The notes: generated by a model not told the origin, from the letters alone. A stretch of 38,500 nucleotides of DNA from Armatimonadaceae bacterium (GCA_035539875.1 DATLHN010000252.1:1-38500); one strand, 5' to 3'; shown: positions 1 to 38,500, counted from the stretch's first letter. Made by a program: numbers and translations.

Positions 1-134
<134 letters not shown>

Positions 135-168
135 CGCGGCAAGTGCCGGACGGGCCGTGAGCCGAAAA

Positions 169-196
169 AGGCCCCCGCCCGCGCGGACGGGGGCCT
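169..196. terminator. GC-rich hairpin between convergent gap and the DUF1501 gene
   Basis: aggcccccg (169-177) pairs with cgggggcct (188-196). The plus strand has AAAAA just before the stem, which gives a U-tract after the stem on the minus strand, so it fits termination of the minus-strand gene ending at 215. Confidence 0.6.
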
Positions 197-214
197 CCTC
201 CGAATCGGAAGGGC

Positions 215-1597
215 TCAGGCGGTGCGAACGACGCCCCGGAAGTCGGCGGGCGAGCCCGCGTAGCCGGGGAATATCTTCGGGAGCGCGTCCTTCGCGCCGA
301 GGTGGCGGAGGGCGACCTCGCCGAACACGGCGCGGAAGTCCGTCGTGATCGCCAGGTCGCGGTTCTCGTAGAGCATGCCGTCGCCGAGGCCGGGCCACTT
401 GCCCAGCACCTTGCCGCCGTTGACGCCGCCGCCCAGGGCGAAGAAGCAGGTGCCGTGCCCGTGATCGGTCCCGAGGTTGCCGTTCTGGCGGGCAGTGCGT
501 CCGAACTCGCTCATGGTCAGGATGACGACGTCGTCCATCCGGTCCCCGAGGTCCCGGTAGAGGGCGGCAATGCCCTGCCCGAACTCGCGCAGCCGGGTCG
601 CGAGCTGCCCCTGCGCCGTGCCCTGGTTGACGTGCGTGTCCCAGCCGCCGGTCTCCGCGAAGGCGATCTCCAGGCCGACGTCCGCCTTAACGAGCTGCGC
701 GATCTGCTGGAGCGAGTCGCCGAACCGTCCCACCGGGTAGCGCGCCCCGTTCGACGGCGCGTACGCCGCGAGGTTCAGCTTCTGCAGCGTCTTGATCGCC
801 TCGAACGATTCCGAGCCGGGTCCGTGCAGCACGTCGCCGACCGCCTGGTCGTAAAGGGTCTCGAAGCCGCCCGCGACGCCGGGCAGGCCGCCGGTCGCCA
901 TCATCGCCTGAGCCGCGGACGCGCCCTCCATCGCCTCGTCCCGCCGCGCCGCCGCCGCCCGTCTGCCGCCGCCGCCCGTCGGGCCGCCGCGCCCGATGCC
1001 GAACGTCCTCAGGTCGGGGACGGCGAGCGCGCCCGCATCGCCCTGCAGGCTGCGGGGCATTCCGCCGCCCACCGCGACCGCCCGGAACGGGTTGTTCTTG
1101 CGGGCCTGGTCCTGCGGGCAGGAGAGAGCGGTGCGGGCCAGCCAGCCGTCGCTGACGCTCTTGTTCCCGGGGCTGCCGGACTCCATGTAGTCCTGGGCGT
1201 CAAAGTGTGAGCGCGTGCCGTCGGGCGAGCCGCAGGCGTGGACCACCGCGAGGTGCCCCTCCTTGTAGACGGGCAGGAACGGCGCGAGCGCCGGGTGCAG
1301 GCCGAAGAAACCGTCGAGGTCGAGGGCCGATCCGTCGCCTCCGCGCCCCGGCTGCGGGATTCCGATGGTCGGGCGTCGCATGTATAAGTCAGGGTCGCCG
1401 TATGGCACGACCATGGACAGGCCGTCCGCCGCGCCGCGCTGGAAGACGCAGATCAGCACCTTGCGCCGCCGCGCGTTTTCCGGTCCCGCCGCGTAGGCCG
1501 CGCGGCGCAGGAAAGCGGGGCCGAACGCGGGCAGAAGGCCGACCGACGCGGCGGCGATGCCGCCGTTCTTGAGGAAGACTCGTCGCGAGATAGACAT
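215..1597 (-). CDS. DUF1501 family (sulfatase-like fold) protein with Tat signal
   Basis: Start trimmed to the ATG at 1597, giving MSISRRVFLKNGGIAAASVGLLP (SRRxFLK Tat motif). DUF1501-like motifs are present: VFQRGAADGLS, TGGWDTHVNQG, MSEFGRTARQNGNLGTDHGHG. It lies 37 nt downstream of the DUF1800 gene. Confidence 0.85.
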   Translation of the reverse strand: MSISRRVFLKNGGIAAASVGLLPAFGPAFLRRAAYAAGPENARRRKVLICVFQRGAADGLSMVVPYGDPDLYMRRPTIGIPQPGRGGDGSALDLDGFFGLHPALAPFLPVYKEGHLAVVHACGSPDGTRSHFDAQDYMESGSPGNKSVSDGWLARTALSCPQDQARKNNPFRAVAVGGGMPRSLQGDAGALAVPDLRTFGIGRGGPTGGGGRRAAAARRDEAMEGASAAQAMMATGGLPGVAGGFETLYDQAVGDVLHGPGSESFEAIKTLQKLNLAAYAPSNGARYPVGRFGDSLQQIAQLVKADVGLEIAFAETGGWDTHVNQGTAQGQLATRLREFGQGIAALYRDLGDRMDDVVILTMSEFGRTARQNGNLGTDHGHGTCFFALGGGVNGGKVLGKWPGLGDGMLYENRDLAITTDFRAVFGEVALRHLGAKDALPKIFPGYAGSPADFRGVVRTA

Positions 1598-1634
1598 GGG
1601 TGTCACAACTCCGTATTCGCTGACTACTGCCCTG

Positions 1635-3632
1635 TTAACGTCGCTGGAACTCGGGCGAGCCGAGCGTGAGCGCCACCAGACGCCGCGTGGCGTCCATTCC
1701 CGCGAACTCCTGGTTCGTCGGAGACTCCTTTGCCTGCTTGAGGAGCGTCGCCCGGGTCGCGGGCGAGACGTCACCGTAGAGCAGCGAGCGCGTGATCTGC
1801 TCGACGAGCTGCGGCCCCTCGGTCGCGCCGTTGGTCACGCTCTGTCGCGCCTTCGACAGATCGACCTCGCCGAACTGCCCGTTGGTCAAGCCGAGCGCGA
1901 AGTTCAGGCGCGCGATCAGCGCTCCCGCCGACACCCACTTCGTCGACTCCTCGGGCCATCCCGTCGGGGCCTGGTACTGGTAGAGCGCCTGCCCCATCGT
2001 GCCGATCGCGCCGGGCACCGCGGCGCGCAGTCCGCCCGCGCCCGCGACACGAGGGCGCTGCGCCTCGCCCGCCGCCGCCGCCATCGCGACGCGGGCCGGT
2101 TCCAGATCGAACGTACCGCCCAGGGCGCGTACCGATGAGACGGCGTACTCGAACGGCGACTTGATCTTCTGACGATACGCCGCCCGCGAATAGAACTCGG
2201 GCGACGTCACGATAGTGCGGACGATCTCGCGGATGTCGCCGTCCGTGCGCTTCCAGGTGGCGACGCACTTATTGACCAGCGAGGCGGGCGGCGTGTCGGA
2301 GACCAGGCGGCGGCAGAGCTTGGTAGAGATGTGCTTCATGGTGGCCGGGTGCGTGCTCAGCATGTCCAGCACCTTTTGGCCGTCCTGAATCCCGCCCCCG
2401 GCTGGAATGGTCGTTCCGAGGACCACCTTCTCGCCGTCGTCGTGGCGGCGCGGGTCGAAGTAGAACGAGCCGGCGTCCGTCCGGTTCCGTCCCGCGATCC
2501 CCCACCCGGTGAGGCAGCGGGCAACCTCCTGGACGTCCTTCTGGGTGTAGCCGCCCTCCACGCCCAGAGTGTGCAGTTCCATCAGCTCACGCGCGTAGTT
2601 CTCGTTCAGGCCGCCGCGTCCCCGGGCAACCGGCGGCGGCGGGTTCGCGGGCGCAGCAGCGCCCGCGGGTCGCCCCTGGGCGGCCTGGCCGCGCAGAAGG
2701 CGTCGCCGCCGCTCGATCTGCGGGTTCACCGGGGGCGGGGCGGACGACTGGACGTTGTCCAGATAGAAGAGCATGGCGGGGCTCGTCGCGCTTGCCCCGA
2801 CCAGATCGCGGAACCTGCCGAGCGCGTGCTTCTGGATGACTTCGCGCTCGTCGGCGATCTTGTAGGCGCGGCAGAGGCCCTTGCGCACGTCGATGTTGAA
2901 GTGGTTTGACCAGAAGTCGACCATGACTTCCTGCAGCTGCCGCTCGCTCTCCGCCGCCCGGACCACCTTGGCCGCGACCAACTGCTGCTGCGCCTGCTGG
3001 ATGTTGCGGCGGCCGTCCCTCTGGAAGCTGTCGTAGATCTTCTGAAGCTCGATACGCTGCTCCGGAGTGGCGTTCCGCTGGAGTCGTCGCAGCCGCTCCA
3101 GCGCGCCCTGCGGTCCGGCGGGTACCCCGTCCATTTCCAGGTCGAGTCCCTGAAGTTTCGCATTTTCCTCGATCTTCTTCTGGACCAGTTGGAGCTGGAT
3201 CGCGCCGCGCAGACCGTCCGCGTAGATGTCCGCCAGTTCGTTCCAGGAGGCGTCGAGCATGTGGAACCCGGCCAGCTTGGCCTCGACCTGCCGATCGTCG
3301 ATGCGCTCGGGATAAAGCTGCTGCTCGACGTACCGGCTCAGCCCCATCGCCTTAACCCGCTCCACGTCCCCGGGGCGCGGGCCGAAGCCAAGCCGGTTGA
3401 GCGCGTGGACTACCTTCTGCTCCTCGGTGAGCGGCGTGTTATCCACGAACCCGGGCTGCAAGGCACCCGCGGCGGCTGGCGTTGCGGATGTCGCCTTCTT
3501 GGCGGCCGGCTTCGGGGCGGCCTTGCCCGCCTGCGGGGCGGCCAGCAGCCACGGCGCTCCCGCGCCGCCGATCCAGACGGCGATGCCCAGCGCGGCGGTG
3601 ATATATCCGGATTTCCTCGTTGAATGGCTCAT
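1635..3632 (-). CDS. DUF1800 family protein
   Basis: Start trimmed to the ATG at 3632 (MSHSTRKSGYITAALGIAVWIGG, signal/TM-like), with GGAGGG upstream. DUF1800-like motifs: FWSNHFNIDVRKG, ELHTLGVEGGYTQKDVQEVARCLTGW. This is the typical partner gene directly upstream of DUF1501. Confidence 0.85.
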   Translation of the reverse strand: MSHSTRKSGYITAALGIAVWIGGAGAPWLLAAPQAGKAAPKPAAKKATSATPAAAGALQPGFVDNTPLTEEQKVVHALNRLGFGPRPGDVERVKAMGLSRYVEQQLYPERIDDRQVEAKLAGFHMLDASWNELADIYADGLRGAIQLQLVQKKIEENAKLQGLDLEMDGVPAGPQGALERLRRLQRNATPEQRIELQKIYDSFQRDGRRNIQQAQQQLVAAKVVRAAESERQLQEVMVDFWSNHFNIDVRKGLCRAYKIADEREVIQKHALGRFRDLVGASATSPAMLFYLDNVQSSAPPPVNPQIERRRRLLRGQAAQGRPAGAAAPANPPPPVARGRGGLNENYARELMELHTLGVEGGYTQKDVQEVARCLTGWGIAGRNRTDAGSFYFDPRRHDDGEKVVLGTTIPAGGGIQDGQKVLDMLSTHPATMKHISTKLCRRLVSDTPPASLVNKCVATWKRTDGDIREIVRTIVTSPEFYSRAAYRQKIKSPFEYAVSSVRALGGTFDLEPARVAMAAAAGEAQRPRVAGAGGLRAAVPGAIGTMGQALYQYQAPTGWPEESTKWVSAGALIARLNFALGLTNGQFGEVDLSKARQSVTNGATEGPQLVEQITRSLLYGDVSPATRATLLKQAKESPTNQEFAGMDATRRLVALTLGSPEFQRR

Positions 3633-3726
3633 CTTCGCAGTATCCCTCCAGGGTTCCCGAAATCCCGGCATAATCGACGCGAATAACATCCCTTGAGTTC
3701 ATTCCCGCGGGTATATAGGGGGCACC

Positions 3727-4725
3727 ATGGAAAACGTCACCGTCGAGCCTCCGCCCGACCTCGCAAGCTTTCGGGGCCCGCTCCCCTGGCTGAAGGAGCT
3801 TTTCGTACGATTCGGACGCGACAACTGCCCGGCGTGGGCAGCCGCTCTTTCGTTCTTTTCGCTGCTGTCTATCCCGAGCCTGCTGCTGTGCGGCCTCGCG
3901 GTCCTCGGCTTTCTGATCCGCAGTCCGCAGCAGGCCGCGCAGGAGACGGAGCGCGCCATCGCCCGCGTGCTTCCCGGCGCGGGCGCGCGGGAGTCCGCGC
4001 ACAGCATCATCCAGCAGCTCAACGTCGAAAAATCGGCCGCGGAGATACAGGACCGGCGCGGCGTCACCGGCCTCGTCGGGATCGCGCTCCTGTTCTGGTC
4101 GGCCATACAGATCTTCGTCAACGCGGCGACGCCGATGAACGCGGCCTTCCGCGCCCACGAGACGCGTAACTGGTTTCAGCTGCGCATCCGGGCGCTGGGC
4201 ATGCTGGTCGGGGCCGGACTTCTGTTCATGCTTTCGCTGCTCCCGGCGGCGGGCGTTCAGGTGCTCAATTCGCTGCCCGGACTGGGGAATCTGCCCGACC
4301 CGTCCCCGTTCTGGCTGGACCTGATCCTGGCGCTGGTCGGCGTCGCCATCAACGCGGCGATGTTTACGTTCATCTACCGCTTCCTGCCCTCGCCCGACGC
4401 CGGGGTGGATTGGAAGGAGGCGGCATTCGGGGGAGTGGTCGCCGCGGTGCTCTGGGAGGTCGCGAAGCAGGCGTTCGCGCTCTACCTGCAGCGGTTCGGG
4501 GGCAGCGCGGGGTACGACAAGGTGTACGGGTCGTTCGGCGGCCTGGTCCTGCTCACCTTCTGGATCTATTACACGTCGATGCTGCTGCTCCTGGGGGCGG
4601 AGGCGGCGAAGCTGTATTCCGACTACCGCGACGCTCGGCAGGCGAAGGCAAAGGCCGGCGAAGGCAGCGGGGCCGCCGACGCGACGACCGACGCCAGACA
4701 AAACGCGACAGGGGCGGCGGGATAA
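3727..4725 (+). CDS. yihY: YihY/BrkB family inner membrane protein
   Basis: 332 aa with multiple TM segments. N-terminal FGRDNCPAWAAALSFFSLLSIPSLLL and C-terminal YGSFGGLVLLTFWIYYTSMLLLLGAE are typical of the YihY/virulence factor BrkB family. Confidence 0.8.
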   Translation: MENVTVEPPPDLASFRGPLPWLKELFVRFGRDNCPAWAAALSFFSLLSIPSLLLCGLAVLGFLIRSPQQAAQETERAIARVLPGAGARESAHSIIQQLNVEKSAAEIQDRRGVTGLVGIALLFWSAIQIFVNAATPMNAAFRAHETRNWFQLRIRALGMLVGAGLLFMLSLLPAAGVQVLNSLPGLGNLPDPSPFWLDLILALVGVAINAAMFTFIYRFLPSPDAGVDWKEAAFGGVVAAVLWEVAKQAFALYLQRFGGSAGYDKVYGSFGGLVLLTFWIYYTSMLLLLGAEAAKLYSDYRDARQAKAKAGEGSGAADATTDARQNATGAAG

Positions 4726-4759
4726 CCCGCCGCCCCTGCTGCTGCGACACCGCACTCGT

Positions 4760-4781
4760 GCGCCCGCGAAGTGACGGGCGC
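4760..4781. terminator. weak hairpin between convergent yihY and the BON gene
   Basis: gcgcccg (4760-4766) pairs with cgggcgc (4775-4781) around an 8-nt loop. There is no clear U-tract. Confidence 0.3.
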
Positions 4782-4797
4782 GACGGTCGTTAAATGA

Positions 4798-5247
4798 TTA
4801 GTCCGCGCCGCCGACCGTGATGTTGTTGACGAGCTTGTAACCGGTCTTCGGGTCGATGACGCCCTTTGCCACCGTCTCCGCGCGGGTCTTGTCCGCGGCC
4901 GTTCCGGCCTTACCCATGAGGGTGACCGTCTTCGTCTCGGCCTTGGTGTCGACGTTCAGGTCGTCGATTTTCAGGCCGTCCGCGGAGACGATCGCGGTGC
5001 GGACGCGGGTCGTCATGGACGCGGTGTCCGCGGCCTCGCCGACCTCCTGGCCCGCCTCGACCGCGGCCTTCTCGGTCGCCTCGGCGGCCTCCTTGGTCTC
5101 TTCCTTGACCTCGGCGCCCGCCGCATCGACGGCCTTGCCGGCGCGCTCCGCCGCCCCCTCGCCCGTCTGCTGAGAAGTGTCGCTGGTGCATCCCGCCAGC
5201 ACAAAGATCGAGAACGCCGCCGTGAGCAACGCAAGAGAACGTTTCAT
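4798..5247 (-). CDS. BON-domain lipoprotein (OsmY-like)
   Basis: MKRSLALLTAAFSIFVLAGCTS is a lipoprotein signal with lipobox LAGC. An Ala/Glu/Lys-rich linker follows. The C-terminal TTRVRTAIVSADGLKIDDLNVDTKAETKTVTLMGKAGTAADKTRAETVAKGV resembles a BON domain. GGAGGT RBS lies upstream. Confidence 0.7.
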   Translation of the reverse strand: MKRSLALLTAAFSIFVLAGCTSDTSQQTGEGAAERAGKAVDAAGAEVKEETKEAAEATEKAAVEAGQEVGEAADTASMTTRVRTAIVSADGLKIDDLNVDTKAETKTVTLMGKAGTAADKTRAETVAKGVIDPKTGYKLVNNITVGGAD

Positions 5248-5278
5248 GTACAGGAACCTCCGTGGGCAGTCTGATTTA

Positions 5279-5308
5279 AATCTACCCTTTACGAGGGAAT
5301 TAAATCAA
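5279..5308 (-). promoter_or_regulatory. candidate sigma70-type promoter for the BON lipoprotein gene
   Basis: On the minus strand: TTGATT (5303-5308), an 18-nt spacer, then TAGATT (5279-5284). It sits in a locally AT-rich patch about 30 nt upstream of the ATG. Confidence 0.35.
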
Positions 5309-5342
5309 TCCCGGTAATAAGAACGAGCACATGCGCCAAAGC

Positions 5343-5372
5343 CCCTCCCCGTACCTAGCCGACGGGGAGAGG
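5343..5372 (-). terminator. hairpin downstream of the glycine-zipper gene
   Basis: ctccccgt (5345-5352) pairs with acggggag (5362-5369). Two more pairs follow a 1-nt bulge, and the loop is 9 nt. It lies 15 nt past the stop codon at 5387. Confidence 0.4.
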
Positions 5373-5386
5373 CCACATGGCACCGG

Positions 5387-5824
5387 TTAGCGGACGACCT
5401 TGCCGGTCTTGTCATCTATACGATCGCCGGTCACGGCGTCGGCAGCCTTCTCAGAAACGCCGCGCGTATCGGGGGTGCCGTCCACGGCCCGTCCGCCCGT
5501 CTGGACGCCGGGGACGCCGTTGCCGGGCACGACGTCCGCCGTCGTGTCCTCGACGTCGCGGGTAGCGCCGTGGCCGATTCCCGAGATCGTGTTGTCGTTA
5601 TCGACGCGGTCCACGGCGGCAACCGCAACGCCACTGCCGGCCGCCCCGGCGACGCCGCCGACCACCGCACCGATGACCGCGCCCACGGGCCCCGCCGCCG
5701 CGCCCGCCACCGCGCCCGTCACCGCGCCGCCGACGCCGCCCAGAGCCGCGCCCTTCTCGGCGTCGCCCGTCGGGTCGTCGTCGATTCCGTGCTGAATTCC
5801 GTCGTGATGTTTGATGTCGTCCAT
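5387..5824 (-). CDS. small glycine-zipper (GxxxG-rich) protein, function unknown
   Basis: Start trimmed to the ATG at 5824, which has an AAGGAG RBS. The product has a central stretch GAALGGVGGAVTGAVAGAAAGPVGAVIGAVVGGVAGAAGSG flanked by acidic segments. High GC3 supports coding. Confidence 0.6.
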   Translation of the reverse strand: MDDIKHHDGIQHGIDDDPTGDAEKGAALGGVGGAVTGAVAGAAAGPVGAVIGAVVGGVAGAAGSGVAVAAVDRVDNDNTISGIGHGATRDVEDTTADVVPGNGVPGVQTGGRAVDGTPDTRGVSEKAADAVTGDRIDDKTGKVVR

Positions 5825-5947
5825 GGTGTTTAAAGAACTCCTTACGGCTTTAGCGGCGGACGACCGGATGGCCGCGTCCGCTCGCATACGGTGTGTTTAT
5901 TCTCCTCCGGGGACGCCTGCTAAACATCGATTTCAGTGGGGTTCACG

Positions 5948-5977
5948 TTGACCGGGAACCGGGCGAATCGCTATAAT
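5948..5977 (+). promoter_or_regulatory. candidate sigma70 promoter for rmlD
   Basis: TTGACC (5948-5953), an 18-nt spacer, then TATAAT (5972-5977), about 50 nt upstream of the ATG at 6030. Confidence 0.5.
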
Positions 5978-6029
5978 GAGGCGCGCCGCCGCTGCCCGAT
6001 CGGGGCGGCTCGTGCGGCGGGGAGGATTC

Positions 6030-6917
6030 ATGAAGGTACTGGTAACCGGGGCCGCCGGAATGCTCGGAACGGACGTCTGCGCGGACCTCGCCGCGCGCGG
6101 CCACGAGGTCATCGCGACCGACCGCCGCGAAGGATTCACGCAGCTCGACATCACGGACACGAAGGCGACGCTGACGCTGCTCCGCCAGGCCCGCCCCGAC
6201 GCCGTCATCCACTGCGCCGCCTGGACCGACGTGGACGGCGCGGAGCGGACCCCCGAACCTTCCTACCGCGTCAACGCCCTCGGCTCCTGGAATCTGGCGT
6301 ACGCCGCCGGGGACGTCGGCGCGTGGCTCCTCGCCGTCTCGACCGACTTCGTGTTCGACGGCATCCGCGACGGCCCGCCGACTCCCTACACCGAATTCGA
6401 CGCCACCAACCCGCTCGGAGCGTACGGGGCGAGCAAGGCGGCCGGCGAGCGGTTGATCCGCGAGACGCTGCCGGGCCGGCACATTATCGCCCGCACCGCC
6501 TGGCTCTACGGGGTCCACGGGAAGAACTTCGTTTATACGATCCGGCGGCTCGGCCGGGAGCGGGACCAGGTGCCGGTGGTGGCAGATCAGATCGGTTGCC
6601 CCACGCACACGCGCGACCTCTCCCGCAAGCTGATCGACCTGATGGAGGCCCCCCTGCCGGGCACGTACCACGTCTGCAGCGCGGGCCAGTGCTCCTGGTT
6701 CGAATTCGCCCAGGCGATCGTCGCGAAGAGCGGCATCGACACCGAGATCGTGCCGATCAGCGGGCAGGAGTACGCGGACCGATTCAACTCGCCGACGCGA
6801 CGCCCGGATTACTCCGTCATGCGACGCCTCGCGCTGGAGATGCGCGGGATGGACGACATGCCCGCCTGGGAGGACGCGCTGGACGAGTTCCTGCGCATCA
6901 TCCCGGTCGACAAATAA
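6030..6917 (+). CDS. rfbD: dTDP-4-dehydrorhamnose reductase
   Basis: Start trimmed to the ATG at 6030, with GGAGGA at 6021-6026. MKVLVTGAAGMLG is a Rossmann motif. TDVDGAE, VSTDFVFDG and YGASKAAGE (the YxxxK catalytic pair) are typical of RmlD. Confidence 0.85.
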   Translation: MKVLVTGAAGMLGTDVCADLAARGHEVIATDRREGFTQLDITDTKATLTLLRQARPDAVIHCAAWTDVDGAERTPEPSYRVNALGSWNLAYAAGDVGAWLLAVSTDFVFDGIRDGPPTPYTEFDATNPLGAYGASKAAGERLIRETLPGRHIIARTAWLYGVHGKNFVYTIRRLGRERDQVPVVADQIGCPTHTRDLSRKLIDLMEAPLPGTYHVCSAGQCSWFEFAQAIVAKSGIDTEIVPISGQEYADRFNSPTRRPDYSVMRRLALEMRGMDDMPAWEDALDEFLRIIPVDK

Positions 6918-6920
6918 AAG

Positions 6921-6957
6921 GGCGTCGCCCCGGACCGCATCGGTCCGGGGCGACGCC
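6921..6957. terminator. bidirectional terminator (perfect 17-bp stem)
   Basis: ggcgtcgccccggaccg (6921-6937) pairs perfectly with cggtccggggcgacgcc (6941-6957) around a 3-nt loop. It sits between convergent rmlD and the CNNM gene. An A-run precedes it on the plus strand, which is a U-run on the minus strand. Confidence 0.75.
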
Positions 6958-6981
6958 GTCCTTACTCGCCGCGCGCTGCTG

Positions 6982-8634
6982 CTACACCGAAGCGTGGACG
7001 GATTCGCCGTTCGCGGGCGCGTCCTCCGCGCCGTCGAAGCGCGTCGCGCGTACCTCGCGGATACGCGTTCCCTCCATCCGCTCGATGACGAACTCGTAAT
7101 CGTCGATGCGGACCTGCTCCCCGACAACGGGCTCGTGCCCGAGCCGGCCGAAGATGAGCCCGCCGATGGTCTCGTAGTCCTCGTGCGGCAGATCGAGGCC
7201 GAGGCGGTCGTTGACGTCGTCGATGCTCATGCGGCCGTCGATCAGCGACTCGCTCGGCGAGATCACCTGCACCTCGGGCTCGTCCACGTCGTACTCGTCG
7301 CGGATCTCGCCCACGATCTCCTCGATCACGTCCTCGATACTGACGAGCCCCTCGGTCCCCGCATACTCGTCCTGGACGATGGCAATCTGCTGGTTGGAGC
7401 GTCGCATCTCCGCGAGGAGGTCGGCGACGCGCTTCGTCTCCGGGACGAAGTGCGCCGGCCGCATCACCTGCCGCAGGTCCACCTCGCTGACTTCGCCCTG
7501 GAAGATCGGCAGCAGGTCCTTGGCGTGGAGGACGCCCACGACGTTGTCGATCGTCCCCTCGTAGACCGGGATGCGGGAGTGGCCCGACTTCATGATCGTC
7601 TCGACGGTCTGGCGCAGGTCCGCGGTAATGGGGAGCGAGGTCATGTCGATACGGGGCGTCATGACCGACCGCACGAGCGTCTCCGAGAAGTCAATCACGT
7701 TCGTTATGATCTCCCGCTCCTCGCGGTCGAACTCCCCCTGGTTCGCGCCCTGGTCCATGATGTGCTCCAGCTCCTCCTTGGTGATCATCGGAGTCTCGAA
7801 CTGGGCGGTCGCGCCGAACGGCCGGACCAGGACGTTGGAGACGCCGATGACGATCGCCGTGAGGGGCTTGAAGACGACGGACCAGAAGCTGACGAACGGC
7901 GCGAGGCGCAGCGCCCAGACGTCCGCCTTCTGCACCGCCAGCGACTTCGGCGCGATCTCGCCCAGGATCATGGCGAGAAGCGCGACGGCAATGGTGACCA
8001 CCACGATGGCGGCGGTCTCCGCGGAGCCTACGGGGAGTCCCCAGCCGACCAGAGCGGGCACGAGCGGACGCGCCAGCGTGATGACGGCGACGGCGGCGGC
8101 GGCAAAGCCGAGGAGCGTGATCCCGACCTGGATCGTCGCGGTAAACCGGGGAGGGTCGTTGGTCAGGGTTCGCAGGGTCTGCGCCCCCCGCTTCCCCTCC
8201 TCCACGATCTGCTCCACGCGGGATCGGCGGACCGTCACCAGCGCGGTCTCGGCCATCGAGAACAGGGCGTAAAGGGCGAGCAGCAGCAGCATCAGCCCCA
8301 GGCTGCCGCCGATTACGGGCCAGTCGGGAGGCGCGAGGCGAGGGTCCGCGTTTGCCGGAATCGCTGCGGGGTTCGCGTGGATTCCGGGGGATCCGGTCTC
8401 CCCGGTCTCCTGGGCCACGGCGGAGAGGGGCAGATTCAGCAGCGTCGAAGCGAGCCCGAGCGCGGCTACGGAAAAAACGGCCCCGACGGCGAAGCGCTTC
8501 CACGGTCGCGGGCGGTGTGTAGAGGGCGGTTCGGCGACCGAGGCACTTCCGCCGGTCGCCGCCGCGCGGCGGGCCGCCCGTTTATTGTGGGAAGCTCTGC
8601 TGCGTCGGTGTGTTTGCGGACTATAGGGTTCCAA
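6982..8634 (-). CDS. CNNM/HlyC-CorC family transporter (DUF21 + CBS pair + CorC_HlyC)
   Basis: DUF21 region: LYALFSMAETALVTVRRSRVEQ. A CBS pair follows, then the C-terminal CorC_HlyC part IDGRMSIDDVNDRLGLDLPHEDYETIGGLIFGRLGHEPVVGEQV. The track start at 8634 is a TTG, so the start is uncertain. Confidence 0.85.
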   Translation of the reverse strand: MEPYSPQTHRRSRASHNKRAARRAAATGGSASVAEPPSTHRPRPWKRFAVGAVFSVAALGLASTLLNLPLSAVAQETGETGSPGIHANPAAIPANADPRLAPPDWPVIGGSLGLMLLLLALYALFSMAETALVTVRRSRVEQIVEEGKRGAQTLRTLTNDPPRFTATIQVGITLLGFAAAAVAVITLARPLVPALVGWGLPVGSAETAAIVVVTIAVALLAMILGEIAPKSLAVQKADVWALRLAPFVSFWSVVFKPLTAIVIGVSNVLVRPFGATAQFETPMITKEELEHIMDQGANQGEFDREEREIITNVIDFSETLVRSVMTPRIDMTSLPITADLRQTVETIMKSGHSRIPVYEGTIDNVVGVLHAKDLLPIFQGEVSEVDLRQVMRPAHFVPETKRVADLLAEMRRSNQQIAIVQDEYAGTEGLVSIEDVIEEIVGEIRDEYDVDEPEVQVISPSESLIDGRMSIDDVNDRLGLDLPHEDYETIGGLIFGRLGHEPVVGEQVRIDDYEFVIERMEGTRIREVRATRFDGAEDAPANGESVHASV

Positions 8635-8660
8635 AGAATGTGATGCTCCAGCCGAAGGTG

Positions 8661-9512
8661 TCAGCGCGGGGTACTAATCACCGCTCCCGGGTTCGCACCG
8701 GGCAGCGTGCCCCAGATCCACGCCGGGATCCGGTAAATGCTGGCGGTCAGGAAGAACGCCAGCGCAGCCCCGATAACCACCTCCTGCAAGGTGTGAATGC
8801 GCGCCTCGACCCGGGATTGTGCCACGAGCAAGGCCAGCAGGATGGCGAGGACGGCCACGAACATGTTGTCCGTGACGAAGAGAATGGTGGTCGCCAGGAA
8901 GAAGGCGACCGCGGCGTGACCCGAAACGACGCCCCCGTGCAGGAGCGTCCCCTTCCTCCCGACTACTTTACCGAGCAGGAGGCAGACGGAAAGCAGGCCC
9001 ACCGCCGCGAAGAATACCGCCAGCGTCGGCGGCTCCTGCAGCCGGATCCGGACCTCGTCCGGGCGTCCGCCTCCGAAGAAGACGACGAAGCCCACGATGA
9101 CGGCGTTTATCGACGCGACGAGGACCGCGCCCGCGGCGACGTCCTTCGCGAACTTGGCCGCCGGGTGGTAGCTCTGGGTGATCATGTCCACGACCGCCTC
9201 GATCGCCGTATTGAACATCTCGGCGATCAGGACGAGGGACGCGGTGAAGAGCAGCACAAGGAGTTGCGTCGCCGGCAGGCGGAAGAGGATGCCGGAGAGG
9301 AGCACGAGCAGGACCGTGAGGAAGTGGAAGCGCATGTTCCGCTGCGTGCGGAACGTGTGCGCGACGCCCTCGATGGCATGCCGAAACGAATCCAGCGGGT
9401 TCTTCGAACGCCACAGGTGGACTGGCTGCGAATGCGCGTGATGCGGCGTGCCGCCCGGCGAAGCGTGCGGGGAACGCGACGGAGGTTCGTCCGACTCGCG
9501 GACCGTGCTCAT
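8661..9512 (-). CDS. dgkA: diacylglycerol/undecaprenol kinase (DgkA) fused to a PAP2-type phosphatase module
   Basis: N-terminal half: FRHAIEGVAHTFRTQRNMRFH...LIAEMFNTAIEAVVD...AKDVAAGAVLV (prokaryotic DAGK). C-terminal half: VSGHAA (PSGH-like) and SRVEARIHTLQE (SRx5Hx3D/E-like), both PAP2 motifs. Confidence 0.8.
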   Translation of the reverse strand: MSTVRESDEPPSRSPHASPGGTPHHAHSQPVHLWRSKNPLDSFRHAIEGVAHTFRTQRNMRFHFLTVLLVLLSGILFRLPATQLLVLLFTASLVLIAEMFNTAIEAVVDMITQSYHPAAKFAKDVAAGAVLVASINAVIVGFVVFFGGGRPDEVRIRLQEPPTLAVFFAAVGLLSVCLLLGKVVGRKGTLLHGGVVSGHAAVAFFLATTILFVTDNMFVAVLAILLALLVAQSRVEARIHTLQEVVIGAALAFFLTASIYRIPAWIWGTLPGANPGAVISTPR

Positions 9513-9522
9513 ACTGCTGATT

Positions 9523-9996
9523 TTACCCTAACGATGTCGTCTCAACCTTATCAAGCGGCCTGCCCAGAATGCGCGTTTCCGCCGCGCGCATGACTTCCGC
9601 GCCTTCGTCGGTGTCGTCCTCGTGCCCCAGCAAGTGCAGGATGCCGTGCACGAGCAGCAGAGCCGTCTCCTCGGCGACCTCCCACTACCGGGCCGCCGCC
9701 TGCCGGTTCGCGGTGTCTACCGAGATCGCCACGTCCCCCAGAATCTCCGCGTCGCCGGGTCCGTCCGGCAGCGCCTCCTGCGGCCACGAAAGCACGTCCG
9801 TCGCCCTGTCGATACCGCGCCAGATCCGGTTGAGTTCCCGAATCCGCGGGTCGTCGGTTATCAGGACGCTGACCTCCGCGCTTTCCCTACCGACGTCCGC
9901 GAGTAACCTTCGTGCGGCCTCCGCCGCGCGTTCCAGTGGCGGTGCCGCCACCCCCGGCTCCGTTCGTATCGTGAGTTCCATCGGTTCCCGTGCCAT
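9523..9996 (-). pseudogene. ybeY: ybeY (rRNA maturation endoribonuclease) interrupted by an in-frame TAG
   Basis: The N-terminal 103 codons (9688-9996) contain LITDDPRIRELNRIWRGIDRATDVLSWP. An in-frame TAG lies at 9685-9687. The same frame continues [41 protein letters not shown]... to the TAA at 9523-9525. The His triad motif lies after the stop. Confidence 0.75.
9685..9687 (-). other. in-frame premature TAG codon inside ybeY
   Basis: Plus-strand cta at 9685-9687 is in frame with both the ATG at 9996 and the TAA at 9523. Confidence 0.9.
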
Positions 9997-12391
9997 TACC
10001 GCCGTCCGGCGTCCCCGCCGCCGCGGCCGCCGCCGTCAGAGCCCCCGCCAGCGCCTCCTCCGGGAAGGTCGTCAGGCGGAGCGGCGGCGGAGCGGCAGGG
10101 CTATCCCCGGCGTCCGCGCCGATCGCCGCGGCTGCCGCCTTCGGCTTCTGCGGGTAGGCGATCCGCGCATGCAGCGTCGCGGACAGCGTCCTCGTGAAGA
10201 CGTCTTGTACCGCCTTCAGGTCGCGGATCGTCAGGTCGCACTCATCCAACTGTCCGTCGGCGCGCTTCTCCTCGATCAGTTCGGCGACGAAGTCCGCGAT
10301 CCGCTGCGGCGTCGGCCTTTCCAGGGTTCGGGACGCCGCCTCGACCGTGTCGGCCAGCATCAGGATGGCGGCTTCCTTGGACTGGGGTTTCGGCCCTGGG
10401 TAGCGGAACTGCGACTCCAGGCGCGGGTCCGGCCGCCCGCCCGTGGCGCGGTGATAGAAGTAGCGTATCAGGGTCGTCCCGTGGTGCTGCTCGATCACCT
10501 CCAGCACGCGCGGCGGCAGACCCGCGGCCTCCGCCATCTCCATCCCCTCCTTGACGTGCGAGGTGATGACGAGGGCGGACATGTAGGGCGACAGTCGGTC
10601 GTGGATGTTGTCGGCGTTGCTCTGGTTCTCGATGAAGAACTCGGGCCGGTTCATCTTGCCGAGGTCGTGATAGTAGGCGGCGACGCGCACCAGGAGGGCG
10701 TCCGCGCCGATCGCCTCCGCCGCCGCGTGGGCGAGATTCGCGACCATCAGGGAGTGGGCATACGTGCCCGGCACCCGCATCCGGAACTCCTGGAGGACGG
10801 GGCGCGCCGGGTCGGTCATCTCCAGCAGGCGCAGGTGCGTCGTGATCCCGAACCACCGCTCGAACGCCGCGACGCCGGTGTAGAACAGGGCCAGCGCGAA
10901 GAGCCCGGAAACGCCCCCCCAGAGGGCGGCCGAGACGAGGTCCGCCGCCGGATCGGCCTCAAGATGGCCCACCAGGACGTTCAGGGCCGAATTCGCGCCG
11001 CACAGGATCAGGGTGGCGCGCAGGAAGTCCCCACGGTGCCTCAGCGCCGCCACGGCGACAATGCCGACCAGCGACGATCCGAGCGTGATGACCGTGAAGC
11101 GCAGCTCGTTGTTAAGCACGAGGCCGGAGACGACCGAGAGCAGCGACACGGTGAGCAGCGCGACCGAGGGCCGGATGAGAACGGCGATCGCCATGCCCGC
11201 GGACGCGACGCACATCATGCCCAGGTAGCCGAACAGGTTCCCCGACACCTGGAAACCCAGGAGCATCTGCCCGATCTTGAGCCCCGTCACACTGAGCAGG
11301 GCGAGCAGTGCCAGCAGGACCATGCGGGGCGTGTCGTCGTAGACACGGCGCTCGAACTGCCGAAGGAAGACCGCGACAAGGCCGGTCAGGGCGGCGACCA
11401 GCAGCGTGATGGCCGCGACCGTCAGCGCGTCGAAGCGGGCGTTCTGGAGACCGAGGGCCGCAAAAGTGTCGAGGTGCTGCTGCGTGACCGCTTCGTTCTG
11501 CCGGACGATCGGGTTGCCCGCCGCGATCCGGCGCATCTGCGGCACAACGCGGGCCGCCGCCGCCGCGCGATCTGCCGCGGTCTGCCGCTCGTTGTAGACG
11601 CGATTAAACGTCAGGGCGCTCGCCGCGACCCGCGCCACGACCGTCCGGAGGGCACTGTCTTCCAGCCTGCCCAAATCCGGGTCCTGAACGAGCGCCGCGC
11701 GGGCTCGGTCGAGGTCCGTGGTGCCCTTTCGAATCTCGTCGGCCATGTGCCGCTGGACCAGGCCGGTCGCGACCTGCCGCGCCCGGGATCGCGCGCCCTC
11801 GCTGGCCCGCATGAGCTGCGCCACGGCCGCCCGCGTCACCTCGTCGGTGCCCTGCTGGCGAATTTCGTGGAGGGCGGCGTCCAATCGCTTCGAGAAAGCC
11901 TGTTCGGGACTGAGGTCCGCGGACGTACCCGGCAGCGCGTTGATCGAACCGGGGATCGCCCATCGCGCCACGATGTCGATGATCGCTCCGACAGCCTCCT
12001 CCGCTTCGCCCGCCGCGGTCGGGAGCGGGTCGTACCGCTTCTCCACCTGGCCGACGGCGTTGTCGCGCAGCTGCCGCGTGGCTTCGGTGTCCTCGTACAG
12101 AACCGTCCGCTGCGCGATAATGTCGTGGTCCGCGGTCTGGCCAAGGCGGAGATTGACCCGGTTGGGCCAGAGGTGGATGCACAGGAGAATGGCGAGGAGG
12201 ATGGCGGTGCCGAAGGCGAGAGCGACGCGCGGAAAATCGACGCCGGCGAGGAAATCGGCGATGCCGCCCGCGTCGGACGCCCCGTGGGACCGGCGTTTGC
12301 GCGCGGCGGAGAGAGCCGAATAGCGCCGTGACTTACGCCGCCACGGCGTCAGCCACAGTAGTAGGCTCTCGAAAAAATGGGGCCGCTTCAT
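9887..12391 (-). CDS. pgpH: 7TM receptor with intracellular HD hydrolase (PgpH/YqfF-like)
   Basis: N-terminal TM segment plus an extracytoplasmic domain, then a 7-TM block. The HD/HDIG domain reads YAHSLMVANLAHAAAEAIGAD...AAYYHDLGKM...VIEQHHGTTLIRYFYHRA. A low-complexity Ala/Gly/Thr tail overlaps the ybeY start. Confidence 0.85.
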   Translation of the reverse strand: MKRPHFFESLLLWLTPWRRKSRRYSALSAARKRRSHGASDAGGIADFLAGVDFPRVALAFGTAILLAILLCIHLWPNRVNLRLGQTADHDIIAQRTVLYEDTEATRQLRDNAVGQVEKRYDPLPTAAGEAEEAVGAIIDIVARWAIPGSINALPGTSADLSPEQAFSKRLDAALHEIRQQGTDEVTRAAVAQLMRASEGARSRARQVATGLVQRHMADEIRKGTTDLDRARAALVQDPDLGRLEDSALRTVVARVAASALTFNRVYNERQTAADRAAAAARVVPQMRRIAAGNPIVRQNEAVTQQHLDTFAALGLQNARFDALTVAAITLLVAALTGLVAVFLRQFERRVYDDTPRMVLLALLALLSVTGLKIGQMLLGFQVSGNLFGYLGMMCVASAGMAIAVLIRPSVALLTVSLLSVVSGLVLNNELRFTVITLGSSLVGIVAVAALRHRGDFLRATLILCGANSALNVLVGHLEADPAADLVSAALWGGVSGLFALALFYTGVAAFERWFGITTHLRLLEMTDPARPVLQEFRMRVPGTYAHSLMVANLAHAAAEAIGADALLVRVAAYYHDLGKMNRPEFFIENQSNADNIHDRLSPYMSALVITSHVKEGMEMAEAAGLPPRVLEVIEQHHGTTLIRYFYHRATGGRPDPRLESQFRYPGPKPQSKEAAILMLADTVEAASRTLERPTPQRIADFVAELIEEKRADGQLDECDLTIRDLKAVQDVFTRTLSATLHARIAYPQKPKAAAAAIGADAGDSPAAPPPLRLTTFPEEALAGALTAAAAAAGTPDGGNGTGTDGTHDTNGAGGGGTATGTRGGGRTKVTRGRR

Positions 12392-12617
12392 GAAAGGTGG
12401 TGCACTGCCGCCGCGATTCGGTCCGGTGGTGCGTCCTCGATTGCTCGCTCGCGCCCGGCCTGTGCGAGACCAGGCGACCGACCGTCGCGGTCCGACGGAG
12501 AGTGCGGGTGGGGATCCCGGGCGATGCCACGGAGACCGGGAGTACGGCTTGGCGACGGCGCGCGTCCTGCCGGTATTGCGGACGGGGGCGCTGCTCTACA
12601 CGGTCAAATACGTAGAG

Positions 12618-12806
12618 TTAGCGCTCCTCGTTCTGCTTCATCTTGCGACGGCGCGCCGCTTCCGCCTTGCGCTTCTTCTCGCTGGGCTTTTCGTAATACT
12701 CGTGCGCGCGCGCCAGCTTCAGAACGCCGTCCTGCTGAAGCTGCTTCTTAAAGCGCTTCAACGCGGCGTCGAGCGGCTCGCCCGGCTTGACGATAACCTG
12801 TGCCAT
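12618..12806 (-). CDS. rpsU: 30S ribosomal protein S21 (bS21)
   Basis: 62 aa: MAQVIVKPGEPLDAALKRFKKQLQQDGVLKLARAHEYYEKPSEKKRKAEAARRRKMKQNEER. This is the classic S21 sequence pattern. GAGGAGGGA lies upstream. Confidence 0.95.
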   Translation of the reverse strand: MAQVIVKPGEPLDAALKRFKKQLQQDGVLKLARAHEYYEKPSEKKRKAEAARRRKMKQNEER

Positions 12807-12949
12807 AGTTGCTTTCTATCCCTCCTCGCTCCTGTGGGCTCGCCAACCCCGGCGTCGTTGCCATGTGGGGCGGCGGCAAAATCCTCCGTGAAACTCCGCG
12901 GAGGGTGTGCCGCAGAAACCAGGAGGAACGCGCTACCGTGCCATCGGGC

Positions 12950-12979
12950 ATTATACAGGCCCGCTTTTGCGCCTGTCAA
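12950..12979 (-). promoter_or_regulatory. near-consensus sigma70 promoter for rpsU
   Basis: On the minus strand: TTGACA (12974-12979), an 18-nt spacer, then TATAAT (12950-12955). It overlaps the stop codon of the upstream gene and predicts a leader of about 135 nt. Confidence 0.6.
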
Positions 12980-14175
12980 GGCGACGCCCCGGCCACGGGG
13001 ACTGCCACGACCGCGCCGGTCGCCAGTCCGACCAGGACGGAGTCGGGTTCAGCGCCCGGCGCGAGCGCGGTGATCGGAGAGTCGAAGGCGTACACGCGCT
13101 CCTGCGCGCCCGTAGCCGTAGAGAGTTTCACCAGCGATCCGCCGAACAGCCCGATCACGTAAGCGTCCGGTCCCAGCGCGACGACCGGGGTGACTTCGCT
13201 GCGGGCTCCGCCGAAGTCGAACGTGAATCGGAAGCGGTCCGGGACATTCGGCGCGTCCGCCTCGCGTTCGTAGAGCGTCGCGTTCACCCCGAGCACGCCG
13301 CGCACGTCGAACCGCCGCGGGTCGCCCCCGGGGTGGACGACGTACAGGTCCGCTACGGAGATCAGGTCCCCTCGCTCCGGGAGGCGCGCGACGGGTACGA
13401 CGCCTTCCCACTCGCTGGAGTACATCACGCAGGCGACTTCGCCCGTAAACGGATTGAGGCACGCGCCGCCGATGCGGGGGGAGTACGGCTCCGCCTTGAC
13501 GCATACCAGAGTCGTCGGCCCGTCGGCAACCGGGCGGCAGTCGGCGTCCAGGGGGACCGACAGGATCCGGTTGCCGTCCCAGTTGTCGGGGTCCACGGTG
13601 ACGAGGAACAGCCGGTGGGCGGCCGGGTCGTACAGGAGGCCGTCGCGCCCGGCCAGGGTCGGTCGGAGTCCATCGGGGTCGTCGTCGAGACGGAGCACCT
13701 CGTGGCGCTCGAACCGCGGAAGCGCGAAGGCGTTAACGGTGGTCGTATTGTCCTCGTCGCTGCTGTCCACCACGACGAAACGCCCCCCTGCAACGCCGAC
13801 CGGGCGGGAAGGCCCCCCACTGTACCCCTCCGTCCGCATCAAATCGCGGGCAGACTTCTCCCCCGGGTCCAGGGCCAGTGTAGCCACCGTCCACCCGTGC
13901 CCGATCCGGTTCCAGGCGACGGCCAGGATCAGCCAGGGGCCGACGAACCCCGCGGAGACGTCGATCGGCGCGCTCCTCTCCGTCACCTCGTCGACCACGG
14001 AGCGCACCCACGCCGCCGCTTCTCCGTCGATCCGGGTGCCCGCGGCGTCGCCGGCATTCCGGAAGTCGAGGACCGAGACGTCCCCGAGGTCCGTGACGGC
14101 CAGTACACGCCGCCGATCCGCCTGGTGCGCGAGCACTACGACCTCCCCGTTCAGGTTCGCGACAGTTTCGGCCAT
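12976..14175 (-). CDS. hypothetical protein, probable beta-propeller-like fold, no signal peptide
   Basis: 399 aa with normal composition and high GC3. GGGAAGGG RBS-like sequence lies upstream of the ATG at 14175. I recognise no family motif. Repetitive beta-strand-like segments are present (VLAVTDLGDVSVLDF, RFVVVDSSD, RLFLVTVDPD, DLYVVHPGGD). Confidence 0.6.
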   Translation of the reverse strand: MAETVANLNGEVVVLAHQADRRRVLAVTDLGDVSVLDFRNAGDAAGTRIDGEAAAWVRSVVDEVTERSAPIDVSAGFVGPWLILAVAWNRIGHGWTVATLALDPGEKSARDLMRTEGYSGGPSRPVGVAGGRFVVVDSSDEDNTTTVNAFALPRFERHEVLRLDDDPDGLRPTLAGRDGLLYDPAAHRLFLVTVDPDNWDGNRILSVPLDADCRPVADGPTTLVCVKAEPYSPRIGGACLNPFTGEVACVMYSSEWEGVVPVARLPERGDLISVADLYVVHPGGDPRRFDVRGVLGVNATLYEREADAPNVPDRFRFTFDFGGARSEVTPVVALGPDAYVIGLFGGSLVKLSTATGAQERVYAFDSPITALAPGAEPDSVLVGLATGAVVAVPVAGASP

Positions 14176-14258
14176 TTAGACGTCACCCTTCCCGAGCGCT
14201 GACGGAGGTTCAGGCGGCCGGTCTGTCGCCTGTCAGGTAGACCCTAAACTACCCTGCG

Positions 14259-15356
14259 CTACCACGGCGACCGTTCGCGGACGGGCACGCCCCACAACGA
14301 GCCGTCGTGCCAGAGCGAGACGTGCTCGCCGTCGGGCAGCCAGGCGACGTTCTGCGGGCCTTGGAGGGCCGACTTCGCGCCAGCAACCATGCGCGGAAGG
14401 ACGGGATAGTGGTGCCCCGTCTCAAGTTCGCTCACGAGGAATCCCATGCCGTCTTGCCCCTGGTCAGCCGGTCGCCAACCCCAGAGGTGACGCTTGCCGT
14501 CGGGCGATATACCGAGCGGCGAGTATAACTCGGGCGTCGTCAGGGTCCGCGGCCGGACCGTCGCTGACTTATCGGAGAACGTATATTCGTACAGATAGGC
14601 GGCCACGTTCCCGTCCGCGTCATATTGCCCAAGACCCCGCACGAACCCTCTCCCATCCCTGGTGATGGTCATCGGGGCGACGTAGCCGGCGGAATACAGC
14701 GGCCGTCCGTCGGCAGCAGTCACGGGTATTCGGGTGGGAACAGGCTCTGAAAGCGAGTATCGGTTCACCGCGACGGAGTCCGTGCCGAGGACGATAAACC
14801 GGCGGCTGTCCGGGAGCCAGGCGACGCAGCTATCCGTAATATCGTGTTCCTGCACGGGCCACTCTCGGGCGGACTTCCCGTCGCGGCGCACGGCAAGCCA
14901 GAGGCGCTTACCTGCCTTGACGGCGCTCGCTACGAACCATTTGCCGTCGGGCGACACGGAGAAGTAGTTGGCGTACTCGATTTCCGGCATGCGCCAGAAG
15001 GCGGTGACAACGGCGAGCGGCGTGACGACGCCCGTGCGGGCGTTCACCTCGACCCAACGGTAACCGGGTAGCTCGCGCGCGACGAACCTTTCGGCGTCTA
15101 TCCAGTGCGGGGCAGGGTCCGACGCGATGTGCTTCGTGCCGGGCACCCGCCTCCCGAACTGCTCCAGTCGGTAACGCTCCCCGTCGAACGTCGGCGAGGC
15201 GAGCCACGTGTACCGTGCGGTCCTCCGGTCCCGCGCGCGCCCGCGCAACGGACCGGAATCCGTCCGCGCAAGGTCGAAGGCGAGCCACAACAACGGGACG
15301 AGCGCCGCCGCCGCCATCCCCACGTTCCACAGGTGCCGCTTACCCGATGTGCTCAT
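14259..15356 (-). CDS. membrane-anchored TolB/PD40-like beta-propeller repeat protein
   Basis: AAGGAGGA RBS lies upstream. The N-terminal TM segment is LWNVGMAAAALVPLLWLAFDLA. PD40-like repeats: FSVSPDGKWFVASA, GISPDGKRHLWGW, VAWLPDGEHVS. Confidence 0.6.
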   Translation of the reverse strand: MSTSGKRHLWNVGMAAAALVPLLWLAFDLARTDSGPLRGRARDRRTARYTWLASPTFDGERYRLEQFGRRVPGTKHIASDPAPHWIDAERFVARELPGYRWVEVNARTGVVTPLAVVTAFWRMPEIEYANYFSVSPDGKWFVASAVKAGKRLWLAVRRDGKSAREWPVQEHDITDSCVAWLPDSRRFIVLGTDSVAVNRYSLSEPVPTRIPVTAADGRPLYSAGYVAPMTITRDGRGFVRGLGQYDADGNVAAYLYEYTFSDKSATVRPRTLTTPELYSPLGISPDGKRHLWGWRPADQGQDGMGFLVSELETGHHYPVLPRMVAGAKSALQGPQNVAWLPDGEHVSLWHDGSLWGVPVRERSPW

Positions 15357-15419
15357 TCCGCGTGATCCTCCTTGCGACCGACCATTGTTGGTCCGTTCGT
15401 CAGGAACCGCGCCATCTCC

Positions 15420-16829
15420 TCACAGCCCGAGCACGACGCGGGCGATGCTGAAATAGATGAGGAGGCCGGTCGCGTCCACGAGAGTGGTGATGAAGGGGGC
15501 CGACATGACGGCGGGGTCGGCTCCGAGTCGCTTCGCGATGAGCGGAAGCGTTCCCCCGACGACGTTCGCCCAGACGACGACCGAGATGATCGACCCGGAG
15601 ATGACCAGCGCGAAGCGCGGCTCCTCGCCCCACAGAAGCCAGACCACGAAGAAGCCGACGAGGCTGAGCAGGCCGCCGAGCAGCAGGCCCGTGCGCAACT
15701 CGCGCAGGAGGACCTTGACCCAATCGCCGAACCGCACCTCGCCGAGCGCCAGGGCGCGCGTGACCGTCATGACCGCCTGCGCGCCCGCGTTCCCGCCCGT
15801 GCCGATCAGGAGCGGGGTGAACGTCGCCAGTGCGGCCACCTTGGCGATCAGCGGCTCGAAGTGGCGCGATACGGTCCCGGTGAGCATCGAGGCGACGAAC
15901 AGCATCAGCAGCCACCCGATGCGCTGCTTCACCGTGGAGCGGATGCGCGTCGAGAGGTAGTGCGTATCGTCCCCCTGGACCGCGCCGAGCTTGAGGACGT
16001 CCTCCGTCTGCTCCTCGACCAGGATGTCTACCACGTCGTCCACGGTGACGATGCCCGCGAGCGCCCCCCGGCGATCCAGCACCGGCAGGGCGAGGAAGTC
16101 GTACTTGCTGATGATCTGCGCGACCTCCTCCTGGTCCGTGTCGACGTCCACCGTGAACGGGTCGCGCACCATGATGTCGGCGATCTTCTGGTCGGGCGCG
16201 GCCCGCACCAGGTCGCGCAGCGAGAGGACGCCCACCAACGTCTCCGGCACTCCCTTCGCGCCCCCGTTGACCACGTACAGGTCGCTGAGTGTCTCGACCT
16301 CGGGATCGGCGCGGCGGATGACGCCGAACGCCTCGTCGACGGTGAGAGTCCCGCGAAGGCGGACGAACTTGTCGGTCATCAGGCGGCCGGCGGTCTTCTC
16401 CTCGTAGGAGAGGAGTTCGCGCACCTCGGCGGCGTCCTCCGGGGCGCGGGTCTCCAGGTCGGCCAGTATCTCCTCGGCACGCTCGGGACGGTCCTCGGCG
16501 ATCTCGGCGACGACCTCGGCGGCGTCGTCCATCGGGAGCCGGTCGAGAAGGTCGGCGATGCGCCCGGGAGGCGCGTTTTCCAGCAGATAGCGGACCAGAT
16601 CGCGGTCGAGTTCGTCGAGGACCTCCGCCGCGCGCACGTTGTCCAGCCAGTTGAAAACGGCGAGCGCCTCGGGTCGGGCGATCTCCTGCATCACCTCGGC
16701 GATGTCCGCCGGGTGCCGCCCGCGCAGCGCCGCGGTCATCGCCAGGTCTCCGCCGTCCCCCGGAGGGATGCGCAGGGCGCTGCGCAGGCGCTCGGCGAGG
16801 TCCGAAGACGAATCCGACAGGGCGGGCAT
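15420..16829 (-). CDS. mgtE: magnesium transporter MgtE
   Basis: MgtE N-terminal domain (AEVLDELD), a CBS pair, and a membrane domain with TPLLIGTGGNAGAQAV and PFITTLVDATGLLIYF. GGAGGAG RBS lies upstream. Confidence 0.9.
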   Translation of the reverse strand: MPALSDSSSDLAERLRSALRIPPGDGGDLAMTAALRGRHPADIAEVMQEIARPEALAVFNWLDNVRAAEVLDELDRDLVRYLLENAPPGRIADLLDRLPMDDAAEVVAEIAEDRPERAEEILADLETRAPEDAAEVRELLSYEEKTAGRLMTDKFVRLRGTLTVDEAFGVIRRADPEVETLSDLYVVNGGAKGVPETLVGVLSLRDLVRAAPDQKIADIMVRDPFTVDVDTDQEEVAQIISKYDFLALPVLDRRGALAGIVTVDDVVDILVEEQTEDVLKLGAVQGDDTHYLSTRIRSTVKQRIGWLLMLFVASMLTGTVSRHFEPLIAKVAALATFTPLLIGTGGNAGAQAVMTVTRALALGEVRFGDWVKVLLRELRTGLLLGGLLSLVGFFVVWLLWGEEPRFALVISGSIISVVVWANVVGGTLPLIAKRLGADPAVMSAPFITTLVDATGLLIYFSIARVVLGL

Positions 16830-16928
16830 GGCAGGCGGCTCCTCCGGCAGGCGGGATACAAATGACGTACGCCGCGCGGGTGGCCGGCGCGGCGCGTCGT
16901 GAGGATTATACCCGCCCCGCGCGGGAGG

Positions 16929-17330
16929 CTACCGACGGCGGCGGAGGGCGTAGATAAGGCAGGCCGCGGCGAGGACGCCCTGCGGCCAGGCGGAGCCTAC
17001 TTTCGGGGCGTGGTACTTGCCCCCGCCGACGTGGGTCGGGAAGACCAGTTTTTCCTGCGGGAGGAGTCCGGTCACGTAGGCCGCGTTCTCGAAGTCCGGG
17101 GTGATCCCGCCGACCGCGCCCCAGAACTCCGGAGACTTCACCCCGCAGCGCAGTGCGATCACGGCGAGCGTCACCGCCAGCAGCGGGGCCTCCGTCTTCG
17201 GGTCGAAGTCCTTGTGGGGAACGAGGTCGCCGAGCAGGTGCGTCGCCACCCCGGCGGCGAAGCCGGTGGAGCGCCGCCCCGCGAGTCTGCCGACCGCCGC
17301 ACCGATAGCCGCGTGGACCGCGCAGATCAC
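16929..17330 (-). CDS. small membrane protein, possibly YdjM/DUF457-like metal-dependent hydrolase
   Basis: 133 aa and hydrophobic, with an HLLGDLVPHKD motif. It starts 4 nt after the transglycosylase stop, so it is likely co-transcribed. The family call is weak. Confidence 0.45.
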   Translation of the reverse strand: MICAVHAAIGAAVGRLAGRRSTGFAAGVATHLLGDLVPHKDFDPKTEAPLLAVTLAVIALRCGVKSPEFWGAVGGITPDFENAAYVTGLLPQEKLVFPTHVGGGKYHAPKVGSAWPQGVLAAACLIYALRRRR

Positions 17331-17334
17331 GGCG

Positions 17335-18522
17335 TCAGGCTCCCCCGCCGCCGTCCTCGCCGCCGCAGAGCGCCTTGTAGATGGCGGCGATCTTGCGGAC
17401 GTACTTCTGGGTCTCGCGATAAGGCGGGACTCCGCCGTACTTCTTCACGGCGCCCGGCCCGGCGTTGTAGGCCGCGAGGGCGAGGACGATCTGTTTCATG
17501 GTCAGGTTGTCCATCGCCGCGCCGCCGCTGTATTTGTCCAGGTGCGAGCGAAGCAGGTAGATCGAGCCCGCCAGGTTCTGCACCGGGTCGTAGGGATTCG
17601 AGAGCGGGATCTTCTGCTGGAGGTCGCGGAACGTCCCCGGCATGAGTTGTCCGAGGCCCATCGCCCCCGTGTGCGACGTGGAGCTGATGTCGAAGTCGGA
17701 CTCCGCGATGACCAGCGCGACGACGAGGCGCGGGTCGAGGTCCAGGTCCCCGGAGAAGCGCAGAATGGCCGCGGTGATGTCGTCGGCCTGCCGGTCGGTC
17801 AGCTTCCGGTTCCACCCCTGGATGAACCGCTTGTAGGCGGGGTACACGGACATCACCCCCTGTCCGAGGGAGGCGACGCCGGAAGCGCCCCCGCCCCGGA
17901 GCGAGGCGGCGGACCGGGAGGGCAGCGACCCGCGCGGCAGCGCCGCGACCCGCTGCGGGGCGGCGGAAGGCTTCTTCGCCTTGGACGCCGTGACGCGCTG
18001 CGTCCACTGCCTTTCCTTCTCGGTGATGTCGAGCGCGGAGGCGACGGCGACGACCTCCATCACCGGCACGCCGATCTCGACCGTGCCGGGCGCGCCGCCG
18101 GTGGCGACGATAAGCACTCGCAGCCGCTCGCCGGGCTGTACCCAGGAGGGAAGGCTGCTCATGGTCAGGGAGACGGTGCCGTTGGTGTCGGTCGCCAGCA
18201 TCAGCATCGCCTCGGCCTCGTCCCCGACGCCGGAGCGGACGACGCCCGAGAGCCGACCCTGGAGTTCCATGGTCATCCCGCGGTATTTCGCCGGGTTCCG
18301 CGCGAGGACGTCGAGATTCAGCCCGCGCTGCGGCGGGTACATGCGCCGGATGGCAAGATACTGCTCACTCGGCGAGGAGTGGTGGTAGCCCTCGGCGGCC
18401 TGCGCCCGCGCCGTGCCGCAGGGAACGAGGCAGCCGGCGAGGGCGGCAATTGCTGCGAGCGACACGACGGCCCGGCGAGCGGGCCCGCGGAAAGCCGAAT
18501 CAGTGGGAAAACCGGGGATCAA
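17335..18522 (-). CDS. lytic transglycosylase (SLT domain) with N-terminal unknown domain
   Basis: SLT motifs: VIAESDFDISSTSHTGAMGLGQLMPGT and AAYNAGPGAVKKYGG. The track ORF (to 18654) overlaps tRNA-Ser, so I trimmed the start to the TTG at 18522, which has GGGAGG 8 nt upstream. A GTG giving MSLAAIAALAGC (lipobox-like) is an alternative start. Confidence 0.75.
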   Translation of the reverse strand: MIPGFPTDSAFRGPARRAVVSLAAIAALAGCLVPCGTARAQAAEGYHHSSPSEQYLAIRRMYPPQRGLNLDVLARNPAKYRGMTMELQGRLSGVVRSGVGDEAEAMLMLATDTNGTVSLTMSSLPSWVQPGERLRVLIVATGGAPGTVEIGVPVMEVVAVASALDITEKERQWTQRVTASKAKKPSAAPQRVAALPRGSLPSRSAASLRGGGASGVASLGQGVMSVYPAYKRFIQGWNRKLTDRQADDITAAILRFSGDLDLDPRLVVALVIAESDFDISSTSHTGAMGLGQLMPGTFRDLQQKIPLSNPYDPVQNLAGSIYLLRSHLDKYSGGAAMDNLTMKQIVLALAAYNAGPGAVKKYGGVPPYRETQKYVRKIAAIYKALCGGEDGGGGA

Positions 18523-18577
18523 GGCGAGAACCTCCCGTCCTATGTGCGGGGCGGGCGGCGGTTCGCCGCCGGGGAAA

Positions 18578-18668
18578 CGGAGAGATCGGGATTCGAACCC
18601 GAGGTAGGGGCATTCACCACTACAACCGCTTAGCAGGCGGCCGCTTTCGTCCACTCAGCCATCTCTCC
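18578..18668 (-). tRNA. tRNA-Ser (anticodon GCU)
   Basis: Minus strand: GGAGAGA acceptor stem, 3-bp D stem, anticodon stem GCCGC/GCGGU with loop CUGCUAA, long variable arm, T arm TCGGG-TTCGAAT-CCCGA, 3' TCTCTCC plus G. CCA is not encoded. Confidence 0.9.
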
Positions 18669-18681
18669 ACGAAACACCCCG

Positions 18682-18710
18682 ATTGTAGCATAAGCATCGG
18701 CAAAAAGCAA
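18682..18710 (-). promoter_or_regulatory. candidate promoter for tRNA-Ser
   Basis: On the minus strand: TTGCTT (18705-18710), a 17-nt spacer, then TACAAT (18682-18687) preceded by TGc (extended -10). It lies 13 nt upstream of the tRNA 5' end. Confidence 0.5.
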
Positions 18711-18875
18711 CGGAATCCGCACCGTTCCGGCCCTCTTAGACCCGTGATCGGGTGCGCCCCTTCGGACGGGTTTCCCCAGCGCGGGGTATCAAGTGCGAAC
18801 ATTCCCGGCCCTTTACCGTACAATAGTGCGGTGGGGCGGGTCAGCCCCGCGCAAAATTCCTCAGGAGGGAAACTA

Positions 18876-19526
18876 TTGAACGATAAGCGCAAGCAGGTAA
18901 CGCTCGTCGCTTCCGCCCTGGCGCTTTGCGCCGTCGCGGGCGGGGCGGCGTTCGGCCTGGCGCGTCGTGCCGACGCGCGTCAGGACGCGGCAAAACCGGC
19001 GGCCGCTGCCGCCAAGGCGCCCGAAGTCGCCGAGATGGACAAGCCCATCCGGGACTTCGCCTTCCGCAACATTTTGGCGGAGGGCGAGAAGAACAAGACC
19101 GTCAAGTTCTCCGACTATAAGGGGAAGAAGGCGGTCGTGGCCATGTTCATGGCCAACCGGTGCGGCACCACGTGGACGTACGAGAAGAAGATCGGCGACC
19201 TGCTCAAGGACTACAAGAGCAAGGACGTCGCCTTCGTGGCGGTCCACAGCAACTTCACCGAGAGCGACGACGAGATCAAGGGGCAGCTGGAGCAGCGCAA
19301 TATCGACATCCCGCTCCTCGACGACAAGAAGGACCAGGCGTTCGCCAGCTACATCGGCGCGACGAACACCCCGACCTTCGTCGTGATCGACAAGAAGGGC
19401 GTCCTGCGCTACAAGGGCTCGTTCGACATGCGGCGCGACGAGACCAAGACCTACGTCCGCACCGCCCTCGATGCGGCCCTCGCAAATAAACCCGTGGAGG
19501 TCAAGGCCACCCGGGCCTTTGGGTGA
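18876..19526 (+). CDS. thioredoxin-fold (redoxin/TlpA-like) protein with a single active-site Cys, membrane-anchored or secreted
   Basis: Start trimmed to the TTG at 18876, with AGGAGGGA upstream. The N-terminal hydrophobic segment is VTLVASALALCAVAGGAAFGLA. The redoxin-like core is KAVVAMFMANRCGTTWTYEKK, where CGTT replaces CxxC. PTFVVIDKKGVLRYKG is also present. Confidence 0.75.
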   Translation: MNDKRKQVTLVASALALCAVAGGAAFGLARRADARQDAAKPAAAAAKAPEVAEMDKPIRDFAFRNILAEGEKNKTVKFSDYKGKKAVVAMFMANRCGTTWTYEKKIGDLLKDYKSKDVAFVAVHSNFTESDDEIKGQLEQRNIDIPLLDDKKDQAFASYIGATNTPTFVVIDKKGVLRYKGSFDMRRDETKTYVRTALDAALANKPVEVKATRAFG

Positions 19527-19578
19527 GGGATCCCCCGTCTGGCGCGTGTCGCCAGATAATCCCTCCTGACGGTGAGAC

Positions 19579-19625
19579 GGGCGGCGCGTGAGTCCCTGCT
19601 GGGAACCCCGCGCCGCCCGTTTTCC
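19579..19625 (+). terminator. rho-independent terminator after the redoxin gene
   Basis: gggcggcgcg (19579-19588) pairs with cgcgccgccc (19609-19618), followed by GTTTTCC. Confidence 0.7.
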
Positions 19626-19653
19626 GTTCCTGTGGTAGAACGGAACAGCGCCC

Positions 19654-21480
19654 ATGAACCCTTCCCGAACCCCGCTCCTCGCCGCCGCGGCCCTCCCCGC
19701 CGTGCTCCTGGCCGTCGCCTACGCCGCGCCGCAGCGGCAGGCCGCCTCCCCCACGCCCCAGGCAGCATCGCTACCCACGGCCGAAACTGACCGCTCGCCC
19801 ACCGACGTCGCCCTCTCCCCGGACGGGCGTCTCGCGCTGACGGCCAACCGGACGTCCGGGACCGTCTCGCTGGTGGACCTTTCGGCGAAGAAGGTAGTTT
19901 CGGAGACCCGGGTAGGCGACGAGCCGTTCGCGGTCGCCTTCGCGGCGGGCGGAAAGCGCGCGGTCGTCACGAACACGGGCGGTGACACGCTCACGCTGCT
20001 CGACGTCACCCCGGCGGGCGGCCGGGTGACCGCCACCGTGGCCGTGGGCGACGAGCCGCGCGGCGTGGTGCTGGCGAAGGACGGGCGGACCGCCTACGTC
20101 GCGCTCGGCGGCGAGGACTCCGTCGCTGTGGTCGATCTGACAGCCCGGAAGGTGGCGAAGCGCTGGAAGGCGGGCCTGGAGCCGTGGCACGTCGCGCTGA
20201 CCCCGGACGGCGCGCGCCTGGTCGTGGGCAACACGCGCGACCGCAACGTCGCGGTGCTGGAGACGGCGACCGGGGCGGAGGCGCACACGGTGCGCGCCCT
20301 GTGCCGGAACCTGCGCCAGATCGCCGTCTCTCCGGACGGTAAATGGGCGTACCTTCCCGGCATAACCGAGCGCGGAATGCCCGCCACGAAGGACAACATC
20401 GACCGGGGCTGGGTCGTCGGCAACCGCCTTCTGCGCGTCCCGCTGACCGAGGGCGGTCCCCGGGAGGCGATCACGCTCGACACGCAGGGCAACGCTGTGG
20501 GCGACGTCGAGGGAACTGCGCTGAGTCCCGACGGCGCGACGCTCGCGCTGGCGGCGGGCGGCACGCACGAACTGCTGCTGCTGCGCGAAGCCGGGAAGCT
20601 CCCGTTCGAATCCTACGGCGGGCCGGGCGACCACATCGCCCCGGAGCTTCTGCGCGACGCCCGCCGCTTCCAGAGGGTGCCGCTCGGCGGGCGGCCCGTC
20701 GGCGCGCGCTTCACCCCGGACGGCAGGAGCGTCGTCGTCGCGAACTACCTGGGCAACAGCGTCCAGGTCGTGGACGCGGCGACCGGGACCCTTTCCGCGA
20801 CGATCCCGCTCGGCGGCCCGAAGCAGCCGTCGCTCGCCCGCCGCGGCGAGGCGATCTTCCACGACGCCGGGCGCTCGTTCAACCAGTGGTACTCCTGCGC
20901 TTCCTGCCACACCGAGGGACACACGAACGGCGGGAACTTCGACACGTTCAACGACGGGTCGTACGGCAAGCCGAAGAAGACGCTGAGCCTGCGCGGCGTC
21001 GCGAAAACCGGGCCGTACACCTGGCACGGCTGGCAGAAGGACCTGGGCCAATCGGTGCGTGAGTCCATGGTCAAATCCATGCAGGGACCCGCCGCCCCGA
21101 GTGACGAGGACGTCGCCGCGATCGTGGCGTACCTTGGCACGCTGGAGGTGCCGAAATCCCCCTTTCCCGTTACCGAGCAGACGCGGCGCGGCGAAAGGCT
21201 GTTTTCGGACCGCGGGTGCGCCGCCTGCCACGGCGGCCCGCAGTACGCCACCCCGATCGTCGCGCGTGTCGGGCTGGAATCCCCGACCGACGCCTACCCC
21301 GGCTTCAATCCCCCGTCCCTGCGCGGCGTCCGAACCCGCGCTCCGTACCTGCACGACGGCCGCGCCCGGACACTCGAAGAGGTACTGACGGAGCATCACA
21401 CGCCGCAGCAGCTGGGTGGAAAGCCGAACCTGACGGCGCAGGAGCTCGCGGACGTCGTCGCGTTCCTTCGGACGCTCTGA
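19654..21480 (+). CDS. beta-propeller (YVTN/YncE-like repeats) fused to a di-haem cytochrome c peroxidase (CCP/MauG) domain
   Basis: Signal peptide: LLAAAALPAVLLAVAYA. Repeats of the form SPDGR...ANRTSGTVSLVD, then VTNTGGDTLTLLD and so on. Two CxxCH motifs (CASCH, CAACH) and PSLRGVRTRAPYLHDGRARTLEEV are typical of the CCP family. Confidence 0.8.
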   Translation: MNPSRTPLLAAAALPAVLLAVAYAAPQRQAASPTPQAASLPTAETDRSPTDVALSPDGRLALTANRTSGTVSLVDLSAKKVVSETRVGDEPFAVAFAAGGKRAVVTNTGGDTLTLLDVTPAGGRVTATVAVGDEPRGVVLAKDGRTAYVALGGEDSVAVVDLTARKVAKRWKAGLEPWHVALTPDGARLVVGNTRDRNVAVLETATGAEAHTVRALCRNLRQIAVSPDGKWAYLPGITERGMPATKDNIDRGWVVGNRLLRVPLTEGGPREAITLDTQGNAVGDVEGTALSPDGATLALAAGGTHELLLLREAGKLPFESYGGPGDHIAPELLRDARRFQRVPLGGRPVGARFTPDGRSVVVANYLGNSVQVVDAATGTLSATIPLGGPKQPSLARRGEAIFHDAGRSFNQWYSCASCHTEGHTNGGNFDTFNDGSYGKPKKTLSLRGVAKTGPYTWHGWQKDLGQSVRESMVKSMQGPAAPSDEDVAAIVAYLGTLEVPKSPFPVTEQTRRGERLFSDRGCAACHGGPQYATPIVARVGLESPTDAYPGFNPPSLRGVRTRAPYLHDGRARTLEEVLTEHHTPQQLGGKPNLTAQELADVVAFLRTL

Positions 21481-21568
21481 CGCGGGTGCGCGTAATTACG
21501 AGCCGGAAGCGGGTAAGCCGTACTTAGAGTCTTCTCCGCCGGGACGTTTACGGGAAGGGACGCCTGAC

Positions 21569-22003
21569 TTGATCCGGTTTTACACGCCGTACGCCAATCT
21601 GACGACCTTCGAGGCTTGGGGCAACGTCACCCTTCACTTCTTCGTTCCCGGGCGGGCGGAGCCGGTCGCGCCGTACCCGGAGACGATTCTGGGTTACGAG
21701 CACCTGTCCGAGGCACAGAAGGCGGACGCCGAAGCCGCCATCGGCGAGTTGTTCACCGAGGAGGAGTTCCGCGCATTCCGCGACCTGATGCAGGGCACCT
21801 ACGGGGAGGACATCCGGACCGGCATGCTCTTCTCCCCGGTCAACATCCTCAAGCCGGGCAACGAACTAGGTCTCGGTCTGACGCGGCCCTTCGCGCGGCG
21901 CGTCGAGGGCGAGGGCGGTGGCTTCTTCCGCCTTTCGGAAGCGGTCGACGACTGGCCCCTCCCCTTCAAGGTATGGGGCTACTACACTACGCCTGCGCGC
22001 TAA
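21569..22003 (+). CDS. hypothetical protein (no recognisable family)
   Basis: 144 codons from a TTG start, with GGGAAGGGA upstream. High GC3 and balanced composition, including Trp/Tyr/Phe, support coding. No signal peptide or TM segment. Confidence 0.55.
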   Translation: MIRFYTPYANLTTFEAWGNVTLHFFVPGRAEPVAPYPETILGYEHLSEAQKADAEAAIGELFTEEEFRAFRDLMQGTYGEDIRTGMLFSPVNILKPGNELGLGLTRPFARRVEGEGGGFFRLSEAVDDWPLPFKVWGYYTTPAR

Positions 22004-22023
22004 GGGAAGTCCGGGCAGGCGGG

Positions 22024-23853
22024 CTACCCCGCGGCCGATACCAGGGCTTCGAGCCGGTCCACGTACCCGGCCATGACGGCGAACGCCTTTTCCACCGGTT
22101 CCGGGGATGCGAGGTCGACGCCCGCGTCGCGCAGGGCATCCAGCGGGTACTTCGAGCCGCCCGCGCGCAGGAAGCCGAGGTAGTCTTCCACGGCATTTTC
22201 CTTACCCGACAGCACCCGCTCGGCCAGAGCGTGCGCGCCGCTGATGCCGGTGGCGTACTGGAAGACGTAGAAGTTCGCGTAGAGGTGGGTCGAGAACTGC
22301 ATCCAGGTCGAGCCGACCCGGTTCCGGTCGATCTCCACGTCGGGGCCGAACCCCTCGGCGAAGAGGTCCGCCATGCGGTCCGTCAGCGTGGCGGCGGTCA
22401 GCGCCTCGCCGCGCCACACCCGCTCGTGCATCTCCTGCTCGAAGCGCGCGAGGGTCGGCATCACGAAGAAGTACCGGTGGAAGTTGCTCATCGCCTCCTC
22501 CAGCAGGGCGATCTCGAACGCCCGGTCCCCGCGAAACTTCTCCAGCAGGTGCGCGCGCACGACCGCCTGGTTGAAGTTCGAAGCCACCTCCGCGGCGAAG
22601 AGGCCGTAGCGGGCGTACACGAACGGCTGCGCCCGCCACGAAAGGTAGGAGTGCATCGAGTGGCCCAGCTCGTGCGCGAGCGTGGAGAGCGAGAGAAGGT
22701 CGTCGTTGTAGGACATCAGGATGAACGGGTTCGTGCCCGGCGTCCCCGACGAGAACGCGCCCATTCGCTTGCCGCGGTTCGGCGCGCGGTCCACCCAGCG
22801 GGCCTCCGACGCGCCGCGGCGCATCGCCTCGACGTACTCCGGCCCGAGGGGGGCCATGCCGTCGGCGATCCACGCAACCGCCTGTTCGTAGGGCACGGCG
22901 GCGGGCGCGTCGCCCCCGAGCGGCGCCTTGACGTCGTACGGGGCGATCGTCTCCAGACCGAGCGCGCGGCGGCGCAGCCCCCAATAGCGGTGCCACGTCG
23001 GAAGGTGACGCCGGAACGTTTCCAGCAGCGCGCGGAAGACCTCGACGGGGATGTGGTTCGGCGCGAGCGCGGCGTGGAGCGCCGACTCGTAGCCGCGCGC
23101 CCGCGCCAAGAAGACGTTCTGCTTGACGCCCGCCGACAGGCAGGCGGCGAGCGTGTTCCGGTGCGCCAGGTGCGCGTCGGCGTAGCTCTCCCAGGCCGAC
23201 CGGCGCACGGCCCGGTCAGGGTCGGACGTCAGTTTGTTGATGCTGCCCTGCTGGACGTCGTACTCCGCGCCGTCCGCGCCGACCGCCGGTGCGAACGTCA
23301 GGTCCGTGTTCGTCAGCGTGCCGTGTATCCCGGCGGCGGTGGCGAACGGGTCGGCGGCCTGCTTCAGGAGGGCCTCGACCTCGGCGGAGCGGACGTGCGG
23401 GGCGCGGCGCGCGAGCGTGTCGAAGTAGTGCCGGTAGGTCGCGAGAGGCGGGTGCTCCGCGGCCCACTGCCCCAGGGTCTCCGGCCCGACGGCCAGGAGT
23501 TCCGGCTCGGCGAAGGCGAGCGCGGCCTGCACCCGCGCCGACAGGCCCCGCGCCCGGTCGGCCCGCGCCTGCGCCTCCATGTCCAGCGTGTCCACGGCGT
23601 AGTTCAGGTTGGCGTAGACGAAGACCATGCCCAGAAGCGCGGAAAGCTCCTCCGCCGCGGCGAAGTAGCCGGCGAGCGCGTCCGGCCCCTCGGCGAGCCG
23701 CCCGGCGTAGGCCGCGACCGCGGGCAGCCCCTCCTCGACGCGGGCGAAGGCCGCCTCCCACGCTTCCGGCGACGCGAATATGCTGTCGGTGTCCCAGGTG
23801 GCTTCGCGGGGGACGTCGGCGCGGGCGGGAACGGCGGTGCGCAGGGCGGTCAT
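22024..23853 (-). CDS. pepF: oligoendopeptidase F (M3B family)
   Basis: Start trimmed to the ATG at 23853 ([26 protein letters not shown]), 8 nt after the upstream stop. The GAGGAG RBS lies within the upstream 3' end. [10 protein letters not shown] is the zinc motif. The longer track ORF (to 24663) reads through the upstream gene. Confidence 0.9.
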
Positions 23854-23861
23854 CTTTCGGG

Positions 23862-25274
23862 TTACTCCTCGACGGTCAGGGTGAAACGGGCGACGGACCG
23901 GCCGCGATTCCGGTCCCAGAGGTACAGGGCCATCGGCGCTTTCGCGCCCGGTTTCGCCGCCTCCGGCACGCGGAGCGTGAACCCCGCCTTCACCGGGACG
24001 TTGCGGTATTCGCTGGTGACGACGACGTCGGGCGACTCGCTCACCAGCACGGCGTAGGCGCACTCGCCCGCGATGCGCGGCGCGTAGGAGACCGTCGAAC
24101 CCGGGCGGAGCTTCGCGCCGCCCTCCACGCTCCCCCCCAGCAGGGACGCCGTTCCCGGCCGGGCGGCGGGCATCTCGCCGCCGACCTCCAGGAAGTGCAG
24201 GAGCGGCTCGCGGACGTTTTTCGCGTATTCCGCCTCGATCTCCTTGACCGGCGGGTAGCGCGCGTCCAGGCCGACCTCGAAGTTCAGCGAGTACACGCCC
24301 CGGGTGTAGAACGCCCAGGTGTAGGTCAGGCCCGTGTTGCTGGTGCGCGTCCCCGGCCGCGGCTCGGAGTCGGGCTCGCTCTTCGTGATCCGGTAGGGCT
24401 TGTCCTTCTGGCGGTCGCGCATGCCGCCCGCGAGTCGGGAGAAGCGCGCGTGCTCCGGCCCGATCAGGTGCGCGGGAAAGAGGATGCAGCGCAGCGGGCT
24501 GTGGATGTCCAGGAACGCCCTCAGGTTCGGGCGACTTTCGATGAACTTCGCGAGGGCGGCCGTCTCCGGCTCCGAAAGCGGCGCCCTCCCCTCGTAGATG
24601 CTGCCGCTCGGGTTGACAGTGGTGGTACGCCAGAGCGGGTCCGGGTCCCGGAAGCCGCCCCACCGCACCGGGAAGTTACGGTTGAGGTCGACGCCGACCG
24701 CCTTTCCCGCGGGATGGGCGCGCCGGTTCTTGCGCCAGTCCGCGCCTTTGTCCTTCCCGTTGCCGCGCTTCATGTCGTACACCTTGCCGTCCACGTTCAG
24801 CATCGGGATGACCCAGACCTGCCGCTCCCGCAGGATGCGCGTCAGGCGCTCGTCCTTGCCGTAACCGGCGAGCAGCTCGTCCACAAGGCGATAAAGGCAG
24901 ACCTGCGGCTGCTGTTCCCGCGGGTGTATTCCCGCCATCAGCAGGACCTCGGGCTCGGCGGCATCGCTCTCCGGGTCGGCGTTGTCGCACAGGCGCAGGA
25001 GCGGGATGTCCCGCCCCTCCACCGTCTTGCCGAGGCTACCGACGTGAACGAGCGCGGGATACCGGGCGCGCCACCCCGCGATCTTTTCCATGACTTCGGG
25101 CCACGTGTAGTACCCGCCGTAGTCCCCGTTCGGGGCGTCCGCCGCCGCCGTCGGCGACTGGGCGGCGGGATTGGCGGGCGGCGCGACGGCCGTGAGCGAA
25201 AGCAGCGCGGCAGCCCCCGCGAGCGCGAGACGGACGCCCGCCCATGCCACTCCCTTACTGATTCGGACAGCCAA
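23862..25274 (-). CDS. secreted M14 family zinc carboxypeptidase with C-terminal beta-sandwich-like extension
   Basis: Signal peptide: [39 protein letters not shown] is the HxxE zinc motif, and FLDIHS carries the third ligand His. The start is a TTG at 25274 and is uncertain. Confidence 0.8.
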
Positions 25275-26130
25275 AGGTCGGCTCCAGACACGGGGACCAG
25301 TACTGCGAGTAACCCGCCGGGCGGTACGACTCCTCGGGCTGGCCGGGCAGCTTGTAGAAGCTCTCTACCTTTGCCGACTTGGCGTGACCGTCGGCCCAGA
25401 GGACGTTCACCCGCTGCTGATGGCGCGCGAGCGGCGAGCCGTAGTCCGCGAAGTTTATGACCGGGGCCGACCCGGCGTGTACCAGCAGGTAGGGCAGGCG
25501 GCGGTTCGTGTCCGGCATGCCCGCGACGGCGGAGGCGCTTACCTTCGCCTTCCAGTCGGCGGGGTTGACGCCCTGGAGCGGCTGACTCGCGCCATCCACG
25601 AGCATCACGGTGGAGGCTGCCTTGACGGTCTCAGGCAGCGTAGTGCCGGGAATGCCGGTGGGCGAGAAGTTGCCGCCGAGGAAGTAGTTATAGGCGTAGG
25701 TCACCGGGAAGCGGGCCTCGGGAGTGTCGCCCGTGCCCGGCGTGTTTCCGACCTCGCCCGGATCGCTGCTCGGGCAGACGAAGAGCTGGACGTTGCGGAC
25801 GTAGGGCTGCACGATGCGCGGCCACGAGGCGGGCGTCGAGCTTGCGGAGAAGGAGCCGGTGGCGGACTGATAGAAGCTGATGGGGTAGCTTTCGTCGAAA
25901 TCCTGAACGTACTGGAGGACGGCCAGTCCGATCTGCTTCAAGTTGGACAGGCAGGCGGTCTGCCGCGCCTTCTCCCGTGCCTGGGCGAATACGGGGAAGA
26001 GGATGGCGGCCAGGATCGCGATAATCGCTATCACGACGAGAAGCTCGATTAGGGTGAAAGCCGGGTGCCGACCGGGCGTCTTCCCCCGGGTTAGGGCGGG
26101 GCGTTGCGCGCGGTCGAAGCCGAAGGGCAT
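25255..26130 (-). CDS. prepilin-type N-terminal cleavage/methylation domain protein, H-X9-DG (DUF1559-like) family
   Basis: Basic leader, then [45 protein letters not shown]. The C-terminal [13 protein letters not shown] matches H-x9-DG. AGGAG RBS lies upstream. Confidence 0.85.
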
Positions 26131-26160
26131 TGGCGGTGTGCTCCTGTTTTCGGAAAGCGG

Positions 26161-26186
26161 ATAAGGCGTCCCGTAAGACGCCTTAT
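26161..26186 (-). terminator. perfect 10-bp hairpin downstream of the DUF1343 gene
   Basis: ataaggcgtc (26161-26170) pairs with gacgccttat (26177-26186) around a 6-nt loop. On the minus strand CCGCTTTCC follows. Confidence 0.55.
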
Positions 26187-26218
26187 TGTATCGTGCGGTC
26201 GGCGCTCAACGCGCGGGT

Positions 26219-27388
26219 TCAGTCGCGGTACAGCAGGAACGCCTCGCGCGCCTTCTGGAACGCCTTCAGGTCGGGGGTCCAGCGCTTCGAGATCGTGGCG
26301 TAGTCCTCGCCCGCCAGCAGACCGTCCATGGCGGCGCGGTTCGCGAGGAGCGTGAGATAGCGGCTGGCCTGCCACTCCTCGAGGTACAGCGCGCGCATGG
26401 CGAGCGCGATCTCGATGCCCGCCCGCACCGGCTGGAACTTCACGCGGTCGGTCACGACGATATTGATGCCCCCGCACGACTCGCCCGCGAACTTGCTGGC
26501 GGCAGGCGTGAAGCGTATCGGAATGAAGCGGACGCCGGGCATCTGTCGAGCATTCAGGTAGTAGGCCAGCGTGCGACCGTCGATGTAGGGCGCGCCGAGA
26601 ACCTCGAAGGGCGTGTCGGTCCCGCGGCCGACGCTGACGTTGGTGAACTCGATCAGGCCGACCCCGGGGTAGTTCAAAGCCTGGGCGAGCGAGCGCATGT
26701 TCGGGGAGGGGTTCGTCCACTGGAGGCCGGTGGCGTCCCAGTAGTCGGAGCGCTTCCACCCCTCGCACTTGACGACGACCAGTTCGACGTCGAGCCCGCG
26801 CTCGGCCTTGTAGAGCTGGGCCATCTCGCCCATCGTCATCCCGTGCCGTACGGGCACGGGGTGGAACGCGGTGAACGACAGGCGCGTCTCGTCCGCCACA
26901 GGCCCCTCGACCGCTACCCCGCCGATGGGGTTGGGCCGGTCCAGCACGACGTAGCGGATCTTGTTGCGCGCGGCGGCCTGAAGGCAGTGGCCGAGGGTGG
27001 AGCTATAGGTGTAGAATCTACAACCGACGTCCTGGATGTCGTAGACCAGGGTGTCGACCCCCTTGAGCTGCTCGTCGGTCGGTTCGGTCCGCTGGCCGTA
27101 GAGGGAGAAGACCGGTACGCCCGTGCGCTCGTCCACGCCGTCGGGGATCGACTCGTCGAGCATGCCGCGGATGCCGTGCTCGGGGCCGAAGAGAACCTTG
27201 AGGTCGAACCCGCCCGCCAGGTGCAGTGCGTCGATGGTCGTCACCTTGCCGTCCCGGAGCAGCCCGGTGTGGTTGGTGACCAGGCCCACCTTCGCTCCCT
27301 GGAGAAGGCTGAATCCGTCGCGGTTCAAAACGTCGATGCCCGTCCGGACCGACGGGAAGTCGTCAGATTCTGGTTCCACAAGGCTCAT
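26219..27388 (-). CDS. DUF1343 family protein (NamZ-like exo-beta-N-acetylmuramidase)
   Basis: 389 aa. KVGLVTNHTGL is followed by LFGPEHGIRG, VYDIQDVGCRFYTY and LDRPNPIGG, all typical of DUF1343. Confidence 0.85.
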   Translation of the reverse strand: MSLVEPESDDFPSVRTGIDVLNRDGFSLLQGAKVGLVTNHTGLLRDGKVTTIDALHLAGGFDLKVLFGPEHGIRGMLDESIPDGVDERTGVPVFSLYGQRTEPTDEQLKGVDTLVYDIQDVGCRFYTYSSTLGHCLQAAARNKIRYVVLDRPNPIGGVAVEGPVADETRLSFTAFHPVPVRHGMTMGEMAQLYKAERGLDVELVVVKCEGWKRSDYWDATGLQWTNPSPNMRSLAQALNYPGVGLIEFTNVSVGRGTDTPFEVLGAPYIDGRTLAYYLNARQMPGVRFIPIRFTPAASKFAGESCGGINIVVTDRVKFQPVRAGIEIALAMRALYLEEWQASRYLTLLANRAAMDGLLAGEDYATISKRWTPDLKAFQKAREAFLLYRD

Positions 27389-27523
27389 TAAACCACAGTG
27401 ATGCCGTTACGAGGGGGGAAGCACCGCAAATCTTGACGCGGGTCTGTACGAATCGCGGAAACACTCCGATAACTGAAGACAGTAACCACCGATCGTTCGC
27501 TCGCCAGGTCACCGGAAGCCGCC

Positions 27524-28177
27524 ATGATCTCCATACTACTCGCTGATGATCACCTCCTCGTCCGACAGGGTCTACGGGTGCTGCTCTCGACGCAGTCCGA
27601 CTTCAAGATCGTGGACGAGGCGGCCGACGGCCGTGAGGCCCTCGAGAAGGCCGAGAGGCACCGGCCGAACGTGCTGGTGGTGGACCTCGCGATGCCCGGA
27701 CTCGACGGCCTCGAGGTGACGCGCCTGGTCACCCAGCGGCAGCCGGACACCCGCGTCGTCGTCGTGTCGATGCACGCGAGCGAAGAGCACGTGCTGAAGG
27801 CGCTGCGCCACGGCGCCCAGGGCTACGTGCTGAAAGAGGCGAGCGCGGACGAGTTGACCCAGGCGATCCGCTCCGTCATGGAGGGACGGCGTTACCTCTG
27901 CTCGGCGATCTCCGAGCGCGCCATAGACGCCTACGTCAACCGCACCGACGTCCAGCCACTCGACATTTACGAGACGCTGACCACCCGCGAGCGCGAGGTG
28001 TTCCAGCTGGTCGCGGAGGGCTACACCAACGCGGAGGCTGCCGAGCGGCTCTTCATCAGCATACGGACCGTGGAGACTCACCGCGCTTCGGTAATGCGCA
28101 AGCTCAACCTGCGCTCGCAGGCGCACCTCGTCGCCTACGCCATGCGGCGTGGAATGGTGCCGGAGATGACCCATTAG
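27524..28177 (+). CDS. response regulator, NarL/FixJ family (REC + LuxR-type HTH)
   Basis: MISILLADDHLLVRQGL...VLVVDLAMPGLDG forms the REC domain. The C-terminal LTTREREVFQLVAEGYTNAEAAERLFISIRTVETHRASVMRKL is a GerE/LuxR HTH. Confidence 0.9.
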   Translation: MISILLADDHLLVRQGLRVLLSTQSDFKIVDEAADGREALEKAERHRPNVLVVDLAMPGLDGLEVTRLVTQRQPDTRVVVVSMHASEEHVLKALRHGAQGYVLKEASADELTQAIRSVMEGRRYLCSAISERAIDAYVNRTDVQPLDIYETLTTREREVFQLVAEGYTNAEAAERLFISIRTVETHRASVMRKLNLRSQAHLVAYAMRRGMVPEMTH

Positions 28178-28190
28178 AGACGAAAACGCA

Positions 28191-28229
28191 AACTACGTAG
28201 TGCTCCGGAGTGAACTACGTAGTTCTCCG
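28191..28229 (+). promoter_or_regulatory. tandem 17-nt direct repeat, each copy containing the perfect 10-bp palindrome ACTACGTAGT (candidate operator)
   Basis: AACTACGTAGTGCTCCG (28191-28207) and AACTACGTAGTTCTCCG (28213-28229) match at 16 of 17 positions. The palindrome centres are 22 bp apart. The element lies between the RR stop (28177) and the first pilin-like gene (28319). Confidence 0.6.
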
Positions 28230-28318
28230 ACTCCGTCTCAGCTCGATTCCTGCCGTATTCCTAAACACGGAACGGAATATGCAGTGTCCCTCATAACGCC
28301 GTCCGGGAGCCCGAAATC

Positions 28319-28768
28319 ATGACGCGAATACCCGCAGCCCGTAACCGTAGAAGACGGACAAGCGCAGGCGCCCTGCTACTGGACGTCATGCTGGCGATCT
28401 TCGTTTGCACGTCCGTCATCATCACGGCGGTCTCGCTGATCACGACAGCGGTTGCCGCGTCGGAAAGTTCCAAGCAGAACACCGTCGCCTACAACGCCGC
28501 CCGCCAGGCCATCGAGAACCTGCGGCAGTACAAGGACGCGAAGATCCAGGACGGCACCTACACGGACCTGTCCGTCTTCGGCGCGATACCCCAGCTGACG
28601 GAGGACAACGTACTCCGGAACCCGCAGGCCCGCATGACCGTCAGCACGTTCCGCAACCCGGTGAAGATGGTCACGGTGACCGTCACCTTTCAGGCCGGAA
28701 GTACGGGGCAGCGCACCGTCCGCCGCCGCGTGACCAGCATTGTCTCGCCCCGAGGAGTGGCCCCATGA
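28319..28768 (+). CDS. pseudopilin-like protein A (GspI/PilV-like size and layout), non-canonical prepilin leader
   Basis: MTRIPAARNRRRRTSAG/ALLLDVMLAIFVCTSVIITAVSLITTAVA has a basic leader, Gly at -1 and an acidic residue (D) at +5, then a roughly 25-aa hydrophobic helix and a small beta-rich domain (VKMVTVTVTFQAGSTGQRTVRRRVTSIV). GGGAG RBS lies upstream. Confidence 0.6.
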   Translation: MTRIPAARNRRRRTSAGALLLDVMLAIFVCTSVIITAVSLITTAVAASESSKQNTVAYNAARQAIENLRQYKDAKIQDGTYTDLSVFGAIPQLTEDNVLRNPQARMTVSTFRNPVKMVTVTVTFQAGSTGQRTVRRRVTSIVSPRGVAP

Positions 28769-29574
28769 CACCTACCCGACGCGGGCGTTCGACGCGCTCC
28801 CGGAGGACTGCCTCCTCCCTGACCGAAGCACTGGTATTCGCCGCCGTGCTCGGCCTGCTGATGACCGGCGTCCTCGCCCTCGTCTCCTTCGCGGCCACCA
28901 CGGGGACGAAGACGATGACGATGGACGATCTCGGCGACGACGCGCGCCTCGCGGTGGACGAAGTGGTGTACCAGGTGCGTTCGGGCGACCTCATACTCCC
29001 GAGCCGGACGCTGGGAACCCTCTCCTACCAGACGAACGGGTCGAGCATCGTCCTTCGCACGCCGGGCTACGATCCGGCCACGACCGCCGTCTTTACCGGA
29101 AACAGCGATTTCGTCGCGCTCCGATTCGATCAGAACACGAGGATGCTAACCCAGACGATCCAGAAGAGCACGGGCTCCGCCCGGCCCACGCGAACCGAGA
29201 AGGTCCTGGCCCGGAACGTGGCCTCGACCATCTTCACCTACCGGGTGCGCGACCAGTTCACGCCGACGGAGAGCGGACTGCACACGCTCACGCTCTCCCG
29301 GGTCCCACTCTCCGCGCCGAAGGTGTTCATCAACGGGGTGCCCGCGGCGAGCACCTTCAGCGGGATGGCCCAGTCCGTGACGGTCACCACACCGTATCGC
29401 GGGTCCGATGTCCAGGTGACGTACGCCGTCAGCCCGACCGCGAATTCGGGGGCCGCGCTCAACAGCGTGACGGAGGTCGATGTTACCATCCGGCTCACCG
29501 ACCGTGACCAGCGCAACATCGAACGAGTACAGACGCTTCAAGGCGGGGCGCGCCTGCGCAACCGACGCCTCTAA
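28765..29574 (+). CDS. pseudopilin-like protein B (GspJ/PilW-like size), non-canonical leader
   Basis: The ATG at 28765 overlaps the stop of gene A (ATGA). GAGGAG RBS is 7 nt upstream. MTPTRRGRSTRSRRTA/SSLTEALVFAAVLGLLMTGVLALVSF has E at +5 if cleaved after Ala. The longer track ORF (from 28405) is an out-of-frame read across gene A. Confidence 0.6.
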   Translation: MTPTRRGRSTRSRRTASSLTEALVFAAVLGLLMTGVLALVSFAATTGTKTMTMDDLGDDARLAVDEVVYQVRSGDLILPSRTLGTLSYQTNGSSIVLRTPGYDPATTAVFTGNSDFVALRFDQNTRMLTQTIQKSTGSARPTRTEKVLARNVASTIFTYRVRDQFTPTESGLHTLTLSRVPLSAPKVFINGVPAASTFSGMAQSVTVTTPYRGSDVQVTYAVSPTANSGAALNSVTEVDVTIRLTDRDQRNIERVQTLQGGARLRNRRL

Positions 29575-29592
29575 CTAAGGACGACTCCAAAC

Positions 29593-30855
29593 ATGAGCAG
29601 CGCACTCCCCGAGTGGAAAGGTAACGGCGCAATGAGCGGCCCGAACCCAGTAGCGAGCATCTCCCCCGCGGCGCGGCGGCGCAAGCGCGCCGGGTTCGCC
29701 ACCATGACGACGCTCTTCATGGTCGTCCTCGCGGTCGTCGCCGTGTTCGTCATCATCAGCTCCTCGCTGGCGCAGATCCAGCTCTCGAGGCGGGGCCAGA
29801 ACCGCTCCACGGCGCTGGTGCTGGCGGAAGCGGGGGTTGACGACACGCTCGACCGGCTGAGGCTGAACCCAAAGTATGTGGGCGGCAGCGGCACGCTGTT
29901 CGAGGACCCGCCGACCAACACCGCAACCTTCGGCACCTACGCCACGACCGTCACGGAGCTCACGGAGGAGACCCGCAAGGTCCAGTCCGTGGGCACCAAC
30001 CCGGACGGTTCGACCGGCGAGGTGGCGGCGATCGTGCGCATCGACATGCGCGCCCTCGGGAGCGCGGCGATCGCGTCGAACCATGCGGTCAACATCAACG
30101 GCACCGCGAACATCCTCACGACGCCCCTGGACGCCCACGTCGCCAACGTCCACAGCAACAACAACGTCGTCATGGGCAGCAACAGCATCGTGGACGGCTA
30201 CCTGTCGGCCGTGGGTACGACTTCGGGGACCGCGTACTTCCCCTCGAAGCCGGGCTCGCCCGAGATGTACTTCCCGGACAGTGCGACCACGACGGATTGG
30301 CGGCAGAAGTGGGCTCTGCAGGCCATGGCGGGCGGCGTGATCAACAGCAATGTTAATAAGAGTGCGACCATCACCGGCCCGAAGTACATCAACGGCGACA
30401 TTACGCTGAACAACTACGAGTCGGTGAAACTCACGGGCTCGGGCATCATCTACGTGAGGGGCAACGTGCGACTCACCGGCCAGGCCATACTGGAGAACGG
30501 CGTCACCCTCATCGTGGAAGGCACCTTCGAGCAGCAGGGCGGCACCGTGTACAAGGTCACAACGGGTATCACGCCGACCCCGACACTCGCCGTATACGGC
30601 TCGAACAAATCGGACACGGACGACGTCGTGTCCCTCGCCGGCGGCTCCCTCAACGTTCACCAGGGGATCGTTTACGCGGTAAAAGGCCGGATCAAGGTCG
30701 CGGGCGGTTCCACCTTCGTCGGGGCGCTGGTGGCGGGCGGCAAGGCGGGCGGCGTGGCGGCGACGGGTAACTACACCCACCTCTATCCGAAGGACATGGC
30801 GTCCATCATCAAGTTCCCCACGGACCCGCGCGTGGAGAGCATTATCGAATTCTGA
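29593..30855 (+). CDS. large pilin-like protein C (PilX/GspK-like N-terminus with repetitive beta-rich C-terminal domain)
   Basis: ...AARRRKRAG/FATMTTLFMVVLAVVAVFVIISSSLAQIQLSRRGQNRSTALVLAEAGVDD resembles a PilX_N-type N-terminus. The remainder is rich in short G/N/V/I repeats. An alternative start is the ATG at 29632. Confidence 0.6.
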   Translation: MSSALPEWKGNGAMSGPNPVASISPAARRRKRAGFATMTTLFMVVLAVVAVFVIISSSLAQIQLSRRGQNRSTALVLAEAGVDDTLDRLRLNPKYVGGSGTLFEDPPTNTATFGTYATTVTELTEETRKVQSVGTNPDGSTGEVAAIVRIDMRALGSAAIASNHAVNINGTANILTTPLDAHVANVHSNNNVVMGSNSIVDGYLSAVGTTSGTAYFPSKPGSPEMYFPDSATTTDWRQKWALQAMAGGVINSNVNKSATITGPKYINGDITLNNYESVKLTGSGIIYVRGNVRLTGQAILENGVTLIVEGTFEQQGGTVYKVTTGITPTPTLAVYGSNKSDTDDVVSLAGGSLNVHQGIVYAVKGRIKVAGGSTFVGALVAGGKAGGVAATGNYTHLYPKDMASIIKFPTDPRVESIIEF

Positions 30856-30863
30856 CGTAACAG

Positions 30864-30906
30864 GCCGCGCCCCGGAGGAGTCTCATCCCCGGGGCGCGGC
30901 TTTTCC
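30864..30906 (+). terminator. strong rho-independent terminator after the pilin-like cassette
   Basis: gccgcgccccgg (30864-30875) pairs perfectly with ccggggcgcggc (30889-30900), followed by TTTTCC. Confidence 0.8.
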
Positions 30907-30939
30907 GCGTTCCACGGACGTGCGAAGCGGAGAACAGCC

Positions 30940-32616
30940 GTGCTAGGTGACGATGCACCGTTAGCCCTCACACCCCCTCCGGGGAACCTCCTCTCGACGG
31001 CCCGCTTCCGCGTACTGGCCGTCTTCTTCTGTTTCTCGCTGCTCCTGCTCTCCGGGCTCTCCGTGTGGCAGACGATCGAGGCTTACCGCGCCAGCGCACT
31101 GGTGAAGCGGCTTTCGGAGGAGAGCGCGGAGACCGCCGCCCGCATCCTCGCGCTCGAAGGGCGCGGCCTCGGCAACTTCATCTCGGATTACTCGCCCTGG
31201 GACGAGATGGCCCGGTTCGTCCGGACGGGCGATCCCGCCTGGGCTAAGATCAACATCCGCACCGTGCAGGGCAACTTCCAGGCCGACATCGTCCAGGTCT
31301 TCACCCCGGGGGGGAGGCGCGTTCTCTCTTCGGTGCGGGAATCCCAGCTCGGAATCCCGGACTTCGATCTGATCCCCGCCCCTTCCCGGCGGAGCATCTC
31401 CGATCAGCGGCTCGCCCACTATTATCTGTGGACCGCCTCGGGACTCGTCGAAGTACAGGCTGCCAGCATCCACCCCACGGGAGACCCCTACCGCCGCGGA
31501 ACGCCGCGCGGACTGCTCGCCGGGGGCCGCCTGTGGGACGACGAACATCTCGCCACCATTGAAAAACTGACCGCGTCCCGCATACGACTCCTCCCGGCAA
31601 CGACCGCCGACGATTCCTTCGCGGACGGCGCGGACACCGCCTTTCGCATTCGCCTCCCGGGGCCGGACGGACGCACCGCCGCACTCCTGGACTTCACGCG
31701 TCCGGAAACCACCGTGGAGATGCTTACCCGTCCCACGCGTCAGGTCATCGCTTCGGTGGCCCTGGTGGACGGCGTCATGATGGTCCTGTTGCTGCTCGCG
31801 CTGCGATCGAACGTGACGCAGCCGCTCTCCTCGGTTACCCGCTACCTTTCGAGCGGAGATGTCGGCGCGCTCGAGAGGCTGCGCCGGTCCGGTTCCGAAT
31901 TCCGGCGCATCGCCCAGATGCTCGCCGAGCACGACCGCAATCGGGCGGAGTTGCGTGAATCGCGCCGTCAGTACCGGGAGTTGACCCAGCGCCTCGTGCA
32001 GGTACAGGAGGGCGAGCGGGCGCACCTCGCCCGCGAACTTCACGACGAGATCGGGCAGACCCTCACGGGGCTGAACCTCATGCTGGCCGGAATCGACCCG
32101 GCGCGGCCGGACGCCGCGGAGCGGCGCGACGCCGCCCGCGCCCTCGTCACCGACCTCATGGGGCAGGTGCGGGGACTCTCCCTGACGCTGCGCCCTCCCA
32201 TGCTCGACGACCTGGGCCTGTTGCCCACGCTGACCTGGTTCGTCCAGCGCTTCACGGCGCAGACGGGCGTCGCCGTCGCGCTGCGCCACTCCGCCCTGGA
32301 GCGGCGCTTCCCGCCCGCGGTGGAGACCGCCGCCTACCGGATCGTGCAGGAGGCGCTCACCAACGTCGCGCGCCACTCCGGGGCGACCGAGGCGCGGGTC
32401 AACGCCTGGGCGGACGACGAGGCGCTCCACATCCAGATCGAGGACCACGGCGCGGGCTTCCCCTCGCGCCCCGACGGCACGCCCTCCGTCTCCCACACCG
32501 GCGGACTGATCGGGATGCGCGAGCGGGCGGAGCTGGTCGGCGGCACCCTGGCCGTCGATTCGACGCCCGACTCCGGCACGCTCGTCTCGGTGACCCTGCC
32601 GCTCCCGGTCGCGTAG
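30940..32616 (+). CDS. sensor histidine kinase (CHASE4-like extracytoplasmic domain, HisKA_3, HATPase_c)
   Basis: GTG start with GGAGA 6 nt upstream. TM1 is RFRVLAVFFCFSLLLLSGLSVW. The sensor region of about 230 aa contains FISDYSPWDEMARFV. TM2 is VIASVALVDGVMMVLLLLAL. The H-box is ERAHLARELHDEIGQTL. ATPase motifs: EALTNVARHS, DHGAGF, GGLIGMRERAELVGG. Confidence 0.85.
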   Translation: MLGDDAPLALTPPPGNLLSTARFRVLAVFFCFSLLLLSGLSVWQTIEAYRASALVKRLSEESAETAARILALEGRGLGNFISDYSPWDEMARFVRTGDPAWAKINIRTVQGNFQADIVQVFTPGGRRVLSSVRESQLGIPDFDLIPAPSRRSISDQRLAHYYLWTASGLVEVQAASIHPTGDPYRRGTPRGLLAGGRLWDDEHLATIEKLTASRIRLLPATTADDSFADGADTAFRIRLPGPDGRTAALLDFTRPETTVEMLTRPTRQVIASVALVDGVMMVLLLLALRSNVTQPLSSVTRYLSSGDVGALERLRRSGSEFRRIAQMLAEHDRNRAELRESRRQYRELTQRLVQVQEGERAHLARELHDEIGQTLTGLNLMLAGIDPARPDAAERRDAARALVTDLMGQVRGLSLTLRPPMLDDLGLLPTLTWFVQRFTAQTGVAVALRHSALERRFPPAVETAAYRIVQEALTNVARHSGATEARVNAWADDEALHIQIEDHGAGFPSRPDGTPSVSHTGGLIGMRERAELVGGTLAVDSTPDSGTLVSVTLPLPVA

Positions 32617-32664
32617 CCCAGGTACCGCCCGGCCCCGGTGCTCCCGGCTTTTTCGCCCCGCGCG

Positions 32665-32673
32665 TGCTATAAT
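32665..32673 (+). promoter_or_regulatory. candidate extended -10 promoter element for lysS
   Basis: TGcTATAAT at 32665-32673 in the HK-lysS intergenic region. The -35 element is weak. Confidence 0.4.
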
Positions 32674-32697
32674 GCCGCGCAGCAAACAACCCGATTC

Positions 32698-34323
32698 GTG
32701 ACGGAGAACGAGACGACCGTGGCCGACGACGAGACGACGCCCGCCCCCGCGGCAGCGGGACCCACCGCCCCTTCCCTGCCCCACGACCACATCGTGCCCG
32801 AACGGTACGAGAAGCTCACCGCCCTGCGCGCTTCCGGGCACGACCCCTTCGGCCCCGAGCGCTACGACCGCACGCACCCGCTCACCGCGGCCCGCGAGCA
32901 GTTCGACGCGCTCGACGGCAAGACGGTGCGGGTCGCCGGGCGCGTCGTCTCCATGCGCGGCAACTTCCTCGACCTGCTGGACGAGTCCGGGCGGGGACAG
33001 GTCTACCTGAGCGAGGAAGACCTCGGGGCGGACGAGTATGCACGCGTCAAGGCGAACGCGGACCTCGGCGACTTCGTCGGCGTTGAGGGCTTCGCTTTCG
33101 AGACCAAGAAGGGCGACCGGGCCTACCACGCCCAGAAGGTGACGTTCCTCGCGAAGGCGCTGCGCGACGTCGGCGCGATGCTCGGCAAGGAGTACCGCGA
33201 CAGGGAGACGGGCGAGACGAAGGTCCGCGACCGGCTCTCCGACCCCGACCTGCGCCAGCGGATGCGCTACGTCGACCTGTTCGTCAACCGCGACGCCCGG
33301 GACGTGCTAGTCAAGCGCATCAAGGTAACGCGCGCGATGCGCGAGTACCTCGACAGCCTCGGCTTCCTGGAGGTCGAGACCCCGGTACTCCAGCAGGAGG
33401 CGGGCGGAGCGTCGGCGCGACCGTTCCTGACGCACCACAACGCGCTCGGGATGGACCTTCACCTGCGCATCAGCCTGGAACTTCCCCTGAAGCGGCTGAT
33501 CGTCGGCGGACTGGAGAAGGTCTACGAGATCGGGCGCGTCTTCCGCAACGAGGGCATCTCCACCCGGCACAACCCGGAATTCACGCTGCTGGAGCTGTAC
33601 CAGGCGTACACGAACCTAGAAGGCATGATGGAGGTTGTCGAGGGGATGTTCCTCCACGTCTGCCGCGCCGTCACCGGCGGCGACGTTCTGACCATGCCCG
33701 ACGGGGTCAGCATCGACTTCGCGCAGCCCTGGCGACGCCTGCCCATACTGGAAGGCATCCGCGAGAACGCGGGCATCGACCCGGAGACGTTCGGGTCGCT
33801 CGAAGGCGCGCGGGCCGCCATCGTCCGCGCGAACGAGCGCCTGCCCGAGAACGAGCGGATCGACCCGGAGCGCGAACACAACATCGGGGGCATCATCGAA
33901 AAGCTGCACGAAGTCTTCACGCAGCCCACCCTGGTCCAGCCGACGTTCATCACCGAATTCCCCCTGGAGACGTCGCCGCTCGCCCGTAAAATGCCGGGCA
34001 ACCCCCGTCTGACGCGCCGCTTCGAGTCGTACATCCTGGGCTACGAATGCGGAAACGCGTTCTCCGAGATCAACGACCCACTCGACCAGCGCGAGCGGTT
34101 CGAGTACCAGGTCGGGCAGAAGGCGGCGGGCGACGCCGAGGCACACCCGATGGACGAAGACTTCCTGCGCGCGCTTGAGTTCGGCATGCAGCCGACCGGC
34201 GGGTTCGGCGCGGGCATCGACCGCGTCGCCATGATCTTCACCGGTGCGGATTCCATCCGCGACGTCATCTTCTTCCCGCTGCTGAAGCCCGAGCGCCACG
34301 AGAAGCAGGAGGCCGATAGCTGA
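32698..34323 (+). CDS. lysS: lysine--tRNA ligase, class II
   Basis: OB-fold N-terminal domain. Class II motifs: FLEVETPVLQ, GGASARPFLTHHNALGMDLHLRISLELPLKRL, YEIGRVFRNEGISTRHNPEFTLLELY, GFGAGIDRVAMIFTG. The start is uncertain (GTG at 32698 or 32719). The track start at 32638 would lie upstream of the putative -10 element. Confidence 0.9.
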   Translation: MTENETTVADDETTPAPAAAGPTAPSLPHDHIVPERYEKLTALRASGHDPFGPERYDRTHPLTAAREQFDALDGKTVRVAGRVVSMRGNFLDLLDESGRGQVYLSEEDLGADEYARVKANADLGDFVGVEGFAFETKKGDRAYHAQKVTFLAKALRDVGAMLGKEYRDRETGETKVRDRLSDPDLRQRMRYVDLFVNRDARDVLVKRIKVTRAMREYLDSLGFLEVETPVLQQEAGGASARPFLTHHNALGMDLHLRISLELPLKRLIVGGLEKVYEIGRVFRNEGISTRHNPEFTLLELYQAYTNLEGMMEVVEGMFLHVCRAVTGGDVLTMPDGVSIDFAQPWRRLPILEGIRENAGIDPETFGSLEGARAAIVRANERLPENERIDPEREHNIGGIIEKLHEVFTQPTLVQPTFITEFPLETSPLARKMPGNPRLTRRFESYILGYECGNAFSEINDPLDQRERFEYQVGQKAAGDAEAHPMDEDFLRALEFGMQPTGGFGAGIDRVAMIFTGADSIRDVIFFPLLKPERHEKQEADS

Positions 34324-34363
34324 CGCTTCCCGCGCGCGCTCCCGTCGGAGAGGGACACCTGCG

Positions 34364-35332
34364 ATGCCGCCGGACGAGGAAGACCGAGCAGAGGACGACT
34401 TCTCCGAGGAGAAGTTCGTCGAGTTGCTGGAAGAGATGGAAAAGGCCGCCGCGTCGGGCGACGCCGAAGCGCAGGACGCGCTCGGGATGGCGGCCATGGC
34501 GCACGCCATGGCGGCGATGGAGCATTACGAGCCGACCGAGGCGGATCGGCTGAGCGAGCAAGCTTCCGAGTGCCTCCGTGGCGGCGATTCGGCGGGCGCG
34601 GAGGTGGCGCTCCGCAGGCTGATCGAAATCGCCGACCAGCCGATGCAGGAGTTTCGCGCGCTTTCTCGGCTCGCCTCGCTCTACGGGGACGCGGGCCGTG
34701 GGGAAGAGGCCCTCCAGGCGGCGATCGCGGCCGAGAACGCCGCGCGCCGGTCCGAGATGTCGGTGCTGATGATGAGCGCGCTCCAGCAGCACGCCGACCA
34801 CCGCGCCCGCGGGGGCGATCGGGAAGGCGCTCGCGCGCTCCTTGCGGAGGCACTGACGGTTATCGACGGCGAGCCGCTGCTGGAGCGGTCGCGCGGCGTG
34901 GTCCTGCTCCAGATGGCGCGGCTTCGGTTCGACAGCGGGGACTCTGCGGGAGCGGAGCGCCTCCTCGAGGAGGCTTGGCCGACTCTCGCCCAGTACCAGA
35001 CCTCGATGATGATGGCGCAGTTCGTCAGCGCCCTCGCGACCTGGTGGGCGCTGACGGCGCGAATCCGCGCCGCCCGCGGCGAGTACGCGGACGCCGTGGT
35101 CGCGAGCCGGGAGGCGGTGGCTTACCGGCGGCGCGTCGCCGCCATGCCGCAGTTCGAGGGCGACTCGCGCCCGCGCGCCGCACTCGCCGCCGCCGTCGAA
35201 GCGCACGCGGACGTACTGGCGCAGGCGGGTGACGCGGCGGGAGCGGACGCCGCGCGCGACGAGGCGGTCGTCCTGCGCTGCACGACGCCGCCGCCGCCCC
35301 CCGACCCGGAAGCAGATTTGCACGGAGGATGA
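34364..35332 (+). CDS. hypothetical all-alpha, TPR-like repeat protein
   Basis: 322 aa with an acidic N-terminus. Ala/Leu/Arg-rich helical repeats are present (e.g. SRLASLYGDAGRGEEALQAAIAAENAARR). GGAGAGGGA RBS lies upstream. The stop overlaps the next gene's ATG (ATGA). Confidence 0.55.
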   Translation: MPPDEEDRAEDDFSEEKFVELLEEMEKAAASGDAEAQDALGMAAMAHAMAAMEHYEPTEADRLSEQASECLRGGDSAGAEVALRRLIEIADQPMQEFRALSRLASLYGDAGRGEEALQAAIAAENAARRSEMSVLMMSALQQHADHRARGGDREGARALLAEALTVIDGEPLLERSRGVVLLQMARLRFDSGDSAGAERLLEEAWPTLAQYQTSMMMAQFVSALATWWALTARIRAARGEYADAVVASREAVAYRRRVAAMPQFEGDSRPRAALAAAVEAHADVLAQAGDAAGADAARDEAVVLRCTTPPPPPDPEADLHGG

Positions 35333-36303
35333 GCAGCACCATGAAGGCGATTGTGGTTCACGAATTCGGCGACCCCGAGGTCCTGCGCCTGGAGGACGTC
35401 CTGGACCCACGTCCCGGGCCGGGCGAGGTGGTGGTGCGCCTCCACGCGATCGGCGTCAACCCCGTGGAGACGTACCAGCGTGCCGGGTGGTATCCCACCG
35501 GGCCGAAGCCGCCCTTCACCCCCGGAGCGGACGGCGCGGGCGTCGTCGAATCGGTCGGCGAGGGCGTAACCGCACTCAAGCTGGGGGACAGGGTTTACAC
35601 GTCTGGGACCCTGACCGGCGCCTACGCCGAGAAGGCGCTCCTCAAAGTGGAAAAGGCCCACCCCCTGCCGGAGAACGTCGGCTTCGAGGAGGGCGCGGCG
35701 GTGAACATCCCCTACGCGACCGCCTACCGCGCCCTCATTTCGCGGGCTCAAGCGAAGCCGGGCGAGACCGTCCTGGTTCACGGCGCGAGCGGCGGCGTCG
35801 GCGTCGCCGCGGTACAGTTGGCCGTCGCCCACGGGCTGACCGTGATCGGGACTGCGGGGACCGACGACGGCCTCGCGCTGGTTCGCGCACAGGGGGCGGC
35901 GCACGCGCTGAACCACCGCACGGAAGGCTACCTGGAAGAGCTGAAGTCGCTCACAGGCGGGCGAGGCCCCGACGTCATCCTGGAGATGCTCGCGAACGTC
36001 AACCTCGACCGGGACCTGGGCGTCCTCGCGCCGCGCGGGCGCGTCGTCGTCATCGGCAACCGCGGGCGTATCGAGATCGACCCGCGCCAGTTGATGGCGA
36101 AGGACTCCAGCGTCCTCGGCGTCAGCCTGGCGAACGGAACCGCGGAGGAGCTTCGCCAGGTTTACGCCGCGATCCACGACGGTCTCGCGAACGAGACGCT
36201 GCGGCCGGTCGTAGGGCGAAGGTTCCCCCTCGCGGAGGCGGCCAGGGCACACCGGGCCCTAATGGAATCCGGCGCGCACGGAAAGGTCGTCCTCATCCCG
36301 TAA
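35329..36303 (+). CDS. NADPH:quinone oxidoreductase (MDR/zeta-crystallin family)
   Basis: MKAIVVHEFGDPEVLRLEDV...GVNPVETYQRAG...VLVHGASGGVGVAAVQLA...GKVVLIP. The start is at 35329 or at the ATG at 35341. Confidence 0.8.
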   Translation: MSSTMKAIVVHEFGDPEVLRLEDVLDPRPGPGEVVVRLHAIGVNPVETYQRAGWYPTGPKPPFTPGADGAGVVESVGEGVTALKLGDRVYTSGTLTGAYAEKALLKVEKAHPLPENVGFEEGAAVNIPYATAYRALISRAQAKPGETVLVHGASGGVGVAAVQLAVAHGLTVIGTAGTDDGLALVRAQGAAHALNHRTEGYLEELKSLTGGRGPDVILEMLANVNLDRDLGVLAPRGRVVVIGNRGRIEIDPRQLMAKDSSVLGVSLANGTAEELRQVYAAIHDGLANETLRPVVGRRFPLAEAARAHRALMESGAHGKVVLIP

Positions 36304-36367
36304 GCGGGTATAGTTTAGTGCCGCTTCGGGAACGGAGCGGCCGTTAGGACTGGAGAACAACGCGATC

Positions 36368-36856
36368 ATGAGCAGCACGAACGACGCGCCGCACGGCGCG
36401 CTCCCCGCGGGAACCCCCGCCCCCGATTTCACCCTCAGGTGCACTGCCGACCAGAGCCTCACGCTCTCGGAGTTCAAGGGCACGCCCGTCATCCTCGCCT
36501 TCTACCCGGCGGACTGGAGCCCCGTCTGCGGCGACCAGATGGCGCTCTACAACCAGATACTCCCCGAGTTCAAGCGCTACGGCGCGGAGATGGTAGGCAT
36601 CTCGGTAGACGGCGTCTGGTGTCACCAGGCGTTCGCCGAGGCGCGCAACCTGCACTTCCCCCTGCTCTCCGATTTTGAGCCCAAGGGTGAGATCGCCCGG
36701 CAGTACGGCGTCTACCGGGATCGCGAAGGCGTCTGCCAGCGGGCGCTGTTCGTGATCGACTCCGACGGCGTCATCCGCTGGAGCCATGTCTCTCCCATCG
36801 GGGTGAACCCGGGCGCGGAAGGCATCCTGAGCGCGCTGGACGACTTGAAGAAGTAG
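36368..36856 (+). CDS. peroxiredoxin (AhpC/TSA family)
   Basis: PAPDFTL...LSEFKGTPVILAFYPADWSPVCGDQM carries the peroxidatic Cys motif. ALFVIDSDGVIRW is also present. Confidence 0.85.
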   Translation: MSSTNDAPHGALPAGTPAPDFTLRCTADQSLTLSEFKGTPVILAFYPADWSPVCGDQMALYNQILPEFKRYGAEMVGISVDGVWCHQAFAEARNLHFPLLSDFEPKGEIARQYGVYRDREGVCQRALFVIDSDGVIRWSHVSPIGVNPGAEGILSALDDLKK

Positions 36857-36870
36857 GGAGAATCACCGCC

Positions 36871-37401
36871 ATGTCCAGACTTATCCTTCCCGTCGATCCC
36901 GCGCGCGACCACGCGCAGGGACCGGACACCGCCCCCGTCACCCTGGTCGAGTACGGCGACTACGAGTGCCCGCACTGCGGCCACGCCTACCCCATCGTCC
37001 AGCGCGTCCAGGCGCAGATGGGCGACTCGCTGCGCTTCGTCTTCCGCAACTTCCCGCTGACAGAGCTTCACCCGCACGCCCAGCACGCCGCCGAGGCGGC
37101 GGAGGCCGCCGCGGAGTCCGGGAAGTTCTGGGAGATGCACGACGCCCTGTTCGAGAACCAGCGCCACCTCGCCGACGCGGACCTGAAGACCCTGGCCGAG
37201 AAGGTGGGAGCGGACGCGGCGGGCATCGAGGCGGCTCTTACCGACCACCAGTACGCCGGGCGCGTCCGGGAGGACTTCCTCTCGGGCATCCGCAGCGGCG
37301 TCAACGGCACCCCGACGTTCTTCATCAACGGCGTCCGCTACGACGACTCCTGGGACGAAGCCACCCTCCTCGCGGCCCTCCAAACCGCCGCGGGGAAGTA
37401 A
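36871..37401 (+). CDS. DsbA-like thioredoxin-fold protein (cytoplasmic, no signal peptide)
   Basis: VTLVEYGDYECPHCG is the CPHC active site. The C-terminal GVNGTPTFFINGVRY is typical of the DsbA/Thioredoxin_4 family. Confidence 0.8.
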   Translation: MSRLILPVDPARDHAQGPDTAPVTLVEYGDYECPHCGHAYPIVQRVQAQMGDSLRFVFRNFPLTELHPHAQHAAEAAEAAAESGKFWEMHDALFENQRHLADADLKTLAEKVGADAAGIEAALTDHQYAGRVREDFLSGIRSGVNGTPTFFINGVRYDDSWDEATLLAALQTAAGK

Positions 37402-37418
37402 CGTAAAGGAGTTTCGCG

Positions 37419-38360
37419 GTGAGTGACACGATGAAGGCGGTCCGCATACACGAGTTCGGCGGCCCGGAAGTCCTGGTTTATGAGGACGCGCCGAAGCCGG
37501 TCGCCGGGCCGGGCGAGGCGCTGATACGCGTCCGGGGCGCGGGCATCAACCCCGTGGACTGGAAGGTCCGCGAGGGCTGGACCGAGAGCATCTGGCCGCA
37601 TCAACTACCTCTCATCCTCGGCTGGGACGTCGCCGGGGTGATCGAAGCGGTCGGCGCGGGCGTCTCGAACGTGAAACCGGGCGACGAGGTGTACGCCGAT
37701 ACGAACATACTCAAGGACGGCGCGTACGCGGAGTACGTCCTGGTAGAGGCGAAAGTGGTCGCCCTCAAGCCGAAATCACTGAGTTTCGTCGAGGCGGCTT
37801 CGCTCCCCATCGCCGCGCTCACCGCGTGGCAGGCGCTCTTCGACGCCGCGGGCCTTCAGCCCGGACAGACCGTGCTGATTCACGCCGCCGCGGGGGGCGT
37901 GGGCTCGCTCGGAGTCCAGTTCGCGAAGTGGAAGGGGGCGAGAGTCATCGGCACCGCGTCCGCCCGCAACCACGCGTTCCTCAAGGAACTGGGCGCGGAC
38001 GAGCTGATCGACTACACGGCGGAACGCTTCGAGGACTCGGTAAAGGACGTCGACGTGGTGTTCGACACCGTCGGCAAGGAGGTCATGCAGCGCTCCTGGC
38101 AGACGCTGAAGCCCGGAGGCTACCTGGTCGGAATCGTCAACGACCCCGATACGGAGCAGGCGAAGAAGTACGGCGTGCGCGCCTCGCACATCTTCGGCCT
38201 GCCGCGGGCGGACGACCTGACGGCTATCGCCGAGTTGATCGACGCGGGCACGGTGCGCCCGGTCGTCTCCGAAACCCTGCCCCTCTCCGAGGCGCGGCGG
38301 GCGCACGAGGAGAGTCAGGGCGGCCACGTCCGGGGCAAGATCGTCCTCGAAGTACCCTGA
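37419..38360 (+). CDS. NADP-dependent oxidoreductase (MDR superfamily, quinone oxidoreductase-like), paralogue of 35329-36303
   Basis: GTG start with AAGGAG 7 nt upstream. MKAVRIHEFGGPEVLVYED...GINPVDWKVREG...VLIHAAAGGVGSLGVQFA...GKIVLEV. Confidence 0.8.
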   Translation: MSDTMKAVRIHEFGGPEVLVYEDAPKPVAGPGEALIRVRGAGINPVDWKVREGWTESIWPHQLPLILGWDVAGVIEAVGAGVSNVKPGDEVYADTNILKDGAYAEYVLVEAKVVALKPKSLSFVEAASLPIAALTAWQALFDAAGLQPGQTVLIHAAAGGVGSLGVQFAKWKGARVIGTASARNHAFLKELGADELIDYTAERFEDSVKDVDVVFDTVGKEVMQRSWQTLKPGGYLVGIVNDPDTEQAKKYGVRASHIFGLPRADDLTAIAELIDAGTVRPVVSETLPLSEARRAHEESQGGHVRGKIVLEVP

Positions 38361-38376
38361 GGGAACAACGCCAATA

Positions 38377-38416
38377 GCGCGGGCCGGGAGCGAATGCTCC
38401 CGGCCCGCGCGCTTTT
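38377..38416. terminator. terminator (perfect 15-bp stem) between convergent genes
   Basis: gcgcgggccgggagc (38377-38391) pairs with gctcccggcccgcgc (38396-38410) around the loop GAAT, followed by GCTTTTCG. Confidence 0.75.
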
Positions 38417-38434
38417 CGTACCCGGTCGTCGGGA

Positions 38435-38500
38435 CTAGTAGCGGTCGTAGCCGCGGCCACCACCGCCGCGACCGCCACGGTCGCCGCCGCGGCCACCGCC
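38435..38500 (-). CDS. 3' end of a gene encoding an Arg/Gly-rich (RGG-type) C-terminal tail, possibly an RNA-binding protein (5' end outside window)
   Basis: The minus-strand frame reads ...GGGRGGDRGGRGGGGRGYDRY, then TAG (38435-38437). Only 21 codons are visible, so the assignment is tentative. Confidence 0.35.
   Translation of the reverse strand, partial: GGGRGGDRGGRGGGGRGYDRY

Follow-up and report, generated by a model that had tools for sequence, protein, structure and literature searches.

Genes and domains of the locus

The locus described here belongs to an uncultured soil Armatimonadota bacterium (Armatimonadaceae, GCA_035539875.1, DATLHN010000252.1:1-38500) and was studied within a stretch of 38.5 kb, referred to below as the window. 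A NarL-type response regulator gene and a CHASE4/HisKA_3 histidine kinase gene bracket three genes, A, B and C, whose open reading frames and sizes were read from the window. The features are the following.

27524-28177, plus strand: NarL/FixJ-type response regulator, 217 aa, REC and GerE helix-turn-helix (Pfam)
28191-28229, no strand assigned: candidate operator, a 17-nt sequence (AACTACGTAGTNCTCCG) directly repeated once, with the two starts 22 bp apart (repeat search)
28319-28768, plus strand: gene A, 149 aa, small protein resembling minor pilins of the PilV/GspI class (ORF, family motifs)
28765-29574, plus strand: gene B, 269 aa, protein resembling minor pilins of the PilW/GspJ class (AF2 model, Foldseek)
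29593-30855, plus strand: gene C, 420 aa, tip pilin of the PilX/GspK class whose beta-solenoid resembles that of ComZ (AF2 model, Foldseek)
30862-30906, plus strand: terminator-like hairpin 3' of C, GC-rich stem of ~17 pairs followed by UUUUCC (RNA fold)
30940-32616, plus strand: sensor histidine kinase, 558 aa, with TM segment, extracytoplasmic CHASE4, TM segment, linker, HisKA_3 and HATPase_c (Pfam)

Independent gene calling on this contig, in two public assemblies, gave the same A, B and C. The initial annotation had reported a two-component pair on one strand, with its members separated by three tightly packed co-directional genes. Coordinates and domains of the pair were confirmed, and the ATGA overlap joining A to B (28765-28768) and the 18-nt gap between B and C (29575-29592) are read directly in the sequence.

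The regulator combines a Response_reg domain (E = 4e-30, 104.6 bits) with a GerE domain (E = 6.5e-20, 71 bits), and its sequence reveals the acidic pocket DD8-9, the phospho-acceptor D54 and K104. With a REC domain carrying the phospho-acceptor aspartate and a GerE/LuxR helix-turn-helix, it is a regulator of the NarL/FixJ type. The best NCBIfam models were MctR and NarL, each under its equivalog cut-off. In the kinase, CHASE4 (E = 4.4e-13, 50 bits against a cut-off of 26.2) lies between two hydrophobic segments (residues ~17-46 and ~266-293), and the kinase core is made up of HisKA_3 (E = 8.8e-12, 45.8 bits) and HATPase_c (E = 3.4e-14, 53.7 bits), a combination that identifies it as a histidine kinase, with LHDEIGQ as the H-box read from the sequence. 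The sensor half found only two relatives in a collection of 5.8 billion proteins, namely P0022, a fragment with 96% identity, and P0023, with 42% identity, which is the kinase closing a related locus, L015 (see below). It is well supported that regulator and kinase are a cognate-type pair, and from the matching family types and the co-conservation in L015 the two may signal to each other by phosphotransfer.

Pilin-like character of A, B and C

Each of the three products starts with an Arg-rich leader and a single hydrophobic segment of more than 30 residues, which bears out the basic leader and long hydrophobic helix noticed initially. The leaders are long (17-34 residues) and end with G or A at −1, a feature kept across homologues. 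With a slash marking the leader end, the sequences are TSAG/ALLLD in A, RRTA/SSLTE in B and RKRAG/FATMT in C, so that position +5 is Asp in A, Glu in B and non-acidic (Thr) in C. The Asp of A (Asp22) is found in 12/12 members of its family, in which G or A at −1 is also conserved, while an A relative in L017, beyond those 12, has Glu instead. In the B family, at least 90% of 12 members retain Glu21. A tip subunit that takes the place of GspK or PilX would be expected to lack an acidic +5 residue, as C does.

Profile searches, which had been suggested as a check on the trio, gave a divided answer: A, B and C of the window stayed under every curated pilin HMM cut-off, that of N_methyl (PF07963/TIGR02532) included, but N_methyl, PilV, PilX_N and DUF7305 were matched among homologues. 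In the A family the matches were weak and below cut-off, with PilV in 6/12 members (best 1.2e-5), ComGE in 5/12, HpsB in 2/12 and GspI in 1/12 (6e-4). Four of the 12 B homologues match the Pfam N_methyl model at E ≤ 0.01, that of locus L010 with 24.2 bits (cut-off 21.2), and the XpsI and GspH models are matched by one B homologue. Gene C stays just under the DUF7305 (PF23981) cut-off of 27 with 26.8 bits and is unmatched by PilX_N (PF14341); DUF7305 is matched by 44/70 and PilX_N by 8/70 of its distant relatives. The AEAG motif, typical of PilX_N, is invariant in the C family. The gspJ and gspK models were unmatched by the trio and by the homologues searched.

Structure prediction covered B and C. 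Both AF2 models contain the pilin fold, that is, an N-terminal helix of about 50 residues on an antiparallel beta-sheet, and the helices, at 55-57 residues, are of pilin length. In the B model (pLDDT 84.9), helix 19-73 is followed by beta-sheets. Ranked by Foldseek probability and TM-score, the type IV-like pilin TTHA1219 of Thermus comes first (probability 1.00, E about 1e-3), at a modest TMt of 0.45-0.49; the staphylococcal adhesins SdrG and ClfA gave lower E values (1.5e-4 to 9e-4) with a TM-score of about 0.2. The C model (pLDDT 85.7) consists of helix 35-91, a four-strand sheet (97-154), a solenoid at about 160-399 and a long terminal strand (407-419), which probably returns to the pilin sheet. 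The sole PDB match of C at E ≤ 1e-3 was ComZ (6qvi_C), with E = 5e-8 and probability 1.0, at a TM-score of just 0.22-0.25. The matches ranked after it were ice-binding proteins and a tapirin, and ice-binding proteins also resemble ComZ itself (PMC6561018).

Taken together, the likeness of B to TTHA1219, that of C to ComZ and the weak PilV, ComGE, HpsB and GspI matches in the A family uphold the proposed resemblance to GspI/J/K or PilV/W/X sets. It is strongly supported that A, B and C are type IV pilin-like and map onto a set of this type.

Known counterparts and related loci

The closest counterpart is the competence-pilin locus of Thermus thermophilus, where TTHA1218 (PilA2), TTHA1219 (PilA3) and TTHA1220 (ComZ) follow the same small, medium, large order as A-B-C. 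TTHA1218 and TTHA1219, which are structurally closest to GspI and GspJ (PMC5131608), adjoin comZ in the order TTHA1218-1219-comZ (PMC5131608, PMC6561018), and ComZ is a beta-solenoid pilin for which a tip position on the pilus has been argued (PMC6561018). A pilin of the ComZ type would be expected to bind a partner minor pilin and, in the case of ComZ, DNA. The layout of ComZ, pilin helix and sheet followed by beta-solenoid, is common to C, although C has 420 aa and the ComZ chain 507 residues. PDB profile searches returned no significant sequence similarity of the trio to the Thermus pilins. The trio locus also differs in that a fourth, FimT/GspH-like gene is missing and no major pilin gene lies beside it, and in the Asp at +5 of A, while no two-component system flanking the Thermus locus is described in PMC5131608 or PMC6561018.

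Cyanobacterial core sets comprise FimT, PilV, PilW and a beta-solenoid PilX, the solenoid of which resembles ice-binding proteins and was proposed to be a tip plug; one genome may hold several alternative sets with differing functions (bioRxiv 10.64898/2026.02.12.705559). HpsB, to which the two A homologues mentioned above are weakly similar, is the PilV-type partner of HpsA. The sets considered here come from another phylum, have three members instead of four and are each hard-wired to their own regulator gene or genes.

The precedent named by the initial annotation for two-component control of minor pilins was FimS-AlgR of Pseudomonas aeruginosa, which controls fimU-pilVWXY1E and is likewise a two-component system with a minor-pilin operon as its dedicated target. 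AlgR belongs to the LytTR type, FimS is not known to contain CHASE4, and the fimS and algR genes are not known to be split around their target. The window regulator is of the NarL/GerE type; its output domain is GerE and an HMM search found no LytTR match in it, a point on which it departs from the FimS-AlgR type of control. The REC-GerE and HisKA_3/HATPase_c cores match NarXL, UhpBA, MctSR and LiaSR strongly, but every equivalog model of these stayed under cut-off and the CHASE4 sensor half is nearly unique, with its two relatives. The suggestion that the arrangement had not been described holds for the layout but not for its components, as core pilin sets with a beta-solenoid tip are already known from Thermus (PMC5131608, PMC6561018) and cyanobacteria (bioRxiv 10.64898/2026.02.12.705559). 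The regulator-trio-kinase locus is a new arrangement of known parts and no new kind of system.

The initial annotation had stated that the window contains no major pilin, assembly ATPase, platform protein, secretin or prepilin peptidase. This is correct for the pilus ATPase, platform protein, secretin and prepilin peptidase, none of which lies within the 38.5 kb, but a prepilin-type gene (N_methyl, DUF1559, H-X9-DG) is present at 25255-26130 on the minus strand, 2.2 kb upstream. The gsp operon genes for ATPase, platform protein and secretin are absent from the window and from every related locus examined. In a cultured Armatimonadota genome, PilB, C, D, Q, M and T are present, and many pseudopilins occur in Armatimonadota (PMC4072686).

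Beyond the copies of the same contig, the trio was found as a unit in ten loci (L004-L008, L010, L013, L014, L015 and L017/L018); in a further relative, L009, the contig end cuts the locus and only C is visible. In L015, which represents a second metagenomic lineage, the order is regulator, A-B-C, A'-B'-C' and CHASE4 kinase. Its regulator is 66% identical to that of the window with a near-identical recognition helix, and the kinase sensor halves share the 42% identity given above, while the trio proteins are only 35-40% identical to those of the window. Since the trio recurs as a unit elsewhere and the bracket recurs in L015, the layout is more than chance. The survey of gene order that had been called for thus found the bracket again in L015, but missing at 8 of the 10 trio loci outside this contig. 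Among those eight, the neighbour is an ECF sigma factor accompanied by CHAT and S8 proteins or a TetR regulator, or else a recognised regulator is missing, and the trees do not place the window trio and the L015 trios as sisters. The bracket thus does not characterise the trio family as a whole. With the pair absent from these eight loci, we infer from position, L015 synteny and the candidate operator that the pair controls the trio in the window.

Candidate control elements and interpretation

Between the regulator gene and A, both 17-nt repeats of the candidate operator hold the palindrome ACTACGTAGT, and the second copy is a 12-bp perfect palindrome, AACTACGTAGTT. The two AACTACGTAGT palindromes, 22 bp apart, have no other site in the window; the exact 11-mer gave 3 strand-hits, only at these two sites, with 0.00 expected in shuffles. 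The TACGTA core occurs just 3 times in the 38.5 kb. TACGTA is also present upstream of the trios in L015, L004 and L005. One of the two sites in L015 is probably within the A coding region. In L004 paired TACGTA sites lie beside a TetR gene with no response regulator adjacent, so another factor may read the motif. An operator function of the repeats is plausible from these observations.

The hairpin 3' of C folds at −39 kcal/mol (z = −6.5), with 0/200 shuffles equally stable, and ends ~35 nt ahead of the kinase start codon. It escaped the consensus terminator scan because of its loop and short T-run. A hairpin likewise lies 3' of each trio in L015. Its position between C and the kinase gene suggests that the latter is not simply co-transcribed with the trio.

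The reading that we consider probable is that of a self-contained regulatory module, in which the two-component pair switches a pilus-tip operon on a CHASE4 signal. The kinase would sense an extracytoplasmic signal, leading to phosphorylation of the regulator on D54, and regulator dimers on the two palindromes, ~95-125 bp upstream of A, would set transcription of A-B-C, the transcript ending at the hairpin. A prepilin peptidase from elsewhere would process A, B and C by cutting behind the G/A at −1. The mature proteins, held together by their N-terminal helices, would form a priming or tip complex resembling GspIJK, in which C is uppermost as it has no acidic +5 residue. This complex would prime and cap a filament made by type IV pilus machinery encoded elsewhere, and the solenoid of C would determine the binding target of the filament. 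As paralogous trios of relatives are wired to other regulators, the window trio is probably one of several alternative tip sets, in this case expressed on the CHASE4 signal.

Two alternatives concern the nature of the proteins. That A, B and C are not pilins at all, but N-terminally anchored or Sec/Tat-exported envelope proteins with a superficial likeness to pilins, would agree with the sub-threshold HMM scores, the long Arg-rich leaders and the Asp at +5 of A. It is highly improbable in view of the −1 G/A and acidic +5 conserved in register across the families, the N_methyl matches of B homologues, the pilin-length helices of the B and C models, and the top structural matches, which are two adjoining Thermus pilins in the same gene order. 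An unlikely alternative of a different kind would make the trio the counterpart of GspI/J/K at the tip of a pseudopilus for type II secretion, so that it would serve protein secretion instead of capping an extracellular pilus. GspI-GspJ-GspK is a set of three genes and not four, with the same rising size order and a top subunit without Glu at +5, as in the trio; the GspI and GspJ relationship of TTHA1218 and TTHA1219, the isolated gspI, XpsI and GspH matches and the nearby DUF1559 gene, which is GspG-like, point the same way. However, the insertion of GspK is alpha-helical (PMC6561018) and C has instead a beta-solenoid like those of ComZ and cyanobacterial PilX; PilX_N is found in C relatives, the gspJ and gspK HMMs are unmatched, and the locus has no adjacent secretion genes.

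The preferred module also has to be weighed against other relations between pair and trio. If the genes were functionally unrelated neighbours, the trio having been inserted between the pair genes, the pair would regulate other targets and another factor would read the palindromes. The absence of the pair at most trio loci, the TACGTA pair beside TetR in L004, the hairpin before the kinase gene and the non-sister placement of the window and L015 trios are all in line with this. We regard it as unlikely, however: that an orthologous pair still brackets such diverged trios in another lineage would be difficult to account for if pair and trio had no functional connection, and the stretch separating the regulator gene from A is exactly where the repeated palindrome, unique in the window, is found.

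In P. aeruginosa, PilS senses PilA, and minor pilins with PilY1 signal through FimS-AlgR. With these precedents, the kinase here might monitor the trio through its TM segments and CHASE4, sensing how much A, B and C is present unassembled in the membrane or periplasm, or whether the tip is engaged. This would be inventory or surface-contact feedback and no response to an independent chemical signal. We judge this distinctly improbable, as CHASE4 is a generic extracytoplasmic sensor domain and the trio is found with quite different regulators elsewhere. A bolder form, to which we would give a small but not negligible chance, joins kinase, regulator and tip trio in one closed sensory unit whose CHASE4 kinase reads its own tip complex, through the unassembled A, B and C or through contact of the tip with a surface or ligand, with each of several Armatimonadota tip sets on a different signalling module. 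Were this true, the module would be a two-component system here, and elsewhere TetR or an ECF sigma factor accompanied by CHAT and S8 proteases, and the signal present would decide what the cell's single pilus machine binds. In favour of a kinase that monitors the trio, the architecture of the bracket is kept while the trio sequences diverge, and kinase and pilins alike span the inner membrane once or more and have domains in the periplasm.

Gene layout and surroundings

The regulator, the trio and the kinase lie on one strand of a contig with a GC content of 68%. JGI sample 3300028592 and an ENA assembly both contain the same sequence, with identical gene calls.

Genes of the module
27524-28177, + strand: regulator gene, Response_reg and GerE domains
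28319-28768, + strand: open reading frame A
28765-29574, + strand: open reading frame B
29593-30855, + strand: open reading frame C
30940-32616, + strand: kinase gene, CHASE4 (50 bits, cut-off 26.2), HisKA_3 and HATPase_c domains

The initial annotation described a two-component pair split by three closely packed genes, and this description holds in all its parts: the regulator, the kinase, the intervening trio, the ATGA overlap of A and B and the 18-nt gap between B and C (both seen by direct reading of the sequence) are present. Each of the three products carries an Arg-rich leader followed by a single long hydrophobic stretch, as also described. In the kinase, two hydrophobic segments stand on either side of an extracytoplasmic region of ~220 residues. 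Domain searches likewise confirmed that genes for a pilus ATPase, platform protein, secretin or peptidase are missing from the remainder of the window. Nevertheless, the window does contain a further DUF1559/N_methyl prepilin-type gene, which the annotation did not mention. This gene (25255-26130, − strand) is located 2.2 kb upstream of the regulator gene on the opposite strand, and its product has N_methyl and DUF1559 domains, a C-terminal H-X9-DG motif and a GspG/PilA-like N-terminus; it is a typical pseudopilin of the kind that Armatimonadota and Planctomycetota encode in many copies. The gene runs at its end into the start of an M14 carboxypeptidase gene (23862-25274, − strand), with 20 bp in common. 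The latter belongs to a row upstream of the module, together with a NamZ exo-beta-N-acetylmuramidase gene (26219-27388, − strand) and an M3 oligopeptidase gene (22024-about 23853, − strand). The row is oriented divergently from the regulator gene and has the look of a cluster for cell-wall or peptide recycling.

Elsewhere in the window, a tRNA gene (18578-18668, − strand), the sole Rfam match at gathering threshold, overlaps the upstream end of the longest open reading frame with an SLT transglycosylase domain (17335-18654), and the start of the SLT gene is therefore probably further downstream than this frame implies. At 215-3689 (− strand) there is a DUF1501/DUF1800 gene pair, as is common in Planctomycetota and related phyla.

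Pilin-like character of A, B and C

By a word-index search, which returned 10 homologues of C and 11 of B, the trio looks rare. Scans of the genome and metagenome collections for C gave two loci apiece, too few for synteny statistics on a broad scale. The named relatives of gene C are Armatimonadota MAGs only. In every recovered locus the three genes occur together, as A-B-C or C-A-B.

HMM searches were suggested by the initial annotation as a check of its prepilin reading. With the Pfam and NCBIfam models (N_methyl, GspI/J/K, PilV/W/X and ComG), none of A, B and C from the window reaches the cut-off of any curated pilin model, but matches to pilin models occur among their homologues. Window A gave weak PilV and ComGE matches, and window C scored 26.8 bits against DUF7305, for which the cut-off is 27. 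Among the B homologues, 4/12 matched Pfam N_methyl at E ≤ 0.01, that of locus L010 above the cut-off, while the A homologues matched PilV (6/12), ComGE (5/12), HpsB (2/12) and GspI (1/12), all below it. An exhaustive profile search with C reached 1742 clusters at E ≤ 1e-3; 70 distant members contained DUF7305 in 44 cases, PilX_N in eight and an ice-binding-like adhesive domain in two.

The alignments display G or A at position −1 in all three families. Position +5 is an invariant Asp in A (12/12 members) and Glu in B; C has Phe at +1, no acidic residue at +5 and then an invariant AEAG motif. Judged from sequence, this pattern is that of register-conserved class III signal features. A conserved Asp at +5 is unusual among type IV pilin-like proteins. 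The window codon is 28382-28384 (codon 22 of A); in L017, a relative additional to those 12, Glu takes its place. The pI of mature C is 6.25; those of A and B are close to 10. For A, the motifs, size, position and weak HMM matches together point to a pilin-like protein. A profile search of the PDB with A gave CfaB, a CFA/I fimbrial subunit, at E = 1e-5; this was dismissed as an artefact of a triplicated fusion chain because each matching stretch scores ~9.5 bits, with individual E values of 7-9.

For B and C, AlphaFold2 models predict pilin-like folds. The B model (pLDDT 84.9) consists of a 55-residue N-terminal helix followed by beta-sheets. The type IV-like pilin TTHA1219 of Thermus ranks first among its matches in both probability (1.0) and TM-score (TMt 0.45-0.49), compared with TM-scores of ~0.2 for staphylococcal adhesins. 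The PDB profile search with the B alignment gave an N-terminal match to TTHA1219 at E = 0.15 and nothing else, and that with the C alignment gave no match. The C model (pLDDT 85.7) starts with a helix of 57 residues, continues with a four-strand sheet and an extended beta-solenoid, and closes with a long strand. Its sole PDB match at E ≤ 1e-3 is Thermus thermophilus ComZ (E = 5e-8, with a low TM-score of 0.22-0.25), followed by ice-binding proteins and a tapirin; this list is the published list of structural neighbours of ComZ itself (PMC6561018). In Thermus, GspI-like TTHA1218 and GspJ-like TTHA1219 directly precede comZ (PMC5131608). The TTHA1219 and ComZ matches, taken with this gene order, indicate that the window trio repeats the order and fold assignment of TTHA1218-TTHA1219-comZ. 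Its logic is that of a GspI/J/K-type set, as the initial annotation proposed, except that a predicted beta-solenoid tip subunit replaces GspK. A recent study of cyanobacterial core minor-pilin sets describes the same PilX type as a ‘tip plug’ (bioRxiv 10.64898/2026.02.12.705559).

Proposed linkage of the two-component pair to the trio

A HisKA_3 kinase and a REC-GerE regulator are matching family types. The sensor half of the kinase has two relatives only (P0022 and P0023) in a collection of 5.8 billion proteins, and all other kinase homologues found have the kinase core alone in common. P0023, encoded in locus L015, is 42% identical to the kinase across the TM-CHASE4-TM region. The gene order in L015 is regulator, A-B-C, A′-B′-C′, kinase. 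Its regulator is 66% identical to that of the window with a nearly identical recognition helix, and its trio proteins are 35-40% identical only. The bracket of regulator and kinase has thus been kept despite considerable divergence and duplication of the cargo, which counts against chance adjacency. Conservation of this order among relatives, a survey proposed in the initial annotation, is found in L015 but is not general among trio loci. Neighbour-joining trees of A, B and C were used to ask if the trios of the window and of L015 form a sister pair. The nodes that matter for this lack resolution or conflict: C falls with the low-GC, ECF-linked clade (82%), and A and B fall weakly with the high-GC loci.

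The 141-bp spacer between the regulator gene and A carries a 17-nt direct repeat, AACTACGTAGTNCTCCG, in two copies 22 bp apart. At the core of each copy is the palindrome ACTACGTAGT, and the second copy is a perfect 12-bp palindrome. The exact 11-mer of the repeats is found nowhere else in the window (0.00 expected), and the TACGTA core has three occurrences in the whole window. The spacing of the two window palindromes, about two helical turns, would suit dimeric GerE-type regulators, and the pair is a candidate operator. In L015, TACGTA is present at 578, some 34 bp upstream of the TTG at which A likely starts, and again at 673, where it probably falls within the leader-encoding portion of A. 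TACGTA also stands upstream of the trios in L004 (8350 and 8382) and L005 (9923). As a universal trio operator it was rejected, being absent upstream of those in L006, L007, L008, L010, L013, L014 and L017.

Following C, there is a GC-rich hairpin of ~17 pairs and then UUUUCC (−39 kcal/mol, z = −6.5), ending ~35 nt short of the start of the kinase gene. The kinase gene is served by a ribosome-binding site of its own, GGAGAA. In L015, too, a hairpin follows each trio. The module is likely composed of three units, namely the regulator gene, the operator with A-B-C and the terminator, and the kinase gene; for the last, transcription would come from read-through or a separate promoter. The consensus terminator scan missed the hairpin after C, a scan for sigma-70 consensus promoters found none, and between 27350 and 31000 Rfam recognised neither a riboswitch nor any other known RNA. 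The minimum-free-energy fold places another small hairpin (30901-30935) immediately behind the terminator-like stem; in it, the UUUUCCGC tract pairs with GCGGAGAA, which presumably serves the kinase gene as its ribosome-binding site. Speculatively, this hairpin could couple kinase translation to read-through.

Proposed function and other trio loci

Minor-pilin tip sets determine the role of a type IV filament in adhesion, DNA uptake or motility. To our knowledge, the choice between alternative sets is poorly understood except in Pseudomonas and cyanobacteria. In the mechanism we propose, the kinase would sense an extracytoplasmic cue and phosphorylate the regulator, which would act at the palindromes and set, in either direction, the transcription of A-B-C. 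A prepilin peptidase would process the three products, and these would form a priming or tip complex with C, for which we infer a ligand, at the apex. The filament itself would then be built by type IV pilus machinery whose genes lie elsewhere; cultured Armatimonadota carry PilB, C, D, Q, M and T together with 79 PulG-like genes (PMC4072686). A more novel but unlikely reading has the kinase monitor the state of the tip complex that it controls.

Neither component is novel in kind: one is a two-component system of the NarL type, the other a minor-pilin set like GspIJK/ComZ, and no new class of machine is revealed. What is new is the apparent coupling of the NarL-type regulator class and a CHASE4 sensor to a minor-pilin operon, the nested gene order retained in two lineages, the small subunit with an invariant Asp at +5, and the joining of trio paralogues in relatives to quite different regulators. 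A predicted ComZ-type beta-solenoid tip set is enclosed, together with a clear candidate operator, by the two genes of a presumably dedicated two-component system with extracytoplasmic sensing. If the proposed mechanism is true, it would offer a simple, testable case of signal-specific pilus tip choice in a barely studied phylum and the first biological output for a CHASE4/NarL-type pair.

Neighbours of the trio in related loci
L005-L008 and L013: ECF sigma factor, ~208 aa protein, ~920 aa TPR/CHAT protein, S8 peptidase
L004 and L017: TetR regulator, upstream in L004 and downstream in L017
L009: cut at the contig end, with C alone seen; opposite-strand ECF sigma/anti-sigma/MucB-like set
L010: no recognised regulator
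L014, 692-5916: two complete A-B-C trios in tandem; no recognised regulator on a short contig
L015, 612-6462: two complete A-B-C trios in tandem between regulator and kinase

The recurring neighbourhood of the lower-GC relatives L005, L006, L007, L008 and L013 (for instance L013 8829-17053), in which the ~208 aa protein is unannotated, would seem to be a different control module for such a tip set, one linked to a protease. The high-GC loci L014 (about 645-690 and 3385-3430) and L010 (about 2860-2885) share a conserved inverted repeat rich in G and C, CCGTGGGGCGGCGG ... GCCGCCCACGGAGGGACTCGTG, whose end takes in the start codon of gene A and its ribosome-binding site. This element, absent from the window, may act as a hairpin that controls translation. 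The tandem paralogues of L014 and L015 have a mutual identity of ~30-45% only. L004, L013 and L017, on contigs of 764, 427 and 393 kb with a GC content of 59-61%, all come from JGI sample 3300043546; these three different trio loci with three different neighbours in one metagenome may represent several alternative trios in one genome.
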